From assembly GCA_963713925.1 (NCBI GenBank), contig OY970212.1, positions 864,001 through 928,000 on the forward strand: a stretch of DNA of 64,000 nucleotides, given 5' to 3'. A program made the translations under genes and the position numbers. Shown here in pieces: positions 1 to 64,000 of the stretch. The notes under the pieces were generated by a model. It saw nothing but the letters and a program-made list of their open reading frames with translations. It was not told where the DNA came from and did not search any database. How positions within the stretch are numbered: the first letter of the stretch is position 1; the number at the start of each line of letters is the position of its first letter. This stretch comes from an uncultured bacterium. GTDB lineage: Bacteria; Babelota; Babeliae; Babelales; Vermiphilaceae.

Positions 1-99
1 ATATACAACTCCCTATCGCAAAAGCCATATATCCTTGCGCCTGCCGTGCTTATCTTAGTAGGATAAACCATAAGTATTTCTATGCGGGGGAGAATCGTA

Positions 100-1689
100 A
101 TGATGAAAAAATATCTGATTTTTGCCATACCGGCGTTCATAACCAATGTAATTTCAGCTGTTCAATTTCCCTTACAGGGATACACTTTTTTAGCCCCACG
201 CTCTCCAAGCGTTAACGCGGCGCGAGAACTGGTTGGCTGGCGAAACTATATCAATCGTGCAGACGAATGTTGGTATGGTGCCTTCAGTGTAACCCCCGAA
301 TATAGCCAATCGTTTCGGTCAAACAGAATTGCGCAATACTTCTTTGGCGACCAACTATTACAAGTGTCCGGCAGCAATTTAAATAATCGTAACAACTACA
401 TCTTGGCTGATTATTTTGGCTTGCCGCAGGATTTTATTGCAAATGAACTGCTTGCCCCCAAACTGATCACCGGTTTGATTGATTTTAACCTCTATCTGGG
501 CTACAAAGATTGGTATTTCCGCATTCATGCGCCCTACTGTTGGATGAAAACGAAGTTTCCTATCAATGAAACGGTGATAGAGCCCGGGCCGAGCGACCCG
601 TATCCGGCATTGTATATGGATTTTGGTGTTGTTAATCCTCCCAACAATTCATTCGCAACTGCAATTGCGACCGAGTCAACCTGGGGCCAGGTGAGCCAGG
701 GCCTTAAATTTGGACGCATCGTCTGCGAGCAAAAAAAATCATCATTGGCTGAAGTGCAGATGGCACTCGGATGGAATTTTATTAACGATGCTTGCAGACA
801 CCTCGGAGTCAACCTCCGCCTTTATGCCCCGGCGGGAAATCGCTCAAAAGGACTGTTCCTTTTTGAACCGATTGTCGGCAACGGACACCATTGGGAAGCG
901 GGAGCCGGATTTACCGGCCATTGGATGTTGTGGGAAAAAAATGAATATCAATCAATTGCCATCTACCTCGATTTTAATATGACGCATATCTGCAAAGCCG
1001 ATCAAGTTCGTTCATTTGATTTTGGCGACCCGCACTGCGTCACACGCAATGCTAATTTCGGCAGCCGCTATATATTGGTTAAAGAATTCGACGCATCCGG
1101 AAACTATACGGGAATTTGTCAGCCGGCCATCAATTTCACAACGCTCTGCTGCTCAACCTACAACAACTTGCAAATGGATTTTGCCCTCATGGGAGCATAT
1201 TCGGGCTGTTGGCTTGATGTCGATTTCGGGTATGGCTTTTGGCTTCGCTCCAAAGAACATTTGTGCTTAAAAGGATCGATTCCTGAAAATACGATCGCGC
1301 TCAAGGGCATTCAAAATGTTGCTGCAACCATAACGACGCTCAGCAATGATACCCAATCGGCAACCGCGACATTGGAAGGCGATCCGTTTACCGAACAAGC
1401 AATTCTTACTGATGATCCATCACCACAATTTGTAAACACAGGCGATTTAAATCTTCTTTCGGCAACAACACCAACCGCGTTTACACAAAAATTTTTCTGG
1501 AACCTGAGCTATGCGTGGAAAGACCTTGATTGCCAATACGTAGCACCCTTTTTAGGATTGGGCGGACAAATTGAGTTTGAAAGTACCCGTGGAACAAACA
1601 CCTGCAGCCTTGGGCCGATCGCAGTTGAACCAAACCAAAATTCGATTGCACAATGGAGTTTGTGGGTAAAAGGAGGGATTGGGTTTTAA
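100..1689 (+). CDS. Cys-rich putative outer-membrane beta-barrel protein (paralog of 44714-46078)
   Basis: Long ORF; GGAG RBS before ATG at 100/103; signal peptide; alternating aromatic/hydrophobic beta-strand pattern; ends WVKGGIGF (terminal Phe, BAM-type signal). Confidence 0.6.
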   Translation: MMKKYLIFAIPAFITNVISAVQFPLQGYTFLAPRSPSVNAARELVGWRNYINRADECWYGAFSVTPEYSQSFRSNRIAQYFFGDQLLQVSGSNLNNRNNYILADYFGLPQDFIANELLAPKLITGLIDFNLYLGYKDWYFRIHAPYCWMKTKFPINETVIEPGPSDPYPALYMDFGVVNPPNNSFATAIATESTWGQVSQGLKFGRIVCEQKKSSLAEVQMALGWNFINDACRHLGVNLRLYAPAGNRSKGLFLFEPIVGNGHHWEAGAGFTGHWMLWEKNEYQSIAIYLDFNMTHICKADQVRSFDFGDPHCVTRNANFGSRYILVKEFDASGNYTGICQPAINFTTLCCSTYNNLQMDFALMGAYSGCWLDVDFGYGFWLRSKEHLCLKGSIPENTIALKGIQNVAATITTLSNDTQSATATLEGDPFTEQAILTDDPSPQFVNTGDLNLLSATTPTAFTQKFFWNLSYAWKDLDCQYVAPFLGLGGQIEFESTRGTNTCSLGPIAVEPNQNSIAQWSLWVKGGIGF

Positions 1690-1940
1690 ACCTGAAAGGT
1701 GCTCGTCCACCCTTCAGGGCAACGGACGCTTAAGACCCCAGCCTACGCTTATTCGGGCCTTCCGGCTCGACAAGCTACGGTGGGCAAGCAAGGTCTTAAG
1801 AATCCCTCGAGGTTCAACTCACTATACCCAGCCTACGTTTACCCGGGCCTTCCGGCTCGGCAAACTACGGCGGGCAGGCTACAATTTTTGACAAAATTGT
1901 TTCATTAGTTCGGTGAACCTCATCAGACTTTTTTATTTTG
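1688..1940 (-). ncRNA. Candidate structured ncRNA, copy B, interrupted by two palindromic repeat insertions
   Basis: Reverse complement closely matches 48601-48738 after removing inserts at ~1738-1789 and ~1828-1879; strand inferred. Confidence 0.45.
1738..1879. repeat. Two copies of R3 palindromic repeat (CCAGCCTACG...CCTTCCGGCTCG...CTACGG.GGGCA)
   Basis: Near-identical ~52 bp units at ~1738-1789 and ~1828-1879; related units at ~9235, ~17248, ~46156. Confidence 0.85.
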
Positions 1941-1992
1941 CTGTAGCCACGTGCGAGATCAATACGAATATATAAAAATAGCGGGGTGTTTT

Positions 1993-2169
1993 ATGAATGA
2001 ATCACGTAAGCATGACTTGATGTACAAAGGCGTAAAATTGCTATGCAAAACGATTTTTGCGCTCATCATTGTTGGCGCATTGTATGGCGCGTCTAAATCG
2101 CTCATGACTCATTATTTTGCAATGAAGATGCACATGCTTCAATTTGAATACAAAATAAAAGGATATTAA
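1993..2169 (+). CDS. Small single-TM hypothetical protein
   Basis: ATG at 1993 after GGGGTG; hydrophobic segment IFALIIVGALYGA; abuts the next ORF. Confidence 0.55.
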   Translation: MNESRKHDLMYKGVKLLCKTIFALIIVGALYGASKSLMTHYFAMKMHMLQFEYKIKGY

Positions 2170-2170
2170 C

Positions 2171-2479
2171 ATGTTCGATAACACAAAAGGGCCGCATACC
2201 GACATGGCCGATGCGCAAAGGAAAATCAGAGAGCTTGAGCAAGTGGTGCATACGCTTGATAAACGAATTACGTTACTTGAAAAAAAGATCGAACATTTAG
2301 CACCATTGTTTCCATTTCTTAGGAACGTTGATTCATCGATTTTACGCGCTGATACACCGGAAAAAATTGACGCGATTCGTGAGCAACGCAAACATGCCAT
2401 GATTTTTATTTTCATTGCAGTGGGACTTATTTTTGCGGTTGTAATCCTCTCTCACATTTTTGGTTGGGGGGAACAGTGA
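2171..2479 (+). CDS. Coiled-coil protein with C-terminal TM anchor
   Basis: Heptad pattern IRELEQVVHTLDKRITLLEKKI, then a C-terminal hydrophobic helix. Confidence 0.65.
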   Translation: MFDNTKGPHTDMADAQRKIRELEQVVHTLDKRITLLEKKIEHLAPLFPFLRNVDSSILRADTPEKIDAIREQRKHAMIFIFIAVGLIFAVVILSHIFGWGEQ

Positions 2480-4476
2480 AACGATCAATAGTAATCATTC
2501 TTACATGTGTCAATGCCACATTTTGCGCAGATATAGACCGACCGCAGATTCCAAGCACCCAAACAGAGCAACAAAAGCCACAGACCGTTGAAATCAAATT
2601 TATTGATCCGAAAACAAAAGAAGTGCTTACAACCGGCGCGTATCCAATTGGAATTGTTAAAGAAGTACCTTTCTTGGAAACCCATCAACGTTTTGCTGCT
2701 GGCGAAAAAGAAGAAGAATCTGCTTTACAATCTTCATTTGAGCTTTCAATAGACAAGGAGATTTTTGACAAACTCATAGCTCTTGATCCATCAAAACCTT
2801 TGAGCGAAGATCTTGATTTTTCTTCTTCCGCTCAACTGATTCATGCAATCGACACACTACAATTCAAAAAATTTGAAACGCCTATCTTTAAAACAAATAT
2901 TGCCATGCGAATCGCGACAGACCTCAGTGAACATAGTGACCAGTACGCAAATATGATTCCCGAGATCCTGCAATATAAACCTCTTTTGGATGGGTATTTC
3001 AAAAACAATGAGCTTTCTAATGCAATTATTAATCATATCGACAAAAAACTATTGCCATTAAATCTGTCCGATCTGCTTCTTCCATATAGCGCTCATGAAT
3101 TACCTGGCACTCAGACGATATGTTTATCCTCCGATGGAAACTATCTTTTTGAATCAATGCTATCCAAGGAAGCAAATACTATCGTCAAAAAAGAAATTCT
3201 TACGGGAAAGACTGCTGCAACCGTAGAAATCCAAATTGAGAAAGATGAGTTCGTCATTGCTCTCGCATCATCGCAAAAGCATCTTGCCGCACTCTCATCG
3301 ACAGGACACATCATAATTTGGGATCAAGCTACTTTGCAGCAGAAATATGAATTTTCATCAGAGGTTGAATTCGCCAAACCATTTGAGCTTATTCCGGGCA
3401 AAAGAAAAAAATTTAATGAAGAAAAATCATCCAGATTAGCAATGTCCGATTCACGTTATAATAAATACTTTTTTTCTTTTTCTCCAACTGGAGACTACCT
3501 CATCTTCAAAATTTTCAATGGCTATTGGAAGCTTTATATCGAAAAGATCGATGAATTGAGGGATAGGAGCTCATTTTCCAGTCATCCCCAAATAATTAGC
3601 TTGGCCACGGGTACTTCGCACTCTTTTGATGCTTGGCCGAACCCTTCTCCCGAGGAAAGATTTAATCCGTGGGATATGAGGGAATTGCTGATCGATCAAA
3701 ACTCAAATATCATATATTCCATTTTAGTGAGGGAGGGCGGTCTGGATCGTGAATCAAAAATATCTATTTATAATATTGATAACCGAAAACAAGAATTAAT
3801 CGATTGGCCAAAAGAAAAAGATTCAAAAGCGCCCAGATTTATTTACCAAATCGGAAACATATTGTGGCTGAAAGTGCCGCAGTCGCGCACCAAATCTTCC
3901 CCAACAAGCTTTAACTCTGCTTTTACATTCGACACTCAAACAAAGGAAATAGTGCCAAAGGGTGATATAACGGAAACGAAAATATTATTTCTATCAAACA
4001 ATGCATTGGCAATAGCGGCTAACCCTAATAACAATTTTAACCTTATCTGGAGCATCTGGTATAAAAGCGATAAGAATCCGCGCACACAAGATCACTATCT
4101 CAATAGTATTTACATCGATGACCCGAATAATATAGAATCGCTCATCGATCCGATCAAAGGAATTTCAATTTTCCATAAAGACGGTGTCGATTTAAGGCCA
4201 ATAACCAAGAGTAGCAATTCCAAAACATTCATTTTTGGAGATTGTGATTTTAGAGGATGCAAAGCATTGTATCTATTCAAAAAGGGGGTTGATCTTCCTT
4301 TTGATATCTTATTTGGCATTCTCTGCTTTGAAAAATTTGATGATTTTTCAACACTTGGGCAAATACGTGCCGCTCTCCGACCTTCAATTGATGCGTTATC
4401 ACAAGAAATCAAACCAATTATTCAGAAGTACTTTTTTGAAAAAATGAAACAAATAATTCCTCGAGCTAAAGAATAA
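2476..4476 (+). CDS. Secreted protein, Skp1/BTB-like N-domain plus degenerate WD40-like beta-propeller
   Basis: GTG start overlapping upstream TGA gives MKRSIVIIL signal peptide; WD-like motifs (GHIIIWD, FSFSPTGDYL, CLSSDGNYL). Confidence 0.6.
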   Translation: MKRSIVIILTCVNATFCADIDRPQIPSTQTEQQKPQTVEIKFIDPKTKEVLTTGAYPIGIVKEVPFLETHQRFAAGEKEEESALQSSFELSIDKEIFDKLIALDPSKPLSEDLDFSSSAQLIHAIDTLQFKKFETPIFKTNIAMRIATDLSEHSDQYANMIPEILQYKPLLDGYFKNNELSNAIINHIDKKLLPLNLSDLLLPYSAHELPGTQTICLSSDGNYLFESMLSKEANTIVKKEILTGKTAATVEIQIEKDEFVIALASSQKHLAALSSTGHIIIWDQATLQQKYEFSSEVEFAKPFELIPGKRKKFNEEKSSRLAMSDSRYNKYFFSFSPTGDYLIFKIFNGYWKLYIEKIDELRDRSSFSSHPQIISLATGTSHSFDAWPNPSPEERFNPWDMRELLIDQNSNIIYSILVREGGLDRESKISIYNIDNRKQELIDWPKEKDSKAPRFIYQIGNILWLKVPQSRTKSSPTSFNSAFTFDTQTKEIVPKGDITETKILFLSNNALAIAANPNNNFNLIWSIWYKSDKNPRTQDHYLNSIYIDDPNNIESLIDPIKGISIFHKDGVDLRPITKSSNSKTFIFGDCDFRGCKALYLFKKGVDLPFDILFGILCFEKFDDFSTLGQIRAALRPSIDALSQEIKPIIQKYFFEKMKQIIPRAKE

Positions 4477-4593
4477 CCTTCAGCAAGCGCAGCTGCTGCC
4501 GCGGCGGAAATGACTGGAAAAGCGGAAAAAGCACCAGAAGACATTCCTTCTACACATAAGCCCGATTAACTACCTCGGGATTGACTGAAAACA

Positions 4594-4623
4594 ATGAGGG
4601 AGCTGTGAAAACAGCTCCCTCAT
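4594..4623. terminator. Probable bidirectional intrinsic terminator
   Basis: ATGAGGGAGCTGT-GAAA-ACAGCTCCCTCAT perfect hairpin between convergent genes. Confidence 0.7.
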
Positions 4624-4636
4624 GTATGGGTATTTT

Positions 4637-4891
4637 TTATTTCTGCAATTTGTATAAATAATCAACCACTTGGTTCAAACTGGTCATTTTTTCAGCATCT
4701 GAATCATTAATCTCAATATCAAAATCTTCTTCAAGCTGCATGACAATTTCAACCATATCGAGAGAATCGGCGCCAAGCTCGGAAAAACTATGCGCACGCT
4801 CAACGGCGCTCGGCTCAACATGTAATTTTCCAGAAACCAATGATACTACTTTTTTTTGAATGTCTTCTTTTGAAAATGCCATGACTTGCAT
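4637..4891 (-). CDS. acpP: Acyl carrier protein
   Basis: LGADSLDMVEIVMQLEEDFDIEI phosphopantetheine motif; start 4891 or 4882. Confidence 0.97.
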   Translation of the reverse strand: MQVMAFSKEDIQKKVVSLVSGKLHVEPSAVERAHSFSELGADSLDMVEIVMQLEEDFDIEINDSDAEKMTSLNQVVDYLYKLQK

Positions 4892-5832
4892 CACTCCGTG
4901 CCAACAGTGTGTTGTATGTATGTTTTTAACGCGTTAATGTCTGAACGTTCATTTACAGACGAAATAATAGTGTGAGGATACCGTTGTTTCAGCTCTTGTG
5001 CAAGTTGTTGACCGGGTCCGACGCACACTAAAATCTCATTTTTGACCAACTGTTTTTCAGTTTTTTGATAAAAGATTGGTTGCACAATGCGATTCAAAAT
5101 ACGGTCTGCAACCTGCTCCCCAGACTTGATCAGTTTTCCTGTTGTTCCATCAACAACAGGAACTTTAAGATCTTTGCAATCAACTTTTGCCATATATGGC
5201 TTGAGCAATTCGAGCACTGCTTGCGCATGCTGACTGTGCAACTCGAGCTCTATTTGCGCGCTCACTTGTGGAATATCGGATATCTGTGTACATTTTTCAA
5301 CTAGTTTTGATCCTTTTGCATCAACTGAATAGAAGCGATCTTTTTGCGCATCATCAATGGCAAGCACAACGTGTTCATTGCCTGAATCTTTTTTTGAAAC
5401 GCAGTTTTCAAATTCCGCAAACTTGTCGGCATGCACTTTTATAATACTCTGGTTTGATTCTGCAACAAATTGTTCATAAAATTGGGTGTACTTTGAAATC
5501 AAATACAAACCATCGGCAAATGTGAACCCACCGGCACATCCAAGCGCTGTAAATTCGCCGAAATTAAATCCACCCATGATCTCAGGTTCGATTCCAGCTT
5601 CTTGCAACAAGCGCGCATATGCTGTCCCTATCAAAAAAATGGAAGGAAGCGCATTTTGCATTTTTGCCAGTTCAGCTTCTGATGATGCAAAACAAAGTTT
5701 GACAAAATTCATGTCCAAAATTGCCGAAGCTTCTTCAAAAAGCTCCTGCACAAGACGTGAATCATCATACAACTCTTTGCCCATTCCGACATACTGATGC
5801 ATATACCCGGGAAAAAGAAATGATATTTTCAT
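4891..5832 (-). CDS. fabD: Malonyl-CoA:ACP transacylase homolog lacking the catalytic Ser
   Basis: FLFPG..Q.VGMGKELY N-terminus, VGPG near C-terminus, adjacent to acpP; GHSxG replaced by GFNFG. Confidence 0.8.
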   Translation of the reverse strand: MKISFLFPGYMHQYVGMGKELYDDSRLVQELFEEASAILDMNFVKLCFASSEAELAKMQNALPSIFLIGTAYARLLQEAGIEPEIMGGFNFGEFTALGCAGGFTFADGLYLISKYTQFYEQFVAESNQSIIKVHADKFAEFENCVSKKDSGNEHVVLAIDDAQKDRFYSVDAKGSKLVEKCTQISDIPQVSAQIELELHSQHAQAVLELLKPYMAKVDCKDLKVPVVDGTTGKLIKSGEQVADRILNRIVQPIFYQKTEKQLVKNEILVCVGPGQQLAQELKQRYPHTIISSVNERSDINALKTYIQHTVGTE

Positions 5833-5894
5833 AGTACCCCATGCTCAATTCCACATTGAAATTTCATATGACAAAAGACTTGGAATATAGACAA

Positions 5895-5957
5895 GCCTGC
5901 CACGCCATAGCTCTTGTCCCGCAGAAGTTTTAACGAAAGCGGACGAGCGAAGGCGGG
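5895..5957. repeat. Nested R3-type palindromic repeats
   Basis: GCCTGCCACGCCATAGCTC[TTGTCCCGCAGAAG...GAAAGCGGAC]GAGCGAAGGCGGG. Confidence 0.65.
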
Positions 5958-6029
5958 AACTATTTTCTTTTTAACAAAAACAGCAGTCGGCGCACAACAA
6001 AAAATCGCACCCTTGTGGATGCGATTTTT

Positions 6030-7457
6030 TTACAGTTTTTTATTTTCCTGAATATATTTTATAAACAACTGAATACGCGTCACTGACTCAGGAATCCCAA
6101 GGATTGCGATCAACTCAGCAACACCCGGTCCTCCGGTTTTATGCGCGAGAGCAATTCGCAATGGTTGCCCAATTTGAGGCATAGTCAATTTGTGTGAATC
6201 TTGCACCTTTTTGAGCGTGGCTGTCACTGTTTCCAAAGATGCATCTGAACTTAATGTTGATAACTCATCAACCACTGCGCGCAAATGATCGATCGTCTTT
6301 TCTTTAATCCACGCACTGATATCAGTTATTGCATACGGAGTAGTGCCTTCATACAACGATTTGATTTCATCAGCAATTTCAATCAATGTCTTTGCACGAC
6401 CTTTGTACAAACCGATCAAATCAAGAACTTGCTTTTTGTCCCATTTTGACAATTCAGCTTCAAAACGAGGACGAATGGAAAGAATCTGCTCGAGCAATTT
6501 TTTATTATCTTCATTTTTTAAATACATACTATTCACCCATGACAGTTTCGCCATATCAAAAATGGCTCCTTTTTTACCTACCGCATCAAGAGAAAAGTAC
6601 TTAAATAATTCCGTGCGAGTAAAGAGTTCTTGATCACCATGTGCCCAACCGAGCCGCACGAGATAGTTGACAAGCGCGTCGGGAAGATATCCCGTCGCAT
6701 GATAATCCATCACTGATGTTGCGGCATCACGCTTTGAAAGTGGTTGTCCACTTGGGCCCAGAATGAGCGGCAAATGCGCAAATTGAGGGATTTTATTTCC
6801 ACATGCTTCATGCAACAAAATTTGCTTTGGCGTGTTGGGAATATGGTCTTCACCGCGAATGACGTGACTGATTCTCATTGCCGCGTCATCGACAACAACC
6901 ACAAAATTGTACACCGGTCGACCGTCTGTGCGAGCAATAATAAAATCATCAAATTGATCCATCGCAAAGGTGATATCGCCACGAATCAAATCGTGAAAAC
7001 TGACTGATGGTTTGTCTGGAAGTGCAAAGCGCACCACAAATGGTTTGTCTTGGGGAAGCGCTGATCTGCAATACCCATCATATTTTGCAAATTCAGGATC
7101 TAGCTTTGGATCTGCGGCAACGCGAGCTGCCACTTCCTGCGGCGTGCAGTAGCAGCGATATGCTTTCTTTTGTTCAATCAATCGATTAATGACTGTTTCA
7201 TGCTCCGGATAGCGCTCGGATTGGATGACCATTGACTCATCCGGCTCAATTTTTGTCCACGCAAGCGCTTTTAAAATGGCTTGTGTATATTCATCCTTTG
7301 ATCGCTCAAGGTCGGTGTCTTCAAGCCGAAGCAAAAATGTTCCGTTATTATGTCGCGCAAAGAGAAGATTGAAAAGAGCAGTGCGTAGACCCCCGATGTG
7401 AAGGTGGCCTGTCGGAGATGGCGCAAATCTGACGCGCACCGGTGTGTTATTGTTCAT
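6030..7457 (-). CDS. gltX: Glutamyl-tRNA synthetase
   Basis: VRVRFAPSPTGHLHIGG, RGEDH and LSKR motifs. Confidence 0.98.
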   Translation of the reverse strand: MNNNTPVRVRFAPSPTGHLHIGGLRTALFNLLFARHNNGTFLLRLEDTDLERSKDEYTQAILKALAWTKIEPDESMVIQSERYPEHETVINRLIEQKKAYRCYCTPQEVAARVAADPKLDPEFAKYDGYCRSALPQDKPFVVRFALPDKPSVSFHDLIRGDITFAMDQFDDFIIARTDGRPVYNFVVVVDDAAMRISHVIRGEDHIPNTPKQILLHEACGNKIPQFAHLPLILGPSGQPLSKRDAATSVMDYHATGYLPDALVNYLVRLGWAHGDQELFTRTELFKYFSLDAVGKKGAIFDMAKLSWVNSMYLKNEDNKKLLEQILSIRPRFEAELSKWDKKQVLDLIGLYKGRAKTLIEIADEIKSLYEGTTPYAITDISAWIKEKTIDHLRAVVDELSTLSSDASLETVTATLKKVQDSHKLTMPQIGQPLRIALAHKTGGPGVAELIAILGIPESVTRIQLFIKYIQENKKL

Positions 7458-7499
7458 TTGTTACCTAACGTAAAATCAAATTTTTAGGTTTAGCCGTTT

Positions 7500-7642
7500 T
7501 ACCCACGCTTGTGCGTGGGGCCCGTTCGTATGGTTCGACTACATTACATTTCGCTCACCACGAACGGATACTTTGCTTGTCCTGATACTCTTTTTTTCCG
7601 TTCGTGGTGAGCGCAGCAAAGCGCAGTCGAACCATACGAACG
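7500..7642. repeat. R2 hairpin plus inverted pair of R1 repeats (CGTTCGTGGTGAGC...TCGAACCATACGAACG)
   Basis: TACCCACGC..GCGTGGGGCCC at 7500-7523; R1 copies at ~7522-7566 (rc) and ~7598-7642. Confidence 0.85.
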
Positions 7643-7696
7643 TTAAAAGCCAGCAGAATAGACAGAGCTGCTATGTTTAACACTTTTGTTTACATT

Positions 7697-8365
7697 CTAA
7701 ACGTTTGCAAGTTTTGCTTGCGCGCGTTGTGCCCAAATTGATGCACCTTCTTTATCAAGCGGCATTTTTGCCAATTCTGCCCACGCCTCACGCGCTGTTG
7801 TCACATCATGATTTACCCAATAATAGAGCCCAAGATAATATTGAGCTTCATCATTGTTGATGTTCGAGCGATCATGGGCAAGCGATTCAAGCAATTGCAA
7901 CCCACGCACTTTTTGTTCGCCAGAGCCATCCATAAGCATGAGCGCTTGTTTTGTTTTATAGATATTTTTCAATGTATTTGATGACGACATACTTGCAACT
8001 GATTGCTCCATCGCTTGTAATGCTTTTTCATGGTCACCAAGCGCAACATATGCGTCAGCTTGAAGCATATATAAGTGTGTCGCTGCAGACGAATTGCTGT
8101 ATCCCGAAAGTGCTAAGTTTACCGCGTCAACAACACGCTGCCATTGTGGTGCTTTTTCTTGCTGCTCTTTTTGAACAAGTTCAATCGTTTCTTGCAATAC
8201 TTTTTGCGCGCGTCCGTTCACCCCACTTTGATACCAACGATAGCCAAAGAACCCTCCGACGATTGCAAGTACAGTGAGTGTTGCGAGTGCAAATATGGGC
8301 ATATTTTTCTTGAGAATGTATAACAATATGGGTGTTTCGTTGCGTTGTTGATTGTAAAAATTCAT
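7697..8365 (-). CDS. YfgM-like membrane-anchored TPR protein
   Basis: N-terminal TM ending GGFFGYRWYQ followed by TPR-like helices (AQYYLGLYYW). Confidence 0.7.
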   Translation of the reverse strand: MNFYNQQRNETPILLYILKKNMPIFALATLTVLAIVGGFFGYRWYQSGVNGRAQKVLQETIELVQKEQQEKAPQWQRVVDAVNLALSGYSNSSAATHLYMLQADAYVALGDHEKALQAMEQSVASMSSSNTLKNIYKTKQALMLMDGSGEQKVRGLQLLESLAHDRSNINNDEAQYYLGLYYWVNHDVTTAREAWAELAKMPLDKEGASIWAQRAQAKLANV

Positions 8366-8631
8366 TATAATAACCTTTAAAAAAGAGAACAGAGTCTTAT
8401 TTTCTTATTCAAACTCCATTATACCCAGTTTGGGGAGTGATTCAAATTTATTTTGGTCCCCGTTGCGCAGGGGGAAGCGGCAAAAGGCATCGCCTATCCA
8501 CGCATCTTACCCAAGTTACGTTTTCACTACACTTGGGACCCAACTTCAGCTTGGCAAAACCAAGATCGGCAAATACGTTGCCCGAACTTATCTCATAATT
8601 TTTATTTTTCTTCATATCATCGCTTCTCGCT

Positions 8632-9036
8632 TTACCACCGGACTTTAGCGCCTAACTCATTTTCGACAACTTTTGCAATTGCAGCTTTTGCTTGGGCAAG
8701 GTTAATAGAAGAACGCTCTATGTCGATGCAGATGGTATATTCATATGGGATACAGGGAATACCTGTGCACAATTTTCTTACAGTAATACGGTGAAATTCG
8801 GGATAATCATTGCGAGCCAAAACTCTATCAATCTCAGCAGCTATTGCATACACCATCGATACATCCAAAGGTATTTTTATCTCATAAGAAAGAACGTTCC
8901 TCATAGGATCTTTTCCCGTCTCAATCATGAATGAAAGCCCTATTTTACAATCAACTGTTTCGCGACCGTCGTACCCAAAAGATTCTGACACCGTGCACAA
9001 GAAGATGCTCAATAGTAAGAATTGTATGTTTTTCAT
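8632..9036 (-). CDS. Secreted hypothetical protein
   Basis: MKNIQFLLLSIFLC signal peptide; GAGG RBS. Confidence 0.65.
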   Translation of the reverse strand: MKNIQFLLLSIFLCTVSESFGYDGRETVDCKIGLSFMIETGKDPMRNVLSYEIKIPLDVSMVYAIAAEIDRVLARNDYPEFHRITVRKLCTGIPCIPYEYTICIDIERSSINLAQAKAAIAKVVENELGAKVRW

Positions 9037-9157
9037 GTTCGGTTCCTCATTGTATGGTTTTTGCGATTGTCATTATATCACCCAGCACACTCTTCTACAA
9101 ACATATGGCTATCTCATAAAAGAAGGCCCGAAATTAATCGAGCCTTCTTTTATATTA

Positions 9158-9392
9158 GAGGTTATCCGAAAATCGTGGAAGTTTCTTAGCGCTACGTCAT
9201 CCTGAATTTATTTCAGGATCTATTTAACCTGGATCCAGCCTCTACTTATCCAGGCCTTCCGGCTTGGCAAGTTACGGCCGTGTGCGGCGTAGCCTTTGGC
9301 CAAGACGTACGGACAAGTTGCTGAAACAAGTTCAGCATGACAACCAACTTTTTAGACTTTTTAGTTATAAAGCTTAATTTTCGGATAAGCTC
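9158..9392. mobile_element. MITE-like composite repeat (R4), copy 1
   Basis: Terminal inverted repeats GAG(G/C)TTATCCGAAAAT, flanked by TTA on both sides; highly similar to 21937-22174; no ORF. Confidence 0.8.
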
Positions 9393-9408
9393 TTATTCGT
9401 GAGGCCAT

Positions 9409-9570
9409 ATGAAAAAAACAATCAAATGCATAAAAATTGATACAAAGATTCCAAAAAGAGAATTGTGGTTAATTGACCCTGAAAATAAGCATCTTGTCGA
9501 TGAATTAAAGAAAGCTTTAAAACAAAAAGCTGATAGATCAATCGAATTAAGCTCTTTTGAAGAGAGATAA
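9409..9570 (+). CDS. 53-aa small protein, antitoxin-C-terminus-like
   Basis: Translated by hand: MKKTIKCIKIDTKIPKRELWLIDPENKHLVDELKKALKQKADRSIELSSFEER; GAGG RBS at 9401; below the ORF-track cutoff. Confidence 0.55.
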   Translation: MKKTIKCIKIDTKIPKRELWLIDPENKHLVDELKKALKQKADRSIELSSFEER

Positions 9571-9572
9571 TA

Positions 9573-10616
9573 TCAAATCTGATTTTCTTGAATGGTTGTT
9601 GATTGACCCATGACCGTCTGAATAGGAAGCAATTGCATGAGTTGTTCATTAAATGATGACATCACCTTGTTTTTAACCGTTGCATCGGCAAACAAAATTG
9701 CCTGTTCAATAGCTCGTTCATTGGATGATCCATGAGCAAAAATAACGGGAGCTTTGACGCCCAAAAGCAATGCACCGCCCCACTTGGAATAATCGAGTTC
9801 TGCTTTGACGCGGCCGAATATTGATGAGCCGATAGCAAGATAGATTTTTGAGAGCATACTATATCCTGCTTGTTTTTTGATCATTGCCGTCACAAGGTTT
9901 GCCGCACCCTGCATGGTCTTGAGCATGATATTGCCGACAAAGCCATCGGAGACAACAACATCAACATCTGCAGTGAAAATATCACGCGGCTCGATGTTGC
10001 CAATGAAATTGAGCGAACTTTTCTCAAGAAGATCATATGCTTTTTTAACGGCGATCGAGCCTTTATATGGCTCATGTCCATTGGAAAGGAGTGCGACTTT
10101 TGGATTCTCAATGCTTTTTGTGACCGTAACATAGGCTGCGCCCATAGCCGCAAATTGTTCAAGATATTCAGGCTTACAATCAGTGTTGCCGCCCAAATCA
10201 AGGCAAAAGACTGATCCCTTGAGCGTGGGGATATAGGAACCGATGGCCGGTCGCAAGACGCCATCAACCCTGCCCAAATGCAATGTCGAGGCAACTAACA
10301 ATGCCCCTGAATTACCGGCAGAGACAACTGCTTCTGCCTCGCCGATTTTGACCGACAAGAGAGATTGTATTAAAGAAGAATTTTTTTTTGAGACAACAGT
10401 ACGGGATGGCTCATCGGCCATCCCGATAGTTTCTGTGCAATGAATAATCGATAGAGGTAATAATCGCCAGGCTGGATCGAGCTGCGCAAGCTCATATTCA
10501 ATCGTCGGCTGATTGCCAAAAAGAGCTATAGTAACTCCTTGGCGAGCAGCTCTGATAGCTCCTGCAACAGTCGCGCGCGGAGCAAAGTCTCCGCCCATTG
10601 CATCAACAGCTATCAT
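9573..10616 (-). CDS. plsX: Phosphate acyltransferase
   Basis: IAVDAMGGDFAP, SAGNSGA and DGFVGN motifs; follows rpmF. Confidence 0.97.
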   Translation of the reverse strand: MIAVDAMGGDFAPRATVAGAIRAARQGVTIALFGNQPTIEYELAQLDPAWRLLPLSIIHCTETIGMADEPSRTVVSKKNSSLIQSLLSVKIGEAEAVVSAGNSGALLVASTLHLGRVDGVLRPAIGSYIPTLKGSVFCLDLGGNTDCKPEYLEQFAAMGAAYVTVTKSIENPKVALLSNGHEPYKGSIAVKKAYDLLEKSSLNFIGNIEPRDIFTADVDVVVSDGFVGNIMLKTMQGAANLVTAMIKKQAGYSMLSKIYLAIGSSIFGRVKAELDYSKWGGALLLGVKAPVIFAHGSSNERAIEQAILFADATVKNKVMSSFNEQLMQLLPIQTVMGQSTTIQENQI

Positions 10617-10642
10617 GGCTCATACCTCACATTAAAAAGAAA

Positions 10643-10912
10643 TTACTTTTCCGATTCAGCTGCTTCTTGAGGAGCGCGAGCTGCACGTGATGCCGCTTGT
10701 GCCTTACGAACTTCCATACGTTTACCGGCACGTTCAGCCTTTGGTGTCAAAACCTTAACGCCCTTGTAGTATCCGCATGATTTGCACGCTGTATGGGTTG
10801 AAATTGGCTCTTGGCATTGTTTGCAAGCAGCAATAGCTTTTGGCTTGATAAATTTATTTGCAAAGCGAGAATCTCTGCGCGCCCGGGAGCGCTTACGTTT
10901 TGGTACTGGCAT
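10643..10912 (-). CDS. rpmF: 50S ribosomal protein L32 (Zn-binding form, C-terminal extension)
   Basis: MPVPKRKRSRARRD; CKQC...CKSCGYYKG. Confidence 0.96.
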   Translation of the reverse strand: MPVPKRKRSRARRDSRFANKFIKPKAIAACKQCQEPISTHTACKSCGYYKGVKVLTPKAERAGKRMEVRKAQAASRAARAPQEAAESEK

Positions 10913-11008
10913 ATGAAATCCTTAGAAAACACTATTTTTTCTGAAAATTTTTAGATATAGCTAGAATAGCCTAGTTTGCGCAAAAAATCAAAAATATATC
11001 CCTGATTT

Positions 11009-11632
11009 TTAAGCGCCAATAGACGATAGATCCGGATTCAAAGAGCGCACAACATCAATAAGCGCATATATTCTGGCCTTATAATCCGGCACTGCTACTG
11101 ATTTATTGAGCAGTAAAAACTCCTTTAATTCAAAAAATTCAAGGCCTTCCGGAAGTTTTAAACCTGGAAAACAATAGTCTAACCATTCTTGAACTTCGTC
11201 TTTAATAAGTTTTGCTTTTGTTTCTTTAGAAAAATCGGTCTTATTGGTAATAAAATCGATTTTTGTATAAAGACTCATTATTTTTTGCAAGAATTGCAAT
11301 TTAAATGATGTTACCTCAGAAGCTGTAAGCATTCTATTAACCTGATCTTGTTCCGTATCATGCTGAATGTCTTCAAGCATTTCAATACCCGGGCTATCTT
11401 GATCAAAGCCCATGTTAAGTAACGCTGTAATCAAATCTGCCACACTCGGTATCTCCGATTGAGAAACCAGGTCTGCAACAAGGCTTAGAAAGTCATTATT
11501 CAGTTGATCTGCCGCATTTGGATCATACGAACAACCGGAAAGCTCCGACGGGGCTGCCGGTTGTTCATCACGATCGGCGCACGTCGCCGTTATAAAGCTG
11601 AGAGAAAGAAGGCAAAACAGTAGTTTCTTCAT
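11009..11632 (-). CDS. Secreted hypothetical protein
   Basis: MKKLLFCLL signal peptide; AAGGAG RBS. Confidence 0.7.
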   Translation of the reverse strand: MKKLLFCLLSLSFITATCADRDEQPAAPSELSGCSYDPNAADQLNNDFLSLVADLVSQSEIPSVADLITALLNMGFDQDSPGIEMLEDIQHDTEQDQVNRMLTASEVTSFKLQFLQKIMSLYTKIDFITNKTDFSKETKAKLIKDEVQEWLDYCFPGLKLPEGLEFFELKEFLLLNKSVAVPDYKARIYALIDVVRSLNPDLSSIGA

Positions 11633-11674
11633 GGAAAGCTCCTTACATAATGGTGATTCTTAGGTTTAGTATAT

Positions 11675-13093
11675 TCAAAAAATCACCACTATTCTACCCG
11701 TATAAGCAGCCATATTATTAATAGCTTTTGTCAGACCAGGGTTAGGAATATAGCTAAGCGCAGAGATAAAGTAGACCGTTTTACCTAAATGCATTTGATA
11801 ATAGGCTTGAAGCATTGTCTCATTACGACGTGGGAAAATACAGGTGTTTAATCGAGACGAGGCAACGCCGCAACCGAAAGAATCTTGGGGTCGGCGAGGC
11901 ACAAGTCCAAAAAAGGTAAGCGCCGCTCCGCCATACAAATCAACTGGACGCGTGCGCGAATTATTCATACCAAACTGAAACAATCCCACAATTCCTGAAC
12001 TATCAACTCCTGGATTGGCAAACCAGAGGCGCTGTGTGCCAAACAGATACCAACCTAAAGCACCGCATTCACTGATCTCCATCTTCGTTACACTCTGGCT
12101 AGGCGGAATAATGAGCCGTCCTGTTTGTGCCCATGCTCCAATTCCCAGGCAACCCGGTTTTGCGTCCGCCCCCACATGCCACATGCCTCCTCCCTCAAGC
12201 ATGCTAAGGCTATAGGTCCCTCGCTTTGGGCTTGGAGTTAGCGTTGTATCGAATGTATGCGCATAGCTTCCATCATATTCTCCAAAAATAACATACGTTT
12301 GATCAGTAGGAAAATAAGCACAATTGGCTCCATATATGGAATTAAAGATCCCTGGAACAATACCAAACATAGTCGCATTTAAAAATATAGGCCGATACAA
12401 AAGTCCGCTTTGGGCCATTTGAGACGTCGGATCATGGCGTAAGGCAAGCGGGTAAATGACGTTATTAAAATCTGACGCGGTGACTGTTTTGCCAACGCGC
12501 ATAATAGCTTTTTTACCAAAAATTTGTCGATACCAGAGCTGAAACAAGCGGGTGGCATGCTCAGGAACACCCGGCAAGTTATCAAACCCCTGCACAACAC
12601 CTGCTAGCGCATTTGTTGGCTGACTATCACCACGCAACATTTGCACCGAAAATGCGGCGCCGGGAATATGCAACCAAGTATTTAGATCGACTCCGAGCCC
12701 CAAAATAAATAAGTTGTTTCCCGTCCATTTGTGACACTGCTTTGAAAAGTCTGGCGAGCTGGGAGGCAGAAGCATGGGGCCCCGTTTGAAGAGCACGCTC
12801 GTATCGGGAATCCAGAGACCGCCAATTAAAAGACCGCTCGATCGCTCTAATCCAAGCCATTCAAATAGTTTTCCTACTGGAAAAACCCGATTGGGAATTG
12901 CCGGGTTAGAACTGATGGCCCCTTTTGCAAAATCGTGATGTTCCAAACTATTTGAGTGAAAAGAATTTCCAAAGCCATTCTTTTTTTTCTGCACTTGTTC
13001 GAATAACTCTTGCTCATCTGTTTGAGAATGAAGTGCGGCAAAATCGAATAACACCATACAAGATATAAAACTAAAAATAATACGCATACTCAT
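11675..13093 (-). CDS. Carbohydrate-selective porin, OprB family
   Basis: RLFQLWYRQ, RVGK, GLVPRRPQDSFGCGVA and YIPNPG motifs; terminal Phe. Confidence 0.85.
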   Translation of the reverse strand: MSMRIIFSFISCMVLFDFAALHSQTDEQELFEQVQKKKNGFGNSFHSNSLEHHDFAKGAISSNPAIPNRVFPVGKLFEWLGLERSSGLLIGGLWIPDTSVLFKRGPMLLPPSSPDFSKQCHKWTGNNLFILGLGVDLNTWLHIPGAAFSVQMLRGDSQPTNALAGVVQGFDNLPGVPEHATRLFQLWYRQIFGKKAIMRVGKTVTASDFNNVIYPLALRHDPTSQMAQSGLLYRPIFLNATMFGIVPGIFNSIYGANCAYFPTDQTYVIFGEYDGSYAHTFDTTLTPSPKRGTYSLSMLEGGGMWHVGADAKPGCLGIGAWAQTGRLIIPPSQSVTKMEISECGALGWYLFGTQRLWFANPGVDSSGIVGLFQFGMNNSRTRPVDLYGGAALTFFGLVPRRPQDSFGCGVASSRLNTCIFPRRNETMLQAYYQMHLGKTVYFISALSYIPNPGLTKAINNMAAYTGRIVVIF

Positions 13094-13249
13094 CCCATTA
13101 TCTATAAATATCTCTTTGATTCTGCATACACTCGAGACCTTAAGTAAAGAGTTATCCTGAAAACAGGTTTATTGAATTATTGCAATTAGAACTTGATATT
13201 TTGTATACTGAAAGGTAGTAGTAAATACTTACGCATATGGAGGGTTATT

Positions 13250-13822
13250 ATGAAAAATACTATTTTACGCGCATTCGCGCTTGCATTCATTTTTGGTCAA
13301 ACTTACAGAGTAGTTGCTGAAATAGGACAAGCTCCAATCACCGACAAGGACTTTTCCATGGAGGAAGAGATCCGTAGCGCTCCAATTCCGGCACCTCTTT
13401 TTGACGTAAAAAAAGAAACAATTACGGAACTTGAGCCTGTTGATTTAAAAGTTCCTCTCAAAGAAGAAACGACTGTCAGCCAAACTATTTCTTTTCCAGC
13501 GAAACAAGCTGAAACACCGGCAACTCCATCTACTCCTGTTGAAGATGAAGATCTTGGCTTAGATATTCTTTTTGCAGAAGAAGAACCAAAAATTGTTGAA
13601 CCTGATACATCCAAAGCTCCGATTCCCGCACCATTGACTCCGATGTCTCCAGTGTTGACAAAATGGGCAACACCCGAAGAAACCGCTGCTATGAATAAAA
13701 AACCTGAACCCATGTCAATCGAAGGAACAAACTGGGCACCCGGCGAAAAACAAAAATATCTTGATTTCCTCGAGATGAATAAGATTACACCGGAACAAAA
13801 TCCGGGTTCAATGACTAAATAA
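13250..13822 (+). CDS. Secreted Pro/Glu-rich disordered protein
   Basis: GGAGG RBS, ATG 13250, signal peptide; repeated APIPAPL motif. Confidence 0.7.
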   Translation: MKNTILRAFALAFIFGQTYRVVAEIGQAPITDKDFSMEEEIRSAPIPAPLFDVKKETITELEPVDLKVPLKEETTVSQTISFPAKQAETPATPSTPVEDEDLGLDILFAEEEPKIVEPDTSKAPIPAPLTPMSPVLTKWATPEETAAMNKKPEPMSIEGTNWAPGEKQKYLDFLEMNKITPEQNPGSMTK

Positions 13823-13840
13823 AATCCTATTGGAAGTTGA

Positions 13841-13884
13841 AGAAATGGTAGATGAAGCGCAAGTTGGCTTCATCTACCATTTCT
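13841..13884. terminator. Bidirectional terminator
   Basis: AGAAATGGTAGATGAAGC...GCTTCATCTACCATTTCT hairpin between convergent genes. Confidence 0.75.
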
Positions 13885-13891
13885 GATTTTC

Positions 13892-15637
13892 TCATTTCAC
13901 GTGTAGTATCTTTTTCAAGTTATCCGGCAGACACGCAAGCAGTGCTTTGACGTTTTGATCCGCAGGATTGTATTGTCTATCTTTTTCAAGAATTTTACAC
14001 GCTGCACACAATGCCAGCGACGTCCGCAGACCTTTGTAACTGCCATCCAAAAATTGCATGATCCAGCTCACATCAAGTTTTTTAACAGAACCTGAATCTT
14101 TGTAACATATACAGAGTCCGTCATCCCCGAGCCAATACGCTGTTTGGAACTTGGCGGAAAAAGGAGAGCTATTCGGGCTGTATGACCAATACAATTCGTA
14201 TGGATCATTATTTTTCTGTGTTTTCCAAACCTTTATCATTCGCTCATGAGCTGTCATTACTGTCATTTTGTCAGTCGGATGTGGGACGATTTTTACGCAA
14301 TCAGAACCTATATTTTGTGTAAAATCAACAATTTCTTTTTTGTTATCATAACTGATGAGCTCTCCCGATCTACGTAAAAACAATATTTTTTTTGTGTCGA
14401 TAATCGGACGTATGCCAACAGCCGGTTCATCCAACCGAATGCCAAAAGGTAGTTTTTTACACCCTTGGGCTAATGGTTGTTTGTTTCTGATATTGTCAAG
14501 ACAAAACTGATAAAAATCGCCGTCAAAACATCCAATATATAGTAGATTCTGACCCCTCGTTTTGCAGCCGCATATCACGCTCACTTCTGCAGGAAGACCA
14601 GTGTTATCAGCCTGTCGAGCTCCCCGATGCTCCGAGTGAAAATCGTAAACGGACAACTGACCCTTCCCGACCGTGATAACATATTCTCCCGGAATCACCT
14701 CAATCTTGACGGGCCGTAACAAATCTCGATAGCACGTTATTTCAGGATTCATTTGTCGAGTTTTTCCATCATAATACGTTATTTTTACTTCTTGCTCTTC
14801 GGTATCACACGTTGCGATGGTGCTTATTTTTGTTGTCGGGTCAGTAACAACGGCTAAAGCATCGACACATTTTGTAAAAAAACAGGATGGAATTTTTTCT
14901 TTATCAAGATTTGGCGTCCTCAAAATTCGAAAATAATTAGTTACTCCAACAGGATCACCAACAACGAGCAATGCATCGTCAGCCAAAGATCTCAACAATA
15001 TTTTTGTCGAATCACTGATCGATGTCTCATGGGAAATCTCCAGATCAACCCTCTGCGATAATTCTTTTCCAAAATAAAATGACATTCCCTGCGCTACCAA
15101 ACGAGTAATATCTGAATCAGTTCCGACAATGTCCTCTATTTTTTCATTGTGTAAACAATGTTGGTTGAGCAATTCTTCAGCAGCCGATTTAGTCGTTAAA
15201 ATATGGATACAATCGTCCAAAACATCTAACGTTGCCATTTTATTCGCGTCTGCGGCGCATGCATAGATTTCGCTCAAACCAAAGCTTTTGAGAAAATCAA
15301 TATACGTGTCGAAATCTAAAATTTTTCTATCGAACAAATACCTCGCTTGCAATGCTTTATACAAAACAAAAAAGCGCTCTTCCTTTTCAATAAGAAGATC
15401 TGTTGCTTCCCCGGAAAAATCATTTTGTTGTTTTAAAAGAGAATATTTACTCAAAACATCCTGCGGCAAACAAGGATATCTTCTTCCATTAATAGCTAAT
15501 GAACGCGGCACCTCAATTTCGTCTCCATTCAATAATGTGTATCGTTTTTTACCCGTATCTAGCTGTCCATCAGGGAGATCTGCCGCACTCGCCAAACTAT
15601 ATACCAAGAGAAAAATTACACACTTCATTACCATCAT
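13892..15637 (-). CDS. Secreted protein, BTB/Skp1-like N-domain plus degenerate WD40-like repeats
   Basis: Signal peptide; TAHERMIKVWK, LYIGCFDGDFYQF and GQLSVYDF WD-like strands. Confidence 0.55.
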   Translation of the reverse strand: MMVMKCVIFLLVYSLASAADLPDGQLDTGKKRYTLLNGDEIEVPRSLAINGRRYPCLPQDVLSKYSLLKQQNDFSGEATDLLIEKEERFFVLYKALQARYLFDRKILDFDTYIDFLKSFGLSEIYACAADANKMATLDVLDDCIHILTTKSAAEELLNQHCLHNEKIEDIVGTDSDITRLVAQGMSFYFGKELSQRVDLEISHETSISDSTKILLRSLADDALLVVGDPVGVTNYFRILRTPNLDKEKIPSCFFTKCVDALAVVTDPTTKISTIATCDTEEQEVKITYYDGKTRQMNPEITCYRDLLRPVKIEVIPGEYVITVGKGQLSVYDFHSEHRGARQADNTGLPAEVSVICGCKTRGQNLLYIGCFDGDFYQFCLDNIRNKQPLAQGCKKLPFGIRLDEPAVGIRPIIDTKKILFLRRSGELISYDNKKEIVDFTQNIGSDCVKIVPHPTDKMTVMTAHERMIKVWKTQKNNDPYELYWSYSPNSSPFSAKFQTAYWLGDDGLCICYKDSGSVKKLDVSWIMQFLDGSYKGLRTSLALCAACKILEKDRQYNPADQNVKALLACLPDNLKKILHVK

Positions 15638-15649
15638 TCAATCAACCCG

Positions 15650-16762
15650 TTAAGACAAACACCATAATCCGGCACCATTTTGCATTACTTTACCTTCAAG
15701 CATAAGTGAAAATAAAGAATCGTGAAGTTGGCCTATTTCAAGGCCAAGCTGTTGTGCTATTTCATCGATAGTTGTCGGACGCTGACATGCTTTTATAATG
15801 CGATACTCAACAGAATCATCGCTTCCTCGCTCGGGCGCAACGGATTCTTTCTTAACAAAAGAGGCTTCATGCTTATATTCACACCCAATTGCTTCGATCA
15901 CAGTTTGAGCCGTAGTTGCTATATGTGCACCTTGCGCGATCAAATTGTGACACCCCGCACTCAGCGGCTCATCAATCAGGCCCGGCACAGCGCATACTTC
16001 TCTTCCTTGATTGAGTGCAAAATGCGCAGTAATGAGCGCTCCACTTTTTTCTGCCGCTTGCACGACAAGCGTGCCCAAAGAGAGGCCAGCAATAATGCGA
16101 TTGCGCGCAGGAAAAAGTCCGGCAGCCGGTTGTGTGTCAATCGGAAAACAACTGAGCAGTATTCCATTGTTATTCAAAATTTTTTCAAACAATTTCTTGT
16201 TTGCTGCAGGATAGCGATACGCAAGGCCCGAGCCAAATACTGCAATGGTCTGCGCTCCATGTTCAAGTGCCGCTGCGTGAGCAAAGGCGTCAACCCCGCG
16301 CGCTCCGCCACTCACAATGCTCAATCCCGTGGCTGCAAAATCGGGCATGAAAGAATTGATTACTCGATTGGCGTATGATGTCGCATCTCGTGAACCAACA
16401 ATAGCTAGACTTTTTGAAACCAATTCAATCGGCGCACCAAGCGCATACAAAATTGTGGGTGGCAAATGAATGTGAGAAAGCATTTGCGGATATTCAGGGT
16501 CAAGAATGGTATACCAACGTGCACCAATGCGTTCGATGCGCTTTAATTCGGCAGTCAATAGATCGAGTTGTGACAGCCCTTCTACTAATTTCTGAGACGT
16601 TTGCTCAGAAATAAAACACTGATTTTGTATATCATAAGCTGACATTCCATACAAATCGCCCAGTGAAAATGCCTCAGATTTTTTGCTGATGATCGCTGAG
16701 ATTGTCCCCGGACCAATACCCTCAATTAATGATAGATGCAATAATGTTTGACGCTCAAGCAT
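15650..16762 (-). CDS. dprA: DNA-processing protein DprA/Smf
   Basis: AIVGSR, IVSGGARGVD, FPARNRIIAGLS and SGALITA motifs; start moved to ATG 16762. Confidence 0.96.
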   Translation of the reverse strand: MLERQTLLHLSLIEGIGPGTISAIISKKSEAFSLGDLYGMSAYDIQNQCFISEQTSQKLVEGLSQLDLLTAELKRIERIGARWYTILDPEYPQMLSHIHLPPTILYALGAPIELVSKSLAIVGSRDATSYANRVINSFMPDFAATGLSIVSGGARGVDAFAHAAALEHGAQTIAVFGSGLAYRYPAANKKLFEKILNNNGILLSCFPIDTQPAAGLFPARNRIIAGLSLGTLVVQAAEKSGALITAHFALNQGREVCAVPGLIDEPLSAGCHNLIAQGAHIATTAQTVIEAIGCEYKHEASFVKKESVAPERGSDDSVEYRIIKACQRPTTIDEIAQQLGLEIGQLHDSLFSLMLEGKVMQNGAGLWCLS

Positions 16763-16849
16763 CGTTTTCCCCCCCTGATGTAAAAAATACCTTGAATTAG
16801 GTTCCATTGAGTTTTTGAAATTGTAAAAATGACTCCACTCCGTTCGTTA

Positions 16850-17060
16850 CACCCAATCTACGCTTACGCTTCGATTGGGGCCCGTTCGTGGTGAGCGAAA
16901 CTTCGGGCCCCGTGCTTTTGCATGGGTAAAAACGTTAGCGTAGTCGAATCCATACGAACGTTCATGCAACAGAATAAGAACAAATTTTTGATCAAAGCAA
17001 TTTTTTCCGTTCGATATGGATTCGACTACGCCGTAAATACGGCTACGCTCACCACGAACG
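16850..17060. repeat. R1 inverted pair with R2 hairpins, one nested inside R1
   Basis: R2 at ~16850-16883 and ~16905-16930; R1 arms CCGTTCGTGGTGAGCG at ~16882 and CGCTCACCACGAACG at ~17046-17060. Confidence 0.85.
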
Positions 17061-17189
17061 TGTAAATTGCTCATTGCAGTGCTAAACACGAAACTACTAT
17101 CATTTTTCATATTATCAAAACTCAATTGGCCTTAAATCAGGCTATAGGAAGCAAAAAAGCCTGTCAAATATGCTTTTTTAGCCTGTAAA

Positions 17190-17217
17190 TTGACAAATTG
17201 AAAAGATTTGATATGCT
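17190..17217 (+). promoter_or_regulatory. Putative sigma70 promoter for the GNAT pair
   Basis: TTGACA-16 nt-TATGCT. Confidence 0.45.
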
Positions 17218-17317
17218 ATAAATAGTAGGAAAAACAGGTTAAAAATGGCCTGCCCGCCGTAGTTTAATTCTCCCTGAGGATTGGCTACGGAGTAAGAACG
17301 GAGGCTGGGAGATTTTT

Positions 17318-17872
17318 ATGAAAAATTTAATTATTCTCGCGCTTTGCGCATTTACAGCATCTCAGATCAAAGCTATGAACTTCAAAGAAGAATACCTCAA
17401 TTTCAAAGGGGAATCCTTCCGCTTTACACCTTGTGGTTCACATTGTCCAAAAACAACCGGAAACCCTTTTATGTGGCTTGGAGAAGAGGGATGGGACCAA
17501 ATAGTTGTCAATAATAAAGATAATACAAGAATTGCCGAAATCTCTTTTGGCTCTCCTAATGGCCCCCATAAATGTCATTTAGGACTTCTCAATACACTTT
17601 CCACCTATAGAAACCGTGGAATCGGCAAAGAACTTTTCAATCGAGCGATTGAACGAATGATCAATGATGGATGTCGAACCATTGAATGGAGCTCTCTTCC
17701 GGACGCTATTCCCTTTTATAAAAAAATTGGAATTCCCGATACTGCTTTTACCAATGGTATTGACCCGGAAAGACATGGAGCTTACATCAGGTATCAAGTA
17801 CCCTTTGAACGTCTCAAAAATCCAACGTGGTCTGAAAAAATGAAACACAAATTTCACGAACGTTTCAAATGA
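17318..17872 (+). CDS. Signal-peptide-bearing GNAT acetyltransferase, copy 1
   Basis: YRNRGIGKELF acetyl-CoA motif A; AIPFYKKIG motif B. Confidence 0.85.
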   Translation: MKNLIILALCAFTASQIKAMNFKEEYLNFKGESFRFTPCGSHCPKTTGNPFMWLGEEGWDQIVVNNKDNTRIAEISFGSPNGPHKCHLGLLNTLSTYRNRGIGKELFNRAIERMINDGCRTIEWSSLPDAIPFYKKIGIPDTAFTNGIDPERHGAYIRYQVPFERLKNPTWSEKMKHKFHERFK

Positions 17873-17894
17873 TCAAATAGGCTTGGAGATTCTT

Positions 17895-18464
17895 ATGAAA
17901 AATTCAATCATTCTCGCGCTTTGCGCATTTACAGCATCGCAGATCAATGCTGGGAACTTCAAAGAAGAGTTTTTCAATTTCAAAGGAGAATCCTTTCGCT
18001 TTACATCTTGTGGTTATGGTAAAGATTGTCCAGGAGAAAATTTAGCATTTATGGCAAAAGGGAAAGAATGGGATCAAATAGTTGTCAACAATAAAGATGG
18101 CAAAAGAGTCGCTGAAGCCTCCTTTAGCGCTTACTATGATAAAAATAAATGCAAATTAGAATGGCTTACCGTACTCGACACTTATAGAAACCGTGGAATT
18201 GCCAAGGAACTTTTCAATCGCGCAATTGAACACATGATCAATCAAGGATGTCGAACCATTGAATGGGAATCGCTCCAGTCTGCTGTTCCTTTTTATAAAA
18301 AAATGGAAATCCCTGACAATGCTTTTAGTGGCGTTGACCCGACGAAAACTAATCTTAGACCTTATCATGGGGGCAACTGTTGTGCTTCCATCAAGTATCA
18401 AGTTCCTTTTGAACGGCTCAAAAATCGGACATGGTCTGAGTGGATGAAACACAAATTTCACTAA
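17895..18464 (+). CDS. Signal-peptide-bearing GNAT acetyltransferase, copy 2 (tandem paralog)
   Basis: YRNRGIAKELF and AVPFYKKM; long stretches identical to copy 1. Confidence 0.85.
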   Translation: MKNSIILALCAFTASQINAGNFKEEFFNFKGESFRFTSCGYGKDCPGENLAFMAKGKEWDQIVVNNKDGKRVAEASFSAYYDKNKCKLEWLTVLDTYRNRGIAKELFNRAIEHMINQGCRTIEWESLQSAVPFYKKMEIPDNAFSGVDPTKTNLRPYHGGNCCASIKYQVPFERLKNRTWSEWMKHKFH

Positions 18465-20062
18465 CGCTTTAAATGATCAAATCCATGAGCACAATACTCA
18501 GCATAACTCCCGTCGAAACTGAATAAGCCGGTTGGGCTGAGTGAAATGATGCGTGTCGCGATCTGCGAGACAAAATGGCGATCGTGGCTGACAAAGATTA
18601 AGGTTCCCGGATATTCTTGCAATGCACGCGCAAGCTCGGCGCGAGATTCGATATCAAGATGGTTGGTCGGTTCGTCTAAAATTAATACGTTTGGTTTTAA
18701 CAACATCAACTGTGCCAAGAGCAGGCGAGAAACTTCGCCACCACTCAACACATTTACGAGCTTTTCAACTGCTTCAGCGCTAAAAAGCGCTGCGCCGAGT
18801 GCACCACGAATCGTTTGAATATTACTTATATTGGTATGCGCAACAAGCCAATCATATAAACTTGTTGTCTCATGTTTCATATGGCTGTGTTCTTGAGCAA
18901 AATATCCCGTATGTGTTTCATATCCCCACGCATACGTGCCTTTATCGGCAGCAATGCGGCCCATAATTATATTGAGCAACGTCGATTTACCGATACCGTT
19001 CACGCCAATAATCGCAACCTTTTCCCCTCGATTTATTGAAAAACTCACATTGTGCAAAACTTTGCGATCTTCAAACGACTTGCAGATATTTTTCACCGTC
19101 AATACCTGTTGCCCGGATGGGCGCGCAATTTGAAATTGTAAATGCGGGGTTGCACGTGATGATTTTTCAACTTCGGGAAGCTCAATCTTTTCAATCATTT
19201 TTTCGCGTGAAAGCGCTTGTCGCGATCGCGTGGCGCTTGCACGGAATCGCTCAACAAAGGCGCGCATCTGCGCAATTTTCTTTTCTTTGTAGGTCAACTC
19301 ATGCAATTTTTGCTCTTCGACCAACTTTTTCTGTTTCAAAAATTGATCATAATTACCTTTATATTCTCGAATTTCTCCATAATCGATATCAAGAATGTCG
19401 GTTGCAACACTGTTGAGAAATTCCTGATCGTGCGAAGTGAACAGCAGTAATCCCTTGTATGTTTCTTTTAAATACCGTTCAAGCCAATTGATGGTTTGCA
19501 TATCAAGATAGTTGTTTGGTTCGTCGAGAATCAAAATATCAGGATTATTGAATAGCGCTTGCGCTAACAACACCCGCAGTTTATATCCGCCCGAAAGCGT
19601 GCCCAATGGCTCAATCTGTTTTTCAATATCGATGCCAAGTCCGGTAAGCAAAAGCTCCGCGCGTGTTTCTGCAGTATACCCATCATGCGTGGCAATATAA
19701 TCTTCATACTCGGCCAACAAATATCCCGATTGCTCATCTAATTCTGATCGTTTAAGCAACTCATTTCTTCCACTCAAAGCGTGCCACAATTGCGCATCTC
19801 CGCGCATGACTACATGCAGCACAAGCTCATCAAGATAGCGAAACTGATCTTGCTGCATAGTCCCCACCGTTGCATCACTCGCAAACGTGATCATGCCGTC
19901 GCTTGGCTCAAGTTCTCCGGTGAGCATTTTAAAAAAGGTCGTTTTACCGGCCCCATTTGCCCCGACAAGACCATACCGACGTTCACCCGCAAGCACAAGG
20001 TCAACATCAGAGAATAAGAGTTTGTTACCAAACGTTTTGGAAACGTGTGAGATGATTATCAT
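18461..20062 (-). CDS. ABC-F family ATPase (YbiT-like)
   Basis: Two Walker A motifs (GANGAGKT, GVNGIGKS), two LSGG signatures, LDEP; no TM segments. Confidence 0.93.
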   Translation of the reverse strand: MIIISHVSKTFGNKLLFSDVDLVLAGERRYGLVGANGAGKTTFFKMLTGELEPSDGMITFASDATVGTMQQDQFRYLDELVLHVVMRGDAQLWHALSGRNELLKRSELDEQSGYLLAEYEDYIATHDGYTAETRAELLLTGLGIDIEKQIEPLGTLSGGYKLRVLLAQALFNNPDILILDEPNNYLDMQTINWLERYLKETYKGLLLFTSHDQEFLNSVATDILDIDYGEIREYKGNYDQFLKQKKLVEEQKLHELTYKEKKIAQMRAFVERFRASATRSRQALSREKMIEKIELPEVEKSSRATPHLQFQIARPSGQQVLTVKNICKSFEDRKVLHNVSFSINRGEKVAIIGVNGIGKSTLLNIIMGRIAADKGTYAWGYETHTGYFAQEHSHMKHETTSLYDWLVAHTNISNIQTIRGALGAALFSAEAVEKLVNVLSGGEVSRLLLAQLMLLKPNVLILDEPTNHLDIESRAELARALQEYPGTLIFVSHDRHFVSQIATRIISLSPTGLFSFDGSYAEYCAHGFDHLKR

Positions 20063-20106
20063 GTACAAATGCCCAAACAAGAGACCATATTGTACTCAAG
20101 TATGGA

Positions 20107-21021
20107 CTAAACGGTTATCTTTTCAACCATATCTGTATCGATACATGTTACAAATAATTGATTCTCTGATGCTAAATATATATCCGCAATGCGAGAAAAA
20201 AAAAGTTTTAATGATATGTCAAACGGTACTGCATGCCCCGAAGATTCATGTGTTCCATCGGCCCCCACCTTCATTGTCAATCCCGTTGGATGAAACAGAC
20301 CAATATCACTCTGATTCATATGTGTAACCGTCCAGCCATTTTTGCTTGTAGTATATACTGAGACGAGTTGTGATATATTAATACTCTTTTGATGTTGGTA
20401 ACCGACCGGAGAAAAAGATCCTTTATGTAAATAACCATTTCGATCAATGGCTACAATTGAATCATTATGAGTACTAAAAAAACGTATGTGGGAAGGATAT
20501 GTATATTGCTCTTTAAATTTTCCGGTATTTATATCAATAATACCCAGAGAACTTCGTCCCTGATCTTCATGTATGGAGTTAAGAATTCCCGCAAGGAGTG
20601 TATAATGAGGAACCATAGGCACTGGACACACAATCCCCATTTTATCGATAACAATATCTTTCAAATAATGTGATTTTTGTTGATGCAGCGAAAACAACCA
20701 TGATCCTTCTGAATTAATAGAACTGATGGCACCCATTCCGGCAAGCAATGCTGACACCAAATTCCCTTTTAAACAAAAGTCTCTTTGTGGAACCGTTTGA
20801 ATGGTGGAATCTGACTTTTCAATAATACAGCTTTTATTCCAGTTATCGAAATAAACAACATGTTTCTTGTCTTCGGAAATCAATCCATCATTATATCGAG
20901 CCAATATGTATCCGGTATCATCTATTTTGGATACACCATTGGAAGTTTTCATAAAAAAACATCGATCTTGATGTGCTGCCGATATTGTAAGACATAGAGA
21001 TACTACTACGATTTTATACAT
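20107..21021 (-). CDS. Secreted hypothetical beta-rich protein
   Basis: Likely true start MYKIVVVSLCL at 21021 after GGGGAG RBS; the longer ORF overlaps the nitroreductase. Confidence 0.6.
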   Translation of the reverse strand: MYKIVVVSLCLTISAAHQDRCFFMKTSNGVSKIDDTGYILARYNDGLISEDKKHVVYFDNWNKSCIIEKSDSTIQTVPQRDFCLKGNLVSALLAGMGAISSINSEGSWLFSLHQQKSHYLKDIVIDKMGIVCPVPMVPHYTLLAGILNSIHEDQGRSSLGIIDINTGKFKEQYTYPSHIRFFSTHNDSIVAIDRNGYLHKGSFSPVGYQHQKSINISQLVSVYTTSKNGWTVTHMNQSDIGLFHPTGLTMKVGADGTHESSGHAVPFDISLKLFFSRIADIYLASENQLFVTCIDTDMVEKITV

Positions 21022-21187
21022 TATTCTCCCCCTTCTTAGTTCCCCTATGCCACTGAGAATGCCATATAATGATATATATTCGCAATTGAATTTTAATATC
21101 TTCGATTCCCTGCTAGTACAGCCCCAAAAACAAAGCGGTGTGTTTTTTGAACACACCGCTTTTAAATTTATCGCAATAGACGGTAAA

Positions 21188-21889
21188 CTATTTTCTAAAT
21201 TCTCCATCCCACGCAATTTCTTCGATTGATTTGCGAGCGCCCTCTTTTTGTTTTGCATTACGATCGCGCATCTCTTCAGGTAATTGCTCTTCAGAACCAG
21301 GACGACCGATTGCAGCCATCGCTTGCACAGTCCAGCGCTCAGGAATTTCAAATGCCGCGCGCGCTTTTTCAAAATCAAATCCCGCCATACCATGGGCAAT
21401 CAAGCCAAGATCTGCCGCTTGCAGCGCCATGCTTTGCCATGCCGCACCGGTGTCAAAGCTATGCGTACGATTTGGCTGTTCATTCCATGGAGTCGATGAA
21501 TCAGAGACAATAAGCACCAAATAGTCAGCATTTTGTGCCCATTGTTTATTAAAGTCGACCATCAAATCAAACAGTTTGTCAAAAGCAGCAGTCCCCTTTT
21601 TGCCATAAATGAAGCGCCATGGTTGCATGTTATATGACGACGGAGCCCAACGAGCTGCTTCTAAAACAGAATCAAATTCTTCCTTGCTCACTTCACCAGA
21701 TAATGCATATCCGGAATAGCGTTTTAAGAAAAGCCGATTAATTTTATGATCCGCTTTTCTTGTCATTCTCTTTCCTCTTGATGTCTCACAACTCTGACCA
21801 CAACAATCATTTTTGGCAAACAATCGGCTGCATGAATAGGCAAGCAAAGCTCCAAAAAATACAGCGCTGAATATTCTTATAGTACGCAT
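21188..21889 (-). CDS. Nitroreductase family protein with N-terminal export-like extension
   Basis: LEAARWAPSSYNMQPWRF, SFDTGAAW and HGMAGFD motifs. Confidence 0.92.
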   Translation of the reverse strand: MRTIRIFSAVFFGALLAYSCSRLFAKNDCCGQSCETSRGKRMTRKADHKINRLFLKRYSGYALSGEVSKEEFDSVLEAARWAPSSYNMQPWRFIYGKKGTAAFDKLFDLMVDFNKQWAQNADYLVLIVSDSSTPWNEQPNRTHSFDTGAAWQSMALQAADLGLIAHGMAGFDFEKARAAFEIPERWTVQAMAAIGRPGSEEQLPEEMRDRNAKQKEGARKSIEEIAWDGEFRK

Positions 21890-21936
21890 ACAAATCCTTT
21901 ATTATAAAAAAATTAAACTTCATTTTCTCATATTTA

Positions 21937-22174
21937 GAGCTTATCCGAAAATACCAGAAGTTCCTTATTGTTACGTCATCCTGAATTTATTTCAGGATCT
22001 ACTTAACCTGGATCCAGCCTTTTACCCAAATTCAGCATACGCTTCATTTGGGACCCAAGCTACGGCCGTGTGCGGCGTAGCCTTTGGCGAAGACGTACGG
22101 ACAAGTTGCTGAAACAAGTTCAGCATGACAACCAACCCTTTTAAGTTAGAAAAGCTTAATTTTCATATAAGCTC
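21937..22174. mobile_element. MITE-like composite repeat (R4), copy 2
   Basis: GAGCTTATCCGAAAAT...ATTTTCATATAAGCTC with TTA at 21934-36 and 22175-77 (the latter is the gyrA stop codon). Confidence 0.8.
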
Positions 22175-24817
22175 TTAAAAGTAGATTACATCATCTTCAT
22201 CTGCAACATCATCTTGTGTTCCGCGTTCTTGCACGGCGCCTTCTTGATAGAGATCAAAATCATCTCCGGCAAATTGTAAGGCTCCTGCATCACCGGCCTC
22301 ATCAAATTTTCGCTTTTGTCCGTCTGGTGCAACATTTGATGAACTTGAAGAGATTTCATTTTCAGCTTCTTCCCCTTCAAACCCAACAACTGATGCCAAG
22401 CGTTGCTCTTCGTCAAGACGAATAAGGCGAACCCCTTTTGCCTGGCGTCCAAGCGTTCTGATTTCTTCAGAAGCCAGTCGAATGATCTTACCAACTTGGT
22501 CAATGAGCAAGATGTCCGATGTGTCGGTAACGATCGAAAGTCCGATTACTTTGCCATTTCGCTTATCGGTCGGAATCGTGCGAACACCCTGACCGCTTCT
22601 ATGCGCGATTCTGAAATCAGCAACGCTCACACGTTTACCGTATCCATTTTCCGTCGCAAACAAGATATCACCGTGTTCATTGAGTATTTCCATACCAACA
22701 ACGTGATCACCCTTTTTGAGTCTGATTCCGATCACGCCGGCTGCCTGACGACCCATTGAACGCACCTCATCTTCTTTGAAGCGAATGCCCATACCATGGG
22801 AGGTTGCGATCAATATGGTATTGGTTCCATTGCTGATGCGGCAGAAGACAAGCTCATCACCCTCGTGCAACGTAATTGCGCGAATACCAGTCGAACGAAT
22901 TTTTGCAAATTCCATTGCATCGGTACGCTTGATCGTTCCTTGCTTGGTCACCATCACAGCAAATTTGCCTTCCATGCCGCGGGTGCACAACAGACGAACA
23001 ACATGTTCACCCGGAGTTAATGGCAGCAAGTTGACAATTGCACGGCCTTTTGAGGTACGCGATCCTTCAGGAACTTCAAAGACCTGCATGCTATAGACGC
23101 GGCCCAAATTGGTAAAGAAGAGCAGCTCATCATGATTTTTGGCCACAAACAAATCTTGAATAATATCGTCTGACTCATCCAAGTTTGCTGTCCCCATCTT
23201 ACCTTTTCCACCTCGATGCTGCACACCATACGTTCCAAGCTCAACTCGCTTGATATAACCTTTGCGCGTGAGCGTCACGACAACTTCTTCATCAGGAATC
23301 AAATCAGCTTCCGTTAAGATATCAACGGCACCTTCAATTTTTGATCTCCGCTTGTCGCCATATTCTTCTTTTGATGCGATAAGCTCTTTTATAATCTCAT
23401 TTCTCAAAATTTCAGGATTTTCAATAATCAATCGCAATGACACAATTTCTTTTTTGAGCTCCTCAAGATCTGCATAGATTTTTTCTTGCTCCATGCTCGT
23501 GAGCCGTTGTAAACGCATATCAAGAATTGCTTTGCCTTGTTCGGGAGTCAAAAGGAATCGCTTGTTTAGGTTTACAATCGCATCATCGGTGTCGGTCGAT
23601 TTTTTGAGCAACGCGATCACTTCATCGATATTTTTAAGAGCAATGATAAAACCGGCCAAAATATGCTCGCGCGCCTCAGCCTTTTTCAAATCAAACACCG
23701 AGCGCTTGTAAATAACTTCACGACGATGATACAAGAATTGATCAAGCATCTCACGCAGAGAGAAAACAATCGGACGATTATCCAACAATCCGAGCATTAA
23801 CAATGAGACGGATGTTTGCAATGTGGTATTTTTATACAATTGATTGAGCACGACTTGCGGCATTTCTCCACGCTTAAGCTCAATCACCAAGCGCATCCCT
23901 TTTTTATCAGATTCATCGCGAATATTGGAAATGCCATCGACAACTTTATTGCGCACTAATTCAGCGATTTTTATGGTGAGTTCGGCTTTGTTGACCATAT
24001 ACGGTAACTCGGTCACAACCAAGCTCGATGCACCTTTTTTATTATTTTCTTCAACCTCAACCACGGCGCGTAAAATTAATTTGCCACGGCCCGTTTTGTA
24101 TGCTTTGACAATACCGCCACGACCGCAAATAATCCCTCCGGTTGGGAAATCGGGAGCAGGGATAAGTTCAAAAAGCTCTTCTTCGGAAATGGTTGGATTT
24201 TTCAAAATTGCCAAACAACCTTCAATAACTTCTGTTAAGTTGTGCGGCGGAATTGAGGTTGCCATACCAACAGCAATACCGGTGGTGCCATTGATTAAAA
24301 GATGGGGCAATCGACTTGGCAATATGACTGGCTCAACAGTAGATTCATCAAAATTTGGAACAAATTGCACTGTTTCTTTATCAAGGTCAGCAAGTAGTTC
24401 TTGCGCAATCTTTGCCATGCGCACTTCGGTGTAACGCATAGCCGCAGCGCTATCTCCATCAACCGATCCCCAGTTACCTTGTCCATCAAGCAATGGATAG
24501 CGCTTTGCAAAATTCTGCACCATGCCGACCATTGTTTGATACACTGCTTGGTCGCCATGCGGGTGATATTTACCAAGCACGTCACCAACCACGCGCACCG
24601 ATTTGTAGTACGGCTTATTGTAGACAAAGCCCTGCTGATACATCGCGTACAACACGCGACGATGCACTGGTTTTAAACCGTCTCGCACATCCGGAATTGC
24701 ACGGCTGACAACAACAGACATCGCATAATCAAGAAACGACGTTTTTAACTCATCTTCAATTAATACCGGTTTTACTAAAGACTTCGGCACCAAGTCTTGA
24801 TTTTGTGACGATTCCAT
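22175..24817 (-). CDS. gyrA: DNA gyrase subunit A
   Basis: DGLKPVHRR, YHPHGD, AAMRYTE catalytic Tyr and GyrA-box QHRGGKG; start 24817 or 24826. Confidence 0.98.
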   Translation of the reverse strand: MESSQNQDLVPKSLVKPVLIEDELKTSFLDYAMSVVVSRAIPDVRDGLKPVHRRVLYAMYQQGFVYNKPYYKSVRVVGDVLGKYHPHGDQAVYQTMVGMVQNFAKRYPLLDGQGNWGSVDGDSAAAMRYTEVRMAKIAQELLADLDKETVQFVPNFDESTVEPVILPSRLPHLLINGTTGIAVGMATSIPPHNLTEVIEGCLAILKNPTISEEELFELIPAPDFPTGGIICGRGGIVKAYKTGRGKLILRAVVEVEENNKKGASSLVVTELPYMVNKAELTIKIAELVRNKVVDGISNIRDESDKKGMRLVIELKRGEMPQVVLNQLYKNTTLQTSVSLLMLGLLDNRPIVFSLREMLDQFLYHRREVIYKRSVFDLKKAEAREHILAGFIIALKNIDEVIALLKKSTDTDDAIVNLNKRFLLTPEQGKAILDMRLQRLTSMEQEKIYADLEELKKEIVSLRLIIENPEILRNEIIKELIASKEEYGDKRRSKIEGAVDILTEADLIPDEEVVVTLTRKGYIKRVELGTYGVQHRGGKGKMGTANLDESDDIIQDLFVAKNHDELLFFTNLGRVYSMQVFEVPEGSRTSKGRAIVNLLPLTPGEHVVRLLCTRGMEGKFAVMVTKQGTIKRTDAMEFAKIRSTGIRAITLHEGDELVFCRISNGTNTILIATSHGMGIRFKEDEVRSMGRQAAGVIGIRLKKGDHVVGMEILNEHGDILFATENGYGKRVSVADFRIAHRSGQGVRTIPTDKRNGKVIGLSIVTDTSDILLIDQVGKIIRLASEEIRTLGRQAKGVRLIRLDEEQRLASVVGFEGEEAENEISSSSSNVAPDGQKRKFDEAGDAGALQFAGDDFDLYQEGAVQERGTQDDVADEDDVIYF

Positions 24818-25056
24818 GAAATTCACCTTTTATTGTATACCCAACGTGGACCACATAAAATATCGGGTCCCAAGTGGAGCAGCGCGCAACTTGGGTTAAA
24901 ACTTTTTCTATAGGATACCGCAGGGAAGAGTTTTAGACAAGGAAGCAAGATTGTGCTTACTTATTATGTTTTTTGTTAAAATAATGATAGTTGCGTTTTA
25001 CTACCCGGATAATAAAGAGGCTCTCTGCATTCGATTGTAGAGAGCCTTGTGTCAAA

Positions 25057-26427
25057 TTATTGTTTTTGTGGCGTTAATTTATCGATTGCTTCTCTGAACG
25101 CTTTATCAAAGCCATCTTTATAGCGCTCGTATGGGTGTTCTTTAAATTGATAGTATTCTTTGAACTTATTTTGAAGATCTTCCAGAATAAATTTCTGTCT
25201 ATTCATTGGGAATGGGGGAATGAATCCATCAAGAAAGCTTGACAGAGTGATATATGCCCAGTGTTGTTTATCCATAGTATTGTAAATTGTTTCAGGGACA
25301 ACTTTATCACCAAACGAAATATAAAACATATAAGGAATTTCCCAATCCTGGGGTCTCTCTTTATTAAATTCAATTCTCTCATTATCGATCAGAGTAACTT
25401 TGTTGTTCGCCGGATTGAAAAAAATATTTTTCTGATGCAAATCACCATGCAGGATTGTTCTGCCAAGTCCTTCTTGAGGAGAAGATTTTTCCATGAACTC
25501 TCTGTAAAACATCCCCATTGTTTTACCAATTTGGTAATACGCTTGTTTGACTCGTGCCTCATTTTCTTTTGACGGATTTTTGCTATAGTCTTCCATGAAT
25601 TTAACCAAAGCTTCTCCCTGGGCGCGCTTCATAAAAGACAAGACATGGATATCGTCATTATAATCGTATTGTAGATAGGCAAAAGGGAATATGAATTCAG
25701 GAAATCCAGGCTTCCCTTTAATCTTTTCTAGTGCTGGATTTTGAGAATATGTCGTCAATCGTATTGCTTCATCTTCGCCCACACGCATGTCTTTTACTAT
25801 AAAATCGGCGCCACCTGCACACTTGGACTGCACTAAAAAAAGCTGCTCAGTCGTGAGTCCTTTTTCTCCAATGATATTTTTAGCACTTAAGCAACTCATG
25901 TCTGCAAATGCTGGATCCTTAAGAAAGCCTTCTGCGTATGCCCGTTTTATCAATTCTTTTAATCCATTTTCATTCATATGGCCATTGGCATCAAAGGTGA
26001 TACCAACAACATCGGTGGGGTCTATAAGAAGTGAGTGTTGATACAAGTTGATAATTGCTTTTTTTAAACGTTCTTCGTGATGAGGTTGCTTAAGCTCATC
26101 TTCTGAAACTTTCAGAAGTTCGTGAATTGATTTACTATCACAATCTCCCCGATTGGTGAGTTTTTCAAGAAGTTCTGTTGCTGTCTCTTTATTTTGAATA
26201 ATGCCCCAGGCATGTCTGATGAGATTGCATTTGCATCTGTTTCCAAGCTTTGAAGCCCATTCATGAATAGTACAGGTTTCAGTTATGTTAACGCTTCTGA
26301 TTTTCCCATCAAAAATAGCAACGATCGGAGTCTCGTCTTTACTTTTTGCAGTCAGAAAACCATCATATATTAATGTAGCCGCAATAACAGCAAAGAAAGA
26401 AAATCCTACTATAAAGTGTTTTTTCAT
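25057..26427 (-). CDS. Exported protein-kinase-like/phosphotransferase-fold protein
   Basis: N-terminal signal/TM; FIVK, HGDLHQKNIFF catalytic loop and LIDNE. Confidence 0.75.
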   Translation of the reverse strand: MKKHFIVGFSFFAVIAATLIYDGFLTAKSKDETPIVAIFDGKIRSVNITETCTIHEWASKLGNRCKCNLIRHAWGIIQNKETATELLEKLTNRGDCDSKSIHELLKVSEDELKQPHHEERLKKAIINLYQHSLLIDPTDVVGITFDANGHMNENGLKELIKRAYAEGFLKDPAFADMSCLSAKNIIGEKGLTTEQLFLVQSKCAGGADFIVKDMRVGEDEAIRLTTYSQNPALEKIKGKPGFPEFIFPFAYLQYDYNDDIHVLSFMKRAQGEALVKFMEDYSKNPSKENEARVKQAYYQIGKTMGMFYREFMEKSSPQEGLGRTILHGDLHQKNIFFNPANNKVTLIDNERIEFNKERPQDWEIPYMFYISFGDKVVPETIYNTMDKQHWAYITLSSFLDGFIPPFPMNRQKFILEDLQNKFKEYYQFKEHPYERYKDGFDKAFREAIDKLTPQKQ

Positions 26428-26570
26428 AATGATCCTTTTTTGTTTTATTCCAATTTCATTGCGCCAAAGTTGTAAACTTTACCCTCTGGATAATCAATTT
26501 ACAAATAACACGCATTACCCTACACTTAATAGAATAAAAATACATTTCCTCAATTAAATGCAAGAATCAT

Positions 26571-28388
26571 ATGGATCTTAAAAAAATTGATCTCAAACAA
26601 TTCACTCCCGATCGTGTGCGAAACTTTTCTATCATCGCGCATATCGATCATGGCAAATCAACCCTTTCGGATCGACTGCTTGAAGTCACCGGGACTCTTT
26701 CTGACCGAGTAAAACACGAGCAATTTCTTGACAAACTTCAGGTTGAAAAAGAACGGGGTATTACCGTCAAAGCGCAAAGCGCCTCTATGTTTTATGAGAT
26801 TGATGGCGTGATGTATCTGCTCAACTTGATCGATACCCCGGGCCACGTCGACTTCAGCTATGAAGTCTCACGATCATTGTATGCATGCCAAGGTGCATTA
26901 CTCCTTGTTGACGCGAGCCAAGGGGTTGAAGCGCAAACAATGGCAAACTTCTATCTTGCATTCGAACAAGATCTCACCATTGTGCCCGTTATTAATAAAA
27001 TTGATATGGCCAATGCCCAGCCTGAGCGCGTAGCCCATCAAATTGAAAGTTTGTTTGATTTCAAAAAAGATGAAGTGCTCCTTGCCTCAGGGAAATCAGG
27101 AATTGGCATTCACGAGATCTTGCGCGCAGTTGTCAAACGCATTCCCTCACCGGCAGGATCGCAAAATAATAAATTAAAAGCACTTTTGTTTGACTCATGG
27201 TTTGATGATTATCGTGGCGTTATTTGCTTAATTGCGCTCCATGACGGATCAGTTAAGCTTGGTGACAAAGTTGCCCTGGCTCAAACGGATCAAGAATATG
27301 AAGTGCTTGAATTAGGTCTCATGTATCCTGACCAACAACCAATGAACGCGCTCTACGCTGGCCAAGTGGGCTATATCATCACCGGCATGAAAACAGTTAA
27401 AGAAGCGCGCGTGGGCGATACGCTGTATCACAGCAAATATCCGGTTACACCGTTTCCAGGGTTCAAACCGGCTAAGCCGGTGGTGTTCGCGGGCATTTTC
27501 CCGATTGAATCATCAGAGTTTGAACTCCTGCGCGATGCTATTGAAAAATTAACGCTCAACGATGCAAGTGTCACCGTCGAAAAGAAGACATCTCCCGCTT
27601 TGGGACTTGGATTCCGTTGCGGATTTTTAGGCTTGTTGCATATGGACGTATTCAAGCAGCGGCTTGAGCAAGAATATAACCTCAACGTTATCGCGACTGC
27701 ACCAAGTGTGATGTATCACATCAAACTCAACACTGGTGAAGTGATCAAAATTGAAAACCCGGCAGACTTTCCAGATCCAAGTCAGATCGATGAAGTGCGC
27801 GAACCAATGATTAATGCAACCATTATTGTGCCAAAACAATATTTGGGCAGCGTCATCACATTGTGCGAAGAAAAGCGGGGTATACAAAAAGATCTCAACT
27901 TCATCGATGAAGAGCGCGTGATTGTGCGCTATCATTTGCCGCTCGCTGAAGTTGCAACCGATTTTTATGATAAATTAAAATCGGTCAGCTCCGGATACGC
28001 CAGCTTTGACTATGAAGAGGCGGGATACGAGGCAGGTGATTTGGTAAAAATGGATATCTTGCTCAATGGCAAACCGGTCGATGCACTTTCATGTATTGTG
28101 CATGAAGATAAGGCCTATTATATCGGCCGCGATTTGGCTGATCGCTTGCGCCAAGTGATCCCACGACAACTGTTTGAAGTTGCCATTCAAGCTGCGATCG
28201 GATCAAAAATTATTGCTCGTGAAACAGTCGCTGCATTGCGTAAAGATGTAACTGCAAAATGTTACGGCGGCGATATCTCACGTAAGCGTAAGCTCCTTGA
28301 GAAACAAAAGGAAGGTAAAAAGCGCATGAAACAAGTGGGCAACGTTGAAGTACCACAGGAAGCATTTTTGACGATTCTGAAAAGATAG
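26571..28388 (+). CDS. lepA: Elongation factor 4
   Basis: NFSIIAHIDHGKSTL, GFRCGFLGLLH and KCYGGDISRKRKLLEKQKEGKKRMK. Confidence 0.99.
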   Translation: MDLKKIDLKQFTPDRVRNFSIIAHIDHGKSTLSDRLLEVTGTLSDRVKHEQFLDKLQVEKERGITVKAQSASMFYEIDGVMYLLNLIDTPGHVDFSYEVSRSLYACQGALLLVDASQGVEAQTMANFYLAFEQDLTIVPVINKIDMANAQPERVAHQIESLFDFKKDEVLLASGKSGIGIHEILRAVVKRIPSPAGSQNNKLKALLFDSWFDDYRGVICLIALHDGSVKLGDKVALAQTDQEYEVLELGLMYPDQQPMNALYAGQVGYIITGMKTVKEARVGDTLYHSKYPVTPFPGFKPAKPVVFAGIFPIESSEFELLRDAIEKLTLNDASVTVEKKTSPALGLGFRCGFLGLLHMDVFKQRLEQEYNLNVIATAPSVMYHIKLNTGEVIKIENPADFPDPSQIDEVREPMINATIIVPKQYLGSVITLCEEKRGIQKDLNFIDEERVIVRYHLPLAEVATDFYDKLKSVSSGYASFDYEEAGYEAGDLVKMDILLNGKPVDALSCIVHEDKAYYIGRDLADRLRQVIPRQLFEVAIQAAIGSKIIARETVAALRKDVTAKCYGGDISRKRKLLEKQKEGKKRMKQVGNVEVPQEAFLTILKR

Positions 28389-28447
28389 GCGATAATAAGA
28401 AGCAAAACTAATTCGATTATTAATCATTTTTTGCAGGGAGTTTCACT

Positions 28448-28921
28448 ATGAAACGCATATTACTCACATTAGTTGCACTATCCTCGCTTGTTAACGCGGC
28501 TTCTCAAGAGAAAGCAAAAGCATCGGTTGATGATCGAGCTAAAACAATAGTTGACAACGTGTTTCGCGCTGTTCGTTTTATCCCGACCGTAGCGTGTCTA
28601 GGCGTGTACGCATATATTAATACCCAACTACCAAAGACCGATGAGCGCATTAAAGACTCTTATCAGCTTCCTCTCATGGGCGTGCTCTTAGGTTCCGGTT
28701 ACATTGCGAACTCATATTTAGATAAATCAATAGATATTGCAAAGGAACACAGAGAAAAACAACAGGCAGCTAAGAACGAAAAAGAAAAGTTAGACGCTAG
28801 CTTGCATGCTTGGTATGAAGAAACAGAAAACAAGCGCCGCACAAAACAAGATTTTGTCATTCTCGCAACTCTTACAGCCGCAGCTGTCGGTGGCACATAT
28901 TCCTACAACAGAAAAAAATAA
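28448..28921 (+). CDS. MKR-type secreted/membrane hypothetical protein
   Basis: Signal peptide, hydrophobic hairpin and C-terminal TM. Confidence 0.7.
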   Translation: MKRILLTLVALSSLVNAASQEKAKASVDDRAKTIVDNVFRAVRFIPTVACLGVYAYINTQLPKTDERIKDSYQLPLMGVLLGSGYIANSYLDKSIDIAKEHREKQQAAKNEKEKLDASLHAWYEETENKRRTKQDFVILATLTAAAVGGTYSYNRKK

Positions 28922-28990
28922 TAACTTATAATTGTGAAGGCCTGATTTCATCGGGCCTTTTTGTGGCTTATTTACATTAGTAGGAATCAT

Positions 28991-29508
28991 GTGAAGCGAA
29001 TCATCCTTTCACTTCTTGCGACATGCACAATCGCTCGCTGTCAAGAACAACCTGAAACAAAAAACCAAGAACCACGTTCATACCTACATTATTTAAAAAA
29101 AGATTGGATCCAACACCTATCGTTAAGCCTATTTCAAGCAATTTTAATGCAACCATGAATTTTCTAAATAGAAATCGCCAAGAAATTCTCCAGCTCGGCG
29201 CTATAGGCGGATCTTATTTTTTCGCAAATTATGCATTTCCTTTGGTCGACGGCCGTAATGAGCTATACGGCAATGCCCGGAAACAACAGTTGAGCAAAAT
29301 AGCTCTCTGTATGGGCTCAGAAATAGCACTTTCAACCATAGTAGCACTTACTGATCACTACGTTGCTTCAGACATGGGCCGTGACAGCAAAAAAATCAAC
29401 CCGAATGATCGCAGCGCGCGAGACAGAAATACCATTATACCAATTTGCGCTATAGCCACTTTATCAGCCGGTGCGCTTGCTTTCACAATAAAAGAGCTTA
29501 ATAAATAA
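28991..29508 (+). pseudogene. Frameshifted MKR-type membrane protein (two ORFs joined at an A7 tract)
   Basis: GTG 28991 gives MKRIILSLL; a -1 shift at TTTAAAAAAAG (29092-29102) joins it to ORF 29104-29508. Confidence 0.65.
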
Positions 29509-29526
29509 AACAATCAGGGCTTTTCC

Positions 29527-30048
29527 ATGAAACGTATACTATATGCATGTGCATTTCTTATTTCATCAGCATGTTTCGTTCACGCAGCTGACAATCACCC
29601 CTTGGTTCCGATACAGCCTCAGGAAAATGGGCTTGTCGGCGTTGAGCATTTGACAAGAGCTTTCGCATATGTTCCCGTTGTCGCAGGAATAACGTCTCAA
29701 TTTTTTATTAAAGATATCAGGACGGCTACGTGTGCGTTGGCTGGTGGCTGTGGGATTAGTTTGTTTTTATCGAATGAGTTTAAAAAATTATTTACAAATG
29801 AGATAAAAATAGATAATCGAAATATTCAAGCGGATACGACAACATCAGTTATAGCACGCCTTGAGGAAGCGGGCGTGGTGATCAATGGTGAACCAACTTA
29901 TAGGAACCTTCTTGTTAATCATAACAAGAGACATAAAGCCGTTGTTAAAATTTTAGAAAAAGACAAAATCGTTTTATTAATCCTGAGCGCAGTTGCTTTA
30001 ACTTACAAATTTGGCTCATTTTTTTATGGAAAAATGCAAAATAATTAG
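29527..30048 (+). CDS. MKR-type secreted/membrane hypothetical protein
   Basis: Signal peptide (VHA), hydrophobic hairpin and C-terminal TM. Confidence 0.7.
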   Translation: MKRILYACAFLISSACFVHAADNHPLVPIQPQENGLVGVEHLTRAFAYVPVVAGITSQFFIKDIRTATCALAGGCGISLFLSNEFKKLFTNEIKIDNRNIQADTTTSVIARLEEAGVVINGEPTYRNLLVNHNKRHKAVVKILEKDKIVLLILSAVALTYKFGSFFYGKMQNN

Positions 30049-30056
30049 CCTCAGCC

Positions 30057-30968
30057 ATGCAGACAAAAAAACTCATCCTCACTAGCTTGTTTTTCATTGC
30101 ATTTGTTTGCTTGGCAACGCTTGTATTTTCCGAACATACCGGGCCGATGCCAAGTCGGCCCCTTGTCGTTTGCACGACGAGCATGATTGGCGACTTAGTA
30201 GAAAATATCGCTGGTGATATTTTTGAGTGTCATGTGCTTATGGGACCGGGGATCGATCCACATTTATATAAAGCACGCGAAGGCGACGTGTTACGCTTTT
30301 CGCACGCGGCTCTTATTATTTTTAATGGAATCCATCTGGAAGGAAAAATGGCCACTCTGCTTGATAAGATGAATCGATATAAGCCGACACATGCTATCGC
30401 AAGTACACTTGATCAAAAGCAGATAATTCCACACGATCCGCATATCTGGCATGATGTCAAACTCTGGATTCAAGCGGGTGAGGGAGTATATCAAAAATTG
30501 TGTTCCATCGCCCCAGAACACCGAGAACAATTACACAAAAATTGGCGCACTTACAAACAAGCTCTACTTGATCTTGATCAATGGATTCACTCGCAGATCG
30601 AAAAAATTTCAGCGTCATCTCGCGCTTTAATCACGGCCCATGATGCATTTTCCTATTTTGGTAAATCATATGGCATAGAGGTGCGTGGCCTAGCGGGCAT
30701 CAGCACCGACAGCGATATTAGCATTGCGCACGTGCAAGACCTTGCACATTTTATCCATCACAACAAAATTAAAGCTCTGTTTGTTGAAAGCTCAATCCCG
30801 CGGCGCAGCATTCAAGCAGTGCAAGATGCCTGCCATGCGCTTGGATGGGGTGTCGCCATTGGACCCGAGCTCTATTCAGACGCACTCGGAGATGCAGAAT
30901 CGGATGCAAATACTTATATCGCTATGATTAACCATAATGTAGATGCAATCGTGGAAGCATTGGCATAG
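30057..30968 (+). CDS. Mn/Zn/Fe ABC transporter solute-binding protein (TroA/MntA-like)
   Basis: GPGIDPHLY, DPHIW, TAHDAFSYFG and LYSDALG motifs. Confidence 0.93.
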   Translation: MQTKKLILTSLFFIAFVCLATLVFSEHTGPMPSRPLVVCTTSMIGDLVENIAGDIFECHVLMGPGIDPHLYKAREGDVLRFSHAALIIFNGIHLEGKMATLLDKMNRYKPTHAIASTLDQKQIIPHDPHIWHDVKLWIQAGEGVYQKLCSIAPEHREQLHKNWRTYKQALLDLDQWIHSQIEKISASSRALITAHDAFSYFGKSYGIEVRGLAGISTDSDISIAHVQDLAHFIHHNKIKALFVESSIPRRSIQAVQDACHALGWGVAIGPELYSDALGDAESDANTYIAMINHNVDAIVEALA

Positions 30969-31077
30969 CTCCCCAATGCAAAAGTTTACAAACTGTAACA
31001 CTCACATCAATATGACTGGTTGCGCTCATCCCCGAATCTGATATAATTATTGCAAATATTATTTCTATGGAGATTAT

Positions 31078-31785
31078 ATGAAATATATTCTATTAGCTGG
31101 CCTGATTTCAGGTTCATTTCTGTGGTCCGGGAACACAAAAGAGCCAAGATCTAGTTCTTGGACTGCTGGCGAGAAAGCATTGTATCTCTGCAAAGCAACA
31201 TGGCCATCACTGGCCTCGATGGTGGGAGCTACAATCAGCTCTTTCGTCGCCCAGGAATATATAAAAGACCCGAAGCATAAGCTTTATGTGGGAGCGGCCG
31301 GAAATGTGATAGGAGCCGTTACTGCCCATTATGTGGTTAAACCTTGGTTGCTCAGACAAGAACAAGAAATCGAAAAAAAGACAGGCAAGAAGGTGCCTTT
31401 TTCAGTCAATGGGTCAATAAGCAGATTCAACCCACATCTTTGGATATCAGCCTTAGGCGGGCTTACCGTTGCTGCTGATGTGATGGATGAATTAATTTCC
31501 GAGAAGAATAAGGTTGATGAGCGCCTCACTGAAGCAATCGATACGCTCGGTGCAAATAACGGTGCATCGCAGAATGGGGCCAATGCCTTAATTGATGCGA
31601 ACATTAACCTAAAGAATGAGATCGCTCAATTGAAAAAGGAGGCGGAAAATATACCATTAATTCCTGCTCGGGGCTTGGCCGCTGCAGAAGCAAGAATACG
31701 ACGACTGCAAGCCGAAAATGCTAGACTCAGAGGAACTGTCACTTCCGCAACACACAACTACAATAACTCAGAACGAAACTATTAA
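31078..31785 (+). CDS. Secreted hairpin + coiled-coil protein, paralog 1
   Basis: Shares W..(K/G)(D/E)(K/H)A.Y...A..P and GKK.P(F/Y)SVN with the next two ORFs. Confidence 0.75.
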   Translation: MKYILLAGLISGSFLWSGNTKEPRSSSWTAGEKALYLCKATWPSLASMVGATISSFVAQEYIKDPKHKLYVGAAGNVIGAVTAHYVVKPWLLRQEQEIEKKTGKKVPFSVNGSISRFNPHLWISALGGLTVAADVMDELISEKNKVDERLTEAIDTLGANNGASQNGANALIDANINLKNEIAQLKKEAENIPLIPARGLAAAEARIRRLQAENARLRGTVTSATHNYNNSERNY

Positions 31786-31867
31786 GGCATGACAAACGTA
31801 TAAAAGAAAGTAAAAAATGATTTTTATTAACCACCGCCTGAAAAAAGGCGTTAATTCGGAGGTTTCG

Positions 31868-32566
31868 ATGAAACGTCTATCGTTATTGGCAGTTGCGTGC
31901 CTTATTCCAAGCACCCATACATTTGGTATGTTTAAAAAGCAGCAGGAAGAATGGGCTGCAAAAGATCACGCTTATTATTTTTTTAGAGCGGGCGTTCCAA
32001 CCTTTGTTTCAGCTGGAGCTGCTCTCGGATCATTTGTTGCAGCACGATATGTAAATAACCCAATTGCAACAGTCGGTATCGCTCTCGGGGGAAATGCTGC
32101 CGGAGCTGCTGCGAGCCATGATCTCAAAAACTGGATGAACGATAACGAAAAGAAAATGGAAGCGCAATTGGGCAAAAAACTACCTTATTCCGTGAATGAT
32201 CTTGGCTACACTCACCTTGCAATATCCGGACTTGGCTTTGTCGCAGTTAGCGCAGATATGGCACGAGCAATGATGGCGCAGCAGGAAGAACTTAAAAAAG
32301 CAAACACAAATCTTACCCTTATAGGAAATGACCTTGCAAGTTCAAGACAAACAAACGATAAAATAAATGCTGAGCTTTCAGCTGCCAAAGAAAGTCTACA
32401 ATTATCCAAAAAGGATGCAGTTACTCAGACAGCCTTATTGAACGAACAAATAAAAGAACTAAAAGAAAATATCGCAACTAAAGCAAAAAAGAAAGCGATA
32501 AAGTGGCTTAAAGCAACCGGCGCTATCAAAAGCAACGATTCTGCTACTGAAAACAAACCCGAATAA
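31868..32566 (+). CDS. Secreted hairpin + coiled-coil protein, paralog 2
   Basis: GGAGG RBS, MKRLSLL; GKKLPYSVN. Confidence 0.75.
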   Translation: MKRLSLLAVACLIPSTHTFGMFKKQQEEWAAKDHAYYFFRAGVPTFVSAGAALGSFVAARYVNNPIATVGIALGGNAAGAAASHDLKNWMNDNEKKMEAQLGKKLPYSVNDLGYTHLAISGLGFVAVSADMARAMMAQQEELKKANTNLTLIGNDLASSRQTNDKINAELSAAKESLQLSKKDAVTQTALLNEQIKELKENIATKAKKKAIKWLKATGAIKSNDSATENKPE

Positions 32567-32572
32567 AATATG

Positions 32573-32600
32573 AAGAGAGCCTCCACCGGAGGCTCTCTTT
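32573..32600 (+). terminator. Intrinsic terminator
   Basis: AAGAGAGCCTCC-ACC-GGAGGCTCTCTTT. Confidence 0.7.
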
Positions 32601-32628
32601 GCTTAATACGATTAAAGTGGAGATTTTT

Positions 32629-33357
32629 ATGAAACGTTTAATATTCCTCACCCTTATTTCAAGCTTGCATCTTATTGCTGCACCTACACAACAGCGGTGG
32701 TCAACAAAAGATAAAGCATATTATGCATTCCGCGCTACATGGCCAACATTAGTTGCAACAGGAGCTGCCGGCCTATCATTTGTTGCAGCGCGGTACGTTC
32801 AAAGCCGAATCAAAAATACTAGCCTTGCAACGACCGGTGTTGCCGTTGGTGGAAATGTTGCCGGATACGCGGCTTCAGAATGGCTCAAAAGCCGTTTGAA
32901 CCACGAAGAAAAACAGATAGAAGCTCAATCGGGCAAAAAAGTGCCCTATTCAGTCAATGGATTTTTTGGAAAAGTTCCCGCAGTAATCTCAATTGCCGGC
33001 GTGGGTGCTGTTCTGTTTGATATGGCGCAAACAAAAGCGAATATAGAGCGTCAATTGGCTCAAATTACCCCGGATGCAAAAACACAAAAAAACGTAAATG
33101 ATGGATTACTTGAACAAAACCTTAAGCAACAAGAACGTATAGCTGCCCTAGAAAAAGAACTCACAGTCTTGCATCAACCCACCGTTGAGGCTGAATACTT
33201 AGCATCGTTGGAAGCAACAGCGCGCAAGCTGCAGAGAAAAAACGATAGACTCACCGGAACGGTGACTGCTGCTACGGTTGATCGTAAGACAGCAATTATT
33301 GCTGATTTGAATGCGGAATTAGTTCGTTTGGACGAGAGTTTGCAAACAAATAAATGA
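32629..33357 (+). CDS. Secreted hairpin + coiled-coil protein, paralog 3
   Basis: GGAG RBS, MKRLIFL; GKKVPYSVN. Confidence 0.75.
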   Translation: MKRLIFLTLISSLHLIAAPTQQRWSTKDKAYYAFRATWPTLVATGAAGLSFVAARYVQSRIKNTSLATTGVAVGGNVAGYAASEWLKSRLNHEEKQIEAQSGKKVPYSVNGFFGKVPAVISIAGVGAVLFDMAQTKANIERQLAQITPDAKTQKNVNDGLLEQNLKQQERIAALEKELTVLHQPTVEAEYLASLEATARKLQRKNDRLTGTVTAATVDRKTAIIADLNAELVRLDESLQTNK

Positions 33358-33392
33358 AACTGATTATCAAATCTCAAACTACGCAATTTCAT

Positions 33393-33419
33393 GAGCCTCC
33401 GCCGGAGGCTCTTTTTTTT
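33393..33419 (+). terminator. Intrinsic terminator (near-copy of 32573)
   Basis: GAGCCTCC-GCC-GGAGGCTC followed by T8. Confidence 0.8.
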
Positions 33420-33475
33420 GGGTGTTTTTCTTGTAAAAAACATCTAAACTAAAAAGGTATTTTGCGGAGTTATAC

Positions 33476-34264
33476 ATGAAACCAAATTCAACTGCTCTCG
33501 AGATCAAAGATCTGACTGTTGCATATGGAAACAACATTGTTCTCGATGTGAGTTCTCTGACGATCGATCAGGGATCTATGGTTGGCATCTTAGGCCCAAA
33601 CGGCGCGGGAAAATCAACATTTATCAAATCGATCCTCGACTTAATTCCTGCTCAACAGGGATCAGTAAAAATATTTGGCGCTCCCTTTGCGTCACAAAAG
33701 GGTATCTGTGCTTATGTGCCTCAGAGAGCTTCCATCGATTGGCACTTTCCTATTAGTGCACTTGATGTTGTGCTCATGGGTTGTTATGCGCGCTTGGGCT
33801 GGTTCCGACGGCCAACAAACTCTGACAAAGAACAAGCCCTGCATACATTGGAAGAACTCGGTATGCGTGAATATGCGCATCGACCTATCGGCCAATTATC
33901 CGGCGGACAGCAACAGCGCATTTTTTTAGCGCGTGCATTATTACAAGATTCTCCGATTTTGATTCTTGATGAACCCTGCAACGGCATCGATGCTCAGACG
34001 CAACGACTTATTATGCAAAAATTATCCGCGCTCGCCCGTTCAGGAAAAACGGTGCTCATCGTGCATCACGATTTATCACATGTGCTTGATTATTTCACGC
34101 GCACTTTGTTGCTTAATAAATCGCTCATTGCTTTTGGGCCAACGCGTGAAGTATTCACGAGCGCGCTCCTTGAGAAAACGTTTGGGATTAATACCCCACA
34201 TTTTTATCAAAAATATGGGGGCCCCAGTAATCCACAGTCGATTGTTTGTCAGGACAAACAATGA
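33476..34264 (+). CDS. Metal ABC transporter ATPase (TroB/MntB-like)
   Basis: GPNGAGKST, AYVPQR, LSGGQQQR and VHHDL motifs. Confidence 0.93.
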   Translation: MKPNSTALEIKDLTVAYGNNIVLDVSSLTIDQGSMVGILGPNGAGKSTFIKSILDLIPAQQGSVKIFGAPFASQKGICAYVPQRASIDWHFPISALDVVLMGCYARLGWFRRPTNSDKEQALHTLEELGMREYAHRPIGQLSGGQQQRIFLARALLQDSPILILDEPCNGIDAQTQRLIMQKLSALARSGKTVLIVHHDLSHVLDYFTRTLLLNKSLIAFGPTREVFTSALLEKTFGINTPHFYQKYGGPSNPQSIVCQDKQ

Positions 34265-35112
34265 CGCATTTTTTGACTCAGCTGTATGCCGATTATTATC
34301 ACAGTATCATTGCAACCTGCTGTTGCACTTTTTTTGCTCTGTGTGCCGGAGCTCTTGGAACGATTGCCTATTTAAAGCGGCATAGCATGCTTGCAGACAC
34401 TTTGTCTCATGCGACATTGCCCGGTGTTGTCTGCGCGCTGATGCTGACAGTTTCCGGGTCATCGGGCATCTTATCGGCGGGAGCTATCATCAGCGCTGCT
34501 CTTGCCATGGGCTCAATTCAGTACCTTAAGCAAACTACCAAGCTGCAAACAGACACTCTTTTTGCTGTCATTTTGTCATCATACCTCGGGTTTGGACTTT
34601 TATTGATCTCCATTTTGCAAAAATTTCCACGCGCAGACCAGGGACTCATTAACAAATTTTTGTTTGGTAACGCATCGCTTGCGCTCAGTTCTGACCTTCT
34701 GCTTATCGTTATCATCGGAATCAGTTTACTATTGAGTATGACACTTTTTTTTAAAGAATTGATCATGGGCATTTTTGATGAAACATTTTCACAAACGATC
34801 GGATTTTCTGCCTCACGTCTATCTCTGATTTACAACATACTGTTGATTGGCATCATCGCATTGGGAATACAAACAGTTGGCATTATTTTGCTCAGCTCAC
34901 AACTGATTATGCCGAGTGTCGTCGCTCGACAATGGACATATAACACAAAACCGTTTGTTCTCCTGGCCAGCTGCATCGGAGCCGCGACGGCGCTTCTTGG
35001 AAGCCTCATCAGTTTTTACGCGCGCACACCGACGGGACCAACCATATGTGTGATCTTATTTATAACGGTCGTGAGTTCGCTCATCGCCAGACAGCCAAAG
35101 GGTCCACTTTGA
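34261..35112 (+). CDS. Metal ABC transporter permease (TroC-like)
   Basis: ADTLSHATLPG and FLFGNA; multiple TMs. Confidence 0.9.
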   Translation: MTHFLTQLYADYYHSIIATCCCTFFALCAGALGTIAYLKRHSMLADTLSHATLPGVVCALMLTVSGSSGILSAGAIISAALAMGSIQYLKQTTKLQTDTLFAVILSSYLGFGLLLISILQKFPRADQGLINKFLFGNASLALSSDLLLIVIIGISLLLSMTLFFKELIMGIFDETFSQTIGFSASRLSLIYNILLIGIIALGIQTVGIILLSSQLIMPSVVARQWTYNTKPFVLLASCIGAATALLGSLISFYARTPTGPTICVILFITVVSSLIARQPKGPL

Positions 35113-35147
35113 AAGCGGCTCATAAACTTAACATAAAATATTTAAAT

Positions 35148-35240
35148 GGGTCCCAAGCGTCTTGTCTCGCCATAGCCCCCGTCACGCTGAAGCCTTGGCG
35201 AAAGTGGATCGGCGACGGCGGAAGTTTAGCGAGCTTGGGT
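35148..35240. repeat. Three-level nested palindromic repeat (R3 in R3 in R2)
   Basis: GGGTCCCAAGC[..TCGCCATAGCC[..GAAGCCTTGGCGAAAG..]GGCGACGGCGGA..]GCTTGGGT. Confidence 0.7.
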
Positions 35241-35260
35241 TGTAGACGTAAGGCATTCGT

Positions 35261-36103
35261 ATGAACATACTCATGGCAACTATTTTGCTCATCGCAATCC
35301 TTGTGTGTGTGACAACTGCAATCCCCGGCATTTTTTTAGTACTCTATGGCATCCCACTCATTGCCGATGCAATTAGCCATGCTATTTTGCCCGGCATTGT
35401 GATTATGTTTCTCATCACCGGCAACCTTGAGTCCCCACTGCTTTTTTTCGGCTCATGTATTTCAGGGTTGATCACCGTTTTTTGCATACAATTTTTTATC
35501 AACAAGACAAAGATACGTTCCGACGCCGTGCTCGGACTTGTCTTTCCTTTCTTTTTTTCCCTGGGCGTCATCTTAATTTCATTGTACGCACGCAACACAC
35601 ATTTAGACACCGATATGGTGCTTTTAGGAGAAATTGCGTTCACGCCATTTAACCGTCTCATTCTTTTTGATATCGATTGGGGACCTCTTGCGCTTTGGGT
35701 GCTCGGATTCCTTCTTGTTGGTAATGGCATCACAACGTGGCTCTTGTATAAAGAATTGGTCTTGGTAAGTTTTGACCGAATTTACGCACGCACCGTCGGC
35801 TTTTCTCCAACAATACTTTTGTACATCTTGATGGTCATGACAACGCTCACCTGCGTCGCCGCGTTTGATTGTGTCGGATCTCTCATGACAATTGCTTTGA
35901 TGGTTGTCCCTGCTGCAAGCGCACTTCTCCTGACAACAAATGTCCGCTCCCTGATTTCGTATACGCTTGCCATCAGTATCTGCTCCTGCATAATTGGATA
36001 TACTCTCGCCCATGGCGCTGACATTTCAATCGCCGGAAGTATCACCACCGTTCAGGGTTGTATATTTTTTATATGTGCTTTTTTAGCTCCCAAGTTCCGT
36101 TGA
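35261..36103 (+). CDS. Metal ABC transporter permease (TroD-like)
   Basis: ADAISHAILPG and HLDTDMVLLGEIAF; multiple TMs. Confidence 0.9.
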   Translation: MNILMATILLIAILVCVTTAIPGIFLVLYGIPLIADAISHAILPGIVIMFLITGNLESPLLFFGSCISGLITVFCIQFFINKTKIRSDAVLGLVFPFFFSLGVILISLYARNTHLDTDMVLLGEIAFTPFNRLILFDIDWGPLALWVLGFLLVGNGITTWLLYKELVLVSFDRIYARTVGFSPTILLYILMVMTTLTCVAAFDCVGSLMTIALMVVPAASALLLTTNVRSLISYTLAISICSCIIGYTLAHGADISIAGSITTVQGCIFFICAFLAPKFR

Positions 36104-36162
36104 GTTTTTAAAAAGTATGATACTCAGGTTTATTTTTTACATTTATGACATGCAAAGCGCTT

Positions 36163-36296
36163 TCCGTTCGTGGTGAGTGGAGCATAGAGGAATCGAACTA
36201 TACGAACTTTCATGCGATATGAGCATAATTCTAATCAAGCTAATTTTTCCGTTCGAACGGTTCGACTTCGTTTCACTTTCGCTCACCACGAACGGA
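36163..36296. repeat. R1 inverted pair
   Basis: TCCGTTCGTGGTGAG ... CGCTCACCACGAACGG. Confidence 0.85.
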
Positions 36297-36465
36297 GGGA
36301 GGTCCTCTATTCTAAAAAAATGCTTAAAGAAAAGCCATCTTTATGGGTCAAAAATAGACATACTCATCCGATAACTCAAATGCCAAAAAATATCGTAAGA
36401 TATTGCATTTTTTGAGTGTTTTTTAATACAATTATAATAATAAGGGATAGTGGTTACAGGTTTGC

Positions 36466-36577
36466 AAACCTGGGGCCCCAACATATTTAATGTGGGGTTA
36501 AAACCTGGGCCCCAAAATATTTTAATTTTGGGCTTAAACCTGGGTCCTGAATAGCTTAGTTACGGTTTAATTCAGGA
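36466..36577. repeat. Tandem array of three R2 hairpins
   Basis: AAACCTGGG(G/C/T)CC unit x3, each followed by an AT-rich stem-loop. Confidence 0.75.
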
Positions 36578-36588
36578 GTTTTTTGGGT

Positions 36589-37044
36589 ATGAAGATGAAG
36601 TATATGCACCTAACACTGATGCTCAGTTTGCTTGCGAGCGCAATCAACGCTTCACAAACTCCCCCTTCGGTTGTTGCAAGAGATATTACCGTACCGGGAG
36701 CAACTGAAACAGACGCCAATCAAGTTGCCTATATTAATGAAATCGCAAACCTCAACAATCAGATTTCAGACCTCAGCTTTAAGCTCAAAGATGCGAGCCC
36801 CGCGGAAGCTGATCGACTCACTGCCCAAATACGGTATCTGACCATTGAATTGAAAGAAAAAAATTTGAAATATCAAAAGTCACGATTGGAACAAAGCCAA
36901 ACGATATTGGACAAAGGCGAAACTTCATTAATCGGGACTGAAAAAGAATATCAAGACCAAGTGATAGTAAAACAACAAAATGATATCGCTCGTCTTGAAG
37001 CTGAATTAGATGAATTGAAAAGTAAGAAGGAAATGAAAGATTAA
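36589..37044 (+). CDS. Secreted coiled-coil protein
   Basis: Signal peptide (INA); heptad-rich. Confidence 0.7.
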   Translation: MKMKYMHLTLMLSLLASAINASQTPPSVVARDITVPGATETDANQVAYINEIANLNNQISDLSFKLKDASPAEADRLTAQIRYLTIELKEKNLKYQKSRLEQSQTILDKGETSLIGTEKEYQDQVIVKQQNDIARLEAELDELKSKKEMKD

Positions 37045-37336
37045 ACCCTTCTATATTTTGGATGGGTCCCAAATGGAGCGAAACATCGTCGTGACTACCC
37101 GCGAAGTGGTGAAATTTGGGTGTAATAATTTCATAACATCAACTCACTGCAACTTCGAGCAAAGTAAATTTCAAAAATTGGGGGTTTACTTGCGTGAGAT
37201 GATGGCTCATGGGAGCTGAAAGGCTTCCATGAGCTCGAAGTAAGAATCCCGAGTGAATTTCAAGGGATTGAAAATGAAGGTATAAAAAAATAGATAATGA
37301 AATATTTATTATTACTTTAACTCTGAAGGAACCAAT

Positions 37337-37594
37337 ATGAAATTCGTATATACCATCCTCTTTTTATCACTCACAACCGCAGCGTTTGCAAAGGATTTTG
37401 GAGAAGTCATGAGGGCTTATGGTGAAAAGAAACGAGAACTCGTGAAGCTTTTAGAACAAAAAGCTGAGTTAGAAAAGAAAATAGAAGCAATTAACAAAGA
37501 AAAACGTGCATTGGCTGCAGAAATCAACAGCACTCCGGAAGAGCTCGATGCGCCAGCGCCTAACTATGAACCCGAACACGGGCCCCGATCTTAA
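37337..37594 (+). CDS. Small secreted coiled-coil protein
   Basis: AAGGA RBS; AFA cleavage site; C-terminus runs into an R2 repeat. Confidence 0.7.
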   Translation: MKFVYTILFLSLTTAAFAKDFGEVMRAYGEKKRELVKLLEQKAELEKKIEAINKEKRALAAEINSTPEELDAPAPNYEPEHGPRS

Positions 37595-37780
37595 GCGATA
37601 GCGTAGATTGGGTAAAACACACGGGCACCGATCGTAGCGACCTGTTCTTCGACCTGTCCGAAGAAGTCTTGACGAAGTCGGAAGCTCAAAGAGCAAATAG
37701 ATTGGGTTTAAAACACGGGCCCCAAGAGGAGCGTAGCGAAACTTGGGTTAAATAGCGAAGTAGAAAGCACAGATTGGGTA
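37581..37780. repeat. Tandem array of R2 hairpins, one with a nested R3
   Basis: ACACGGGC(C/A)CC...TTGGGT units repeated three times plus a partial fourth. Confidence 0.8.
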
Positions 37781-37814
37781 AAAAAGCGTTAAGAATTAAA
37801 AAAGGAGGATAGTC

Positions 37815-38228
37815 ATGAAGCGTATATTAGTATCAATAATCACACTTGCACTCGGTGCAACAGTGCACGCAGACCAAACGTCATCACTTAGCCAGTATCA
37901 ACCATATATTGAGCAAGGACTCGATTACGCAAGAAAACACTTGGGCGATTGGATTGCAAATATTGGATCGCCATCTGATGCAACAAAATCACCGGAAGCT
38001 AATGTGTCATCGGCCGGCGTAACACAGCCGGATGAAAAAGGTCAAACGCACAAGATGAAACAAGCTCATAGTCGTATATCAGGTCAAGAAAGCAAACTCA
38101 ACAACTTGATTATGCAACGTGACGCATTAAAAAGACAGGAAATTAATCTTCAAGAAGAAATTAACAAAGAACGGGCAACAATAGCTGCTGAACACAAACG
38201 TGAGGGTCTTGCCCATCACAAAAGATAG
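37815..38228 (+). CDS. Small secreted protein (MKR type)
   Basis: AGGAGG RBS; VHA cleavage site; C-terminal coiled coil. Confidence 0.75.
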   Translation: MKRILVSIITLALGATVHADQTSSLSQYQPYIEQGLDYARKHLGDWIANIGSPSDATKSPEANVSSAGVTQPDEKGQTHKMKQAHSRISGQESKLNNLIMQRDALKRQEINLQEEINKERATIAAEHKREGLAHHKR

Positions 38229-38269
38229 TTGGCTGAGCAATTATGTCGCTAAAGAAGAAAAGGAATAGT

Positions 38270-38524
38270 ATGAAACGTTTACTAGTATCAATCACATTAC
38301 TAACAGTAGCATCTGCACTCAAGTGTGAATCACTTGCAGTTTGGGAAACGCAGCACGATCTTGATGCGCTCGATAAAAAAATCGCAAATGCAAAAGTAAA
38401 ATATGCAAACGATCCTGTTGCATTGGATGGTGTGCTTTTAAGACTCAATACCAAAAAAAGTGAGCTTAAAATGGAACGTGGTGCTTGGAATAGTGTAGAT
38501 GAAGCTCATCATCAAAAGGATTAG
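38270..38524 (+). CDS. Small secreted helical protein (paralog of next)
   Basis: MKRLLVSI; ESLAV..Q.DL..L...I.NA...L..KK..L..E...W pattern shared with 38527. Confidence 0.7.
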   Translation: MKRLLVSITLLTVASALKCESLAVWETQHDLDALDKKIANAKVKYANDPVALDGVLLRLNTKKSELKMERGAWNSVDEAHHQKD

Positions 38525-38526
38525 CC

Positions 38527-38757
38527 ATGAAACGCTTACTTATAGCAATCATATTTGTGACATGTGCATCAACATTCGCTGATGAATCGATAGCGCTCCA
38601 CGCAGCGCAGGCAGACCTTGAAAAAATCAATGAGCAAATAAAGAATGCAGAAGCAAACAATGCGAATGAAACGCTCAGAAAGCTCAAAGCAAAAAAATAT
38701 GACCTCGAGCGGGAAATACATCATTGGGAACTTTTAAGTAATTTACATTCGAAATAA
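38527..38757 (+). CDS. Small secreted helical protein
   Basis: MKRLLIAI; TFA cleavage site. Confidence 0.7.
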   Translation: MKRLLIAIIFVTCASTFADESIALHAAQADLEKINEQIKNAEANNANETLRKLKAKKYDLEREIHHWELLSNLHSK

Positions 38758-38770
38758 AAAGGAGAATAGT

Positions 38771-39082
38771 ATGAACCGTTTATTTATAGCAATTACACTG
38801 GCGACAATAGCATCGGCATACGCAGAGGAACTTGACCAAAAAACAAAAAAACAAATCCAAACTTTAAAAATTGCAGAGCGTAACGAAGTTGAAGCACTTC
38901 GCAAAGAAAGAGACGAAGATATTGAAAAATTGGTCGGTCTTTTGAAAAAAGAATACGCATATGCGTCGCGAGGCGTCTACTACCCGAAAAGGGAAACGAG
39001 GGAAGAGGGAATTGATCCTTTACTCAAAAAAATTAAAGATCTTAAATTTGACATCGAAGAAAAACGGGCAAGAATGCCTTGA
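38771..39082 (+). CDS. Small secreted helical protein
   Basis: AAGGAG RBS; AYA cleavage site. Confidence 0.7.
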   Translation: MNRLFIAITLATIASAYAEELDQKTKKQIQTLKIAERNEVEALRKERDEDIEKLVGLLKKEYAYASRGVYYPKRETREEGIDPLLKKIKDLKFDIEEKRARMP

Positions 39083-39129
39083 AGCAAGCCTCAACTAATC
39101 TCTTCAAATATAAAAAAAAGGAGAAACAT

Positions 39130-39360
39130 ATGAAACGCTTATTATTATGCCTATTTGTTGCAGAATTATCTTTGATCGCTGCCGATTCAACTAAGACCGA
39201 GCCTAATAAACCGACCGGATACATACAGCAAACGGGTAGTGAACCAATGCCATATTATACAAAGACGACAGAGACGCCAAGTGATTCGAAGCCGGCCGGA
39301 TATATACAACAATCAGGTGGTGGAGAACCAAAGGCATTTTATTCGGATGAGAAAAAATAA
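39130..39360 (+). CDS. Small secreted protein with a duplicated KP.GYIQQ.G motif
   Basis: AAGGAG RBS; two internal repeats. Confidence 0.7.
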   Translation: MKRLLLCLFVAELSLIAADSTKTEPNKPTGYIQQTGSEPMPYYTKTTETPSDSKPAGYIQQSGGGEPKAFYSDEKK

Positions 39361-39391
39361 GAATCACAAAGTATAAAAAAAGGAGAAACAT

Positions 39392-39682
39392 ATGAAACGT
39401 TTATTATTAGTAACAATGCTTATTACCGGAATTTCCGTAATAGCCGTTGAAAAACCTATGAGAATTCAGCCATACACCGGTGAAACGTACAGCACCCCAG
39501 GCATGGGCTATCAGACAGGTGAACCCGCAGGCATGGGATACCAAAACACTGGCTCACAAGCCGGAATGGGTTACCAAGCACCTGAACCTGCAGGCATGGG
39601 ATATCAAGCCCCTGAGCAGCCTGGTATTGGATACCAAAACACTGGCTCACAAGGGGGAATGGGGTATCAGATTCTTGAGTAA
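39392..39682 (+). CDS. Small secreted protein with six G(M/I)GYQ repeats
   Basis: AAGGAG RBS; 27-30 bp tandem repeats at ~39500-39670. Confidence 0.75.
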   Translation: MKRLLLVTMLITGISVIAVEKPMRIQPYTGETYSTPGMGYQTGEPAGMGYQNTGSQAGMGYQAPEPAGMGYQAPEQPGIGYQNTGSQGGMGYQILE

Positions 39683-39792
39683 TAAAGAATTGGTATAAAC
39701 AATAAAAAAAGAGTTGTCGCTGAAGACAGCTCTTTTTTTTGGGTTGAGGCCTATTGCGCACCCCCCTATGTTTCTGCTAACATCAAATAAAT

Positions 39793-39860
39793 TACCCCAG
39801 CACTCGCGTGCGGGGGCCGCACACACCCCAACTTTTGCTACGCTCCAGTTGGGGGCCCCA
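39793..39860. repeat. Two R2 hairpins
   Basis: TACCCC...GGGGGCC and ACCCCAAC...GTTGGGGGCCCC. Confidence 0.7.
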
Positions 39861-39910
39861 ATAATAAAAGCGGATCAACATTTGGGTAGTTAATAATAGG
39901 ATCTTTCTCT

Positions 39911-41005
39911 ATGCCATCCCCTCTCAAATCATCGCCCGAAACACATCATTTCACTGGAAACATCTATTTTTTCCACGCGTATGACGTTGGTGAAGATATC
40001 AATTTTGAACGAGTCAAAAGCTCGAATGCTGTTTCAATCGTCCCTCGGCAGCCCTCAAAATATTTTAAAAATTATCATGCCCCACTCTCAATTGAAATGC
40101 GCCAACAAAGACTTTCTCCGTTTTGCATTGAAGCTAAAATACACACCTTCGGCGCCATTTCTCTGACGTATAAAATACCTTTTTCAAACACGCTTGAGGC
40201 AGTCAGAAAAGATCTTGATGCACTTGATGATCAGTATGAAAACATCAGTTTAAAAGATGCTGAAAACATATTTGCGATCATCAAACCGTTTATCACCAAG
40301 CCAAAATTTAATCAGATGAATGCTTCTCATGTGGTCATACAAGTTGATCCTCAGCCAGAAGTTATCGATACGGTTGCACTGAAAGAAACTTTCGGGAGCA
40401 TTATTGCATCCACACTTCGCTTTGAAACAGAAACGCTTTCGGAATATCAAAAAAATGAAATTCTTGAATCGGCCATCGGTTATTTCCGAGGAGATTTACT
40501 GGTGATCGATACAGAAGCTTCGTTTGTCTACGATGATGAGTTTCCCGACATTCAGGAATTTTTTGAATTTGCCAATTTGCAACAGTTGGAGCTCCGCTAT
40601 TTTGATCGCATCTTAGATCAACATCTCAATATGATTTACGAAGACAAACAACGATCTGTGCCAATCACCTCATATCTGCCATTTGTGGGCATATATTCCA
40701 AAAACCAAGTCGATGAACTTGGCAAATTAAAGGTTGATATCTCGGTTATCACCGAACGGCTCGAAGGCAGTATCAAACTAGCCGGTGAGCCCTATTATTC
40801 TGAGCTCTATGCCCTCCTGCAAGATAAGCTTGATCTCAAAGGTTGGCAGGAAGCCGTGAATAAAAAGCTCTCCATTACCCTGGATATCAGATCAGTTCTC
40901 CAAAACAAAATTGATTCGGTCAGAGAGGATTTACTCACCGTTTTGATCGTTATCCTCATTTTTATTGAGTTAGTGGTTGGTTTGCTCAACTACGCCCAGC
41001 ATTAA
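39911..41005 (+). CDS. Conserved hypothetical protein, RMD1/DUF155-like, with C-terminal TM
   Basis: AYDVG, FGAISL, EFANLQ.LELRYFD and terminal LIVILIFIEL pattern. Confidence 0.6.
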   Translation: MPSPLKSSPETHHFTGNIYFFHAYDVGEDINFERVKSSNAVSIVPRQPSKYFKNYHAPLSIEMRQQRLSPFCIEAKIHTFGAISLTYKIPFSNTLEAVRKDLDALDDQYENISLKDAENIFAIIKPFITKPKFNQMNASHVVIQVDPQPEVIDTVALKETFGSIIASTLRFETETLSEYQKNEILESAIGYFRGDLLVIDTEASFVYDDEFPDIQEFFEFANLQQLELRYFDRILDQHLNMIYEDKQRSVPITSYLPFVGIYSKNQVDELGKLKVDISVITERLEGSIKLAGEPYYSELYALLQDKLDLKGWQEAVNKKLSITLDIRSVLQNKIDSVREDLLTVLIVILIFIELVVGLLNYAQH

Positions 41006-41083
41006 GTTATCCTCATGTACACTAGGGAGGCCCCAATAAGAAATCCACAACTTCGCGAGGGTCATATAAATAAGCCAGAATAA

Positions 41084-41334
41084 ACCATGAACGATGGGTG
41101 ACGTAAAGTAGTCTCCCATCGTTCGTGGTGAGCAAAGCATACTGTAGTCGAACAATTCGAACGAAAAATAGATGCGTACTTAGGACTTCGTATTGTACCT
41201 GCCATACAGAGTAATTATATGAAATAACTTGTAACTGATTTATGAGTTCGTATGGATTCGACTTCGTTTCATGCCCCAATTTCGCTTATGCTCCATCGGG
41301 GACCCCAAAATTTCACTACGCTCACCACGAACGG
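41084..41334. repeat. R1 cluster with nested R2
   Basis: CGTTCGTGGTGAGC at ~41120 and CGCTCACCACGAACGG at ~41318-41334; R2 at ~41272-41306 inside the R1 loop. Confidence 0.8.
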
Positions 41335-41542
41335 GAAGGGGGTTTTTATTCAAAAAACATGAACCTAACACCATTTTTTCGTCTTTTTCAAAAACTCAAC
41401 GGAACCTAAACCCGGTAGGCCATCAGGGATTCTTACCTATCCCCATGGACATTTTTATCCAAACTGATATAATTGCTATTAGAAACTGAATTTAAGCTTT
41501 CTAAGCTAAGTATCTAATACATATCAAAAATGGAGTCTTTTT

Positions 41543-42400
41543 ATGAATAAATATGCCCTTTACGGTCTTTTTATTGCCCTTTGCGGGGGAACTCTAACTG
41601 CTGCGGACAAAGGAACCGTTGCTAAGAAAACGGTAGTTAAGAAAGAACATTCTAAGCCTGCCGCAAAAAAACATTACAAATATCGCTTTAATGATCTCCC
41701 CGAGGAAGCTCTTGTGCATCTTTTCAAAAATCTTTCTATCGGCGACATTCCAACTATGCGCCTAGTAGGTAACAAATGCAAAAGAATTATTGAAGACAAA
41801 ACCGTTGTTGGCTACTTATTGAAAAAGGATACTCCACCCAATAAGACTCTTTTTCTCCCACTGGCGCTTCCCCATCCTCTATTAATCAATCAGTACAACG
41901 CTCTTCCAGAAAATGACAAAACTGCAATAATCAATCATTTTATAAAGCGTTTTTCAGATTTTCCTCCTGAAACGTCGACAAGAATTAGCATTCTATTCCA
42001 AAATCCGCTTTCTTACCTTACACAAAGAACGGGTCAATCATTTTCGAAAGCAATTGTAGAAAAAAAACCTATAAGAGCACTCTTGTGTTTGCATTTGCGC
42101 ATGGAAATACAACCAACCAATCAGGATTATGCAAATCTCTGTGATATTTATAAATCTAAAAAAACGAAAATAAAGGTTAACAATAGAGGCGCTATAGCGG
42201 CCGGACTTGATGGAAACGCCTTTCGTGATGCGATAGAAAAGAATTGGAAACTAATGCGACCCTATTTTGAGCTTTTGGAACGCATAACACAAAACTACCA
42301 AATTCCAAAAACGTACAAAAAAGGTATTGAAAGCTTTTTCAGATCAAGCAAAACTGCAAAAAAAGAATTGGACAAGCTTGAAAAGAAACGAAAGAAGTAA
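41543..42400 (+). CDS. Secreted F-box-like protein 1
   Basis: Signal peptide; FNDLPEEALVHLFKNLSIGDIPTMRLVGNKCKRII matches the F-box pattern; C-terminal KKRKK. Confidence 0.7.
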   Translation: MNKYALYGLFIALCGGTLTAADKGTVAKKTVVKKEHSKPAAKKHYKYRFNDLPEEALVHLFKNLSIGDIPTMRLVGNKCKRIIEDKTVVGYLLKKDTPPNKTLFLPLALPHPLLINQYNALPENDKTAIINHFIKRFSDFPPETSTRISILFQNPLSYLTQRTGQSFSKAIVEKKPIRALLCLHLRMEIQPTNQDYANLCDIYKSKKTKIKVNNRGAIAAGLDGNAFRDAIEKNWKLMRPYFELLERITQNYQIPKTYKKGIESFFRSSKTAKKELDKLEKKRKK

Positions 42401-42403
42401 CTC

Positions 42404-43168
42404 ATGAAACGAATATTTATTCTTATCACAAGCATCACGATAGGATCGATGGTATCCTGCTCGGATAGCAAACGGGTAAAAAAAATTGAGCAGACCACCG
42501 TACGCAGAGTTATCATAGCTGAAAACCCGGTCGACGGGTTCCGCGGATTCGACCACCCCGTTGATGAGATCAACCTCAACATTCCGCAACTGCTTATCGA
42601 CAATAACAATCCGGTACAATCGGCACGGGACCTTATTAATTTGGGCAAGACTTCGAAATATTTTCATGCCTTGTCACAAGATAAAGAAGTCGTGAATCTC
42701 ATGAAAAATCCGATTCTTATCGCGCTCGCTCACCCTCGAATTTTGCATACCAAAACACAATCTCTGGCCGATGCGGACAAAATGGAATTTCTTACCGATG
42801 TAGAGTTGATACCAAGCAATAAAATACAATACACCATATGCCGAAGACTTGTACAATTATCACTTCCTTTTTTCAGTACGTTAAAAAGACACCCTATTTT
42901 GTACTCTACAGTGATACAATCAAATTTACCTCTTTTTGAATTGTGTCAACAGCTGCTCAACGCATCATCCCGAATCAACCAACTGATACCTGAACAAATG
43001 TATCTTCATTATTTGAAAAGAGCTGCTCGACGCACAATTATGGATCTCGGAACTGAACGAAGTGAAATATACAAAAAAGACTACAATAGCAGAGAAGGAA
43101 GAAAAGAAATCGATAGATTAGATCTTTTGATACAAGATGCAAAAGCTATACTTGAAAAATTAAAATAA
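42404..43168 (+). CDS. Secreted degenerate F-box-like protein 2
   Basis: GFDHPVDEINLNI...RDLINLGKTSKYFHAL; paralogous to the next ORF. Confidence 0.6.
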   Translation: MKRIFILITSITIGSMVSCSDSKRVKKIEQTTVRRVIIAENPVDGFRGFDHPVDEINLNIPQLLIDNNNPVQSARDLINLGKTSKYFHALSQDKEVVNLMKNPILIALAHPRILHTKTQSLADADKMEFLTDVELIPSNKIQYTICRRLVQLSLPFFSTLKRHPILYSTVIQSNLPLFELCQQLLNASSRINQLIPEQMYLHYLKRAARRTIMDLGTERSEIYKKDYNSREGRKEIDRLDLLIQDAKAILEKLK

Positions 43169-43195
43169 AAATTGTTCATTAATGGAGGAAATCTT

Positions 43196-43960
43196 ATGAA
43201 ACGTATATTTTTAGCACTCGCCCTTATCTGCAGCACTGCAGCTTTTTGTGCCGATAAATCCAATAAAAAAGCTAAAGTTGTCACCGCTCCTGCTGTCACA
43301 GCTGTAGTCAATGATCCATCTATTCCAGTACCAGGACATTCCGGATTTGACTATATTCCCGATGAGGCTGCACTAGAAATACCTTTGCAATTTGCTCATA
43401 AAAATTCTTTTGATCTCGAATCAGTAAGAGATTTAGCGCATTTGAGTGGAGTATCAAAACGATTCAATATCTTAGTAAAAGATACCCAGGTCGCACGTCA
43501 ACTGTATCCGCTTACCGCAGCTTTAATAAACCCAAACTGGATACTAACACTTGACCGTGAAAAAAAACTCTCGTTTCTTTTCGACGTTGATAAAGATTCG
43601 TCAGACGAGATGAAAACCATTGCTTGCAAACAACTCGCTCGAGCAATTAATAACTCCCAATCCAGGTTATCAGGATTAGGTCTCAAGTATCAGCTCAATC
43701 CACAAAACAAACCGATAATTCCTATTATTGAGGGCGCAATTCAACGCTCCAACCTTGAACTATTCAAGGAAGCTCAACGGATGCTCAAGCTTCATTTTGG
43801 TTCCGCACTTGGTTCAGCAGCAATTTCCCCAGAGCAAGAGAAATTGAAACGGCTGGCGTATCAAGCGGCTTCACCCAACTGCCCCGCGGATAAAAAAGCA
43901 GAAGCGAAAGCTATTTTAGCAATTGTCGATCCACAATCTATATCTATACCGGTGAGGTAA
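43196..43960 (+). CDS. Secreted F-box-like protein 3
   Basis: GGAGG RBS; GFDYIPDEAALEI...RDLAHLSGVSKRFNILVKD. Confidence 0.65.
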   Translation: MKRIFLALALICSTAAFCADKSNKKAKVVTAPAVTAVVNDPSIPVPGHSGFDYIPDEAALEIPLQFAHKNSFDLESVRDLAHLSGVSKRFNILVKDTQVARQLYPLTAALINPNWILTLDREKKLSFLFDVDKDSSDEMKTIACKQLARAINNSQSRLSGLGLKYQLNPQNKPIIPIIEGAIQRSNLELFKEAQRMLKLHFGSALGSAAISPEQEKLKRLAYQAASPNCPADKKAEAKAILAIVDPQSISIPVR

Positions 43961-43983
43961 CTCCTGGATTGAAAATGATTTAA

Positions 43984-44024
43984 AAAAAGAGAGAACGTTT
44001 GCAGCGCAGACGTTCTCTCTTTTT
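43984..44024. terminator. Bidirectional terminator
   Basis: A-tract-GAGAGAACGT...ACGTTCTCTC-T-tract. Confidence 0.8.
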
Positions 44025-44032
44025 ACTTATAG

Positions 44033-44554
44033 CTATTGAGCGACGCTTACCTTTGCCGGGCGAAGCACTTTGTCGTGAAGCATATAGCCCTTTTCAAGTA
44101 CTTGCATAATAGTACCCGGAGCTTTATCTGAGGCTACCGACATCAGCGCCTCATGCTTTTCTGGGTCAAATTGATCGACATCAGGCATCACAGTAACCCC
44201 ATATTTTGACAAGAGTTTCACAAGAGATTTATGAATCATATCAAATCCAGAAAGCCAAACGTTCAATTCTACCTTGTGCGCTTGGTTTGAAGCCGGGGAT
44301 AATGCTCTCTCAAAATCATCTACTATCGTAATAATATCTTTGAGAATCAATTGCTGTCCGCTGCTGATCCAATGGAGACGATCTTTTTCGGTGCGTCGTT
44401 TAAAATTATCAAAATCAGCACCCAACCGAGTCAATTTTTCAGTCAGTTCTGCAACCTGCTTAAGACATGCTTCTTGCGCACTCTGTTTTCGTTCTGTTTG
44501 AGGATTTGTCGTTTCTGTTTGTTCGATATTGTTCTTATCAACTGTATCTTCCAT
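44033..44554 (-). CDS. grpE: Nucleotide exchange factor GrpE
   Basis: ADFDNFKRR, FDPEKHEA and KGYMLHDKVLRPAKVSV. Confidence 0.97.
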   Translation of the reverse strand: MEDTVDKNNIEQTETTNPQTERKQSAQEACLKQVAELTEKLTRLGADFDNFKRRTEKDRLHWISSGQQLILKDIITIVDDFERALSPASNQAHKVELNVWLSGFDMIHKSLVKLLSKYGVTVMPDVDQFDPEKHEALMSVASDKAPGTIMQVLEKGYMLHDKVLRPAKVSVAQ

Positions 44555-44713
44555 TGATGCCCCTAAAAATTGTTTTTCTTTTTTTACAGTATATCATACC
44601 GGTCGCGTGCAACAAGTTTCAGATTTTGGGCTTTTCTTTTTTTTCGATTTTATTTATAAGTAGAGAAAAGAATCGAATTGAACATTCGAGTATACAAGGA
44701 GACTAAAAAAGTT

Positions 44714-46078
44714 ATGAACGCCCTAAAACGATCCCTTTTATTCTACATTTTGTGCTTCGTGGTGCACAATACAATTGCCATTGATAACCACCACTTCTAC
44801 CGCGCGAGCAATTTCTTTCCCGTCTTTCTCGAACCGCGCTTGTGTGAAGATGGTCTCTCGTCGTTTGATGTCTATTTCAGTGGTGGACGCACAGACAAAA
44901 GTGCCTATGGATGTTCACGCCCCTTCAACTTATGTCACAATAGAGATTGCCTGCTGAATATTTGCGGTTATGCCAACATTCAAGCTCTCGGGATAAATAT
45001 ACCTAACTTTGATCCGACAAACCCGGTCGATCAAGCGCTCAACGCCCTTGCCTTGCTTCCGACGCGCGAAAATTTTGCGAATCTTTCATTCTTGGGACAT
45101 TTCAGCATTTTTGAAGCCGATCTTTTCTATACCCAAAATATTGTCAATGGCTTCTTTGTACAAATTCACGCCCCATTTCGTCGCCTTAAAATAGCCTGCG
45201 TGGAAAAAAGAGATCTTTCGCCCAACGATAATCTGTTTCCCAATAGAAATACCCCGGAATGGACAACCTTTTTGGGATTGTATAACCAATTTCTTGATCG
45301 CTTTCAGCTCTCAACTTCCGACTGCTGCGATAACTTTGTCGGTGATACAACCGTACTATTCGGTTGGACGGGCAATTATGATGACACCGAGATTCTTGAT
45401 TTCTTCGACATGAGCGTGAGAGTAGGCGTGCTCATTCCAACCGGTAAAAAAGCTGATCCAAACTTCGCGTTTGACCTGCCGACCGGATACAACGGACTTG
45501 TCGGAATTCCAGTCACCTTCGATGCGGCCTTTGGTCTTTATGACTGGGTCACTCTTGGCATGCATTTTGGCGTCCTTCCGTTCACGAGCACCACCCAATC
45601 GGTGCGCGTTCCAACATCCCCCGATCAAACAGGATTACTAAAACTGCAGACAATCCGTGAGAGCGTCAAAGGTGGATTGCTCTGGGACGCAGTCGGCTAT
45701 TTTAAAGCCGATCATATCTGTCGCGGGCTTTCGTTTACCTTGGGTTACACGTTCGCGGATAAAAAAGCAAACAAACTTATCCCTCCCGTGTGTGATTGCG
45801 AAATTCTTTCATGCACTTCACCCGTCTGCACATCGCCGAATCTTTGCTCGCCTGCGTTGAGCCCTTGCGCCTGTGTTGAGTCGTGCGACCTGATTAACAG
45901 TGCGTGGAACATGCAAACAGTCCATATCTTCTTTGAATATGATTTTACCGCGCACGACCCAATATTCATGTGTCCAAGACTTGGCCTTTTTGTCAATGTT
46001 CCTGTTGGTGGAAAACGAATTTTTGATACCCCTACCGGCGGGTTCTCTACCGGCTTTGATTTGTCTTGGTGTTTTTGA
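44714..46078 (+). CDS. Cys-rich putative outer-membrane beta-barrel protein (paralog of 100-1689)
   Basis: Signal peptide; GVLIPTG..D...F......NG motif aligns with NLRLYAPAG..S...F....GNG; terminal Phe. Confidence 0.6.
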   Translation: MNALKRSLLFYILCFVVHNTIAIDNHHFYRASNFFPVFLEPRLCEDGLSSFDVYFSGGRTDKSAYGCSRPFNLCHNRDCLLNICGYANIQALGINIPNFDPTNPVDQALNALALLPTRENFANLSFLGHFSIFEADLFYTQNIVNGFFVQIHAPFRRLKIACVEKRDLSPNDNLFPNRNTPEWTTFLGLYNQFLDRFQLSTSDCCDNFVGDTTVLFGWTGNYDDTEILDFFDMSVRVGVLIPTGKKADPNFAFDLPTGYNGLVGIPVTFDAAFGLYDWVTLGMHFGVLPFTSTTQSVRVPTSPDQTGLLKLQTIRESVKGGLLWDAVGYFKADHICRGLSFTLGYTFADKKANKLIPPVCDCEILSCTSPVCTSPNLCSPALSPCACVESCDLINSAWNMQTVHIFFEYDFTAHDPIFMCPRLGLFVNVPVGGKRIFDTPTGGFSTGFDLSWCF

Positions 46079-46112
46079 AACCCCAATCTACGTTGAACTT
46101 CGATTGGGGACC

Positions 46113-46282
46113 CCGAAAACAGGGTCGGTTGTCATGCTGAACTTGTTTCAGCAACTTGTCCGCCGTAACTTGCCAAGCCGGAAGGCCTGGATAAGTAGAG
46201 GCTGGATCCAGGTTAAATAGATCCTGAAATAAATTCAGGATGACAAAGCAATAAGCTACTTTCGGGAATTTCGGACAAGCTC
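46113..46282. mobile_element. MITE-like composite repeat (R4), partial inverted copy 3, abutting an R2 hairpin at ~46080-46114
   Basis: GTCATGCTGAACTTGTTTCAGC...AGATCCTGAAATAAATTCAGGATGAC...TTTCGGACAAGCTC followed by TAA. Confidence 0.75.
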
Positions 46283-46302
46283 TAAAGTTGCTACCCCATT
46301 CT

Positions 46303-46719
46303 TCATATAAGTTCTTTAATATCCGCACAAATAGATCGTGCAAGCGGTGCAACAATTGCGCTGCTTGCATCTGATTGTTCTTGATGATAAAACTCTTTTT
46401 CAATGTGAGAGATGATAGTACGCACTAATTCTAAGTCGCTGACCATCACAATATCTTCTTGAGCATCAAGCTGTTGTGCCATCATTTTAATCTCATAACC
46501 CAAACGAGTAAGTCTTCCTAAAATAATATCTTTTAAAAGCTGTTCATCCGCACTGTTTTCGCATTCAATCAGTTTTCGTGTGTCATCCCATACCTGCAAG
46601 CCAAGATCGAGCGCTGAGGAAAAGCAAAGAACTTCATCTGATCCGTAGCCCATCTTTGGGAGCAATAAGCAAAAAAAGAGACTCGATAGTGTGCAAAACA
46701 GATTCGGCATATATTTCAT
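46303..46719 (-). CDS. Secreted hypothetical helical protein
   Basis: Likely start MKYMPN; hydrophobic N-terminus. Confidence 0.55.
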   Translation of the reverse strand: MKYMPNLFCTLSSLFFCLLLPKMGYGSDEVLCFSSALDLGLQVWDDTRKLIECENSADEQLLKDIILGRLTRLGYEIKMMAQQLDAQEDIVMVSDLELVRTIISHIEKEFYHQEQSDASSAIVAPLARSICADIKELI

Positions 46720-47015
46720 ACTATGGCCCTTATTTTTACCCCCACACTTTCCGCCCACGTTACAACTAAGACGTGAGAAGTTGTGCAGGGGCCCCTTTTT
46801 ATTTACCCCATGCAAAGACATGCTCCCAACCGTCTCTCGTATGAAAGAATCACATTTTTATATTCAATCTGTCAATGGTTTATTAAGCATTTAAAAAGCC
46901 TATCCCGAGGATTGCTGGTTTGTTTGAACCTGGACAACAGCTTGAGAGATACCCCCCACTTGACGAAAATTTTCTATTTGATAATATAAATATAAGTGGT
47001 TTATTAATTATTAAT

Positions 47016-47070
47016 GGGCCCCAAGCGCCTGTCCCGCCATAACCTATGGTGACGGCGGAAATGCTTGGGT
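47016..47070. repeat. R3 nested in R2
   Basis: GGGCCCCAAGC[GCCTGTCCCGCCATAAC..GTGACGGCGGA]AATGCTTGGGT. Confidence 0.7.
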
Positions 47071-47089
47071 GTAGAAGATGGAGAATCTT

Positions 47090-47551
47090 ATGAAAAAACT
47101 TATAGTACTCGGAGTAGCACTCCTTACCCTTGGCATCAGCCAATCAGCGGAAGCAATGTTTTTACGACAGGTTGCCAATCGCGGCGCGCAAGCAGCGGCT
47201 CGACAATTTTCAACAAAAGCACTCGTTCCTTATGAGCAAAAACAACTTGTTGTTATTTCAAAATCAAATAACGACTTACCGTGGGACTTTTCTGGAGTGC
47301 GTAAATATTTTACAACTCTTGCTGCTACCGGTTCGGCGTATCTTTTATCAAGACATAAACTTGGCTCTGATCATCCACTTACGGAAAATCTTAAGATAGC
47401 ACTTCAATTTGTAGGCCTTCCTGTCATCGGAGCTGGCTGCGCAACGGGTGCTGTTGCTACGGCTGCGTGCCTTGTAAAATATCCTCTGACAACCATAGCT
47501 ACCGCAGTTGCAGCTGCTACATATTTTGATGAAAGAGAAAAAACAAAATAA
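47090..47551 (+). CDS. Secreted membrane protein with a mitochondrial-presequence-like mature N-terminus
   Basis: GGAG RBS; signal peptide ending AEA, then MFLRQVANRGAQAAARQFST; C-terminal hydrophobic helices. Confidence 0.7.
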   Translation: MKKLIVLGVALLTLGISQSAEAMFLRQVANRGAQAAARQFSTKALVPYEQKQLVVISKSNNDLPWDFSGVRKYFTTLAATGSAYLLSRHKLGSDHPLTENLKIALQFVGLPVIGAGCATGAVATAACLVKYPLTTIATAVAAATYFDEREKTK

Positions 47552-47588
47552 AAAATGCAACGTTATGAATGCATAATCATTATTGAGT

Positions 47589-47618
47589 GAAATAGGCCGG
47601 AAAATTCCGGCCTATTTC
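47589..47618. terminator. Bidirectional terminator
   Basis: GAAATAGGCCGGAA-AA-TTCCGGCCTATTTC. Confidence 0.75.
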
Positions 47619-47623
47619 TTTTT

Positions 47624-48193
47624 TTAAAACGGTAAATCGTCTTGGAATGGTGGTTGATCTTTGAATTCAACCTCGGAGCCCATATCAGACGTTTCTTTCT
47701 TTTTACGAGCTGGTTTCGGCTCATCTAAGTCTGACTTAGTAGCAAAGCCGGAAGTTTTTTTGTTTTTAATGTTTTGGATTTGATTAAGCAAATCTTTTTC
47801 CATTTCTGATTGCACAGGCTCCGCGCTTGGCTCTTCTGCACCCATTTCAACTGATGCGCCAGCACCCGAAGACAAGAAGACCACACGGTCAGCAACTATG
47901 GTATGCTTGCTGTGTTTTTGGCCATTTGCTTCCCAGCTGTTAAATTTCAAGCGGCCTTCAATAAGCGCCGGACGACCTTTTTGCAAATATTGGCGGCAGC
48001 TTTCAGCTTGCGCTCCCCACACTTCAACATCAACAAAGCATACTTCTTGCACCATTGATCCTGATTGTTTGTTTTTAAATTGACGATTTGATGCAATGCC
48101 CAAAGTGCAAACTGCTTGTCCTGACGGAAGTTGTTTATAATCCGGGTCACGGGTTAAATTTCCGGCAATAATAACGCGATTAAAACTTGCCAT
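47624..48193 (-). CDS. ssb: Single-stranded DNA-binding protein
   Basis: NRVIIAGNLTRDP, YLQKG and C-terminal DDLPF; true start ATG 48193. Confidence 0.97.
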   Translation of the reverse strand: MASFNRVIIAGNLTRDPDYKQLPSGQAVCTLGIASNRQFKNKQSGSMVQEVCFVDVEVWGAQAESCRQYLQKGRPALIEGRLKFNSWEANGQKHSKHTIVADRVVFLSSGAGASVEMGAEEPSAEPVQSEMEKDLLNQIQNIKNKKTSGFATKSDLDEPKPARKKKETSDMGSEVEFKDQPPFQDDLPF

Positions 48194-48294
48194 AAGAAGA
48201 ACCTTTTGAAATGAGTAATTTGTAATAAATTTTTTGAATATATATTCGCTATCGTAACAAAAAAGCAGATCCATTTCTACTATGACACACAAAG

Positions 48295-48461
48295 AACTCC
48301 GCTCCCCGCGTTGGGGCAAGAGTAGTTCTGCCACCACTCTTGCATCTCGGGCACTTAAGACCAAGGTCTTAAGAAACCCTTTGCCCGTTTCAAACATCGG
48401 GATCACGCAATTTTTCAAATTGCTTAGACCCTCGGCGAAACTACCGGACTTTTTTATTTTA
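48295..48461 (-). ncRNA. Candidate structured ncRNA, divergent copy C
   Basis: Same ordered motifs and helices as 48601-48760 with compensatory changes; strand inferred. Confidence 0.45.
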
Positions 48462-48600
48462 CCGTAGTTATTCGTATTGAATTGTTGCTCGATAAAACAA
48501 GAAATGATGGAGTGGAGGAGTGGGTGAAGCCAGCCGGGCCGGCTGTAGAGGCCAAATTTAACGTTTCAAGCCAATTAGCAATGCATTAAAATCGACACGA

Positions 48601-48760
48601 TAAAATAGAAAAGTCTGATGAGGTTCACCGAACCAATGTAGCGATTTATCGCGTATGGTGAGTTGAACCTCAAGGAATTTTTAAAACCTTGGTTTTAAAC
48701 GCCCGTTGCCCTGAAGGGTTGGCGAGAACCCTTCAGGCGCTGGTCCCCGCGGAGGGGACA
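48601..48760 (+). ncRNA. Candidate structured ncRNA, copy A
   Basis: TAAAAT box, then AAGTCTGATGAGGTTCA...TGAACCTCA, TTAAAACCTTGGTTTTAA and CCTGAAGGG..CCCTTCAGG hairpins; two other copies in the window. Confidence 0.5.
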
Positions 48761-48781
48761 AAATGTTTCTGGGGGGTGGGC

Positions 48782-49135
48782 TTAAAACTTTTTTAATATA
48801 CTGTTAAGTTCTTCGATCTTGCGCTCGATGGCGCGCACTGCCTCAACCATCTTTTGTTTACCTGATAGCTTTTTTTCTTTTGCAAACAACCCATTACTTG
48901 TTCCCTCAACCACATCCATCACATCTTCAAGTAATTTTTTCTGTAATCGACCAAGTTGCTCTTGAAGCTCTGCAATCTGCCGCAGCAGATCGCCCACACA
49001 GTAAACAAAATCTTCCTTAACGCCGAGTGCTGACGTTGCTGCGGGTTTTGCATTCGAAGATTTAGGAACCACGATAAATGATTCTTCTGCGCGAGATACC
49101 TCAAAAAAAAGCAGGCTTATAAACAAACTTTTCAT
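48782..49135 (-). CDS. Secreted coiled-coil hypothetical protein
   Basis: Start MKSLFISLL overlaps the upstream stop (ATGA). Confidence 0.6.
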   Translation of the reverse strand: MKSLFISLLFFEVSRAEESFIVVPKSSNAKPAATSALGVKEDFVYCVGDLLRQIAELQEQLGRLQKKLLEDVMDVVEGTSNGLFAKEKKLSGKQKMVEAVRAIERKIEELNSILKKF

Positions 49136-49698
49136 GCAACTGACCTTCCTTGCAGCAAAAGAATACCGATGCGCAAATATTGTAACAACGATATCAACAC
49201 CAATGCCAGCACGCAAAAAAGGCTCGCGTAATATGTTTTAATAGGAACGAAGTGGAAGAAATAACACACGCACAACCACACAACCAACAATGACTGTACA
49301 ACTGTTGTTAGTTTGCTTGTCATGGTTGGCTTTACATACATAACTCCGCGGAAATAATAGAGTAGCCCCGTCCCACCCACGACAATGATTTCACGCGCAG
49401 CAATACATGCGACAAACCACCAGGGAATATGCAAACGATCTGCCGGCAAGGCAGCTAATGTTGTCAGCGAAGCTAACAAAAGAATTTTATCTGCAATAGG
49501 ATCTAACGATGCACCAAGCACCGTTTGTTCATTAAGGAGGCGCGCTAAAAAGCCGTCAAGCATATCGCTGAGCGCCGCGACCGAAAACAATATTCCTGCG
49601 ACAACCCACGATTGATTAATCAAGCTGAGCACGATAAATGGTGTCAACATGATACGGCTTAGCGTGATCCATGTCGCAATTGTTATTTTAAAAGACAT
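49132..49698 (-). CDS. CDP-alcohol phosphatidyltransferase (PgsA/CRD1-like)
   Basis: ITLSRI and SDMLDGFLAR...GASLDPIADK signature. Confidence 0.92.
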   Translation of the reverse strand: MSFKITIATWITLSRIMLTPFIVLSLINQSWVVAGILFSVAALSDMLDGFLARLLNEQTVLGASLDPIADKILLLASLTTLAALPADRLHIPWWFVACIAAREIIVVGGTGLLYYFRGVMYVKPTMTSKLTTVVQSLLVVWLCVCYFFHFVPIKTYYASLFCVLALVLISLLQYLRIGILLLQGRSVA

Positions 49699-49774
49699 AT
49701 AATTTACTCGGAAAAAGAGGGGAAACCTTATTGGGCCAGTATACCTAAAGAACAATAAATATTAAACACAGAAA

Positions 49775-50842
49775 TTATATTCGAGATTCTGTTATAATAC
49801 CGGCACCCAAGCAACGATTTTCGTCATAAAAAACAGCAAATTGTCCGGGGGCTATTCCCTGATCGTCTTCTTGCAATGAAACCGAGTATTGCCCATTTTC
49901 TTGGGGGATAATTTGGCAGCCATATATTTTTGGTCCATGGCGCAATTTCACTCGAAGATCATTTTTTTCAGGAGCCACGCCGTCAAACCAATTCACCGAT
50001 TCAACTAAAAAGCTATTTCTCTTTTTATCTTCGGTGTAATAGGCCGAAGATACCGAAACGCGATTCGCTTTCGGGTCTTTATTGACCACATACCATGGTC
50101 CGCCTGAGAGCCCCAAGCCTTGCCGCTGTCCGATGGTGTGAAACCAAAAGCCTTGATGGGTGCCCAATTTCTTGCCGGTTTCAAATTCTATGATAGGCCC
50201 CGGGCGTTCACCTAAATAATGTTTTAAAAAATCATTAAATTTCAGTTTTCCCAAAAAACAAATGCCTTGGCTATCTTTACGATCTTTATTGGGCAAATTG
50301 AATTCACGTGCCAATGCGCGGACTTGCTCTTTTTTCATATTCCCAATGGGAAAAAAGGCCCGATTCAGCTGTTTTTTATTCAGATAACCGAGGAAATAGG
50401 TTTGATCTTTAATCTCGTCAGGGGAACAAAAGAGATGAGCCTGCCCATTGTTATGCTCAATCCAGGCATAATGCCCGGTGGCAATCTTGTCATATGAATC
50501 ATCGATATGATCAACAAAAAGGCCAAATTTGATCTGTTGGTTGCAGAGCATATCCGGGTTGGGGGTCCGTCCCTGTTTTACCTGGTCAACCACAGAGGAA
50601 ACGACCCGCTCATGGTATTCCTTTTGCAGGGAGACCACCTTCAAGGGTACATCAAATTGAGAGCAGACAGCCTCAATAAACGACAAATCTTCTCGCCAGG
50701 GGCAATTATCCCCCAGAAAGCTCAGTTCGTCCTCAAGCCAAATTTTAATGTAAAAAGCGGTCACCTGATGGCCCTGCTGCTTTAAAAGCGCTAAAGCCAC
50801 TGAGCTATCAACCCCGCCGGAAATAAGCATTGCTATTTTCAT
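49775..50842 (-). CDS. mnmA: tRNA 2-thiouridylase
   Basis: SGGVDSS, GRTPNPD, ATGHYA, KDQTYF and DSQGICF. Confidence 0.98.
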   Translation of the reverse strand: MKIAMLISGGVDSSVALALLKQQGHQVTAFYIKIWLEDELSFLGDNCPWREDLSFIEAVCSQFDVPLKVVSLQKEYHERVVSSVVDQVKQGRTPNPDMLCNQQIKFGLFVDHIDDSYDKIATGHYAWIEHNNGQAHLFCSPDEIKDQTYFLGYLNKKQLNRAFFPIGNMKKEQVRALAREFNLPNKDRKDSQGICFLGKLKFNDFLKHYLGERPGPIIEFETGKKLGTHQGFWFHTIGQRQGLGLSGGPWYVVNKDPKANRVSVSSAYYTEDKKRNSFLVESVNWFDGVAPEKNDLRVKLRHGPKIYGCQIIPQENGQYSVSLQEDDQGIAPGQFAVFYDENRCLGAGIITESRI

Positions 50843-51014
50843 AGTGAAAAACCTCATGTTTTACTATAGCAAAAACGAGAAAAAGCGCTATAACAACGCC
50901 TTTATAATACCGCCCCCCCCTCAAATTAGGTTTTTTCTTGCTTTCAGGAAAATCCACCTGATATAATTCAAATAGAAATACTATTAAGTGATTAAAAATT
51001 ATTCAGGAGTCATT

Positions 51015-51479
51015 ATGAAGCGGATTGTACTCATATGCACGGCCCTTTTTGCCGGATACGCACAGGCTGAAGTGTTTGTAAAAAACCACACAGACTACGA
51101 TATCGTAGTGCAAATAAGCTGGAAAGTTGCAGGAAGAACGTTCGAAGAAGGCTTCAAGGGAAATAAAATTAATGCACACACCGGAGGCTTTGTTACCGAT
51201 CCTCTCGGCAATAAAACGGAAGATCATGCGTGGACCAAGGTTCGTTACCAAGTAAAAGCGAACACATCCAAAAACCCTAAAAGCGACATCAAAGATTGGG
51301 TGCTTGTCTATGACACTACAACGGACCCCAAATTATCCGAATACAAGCGAAATAATTATGAGGCAGGCGGATACAGAAATCTCGACATTTTTACCCACAC
51401 TGACGAAAGAGGAAATCCCGTTTTTGATGTTTTAGATAGCGTGAGATTACCTGGAATCGATAGTGATACGGTTCAGTAA
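51015..51479 (+). CDS. Secreted beta-rich hypothetical protein
   Basis: AGGAG RBS; AQA cleavage site; VKNHTDYDIVVQISW. Confidence 0.7.
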   Translation: MKRIVLICTALFAGYAQAEVFVKNHTDYDIVVQISWKVAGRTFEEGFKGNKINAHTGGFVTDPLGNKTEDHAWTKVRYQVKANTSKNPKSDIKDWVLVYDTTTDPKLSEYKRNNYEAGGYRNLDIFTHTDERGNPVFDVLDSVRLPGIDSDTVQ

Positions 51480-51507
51480 AACAAGATTGGTAAAAAAAAG
51501 GAAACAT

Positions 51508-51945
51508 ATGAAAAAAATAATACTTTTACTGGCGCTTGCTGCGACGCAGGCGATTTATTCACAAACCAGAATCCGTAACCAAACAGACGTCACCCTCAAA
51601 GTTAAAATTAATTGGCTTAATGGAAATGTATGGAATGCTGACAATAGCGAAACAGTTATTATTAAGCCCGACGAAGCAATTAACATTTACAAGGATGGCC
51701 AACTTATCAAATATCATGTTCAAGTGTGGTATAACAAAGACGAAAATATACTTCCCTATGATGAAAAAGAAAATATAAATCCAGCATGGGAAAATAGCCT
51801 TACCCAAGCTGTCGACTATATTCTTCCAAACGGAACACTCAATCAAGCGATCCGTATTATCGGTTCTGTAGATCCAAAAACTCAAATCTTGAAGCCGAAG
51901 GTTATTAATAGACCTACGCTCGATTTAAATAACGAAGAAATTTAA
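51508..51945 (+). CDS. Secreted beta-rich hypothetical protein
   Basis: MKKIILL; IRNQTDVTLKVKINW resembles the previous ORF. Confidence 0.7.
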   Translation: MKKIILLLALAATQAIYSQTRIRNQTDVTLKVKINWLNGNVWNADNSETVIIKPDEAINIYKDGQLIKYHVQVWYNKDENILPYDEKENINPAWENSLTQAVDYILPNGTLNQAIRIIGSVDPKTQILKPKVINRPTLDLNNEEI

Positions 51946-52004
51946 AAAAAGACCCCATATCAAGCGAATGCGTACTATGGGGCACAATTTAAAGGATTTC
52001 GGTC

Positions 52005-53273
52005 ATGAAGCAAAGAATTATAATAGTATTATTGGCAACATTCGCATTTTTCGCGCACATTGCGAATGCGGAGACACTTAATGCGATTCGCAACAATTTA
52101 GGCAGTGATTACGCCGTAACCATTAGCGGCCAAGTTTCAAAACCCATTCAGGGCTGGTGGTCTTCCGATATAGAACAGGGTCTTACGTTACCACAAACGG
52201 TACAAGTCGTTTATAAGGGAACACAATACAATATTGATCTGAAGCGAGAATTTGCCTTATCTTCCTGCGACGGAATTTCAATTTCAGCCGCTCCAACCGG
52301 GGCGAAGGAGAACCTTGCAGAACCAAAAACTATTTGTATTCCGAACGCTGAGTCGCAAATTGTTGGACAAAAAACTGATTATTACCAACGAATTTTACTG
52401 GCGCTTGATCCTAAAGCGACCGTGGTCGCAGATGAACTTCCCTTTAATTTCGCCATTTCATCATGGACAAGCACCAAATATCCTTGGTTTGATAAAAGTA
52501 ATCAAAGCAAGCAAACCGTTTCATTCGCTAATGATGATCAGGGAAACAGTTTCGCACCCTTGGCTGTCATGCAGGGATATGCCGCATGGGGAGGAGGTAT
52601 TCTACCTCGTAAAAATCATGGGTTTATCGGCCACATTTATAATGCGTCAGACTTGGCTCTCGCGTTCGTGAGAGAAGTTCAAGACACTGCAAGGACCGCG
52701 GCTGAATCTCTTGCAAACTTTAATTTCAAAAAAATCGTTCTTCCCTTCTCGGCTGTTCCTTTAGCTGGAGTATGGATTCCTAAAAATAACTCCGATCAAA
52801 TAAGTCTTAACGATAATCAAGTCTTTATTTATGCGATTTCCATAGGCAAACAACCACCGGTTGGGCCGTACAGTTTCATGACGGACGTCGCCGGAAAAGA
52901 TACGGATGTCGTGCAGAAGGACGTTAACGATATTATCGCAGATCGAGAAAAGAGTTTCCCAAGCCAAGTGGCTAAAATAACCGGACAACCGGACATCAAA
53001 GATTCTTTCTCCGACACCACGCGGTATAAGAGCAATTTCTTTTACAGCATCGCGACTAACGCCAAAGGAAAAGTAATCGTTACCACCTACAAGAAAGATG
53101 AAAAGGGCTCTACAGCACTGATTAGTTCAAAAGATGCCGGATTAGCAGTATTGCCGGGCGGCATATCGAACTACTTCAAGCTCATTGCGCGTCCAAGCAA
53201 CAACCCTGAAACCGAGGGGCCGCTTACTCTTGATCTAACTCAGCTCAAAGATCGTAAAAAATTATTTGAATAA
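52005..53273 (+). CDS. Secreted hypothetical protein
   Basis: ANA cleavage site; IRNNLGSDYAVTI start motif. Confidence 0.75.
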   Translation: MKQRIIIVLLATFAFFAHIANAETLNAIRNNLGSDYAVTISGQVSKPIQGWWSSDIEQGLTLPQTVQVVYKGTQYNIDLKREFALSSCDGISISAAPTGAKENLAEPKTICIPNAESQIVGQKTDYYQRILLALDPKATVVADELPFNFAISSWTSTKYPWFDKSNQSKQTVSFANDDQGNSFAPLAVMQGYAAWGGGILPRKNHGFIGHIYNASDLALAFVREVQDTARTAAESLANFNFKKIVLPFSAVPLAGVWIPKNNSDQISLNDNQVFIYAISIGKQPPVGPYSFMTDVAGKDTDVVQKDVNDIIADREKSFPSQVAKITGQPDIKDSFSDTTRYKSNFFYSIATNAKGKVIVTTYKKDEKGSTALISSKDAGLAVLPGGISNYFKLIARPSNNPETEGPLTLDLTQLKDRKKLFE

Positions 53274-53282
53274 GGAAAAGCC

Positions 53283-55136
53283 ATGAAAAGAATTATAATA
53301 AAATCATTCATTTCCGGCTTGAGCATCCTCGGGCTTGCAACAAGCGCGCATGCCGGACTTCTTTCGGGAATTCCTGAAGAGAAGCAAAAAAAGCCTTTGA
53401 ATGTCAGAATCATTCAAGGTAATCCCTCAACAAAGTATTCCGTTGTCGAGACAATTATTACCTCAAACCCAGCAAAAGCAGGTGATCCTAAAAAGCTCAT
53501 TCAACGTTCTGAATTGGGAACTATCGGACCGGAAGGAAAAGTAATTAATAGAAATCTTCCATTGCGTGTCCCACAACTTGGTTTTGACATTAAAAGCAAT
53601 TTGACTGACCTCGTGCCAGAAGTTGTTGGTGCCGTTTCTCCGAACCCGAAAGTGCAAGTGGCGGCCGCTGCTGCAGGTTCACTCGTTGAAGAAGGTCTCG
53701 CCTTCTTAAGCAAAGAGCTTAACAAAGGGTATGGCAATCAACAAAAAGAAATTCGCTTGCTCGAATTGATTCCATCACAATATTATGCGATTGACTCAAC
53801 AAACAACACCGTTGTTGTCAAAGACAATTTCAAGACTGATTTACCACTGTATCTGCAAGCACAAGCAAACATTGTACCTATCGCAAACGAATTAAATAAA
53901 GCAAAAGTTGAATACAATAAGATGTATCAAACGTGGCAAGAGCTTCAAAAGCAAAAGAAATTTGATGAGGCTGATGCATATGTTAATAAAATGGAGAACT
54001 ATCGAAATGGGACAGTTGTTCCGATTGAAAAACGCTTCATAACTGCTGCCCAAGCTGTTGAAAAATATTCTATGCACCGCATCTTGATCATGAACGATCC
54101 TGAAGGTTCAGATAGCTCCTGCCAAGGTGGGTTACAAGGTCGTTGGAACTTATTGCTCTATTTCTACTTGGGTGCAAAACAAACCAATAGAATTAAAGTA
54201 AGCTTCTGCGTTCCCAACACTGAAAAAGACCAAGGTCTTATCGTTGACTTGAAAAAAAATCAGCTCGTCACCGATAAAAATGGCGAGTTCAGATTAGAAG
54301 ATGGCGGTATTGCATTTAAATCAACTGATGATAAAAATATCACCTTCCCTGCTGATATTGAAGCGGGCAGAGTTGCATGGGATGCCCCACAATCCGAACG
54401 CATCAACTGGTTCCGAGAAATGGTAACCGGCGAAGGAAGTGACTTAAATGCCCTCATGTTCCCGTTTGATTTATTGAAAATCGCTAAAGACATGAAAGCC
54501 CAAGAAGATGAAGAAGGCAAAAAGCGCTGGGAAAAAACTCGCGCCGCTATCAAAAATCTGAAAGAACAAGGCGGCCTTCCGAAAAAAGAAGCTTCTGCGT
54601 TGGATGATTTAGCAGCTACAGCACCTGCCGGGGGAGCAAAGCCTGGTGACGAGCAAGGAAATCCTCCCGCTGGTGGAGAACCAGCAGCCGGTCAAAAACC
54701 GGGCGAAGCTGCTGGAGAAAAACCAAAAGAGGAACCAAAAAGCATATTGGATACCTTGGGGGGCCTTGCCGGGAAAGTAATTGAAAAAGCGCCGGCGATT
54801 ATATCAACCGGAAAAGAGATCTTCGGTGCCGGAAAAGACGTTATCTCCGCAATACAAGATAAGAATAAGAAAGATAATGAGAAGAAGGACGACAAGCCTT
54901 CTGCAAAAGACGAAACGTCTCAAACAACACAAAACTACTATGCCATACTTGGAGTGCCGCAAAAAGCAACGCAGGAAGAAATAAAGGATGCGTACAAAAA
55001 GTTGGCTCTCACAGAACATCCGGATAAAGGTGGGGATACAGAAAAATTCCAAAAAATTGTTGCCGCCTACGAAACACTCAAAGATCCCGAGAAACGCGCA
55101 AAATATGACGAAAGCCTAACGGAAGATCGTCCATAG
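53283..55136 (+). CDS. Secreted protein with C-terminal DnaJ (J) domain
   Basis: Signal peptide (AHA); NYYAILGV...[36 protein letters not shown]. Confidence 0.85.
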
Positions 55137-55149
55137 AACACACAAGTTA

Positions 55150-55186
55150 AAGGCCGGTAAAACAAAGCAGTTTTACCGGCCTTAAT
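55150..55186 (+). terminator. Intrinsic terminator
   Basis: AAGGCCGGTAAAAC...GTTTTACCGGCCTT. Confidence 0.65.
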
Positions 55187-55250
55187 TTTACCGGTACATA
55201 AAAATAGGTTATTCTAACTTTCGTATATTCCACTTTCATTTCGGACCATT

Positions 55251-56903
55251 ATGAATAGCATAGAACAGATTCAAAATTCCTTTCTTACCTTTTTAACCCA
55301 AACCTTCTCTATCGATCCCGAAACGGCTCGCACGTGTGCCCCTACCCTAAACACAGATGAAAATAAGGCTACATTTGGCGATCTCACTTCCAATGCGGCC
55401 ATGGGTTTAGCGAAATTAAAAAAGCAAAATCCAAGGATCCTGGCACAGCAAATCATTGATTCTTATAACCATCCCTTGGTGGAAAAGATAGAGGTTGCCG
55501 GAGCCGGATTTCTTAATTTTTACCTTAAGTCTGAAGCATGGACGACCGTTGCGCAGGAATTAGATCTTGAGAAAGCAACTTTTTTTAAGCCAGCAGACAT
55601 CACAAAATCATCCTATTCCCTGGAATTTGTGAGCGCCAACCCGACCGGCCCTCTTCATTTTGGCCATGGGCGTGGCGGGATTATTGGAGATACCCTTGCC
55701 CGCATTTTACGCTTTCTAGGCCATGGAGTCACAACAGAGTTTTATATCAATGACGCGGGAAACCAGATTAATAATTTGGGCGTGTCATTTAAAGCGCGCT
55801 GTTTGCAAGCGCTTGGACAAGACGTGAATGTCCCCGAAGACGGATATCATGGGCACTATTTGGTTGAACTTGCCCAACAACTTGTATCGGCCGAAGGTAA
55901 AGCATTACTTGAAAAAGAACAATCATTTTTTGAGCAGTATGCCAAAGCATACTTACTTGAAAAAATAAAATTAACACTTGAGCGCTATGGCATCGTGTAT
56001 GACGTCTGGTTTTCAGAAAAAACATTGCACGAAAAAAATGGAGCCATTGATCAGGCCATTGAAAAGCTCAAAAAATCGGGGCATTTGTATGAATCTGAAG
56101 ATGCGCTCTGGTTTCGATCAACCGCCTTTGGCGATGACAAAGATCGTGTTGTCAGAAAATCTACCGGGGAGTGGACCTATATCGCGGCCGACATTGCCTA
56201 TTTAGTCAATAAAGTGGAACGTGGACTCAACCCGCTTGTGATGGTGCTTGGTCACGATCATCATAGCTACGCAGTGCGCTTAAACGGAATTCGCCAAGCG
56301 CTTGGATATAATTCAATCTCACTCGATTTTATTTTGTATCAGCTGGTGCGTATGAAACAAGGTGAAGAACTCGTTAAACTTTCCAAACGTGCCGGCAACA
56401 TTATCAGCCTTGATGACGTTATCGATTCGGTTGGCACCGACGTCGCTCGCTTCTTTTATTTACATCGTAAAGCGGATGCGCATTTAGAATTTGATCTTGA
56501 ACTCGCAAAGAAAAAGACCGACGAAAACCCCGTCTATTACATTCAATATGCATATGTGCGCATCAAATCATTGCTTGCCAAAGCAGCAACCGATGATGCC
56601 TTTAAAAATATTAACACTCCCGACGCACACAACATAAGCATTGCGGAACATGCGTTGCTTAAAAAAATAGTGGCATTAAAAGATTTGTTGCTCAACATCA
56701 GCAGCAACTATCAAACGCATTTGATTAGCTACTATGCAATTGAATTGGCAGACTGTTATCATCGCTACTATAGTAACAATCGTGTCATCGACTCGAACAA
56801 TATTCCGCTCAGCCGTGCGCGCTTGTATGTCATGGGTATTGTGCAAGAAACCATGGGAACAGTGTTTGATTTGTTGGGTATTTCGAAACCGGAAAGAATG
56901 TAA
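55251..56903 (+). CDS. argS: Arginyl-tRNA synthetase
   Basis: EFVSANPTGPLHFGHGR, LSKRAG, YYIQYAYVR and terminal PERM. Confidence 0.98.
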   Translation: MNSIEQIQNSFLTFLTQTFSIDPETARTCAPTLNTDENKATFGDLTSNAAMGLAKLKKQNPRILAQQIIDSYNHPLVEKIEVAGAGFLNFYLKSEAWTTVAQELDLEKATFFKPADITKSSYSLEFVSANPTGPLHFGHGRGGIIGDTLARILRFLGHGVTTEFYINDAGNQINNLGVSFKARCLQALGQDVNVPEDGYHGHYLVELAQQLVSAEGKALLEKEQSFFEQYAKAYLLEKIKLTLERYGIVYDVWFSEKTLHEKNGAIDQAIEKLKKSGHLYESEDALWFRSTAFGDDKDRVVRKSTGEWTYIAADIAYLVNKVERGLNPLVMVLGHDHHSYAVRLNGIRQALGYNSISLDFILYQLVRMKQGEELVKLSKRAGNIISLDDVIDSVGTDVARFFYLHRKADAHLEFDLELAKKKTDENPVYYIQYAYVRIKSLLAKAATDDAFKNINTPDAHNISIAEHALLKKIVALKDLLLNISSNYQTHLISYYAIELADCYHRYYSNNRVIDSNNIPLSRARLYVMGIVQETMGTVFDLLGISKPERM

Positions 56904-56905
56904 AT

Positions 56906-57015
56906 ATACCCCAAACTATCGCTAGCGCTCATTTGGGGGCCCCAGGAATTACCCCCATCTTCACTCTGTTACGATGGGGGACCCCCGGAAATGGGCTCCC
57001 ATGCGCCAGCATGGG
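56906..57015. repeat. Cluster of three R2-type hairpins
   Basis: TACCCC...TGGGGGCCCC, TACCCCC...GGGGGACCCC and GGGCTCCCATG..CATGGG. Confidence 0.7.
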
Positions 57016-57030
57016 AATAAAAAAAGTGTA

Positions 57031-57070
57031 AAAAAAGAGGTGCGATCTGTTTATATCGCACCTCTTTTTT
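57031..57070. terminator. Bidirectional terminator
   Basis: A6-GAGGTGCGAT...ATCGCACCTC-T6. Confidence 0.8.
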
Positions 57071-57701
57071 ATTCTGTAGCTATGTTATTTTTTCTTTGTA
57101 AATCTCTCAGTATTTTATTATATCGATCATTACGCCGAACCTCGAAGCACACTTTATCTAACATCTTTAATGCGGAATTTAATTGTTTAAGAATAGCTTC
57201 CAAAGATTGAATGGTGCTTTCCGATTCAAATTCCGATTTTGATTTTAGTTCCGAGATACTATTCTCAACTAATCTTCTCTTTCCTCTGATCCGGCTTGCT
57301 CTGAAACCTAATATACGATCTAAATCCTTAAAAAAGGCTCTCTCATTTTGGTTTACTTGCAATAAAGATAATGACTGCTCACGAGCGCGTTCATCTTCTG
57401 CGGCAAGAAAAGCTTCGACGAAAAGCTCGGTTTCATCGCGATATTTTTGCAAAGTTTCTTCTGCATTGCGCACAACTTTTTCTGCGGTGTTCAAACAATC
57501 CTTGAACAATTCGTCTTGAGTTTTTGCAACAGGCTTTGATTGTCCGGAAAAAAGTGGCGACAACACTAATCCTGCAATGCCTAATTTTATAACTGTACCA
57601 AGTCCACTCTTTTCGAAGAATTCAGTATCTGCCGCTTTAACTCTTGGCTGAATTGATGATAATCCAAGCCCTAATAAAACTATAAATTTTAATGATTTCA
57701 T
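57069..57701 (-). CDS. Secreted/membrane coiled-coil hypothetical protein
   Basis: Signal peptide, one TM and coiled coil. Confidence 0.7.
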   Translation of the reverse strand: MKSLKFIVLLGLGLSSIQPRVKAADTEFFEKSGLGTVIKLGIAGLVLSPLFSGQSKPVAKTQDELFKDCLNTAEKVVRNAEETLQKYRDETELFVEAFLAAEDERAREQSLSLLQVNQNERAFFKDLDRILGFRASRIRGKRRLVENSISELKSKSEFESESTIQSLEAILKQLNSALKMLDKVCFEVRRNDRYNKILRDLQRKNNIATE

Positions 57702-57719
57702 AAAAACTCCTGACTATTT

Positions 57720-58421
57720 TTATTTTGTCGCAGACCACATAGTCAAAACACCGGCGCCAATCGCTCCCGCGATTGCGAGCAATCCCGCACCTGGAGCTAC
57801 ACGAGTTTTCCAGTCTTTGTTTGGACCGAAAGTACCCACAGCCAACGTTTTGCCAAAAGCACATCCGAAGGCGACTCCCGCTCCAGCAACACCGAAGCCC
57901 ATGCCAAATCGCATAGCTCGAGGAGTGATATCAACAACATGGCTTATTGTAACGCCCTGAGAGATTTTATCGGCTGCTTTTGAAAAATCTTTAATTGCTT
58001 CCGCAGTTTCCTTATCAATGCCCAAATTCACATTAATAGGCGCTCGTTGCGCAGTTTGGATCAATTGATTAGCTTCTTTGAAAAATTGAGGCATATAAAC
58101 ACTGCCAGCTTTCGATAGCAATTGAGAAACTCTTTTTTCCATTTCTAAAGTTTCTTTACCCATTTCCAATGTGACGGTTGATTTTGATAATGTCGTTGCT
58201 GCTGTAGCAAGGTCTGTTCCTAATTGGGTCAAACCCTCTTTTACCGGAACGGTGGCGTTATAAAGATTTGCCGCAAGTTGTTCCTGCATCATTTCCAATG
58301 CGCCTTTACCATATCCAGCTTGCGGATGAGGTGTTTGCGTCGATTGCGAATTAGGTGTTTGAGCTGCTTGCAATTGGTCCACTGCTGACAAACATGTGAG
58401 AGCTAAAATTAAACGTTTCAT
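57720..58421 (-). CDS. MKR-type secreted protein with C-terminal Gly-rich TM hairpin
   Basis: GGAGG RBS, start MKRLIL at 58421. Confidence 0.75.
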   Translation of the reverse strand: MKRLILALTCLSAVDQLQAAQTPNSQSTQTPHPQAGYGKGALEMMQEQLAANLYNATVPVKEGLTQLGTDLATAATTLSKSTVTLEMGKETLEMEKRVSQLLSKAGSVYMPQFFKEANQLIQTAQRAPINVNLGIDKETAEAIKDFSKAADKISQGVTISHVVDITPRAMRFGMGFGVAGAGVAFGCAFGKTLAVGTFGPNKDWKTRVAPGAGLLAIAGAIGAGVLTMWSATK

Positions 58422-58573
58422 AGTTTCCTCCGTAATAAATCTATTTATCTTAATAGTAACAAAGCAATCAGGGCCCGCAATACCTCCAGACTCCATTTGT
58501 TTCAGGCTGAAAATTTTAACCTGAAAAACAAAAAGCCTCTTGGATTCTCCCCCAAGAGGCTTTGGCTATTTTT

Positions 58574-58987
58574 TTATTCTTCTTTTTTTGAAACCTGCTT
58601 TTGTTCACCATCGATACAAAAAACAGCGTTTTTTAGTTTTTGTAAGGCCCCACACATCGACCATAGGGTAAGCGCCCCACCGATGATCACTGTCGTTTTT
58701 TGCAAGATATTTCCATATTTATTGAAAAAAAGTACAAAAGAATCAGTGGTTTGGATGCCCTTCCAAGCGTTACGCTTCACAGCAGCCTCGGCAACATTGG
58801 TCGCGTTATTTATAAGATGGTTTATAACATAGGTCGTTCCAGCCAAAAGAGTAGCGTTAATGCCATCTCCGGCAGCCTTAAAACTATTTTCAAGGAAAAT
58901 ATATGTTTTGCTTCTCGGTTTTTCGGCAGAATGTAAAAATCCGCCCCATAACCCTGCAAATATGATTATTTTGATAAGATTTTTCAT
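58574..58987 (-). CDS. Secreted two-TM hypothetical protein
   Basis: GGGAG RBS; YIF..N..K and IGG.LTL.S motifs shared with 59148-59606. Confidence 0.7.
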   Translation of the reverse strand: MKNLIKIIIFAGLWGGFLHSAEKPRSKTYIFLENSFKAAGDGINATLLAGTTYVINHLINNATNVAEAAVKRNAWKGIQTTDSFVLFFNKYGNILQKTTVIIGGALTLWSMCGALQKLKNAVFCIDGEQKQVSKKEE

Positions 58988-59029
58988 AGATACTCCCTCC
59001 ATTACCATATCCTAATCCTATTATTTCTA

Positions 59030-59057
59030 ATTGTAACAAAATGGATGCTTTTGTCAA
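59030..59057 (-). promoter_or_regulatory. Putative sigma70 promoter
   Basis: TTGACA-16 nt-TACAAT on the minus strand. Confidence 0.6.
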
Positions 59058-59147
59058 CCTGGGATACGGGGCCAAAAATACCATTTTTGGGCATTAAAAA
59101 AGCCTCTCAGGCAACCCGAGAGGCTTTTTATCAAATATTTATGCAAA

Positions 59148-59606
59148 TTACTCTGTTTTCTTCTGTTCTTCTGAATCAACAAAGAAAATGGTATCAATAG
59201 CTGCTTTTGCAGTTTGATAGAGTGAATAGAGAGTTAGTGACCCACCGATAAGACCAGCGCCTATTCCAATGATCGCACGATTATTGTGCCAGAACTTTGC
59301 CCGATTATGTATTTTTGAAACTTTATCGATTCCATCAAAGATACCAACTGGTTCTGGGGTAATTTTAATCAATAAATCGGCTACTTGTTCATAACTAAAA
59401 TCGTTAGCAGCTTTGCAAATCAAGCCGGTAATACCTGCAGTGGCAGCGGTCGCCAATGCTAAAACCGAAGTTTTTAAAGCATTTTTGGTGAAAATGTATG
59501 CATTTTTCTTGAGAGAACCTTCATTCTTCGGTTGATTATCTTGTCCCGCAAACACTTGGCTTGCACACAATCCAGCAGCGATAACTGCCAACATTAAACG
59601 TTTCAT
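59148..59606 (-). CDS. MKR-type two-TM hypothetical protein
   Basis: MKRLMLAVIAAGLC; F.KNALKT shared with 60435-60818. Confidence 0.75.
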   Translation of the reverse strand: MKRLMLAVIAAGLCASQVFAGQDNQPKNEGSLKKNAYIFTKNALKTSVLALATAATAGITGLICKAANDFSYEQVADLLIKITPEPVGIFDGIDKVSKIHNRAKFWHNNRAIIGIGAGLIGGSLTLYSLYQTAKAAIDTIFFVDSEEQKKTE

Positions 59607-59649
59607 AGAGAAACCTCCTTAAAATTGATTTTAAACAATTACTATTCTA

Positions 59650-59677
59650 ATTGTACAAGGCCTTGAGGAGTCGTCAA
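59650..59677 (-). promoter_or_regulatory. Putative sigma70 promoter in duplicated upstream block
   Basis: TTGACG-16 nt-TACAAT; block ~59597-59685 is repeated at ~60250-60340. Confidence 0.6.
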
Positions 59678-59758
59678 AAGCCCCCCGATTCAAAAAAGGC
59701 ACCCCAAGTTTCCCTGGAGTGCCTTTGATCTATTTATCAATCGTTTGCAGATGATATT

Positions 59759-60259
59759 TTATTGATTTTTCAATACCTGAAGTTCAGCTTTCAATTGTTC
59801 AACTTTTGCATTATTTTTGGCTCTGTTGTGCCAATAAAGCACTTGAACCCCAACCCAAGCAAAAACTGATAGTGCTCCGGGAATGCAGGCTATTATGCCT
59901 TTTTTGTTCAAGGACTGGAATTCATTCCAAATATCAGCCCGCTCAGGTGCGTTAAAAGCATCCATCACAGGTGCAATTATGGGATCATTATCATTCAAAT
60001 CTTTTAATCTAGCTTGAAGTAAATTGACCTTAGAAGCAAGAGCACGTATCCAGTTAGCTGATCCTGCGACACCAATAAGTGCCGCAGCCGTCGATGGAAC
60101 GGTGTATTTTAACCATGTTCCAAAGCCATAAGAACTTGATTTAATCTCTGCCTCAAGTTGTGCTATTCTGAGTTTCTTTGCAGTTTCTGTATCGCTAGCA
60201 AAAGAGCTAGAGCCTGCACACAATCCGGCAACAATAGCTGCCAATAGTAAACGTTTCAT
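59759..60259 (-). CDS. MKR-type two-TM coiled-coil hypothetical protein
   Basis: MKRLLLAAIVAGLC; AAGGAGG RBS. Confidence 0.75.
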   Translation of the reverse strand: MKRLLLAAIVAGLCAGSSSFASDTETAKKLRIAQLEAEIKSSSYGFGTWLKYTVPSTAAALIGVAGSANWIRALASKVNLLQARLKDLNDNDPIIAPVMDAFNAPERADIWNEFQSLNKKGIIACIPGALSVFAWVGVQVLYWHNRAKNNAKVEQLKAELQVLKNQ

Positions 60260-60302
60260 AGAGAAACCTCCTTAAAATTGATTTTAAACAATTATTACTC
60301 TA

Positions 60303-60331
60303 ATAGTAACAAGGCTTGGAGATGGCGTCAA
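60303..60331 (-). promoter_or_regulatory. Putative sigma70 promoter in duplicated upstream block
   Basis: TTGACG-17 nt-TACTAT with TG extension. Confidence 0.6.
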
Positions 60332-60434
60332 AAGCCCCCCCTCCCCGGAGAATCTACAATATCTCGATCCAGTATAAAAAAAGGCCCGGATTTCTAAATC
60401 CGGGCTATCAAATTCGTTTTAATTTCGCTTTTTT

Positions 60435-60818
60435 TTACTCTTTTTCTGAATCTTCCGAAGACAACATGTCATTAACTGATGTCATGGTCATATATCCAAA
60501 AAGAGCCGTCGCATTGATGCCAAAAAGAACTGAATAGATTGTGGAAATCATGTGATTTGCTTTTAAACGGAGCATTTCATGCCCGGGAGCAGCTACTTTA
60601 CGAATCATATCATTCACCTCAAAAGATTCTTGAAGAATGAGTCCGGTACCAGCTGCCACTACAACAGTTCCAACGGCACATGCGGTTGTCTTTAATGCAT
60701 TTTTCACAAACCGAGACACTTTTGAACTTTTGGATTGATTTGAACTCGAATTTTGCTCAGCAAAAGAAGTTCCCACGCATACTCCAGCAGCAATTATCGT
60801 CAACAACATACGTTTCAT
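60435..60818 (-). CDS. MKR-type two-TM hypothetical protein
   Basis: MKRMLLTIIAAGVC; SFA cleavage site. Confidence 0.75.
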   Translation of the reverse strand: MKRMLLTIIAAGVCVGTSFAEQNSSSNQSKSSKVSRFVKNALKTTACAVGTVVVAAGTGLILQESFEVNDMIRKVAAPGHEMLRLKANHMISTIYSVLFGINATALFGYMTMTSVNDMLSSEDSEKE

Positions 60819-60885
60819 AGAAGAAACCTCTTTATATTGGGGGTTTAAAACAGTGCTTATAATTCTAATGTGGAAAAAACATACT

Positions 60886-61260
60886 TCAAACAGACTTCCT
60901 CTCCCTCAAATTCTGCAATGCATCGAGCACGCGCATAAAGAGATGTTCAACTTTCTCAAACTCCAGAGAAACGCTTGGTTTTTTAGCAACAATAATAAGA
61001 TCTTTACCCATGGGGGCGACTTGGTGCTTAGCAAATAACGCCTTCAACCGTCGTCTAATCTTATTTCGTTGCACAGCATTACCAATATGCCCGGGGGTAA
61101 CGACGACCAATCTCCCCTGGGATTCAGGAGAAAAATTTGTACCCCTGCTTGCGCTAGGGGGCCCCACGGGTTCGGCTAAAACGTCAAAAGCCGGATGCCT
61201 AAAAACTCGCGAAGCGGTTTTAAACATCCGGTTAATTTCTTGCTTAGTTAATTTCTGCAT
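60886..61260 (-). CDS. rnpA: Ribonuclease P protein component, with in-frame palindromic insertion
   Basis: IGNAVQRNKIRRRLK RNR motif; downstream of rpmH. Confidence 0.92.
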   Translation of the reverse strand: MQKLTKQEINRMFKTASRVFRHPAFDVLAEPVGPPSASRGTNFSPESQGRLVVVTPGHIGNAVQRNKIRRRLKALFAKHQVAPMGKDLIIVAKKPSVSLEFEKVEHLFMRVLDALQNLRERKSV

Positions 61261-61281
61261 GTTCAAAGCAATAAAGCCTGA

Positions 61282-61425
61282 TTACGCACGAACGGCAACA
61301 CGTTTTCTGCCACGAGATCTGCGGCGATTAAGGATCAAACGGCCATGGCGACTTGCCATACGTTTACGGAATCCGTGCTTTCTATTGCGCTTTTTATTGC
61401 TTTTTTTGAAAAAAGTTACTGACAT
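61282..61425 (-). CDS. rpmH: 50S ribosomal protein L34
   Basis: Translated by hand: [47 protein letters not shown] (47 aa). Confidence 0.96.
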
Positions 61426-61515
61426 GGGCTTCCTGAGGTAGAAGATATTCTTTTATTGTTATTTATCGACAATCTTATTGCTTATAATAAGGCAAAATCG
61501 GATATTTTTCAAATT

Positions 61516-62439
61516 TTATATGGAAGATAAAAATCGCTCAGCGTCAAGCGAAGCCTGGCATCCGCTGCCGGCAGAAGTAATTGCCTGGCGGTATCTATCA
61601 TCAAAAACGTCCCCGGCGGCAAACACCCCCGGAACAGATGTTTTGGTATGATCATGCACAGAGATATATCCGTAGCTATTGAGCAATAGCTGGCCTTTGA
61701 ATATTCCTGTATTAGGGTTCAATCCGATTGCCACAAATACCCCGTCGACCGGAAGCTCTCGTTTATCACCCTTCTTTTGATCTTGAATCACGACGCCCGT
61801 CACTCGCGAGCCATCCCCCTTGATTTCAACCACCGTTGCCTGGTAGATGATTTTGATATCCGGGTGCTTCACTACTTTTTCACGCATAACGGCAGATGCG
61901 GTCAATTGCGGCAAAATATGCACGATAGTGACTGATTTAGTGAATTTGGTCAAAAAAAGCGCTTCCTCAGCAGCAGTATCTCCCCCACCTACCACGATCA
62001 CTCGCTTATCTTTATAAAATGCGGCATCACACACGGCGCAACTTGACACTCCCCTGCCCCACTGTTGCTGCTCGCCCGCGCACCCCAATTTTTTCGGTGT
62101 GGCTCCGGTTGCAATTATAACCGCACGAGCTTGAAACTGTTTTTCTTTTGATGTCCAAATTTGAAATGGTTGCGAAGAAAAATCAACTCTTACCACTTCG
62201 CCACCGACGATCTCAGCTCCATATGCTTGCGCATGCTCACGCATATTCATCATCAATTTTGGCCCGAAAATCGAAATATTTCCTGGCCAGTTTTCGATCT
62301 CAGAGGTCCCCATCAATTGCCCGCCGGGCTGCGAACCTTCAATCACAATTGGCGACAAATTTGCTCGACCAGCATATATGGCTGCGGTAAGCCCGGCCGG
62401 CCCCGCTCCAATGATAATCAAGTTATGAATTTTGCTCAT
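61516..62439 (-). CDS. trxB: Thioredoxin reductase
   Basis: GAGPAG, GVSSCAVCD, GGGDTA and TSVPGVFAAGDV. Confidence 0.97.
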   Translation of the reverse strand: MSKIHNLIIIGAGPAGLTAAIYAGRANLSPIVIEGSQPGGQLMGTSEIENWPGNISIFGPKLMMNMREHAQAYGAEIVGGEVVRVDFSSQPFQIWTSKEKQFQARAVIIATGATPKKLGCAGEQQQWGRGVSSCAVCDAAFYKDKRVIVVGGGDTAAEEALFLTKFTKSVTIVHILPQLTASAVMREKVVKHPDIKIIYQATVVEIKGDGSRVTGVVIQDQKKGDKRELPVDGVFVAIGLNPNTGIFKGQLLLNSYGYISVHDHTKTSVPGVFAAGDVFDDRYRQAITSAGSGCQASLDAERFLSSI

Positions 62440-62475
62440 ATTAAAAACCTAATTTTTTTTAACATTTTTGAAACA

Positions 62476-62533
62476 GGGTCCCCAATTTTTTTGACACGGG
62501 GCCCCCAAAATTTTTAAAGAAAATTTTGGGGTA
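62476..62533. repeat. R2 hairpins
   Basis: GGGTCCCCAA then GGGGCCCCCAAAATTT...AAATTTTGGGGTA. Confidence 0.65.
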
Positions 62534-62536
62534 TAT

Positions 62537-63841
62537 TTAATGCCGTATCAACGTATGAATGACATGATTCAACATCTTTTCTCTACCACAAAACAGCTTC
62601 AGATACTCAGAACTCATCGGCATTTCTTGCCCTATGTTTTTCGCCAACGGTGTGCCAAAATAAATAAATTCTTTTGTGCGAGGCCGCTGCATTAAGGTCA
62701 GATAGCTTTTGACATCATTCTCGCTAATATCCATTGAATCATTGTGCATAATTGCATCCATCATCACAGCCTCTTTAGATTGTTTTTCAGCTAATTGACG
62801 CAGGCTTGCTTGGAAATCTTTTTGCACGCGATACACATGATAATCCGGATTATGTTGCATATCAGCTAATAATTGTTGTTGGTGACGCAACACTAAAGAA
62901 TTAGGGATTTCAAATTTGTGTTTGGTTAATAATAATCGCAACGAATCTTCGGCAATATTTCTTCTTAACGAAATATCATTGCGATAGGAAAACACTTCTA
63001 TTAACCTTTGCTGTATTTCTTTGTTTGTCTTCAGTTTAAAATGATGCTTTAATTGCTCGAGACAAAAAAACGCATTTTTTACAATTCCAGTGATCGTTAT
63101 TTCGAAGCTATAATTCACCTGAAGCTGCAATGAAAAATAGGATTGCAATACGATGCTGTCGGTCACAAATGTTTCATGTAATTTTCTTCCAACAAATAGC
63201 GAACGCAGCGCCACGTCAACATCTTCTTCTCCCAGCTTAAGCCAAAGATCTTCGGTGAGCGTTTGAGTATCGCGAGAAAGTGGATCAATGATTTTTATGG
63301 AAAACCCAACCCAATCACCCACTTGCGCGCATGTCTCATCACAATTTTTTGATTTTTCTTTTTCTTCTTTTATGAACGATTCAACTTGACGGTCGAGGTC
63401 TTTATAATTTTTTCTTTTTGGTGCTTTAAACGGGAAATACTGCCATTCCAATAGCGCCAACCCCTGCACCGGCACAACCTCAAAGGTATAAGCTGCAGAA
63501 TTCGGCAAATCAAGATCAACGGAATGAATGCGCGGAGAACCGGTGATCAAAACCTTTTCTTTTCTCAGTGTTTTATAGAGTGTCTTGATGACACAATACT
63601 GAAGAAAAAATTCTTCAAGATGATCTGCTATGGTTTCTTTGAGCGAGTAGGCTATATATTCAAGAGGAGCAGCTCCACGCGCAAAACCCGGCGCATGCAC
63701 TTGACTTTGCAAAAGTTCCAACGTCTGCCGATATACAAACGAGACAAAATCCTGTGGAACCGCTATTGAAATATAAGTGACGACGGGAGAATCCTTATGT
63801 ATCTCATACGAGATACCGCTTACTTCTTGCTTCATAGACAT
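62537..63841 (-). CDS. Divergent trigger-factor-like protein
   Basis: APGFARGAAP (GFRxGxxP-like), AQVGDWV FKBP-like segment and FEIPNSLV. Confidence 0.7.
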   Translation of the reverse strand: MSMKQEVSGISYEIHKDSPVVTYISIAVPQDFVSFVYRQTLELLQSQVHAPGFARGAAPLEYIAYSLKETIADHLEEFFLQYCVIKTLYKTLRKEKVLITGSPRIHSVDLDLPNSAAYTFEVVPVQGLALLEWQYFPFKAPKRKNYKDLDRQVESFIKEEKEKSKNCDETCAQVGDWVGFSIKIIDPLSRDTQTLTEDLWLKLGEEDVDVALRSLFVGRKLHETFVTDSIVLQSYFSLQLQVNYSFEITITGIVKNAFFCLEQLKHHFKLKTNKEIQQRLIEVFSYRNDISLRRNIAEDSLRLLLTKHKFEIPNSLVLRHQQQLLADMQHNPDYHVYRVQKDFQASLRQLAEKQSKEAVMMDAIMHNDSMDISENDVKSYLTLMQRPRTKEFIYFGTPLAKNIGQEMPMSSEYLKLFCGREKMLNHVIHTLIRH

Positions 63842-64000
63842 CTCACTCCTAAAACTCAAACTTTTTTTCAAAGACTACTCTTTATACTTTGAAATTGCAA
63901 AAGAATGGAAGTATGGCGTGGAATAGGGGAAAAATTGAAAAATGAGAGATTTCGAGAACTGGGTTACGCATCTACTCTATGATATATAATTTACTATTGA

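Follow-up and report, generated by a model that had tools for sequence, protein, structure and literature searches.

The window, that is, the whole stretch of 64,000 nucleotides analysed here, carries three copies of a repeat family that is real, uncatalogued, gene-free and mobile. Its unit of about 150 nt comprises two hairpins, a long variable one and a short one, and two pseudoknots in tandem; it lies between genes, often as divergent pairs, and we consider it somewhat probable that its 3' end works as a triplex pseudoknot of single-stranded DNA, offering a handle to a DNA enzyme acting in trans. The evidence for a DNA-type triplex and the evidence from the loops are new, whereas a doublet layout like that of the TwoAYGGAY elements was already known.

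The three copies had been pointed out in an earlier note made from the letters of the sequence, and they are present with the motifs listed there: copy A (start 48613, forward strand), copy C (start 48449, reverse strand) and copy B (start 1928, reverse strand). Compensatory changes were confirmed both in the near-perfect palindrome described in that note, here called P5, and in its 3' hairpin of varying sequence, here called P6. Each full copy has in addition a further hairpin, P7, and two pseudoknots, which were absent from the note.

Copy A (48601..48759, forward strand) belongs to subtype 1 and comprises an A-rich lead (48601-48612) and a core that opens with the GTC at 48613 and closes with P7. 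The first part of the core to be named is P2-P4 (48620..48671), an irregular long hairpin interrupted by an internal loop of tandem G.A, followed by the P5 hairpin (48680..48699) and by the predicted triplex pseudoknot (48700..48737), in which the 4-nt strand 48700-48703 pairs with the loop 48721-48724 of the 11-bp stem P6 (48710..48737) and the 6-nt linker 48704..48709 is the predicted third strand. The second pseudoknot (48738..48759) closes the copy, bases 48738-48740 pairing with the loop of the terminal hairpin P7 (48743-48759). Judged by eye, the A-rich lead and positions 48672-48679 may also form a weak stem, P1, extending the long hairpin. The partner of copy A, copy C (subtype 2a, 48296..48461, reverse strand), has its P5 at 48354-48373, the pseudoknot strand and third strand at 48344-48353, P6 at 48316-48343 and P7 at about 48299-48311. 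Compared with shuffled sequences, copies A and C gave z-scores of -4.6 to -5.9 when folded as RNA and of -4.2 to -5.3 when their element strand was folded as DNA.

The spacer of the pair (48462..48600) is about 80 bp longer than that of most pairs in the same genome, and resembles the long spacer of the pair at genome position 1,185,603. The extra segment includes a 15-bp perfect palindrome (48531-48545), a possible protein-binding site that is nearly repeated in the 1,185,603 pair. Outside the element, the flanks are host genes on the reverse strand: ssb (47624..48193), downstream of copy C, and a small ORF without Pfam hit (48782..49135), whose stop codon lies 22 bp past copy A and which directly precedes ssb in relatives without the element. 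The single copy B (subtype 1, 1691..1940, reverse strand; P6 at 1691-1718) has no P7, and its lead reads CAAAAT and not TAAAAT. It is longer than A and C because two GTAG-type palindromes of about 52 bp, members of a separate repeat family, have been inserted on the reverse strand, one inside P3 (1827..1878) and the other inside the loop of P5 (1738..1788). Its end lies at the stop codon of a 535-aa ORF that converges on it. Both A and B finish beside the stop codon of such an ORF, in agreement with the earlier statement that they point at gene ends.

Across the entire 1.32-Mb genome, searches with BLAST and nhmmer together with motif parsing yielded 29 copies, of which 27 were parsed, one is 5'-truncated and one bears an insert; the family is thus multicopy, as had been claimed, but far larger than the three copies then counted. 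Twenty copies form ten pairs, all divergent, with starts 68-164 bp apart, and the other nine are single; tandem or convergent pairs within 2 kb were not found in this genome. When the 5' hairpins were sorted by eye, five subtypes emerged (13, 3, 7, 3 and 3 copies), and none of the ten pairs combines two copies of one subtype (p=0.045). The 3' hairpins have been shuffled between the subtypes, and some copies carry additional terminal modules in tandem at their end. In several copies, stems and loops contain small palindromes that belong to other families. Concerning the genomic surroundings, 21 of the 29 copies face a convergent gene end, 8 of them within 10 bp of the stop codon, while 8 of the 29 point into a downstream gene (the start of ssb being corrected). 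Seven of the nine singles are on leading-strand sequence, a number too small to show a replication-strand bias.

The invading palindromes are themselves repetitive in this genome. The GTAG type has 20-30 relatives by BLAST, and at least two other small families are present, of which a TTCGAC and a GGATGAC type gave 48 and 25 motif hits, respectively. These families invade loops and stems of the element and also occur upstream of single copies.

The proposal that this is a new structured family holds. Rfam produced no hit at gathering score in the window, and searches ranked by E-value, on 651 bp and on 20 loci, returned chance hits only. Literature searches of published main texts found no description of the family. 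A model search of Dependentiae genomes, also suggested beforehand, did find homologs, and these covary.

Consensus folding backs P4 to P7 with many compensatory changes. In the first pseudoknot the loop of the 11-bp stem P6 takes as its partner the four bases that immediately follow P5, and 98.9% of the alignment cells concerned are paired in 23 copies from the window's genome and its closest relative, G013. We evaluated this pairing in homologs picked by a model blind to it, leaving out 8 unparsable hits and duplicates and keeping some mis-picked stems as counted. At least four Watson-Crick pairs were present in 43 of 56 distant homologs, as against a permutation mean of 14.6 and a maximum of 23 in 2000 permutations, and in 31 of 36 close homologs, as against a permutation mean of 7.0. 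A count on another alignment (A6) was discarded as circular, since its rows had been chosen by this same pseudoknot. The geometry is nearly fixed: 4 bp, a 6-nt linker, an 11-bp stem and a 6-nt loop. The second pseudoknot joins three bases downstream of P6 to the P7 loop; 92-93% of its cells are paired, and two of the three pairs covary. A pseudoknot on P5 was seen by eye in subtype 1 only.

The linker between the first pseudoknot strand and P6 follows a rule of its own. Its 6 nt form a mirror image of the P6 purine strand, the two being related across a turn of 2 nt: each G is faced by G, and each A by A or T. This rule is obeyed at 166 of 180 positions (5000 permutations gave a mean of 125 and at most 143) and at 141 of 144 when the four core positions are considered; a second set of sequences gave 154 of 185, against 121. 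Both sets hold related sequences, so that the counts of triples, like those of loops given below, are not counts of independent events. P5 follows the mirror rule partially (83 of 135). Opposite A, the linker has T 76 times and A 38 times; this twofold preference for T is consistent with reverse-Hoogsteen T.A-T and A.A-T triples of the antiparallel motif on the element strand and inconsistent with a pyrimidine motif on the complementary one. The linker and P6 are predicted to form a class I intrastrand antiparallel purine-motif triplex in the scheme set out in the available text of PMC4666352. It should be noted that a genome-wide descriptor of triplex hairpins matched terminator-like hairpins for the most part (45 of 62 outside the family), so the mirror by itself is not specific.

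Parallel and antiparallel triplexes are both possible in DNA, and in RNA the parallel type is the only one well established. According to the accessible portion of one paper, purine-motif triple helices are unable to form in RNA (PMC4666352, citing Semerad and Maher 1994), while a review reports, in the part available, evidence both ways on RNA third strands (PMC7583470). The hairpin loops offer a second line of evidence. Among the distinct hairpin loops on the element strand of the 5' domains of 67 copies we counted 20 GNA, 5 GNRA, 6 GNYA and no UNCG loops, compared with 1 GNA, 13 GNRA, 1 GNYA and 4 UNCG in the rRNA of the window's genome, used as a control (Fisher p=2e-5); the other strand of the 5' domains has 2 GNA loops. 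GNA and GNNA loops make very stable mini-hairpins in DNA and much weaker ones in RNA, as stated in the available text of PMC13037366. Taken together, the antiparallel triplex rule and the GNA-type loops suggest folding as single-stranded DNA, which we regard as reasonably probable. G.T pairs also exceed A.C pairs (19 versus 6 and 22 versus 8), so that one strand is the folding strand, although this excess does not separate RNA from DNA.

For this reason the strand-specific G.T excess is equally at home in another explanation, which we hold possible but rather unlikely: that the copies are independently transcribed structured small RNAs, whose 3' pseudoknots protect the 3' end or bind a protein and which have been duplicated as DNA, the mirror pattern then consisting of unusual RNA base triples. 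RNA often contains pseudoknots and tandem G.A loops, five of the loops counted are GNRA, and the related TwoAYGGAY elements are described as RNAs in the accessible text of the preprint discussed below. Against an RNA stand the antiparallel purine-motif rule, loops dominated by GNA and devoid of UNCG, and the tolerance of the copies for insertions. Transcription signals were also searched for. The A-rich lead is conserved in the family, as are upstream blocks whose distance is fixed, and these could be promoters; the earlier note had taken the TAAAAT ahead of the GTC for a -10 box, but TAnnnT is found at -12 in only 6 of 27 copies, and a scan of 48150-48850 detected neither a sigma-70 site nor a terminator. 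Of the two natures offered in that note, a noncoding RNA or a mobile element, the mobile one has been borne out and the RNA has become doubtful, as the triplex and the loop types fit single-stranded DNA better. Intermediate situations can be envisaged: the DNA fold may drive the spread while some copies are also transcribed, and short antiparallel triples inside an RNA pseudoknot are possible.

A full-length model places the family in at least 28 of 151 genomes for the order and at least 31 of 151 for the phylum, which are lower bounds, 18 candidates having been scored per genome. With a 64-position model of the 3' domain, applied to 151 genomes of the phylum each at least 90% complete, the 3' module was detected in 54 genomes, in 1 to at least 35 copies, and was not found in the other 97, a patchiness that speaks against a small RNA. 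Other families have divergent pairs too, their spacers ranging in length from about 20 to about 700 bp; the shortest of these also argue against two independently transcribed units. No function is common to the neighbouring genes (39 and 78 proteins compared), which speaks against a cis-regulatory role; several of these genes encode tRNA synthetases in other genomes and none does in the window's genome. Many copies are located at contig ends, and the repeats seem to break metagenome assemblies of Dependentiae.

Empty orthologous sites testify to mobility. The gap upstream of ssb is filled in the window's genome and, by different copies, in 2 of 27 relatives searched, and in the closest relative, G013, it is short and empty; the orthology of the small ORF upstream of ssb was judged by eye. 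On this comparison of sequences, we conclude that the window locus arose by insertion and that the gap is an insertion hot spot. In two other genomes (loci L117 and L128) the same gap is filled by unrelated REP-like palindromes. Elsewhere, a pair of about 690 bp in the genome G048 corresponds to a gap of 67 bp in its sister genome G030, and this gap contains a terminator-like hairpin. Neither a target duplication nor short exact terminal repeats are visible at this site, the sole filled and empty pair close enough for the check, with flanks 80-88% identical. In the cysS-trxA gap, a pair common to two genomes has its subtypes on opposite sides, which suggests that its middle was inverted.

Two loci of one genus (L030:1150-1760 and L185:1190-1877) have conserved tails of about 55 bp past P7, with a small palindrome, and these tails have been exchanged between the left and right ends of the pair; they may be the true ends of the unit. 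In genome G210 (L157:1100-1300) a remnant of the 3' module provides the last codons and the stop of mnmA; in the window, mnmA adjoins a CDP-alcohol transferase gene (49132-50857) with no insertion.

Outside the genomes of the phylum, phage, plasmid and viral collections contained no true copy, and a single viral pattern match was rejected, as it does not score with the model. Pattern scans of genomes gave 23 hits, of which 10 loci score with model R1 and look like Babeliales copies, the other hits being chance or a tandem hairpin repeat of Clostridiales; a metagenome scan gave 5 hits, 3 true and 2 by chance. Judging from the named records with close homologs, the window's genome belongs to the Dependentiae/Babeliales lineage. 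The tandem repeat, in a Clostridiales record (L074:1362-1602), follows the same grammar of mirror plus hairpin and has a terminal hairpin. It has no long 5' hairpin, and R1 matches nothing in that genome.

Gene-end insertion, shuffled modules and nested REP-like palindromes are also what an ordinary mosaic of MITEs and REPs would show. The pair would then be a single element of double-stranded DNA, mobilized by a transposase and bounded by terminal inverted repeats that are long but imperfect, and its hairpins would be mere by-products of palindromy. We judge this improbable: palindromy alone can yield neither the pairing of a loop with a linker nor the mirror rule, the asymmetry of pairs and loops between strands argues against it, the one filled and empty pair gave no target duplication, and no transposase was found beside the scanned loci except an IS110 that invaded a copy.

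Still less can be said for a divergent and expanded 6S-like decoy of RNA polymerase, raised in the earlier note, in which the long hairpin would be the upstream arm and the stacked pseudoknots the downstream duplex; it is very improbable. The length is similar, the 5' end may resemble that of 6S, and canonical 6S was matched in none of 61 genomes of the order (RF00013), but RF00013 is unmatched in the window's genome even at E<=10, the element has neither a closing stem between its 5' and 3' ends nor a large central bubble, and its presence is patchy and its behaviour mobile. A hammerhead reading of the CUGAUGA motif of subtype 1 was dropped by eye, as the other subtypes are without it. Finally, the two-state switch of the earlier note (a riboregulator or attenuator) is hardly credible, for alternative 5'-3' helices can be drawn in A and C, and the copies pointing into downstream genes would suit it, but the pairing is not a feature of the family, shows no covariation (matched duplex energy -6.55 versus -6.40 kcal/mol permuted, p=0.38, 21 copies), costs +7 kcal/mol when forced in A and C, and would serve functionally unrelated neighbours.

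We return to the single-stranded DNA handle. In the mechanism that we propose, the duplex would open on the lagging-strand template or during repair or recombination, and one strand would fold, the long hairpin coming first, then P5, then the knot made of the 4-bp pseudoknot, the 11-bp stem and 4-5 base triples, and last the second pseudoknot. The knot would be the handle for a host or trans-acting nuclease or recombinase that copies the element. In a divergent pair the two outer ends would each carry a knot, on opposite strands, and whatever lies between the knots would be copied into another gap between genes. The copying would proceed by cut-and-repair or recombination, in which the former spacer can be replaced and the target is not duplicated. 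Exchanges between copies by recombination would account for shuffled modules, for the addition of P7 modules in tandem and for the inverted middle of a pair. The long 5' hairpin would be free cargo, whose head differs between subtypes and lineages.

Candidates for the partner enzyme were searched for in several ways. Reverse transcriptase (PF00078) was not detected in the window's genome, which is 95.75% complete, nor among the neighbours of the element. Y1/RAYT transposases occur in 54 of 151 genomes, 17 of them shared with the element against 19 expected, hence without co-occurrence, and the window's genome has Y1 only as a fragment; DUF559 occurs in 5 of 151 genomes and is absent from this one. 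The 3' module was found at none of 36 Y1, DUF559 and GIY-YIG loci (0 of 31 for Y1). Four small GIY-YIG genes of the window's genome (L133-L136) were rejected as partners, each being bracketed by another small palindrome family; the locus L133 adjoins a tRNA gene end. None of the genes between widely spaced copies (8 regions) fits the role.

The invading IS110 deserves a separate mention. In genome G210, an intact IS110 with a 313-aa transposase lies inside a copy of the element (L140:1653-2887). The transposase is 72% identical to three copies of the window's genome, which are themselves located in another MITE. The upstream guide region of the G210 IS110 contains 9-mers that match the sequence on either side of the insertion site. 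Judging from these matches, the element copy is an IS110 target, a natural case of retargeting between two repeat families, in which the repeats are a landing site for a bridge-RNA IS110.

Among known systems, the closest are the extended TwoAYGGAY elements (RF01731) of Pseudomonadota. As described in the available text of a preprint (bioRxiv 10.64898/2026.09.22.753630), these have an elongated basal stem, extra hairpins and a 3' pseudoknot, a variable copy number and 68% divergent doublets, by a mechanism left unresolved there. Our element shares with them, as far as that text goes, the multicopy and intergenic state, the divergent doublets, the elongated basal stem, the 3' pseudoknot and the terminal hairpin; it differs in having no AYGGAY loops and in the position of P5, which follows the basal stem. 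Inspection by eye of the copies in the window's genome revealed no GMTBT repeat array upstream, another TwoAYGGAY feature. We parsed 28 TwoAYGGAY loci out of 30 fetched, and they have the same 3' order of pairing strand, linker, 11-15-bp stem, loop and terminal hairpin. In 25 of the 28 a pyrimidine linker matches the purine 3' strand, as in a parallel motif (runs of 3-9), and 2 of the 28 have the antiparallel version (runs of 6 and 7), a third being alike after one mismatch. The portion of the preprint text available mentions neither a triplex nor a fold at the DNA level (10.64898/2026.09.22.753630).

The models of the two families hardly reach each other. RF01731 matches 11 of 151 genomes of the Pseudomonadota group and, at E<=0.01, none of 8 genomes that included the carriers G000 (the window's own), G091, G190 and G196. 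Cross-matches are weak, 11-20 bits for R1 and up to 20 bits for R2, and fall at the expected place with E-values of 1e-4 to 0.08 in 90 kb; R2 gave single weak matches in 9 of 151 Pseudomonadota-group genomes, none of which is a TwoAYGGAY carrier. From these comparisons, common descent of the two is likely, and the element is best read as a variant of TwoAYGGAY-like doublets that is without AYGGAY loops and has a DNA-type triplex pseudoknot. We put forward more tentatively, as possible and not as probable, that the element and the TwoAYGGAY 'RNAs' make up one mobile superfamily across phyla, whose working part is a triplex pseudoknot of single-stranded DNA read by a DNA-moving enzyme. Lineages would then swap the apical cargo (AYGGAY hairpins, GNA mini-hairpins or AT-rich stems) and keep the knot, and even the chemistry of the triplex, parallel or antiparallel, would be swapped.

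REPINs or BIMEs with their RAYT, and MITEs, are non-autonomous intergenic repeats with inverted doublets and mosaic modules, probably handled as single-stranded DNA. The core of our element differs from REPIN/RAYT systems in having no GTAG-tagged REP and no link with RAYT, and in its conserved tertiary fold. Closer in chemistry are the BoxC, PIT and TM(ECO) repeats, for which the accessible text of PMC4666352 reports purine-motif intrastrand triplex potential in intergenic positions, partly in tandem inverted pairs, with neighbours unrelated in function and no enzyme known. TM is there a G/C-rich class II motif of about 37 nt (pyrimidines, purines, third strand), whose triplex in E. coli forms in vitro and is unseen in vivo (PMC4666352, same portion). 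Our element is instead of class I, with mixed G, A and T, 4-5 triples, a pseudoknot that locks them and a unit of about 150 nt. The ncRNA arrays of UG27 reverse transcriptases also have units of about 150 nt, with a variable long hairpin, a basal hairpin and a pseudoknot, and are described in the available preprint text as tandem, beside the reverse transcriptase and in prophages (10.64898/2026.09.22.753630); our element occurs as dispersed divergent pairs, with no reverse transcriptase match in the window's genome and no phage or plasmid copy.

Selected tertiary structure in genomic DNA has rarely been shown, and in this family the covariation extends, throughout an entire bacterial order, to a 4-bp pseudoknot, an 11-bp stem and a mirror third strand. 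A covarying triplex knot of this kind offers a sharp and cheap test of whether a family of 'structured RNA' is in fact folded DNA. The finding bears on the nature of the TwoAYGGAY elements, on the reason why such elements occur as divergent doublets and on the role of intrastrand triplex repeats. If the superfamily proposed above is true, it would provide a natural, selected tertiary fold of DNA, and an Rfam family would be recast as a DNA element.
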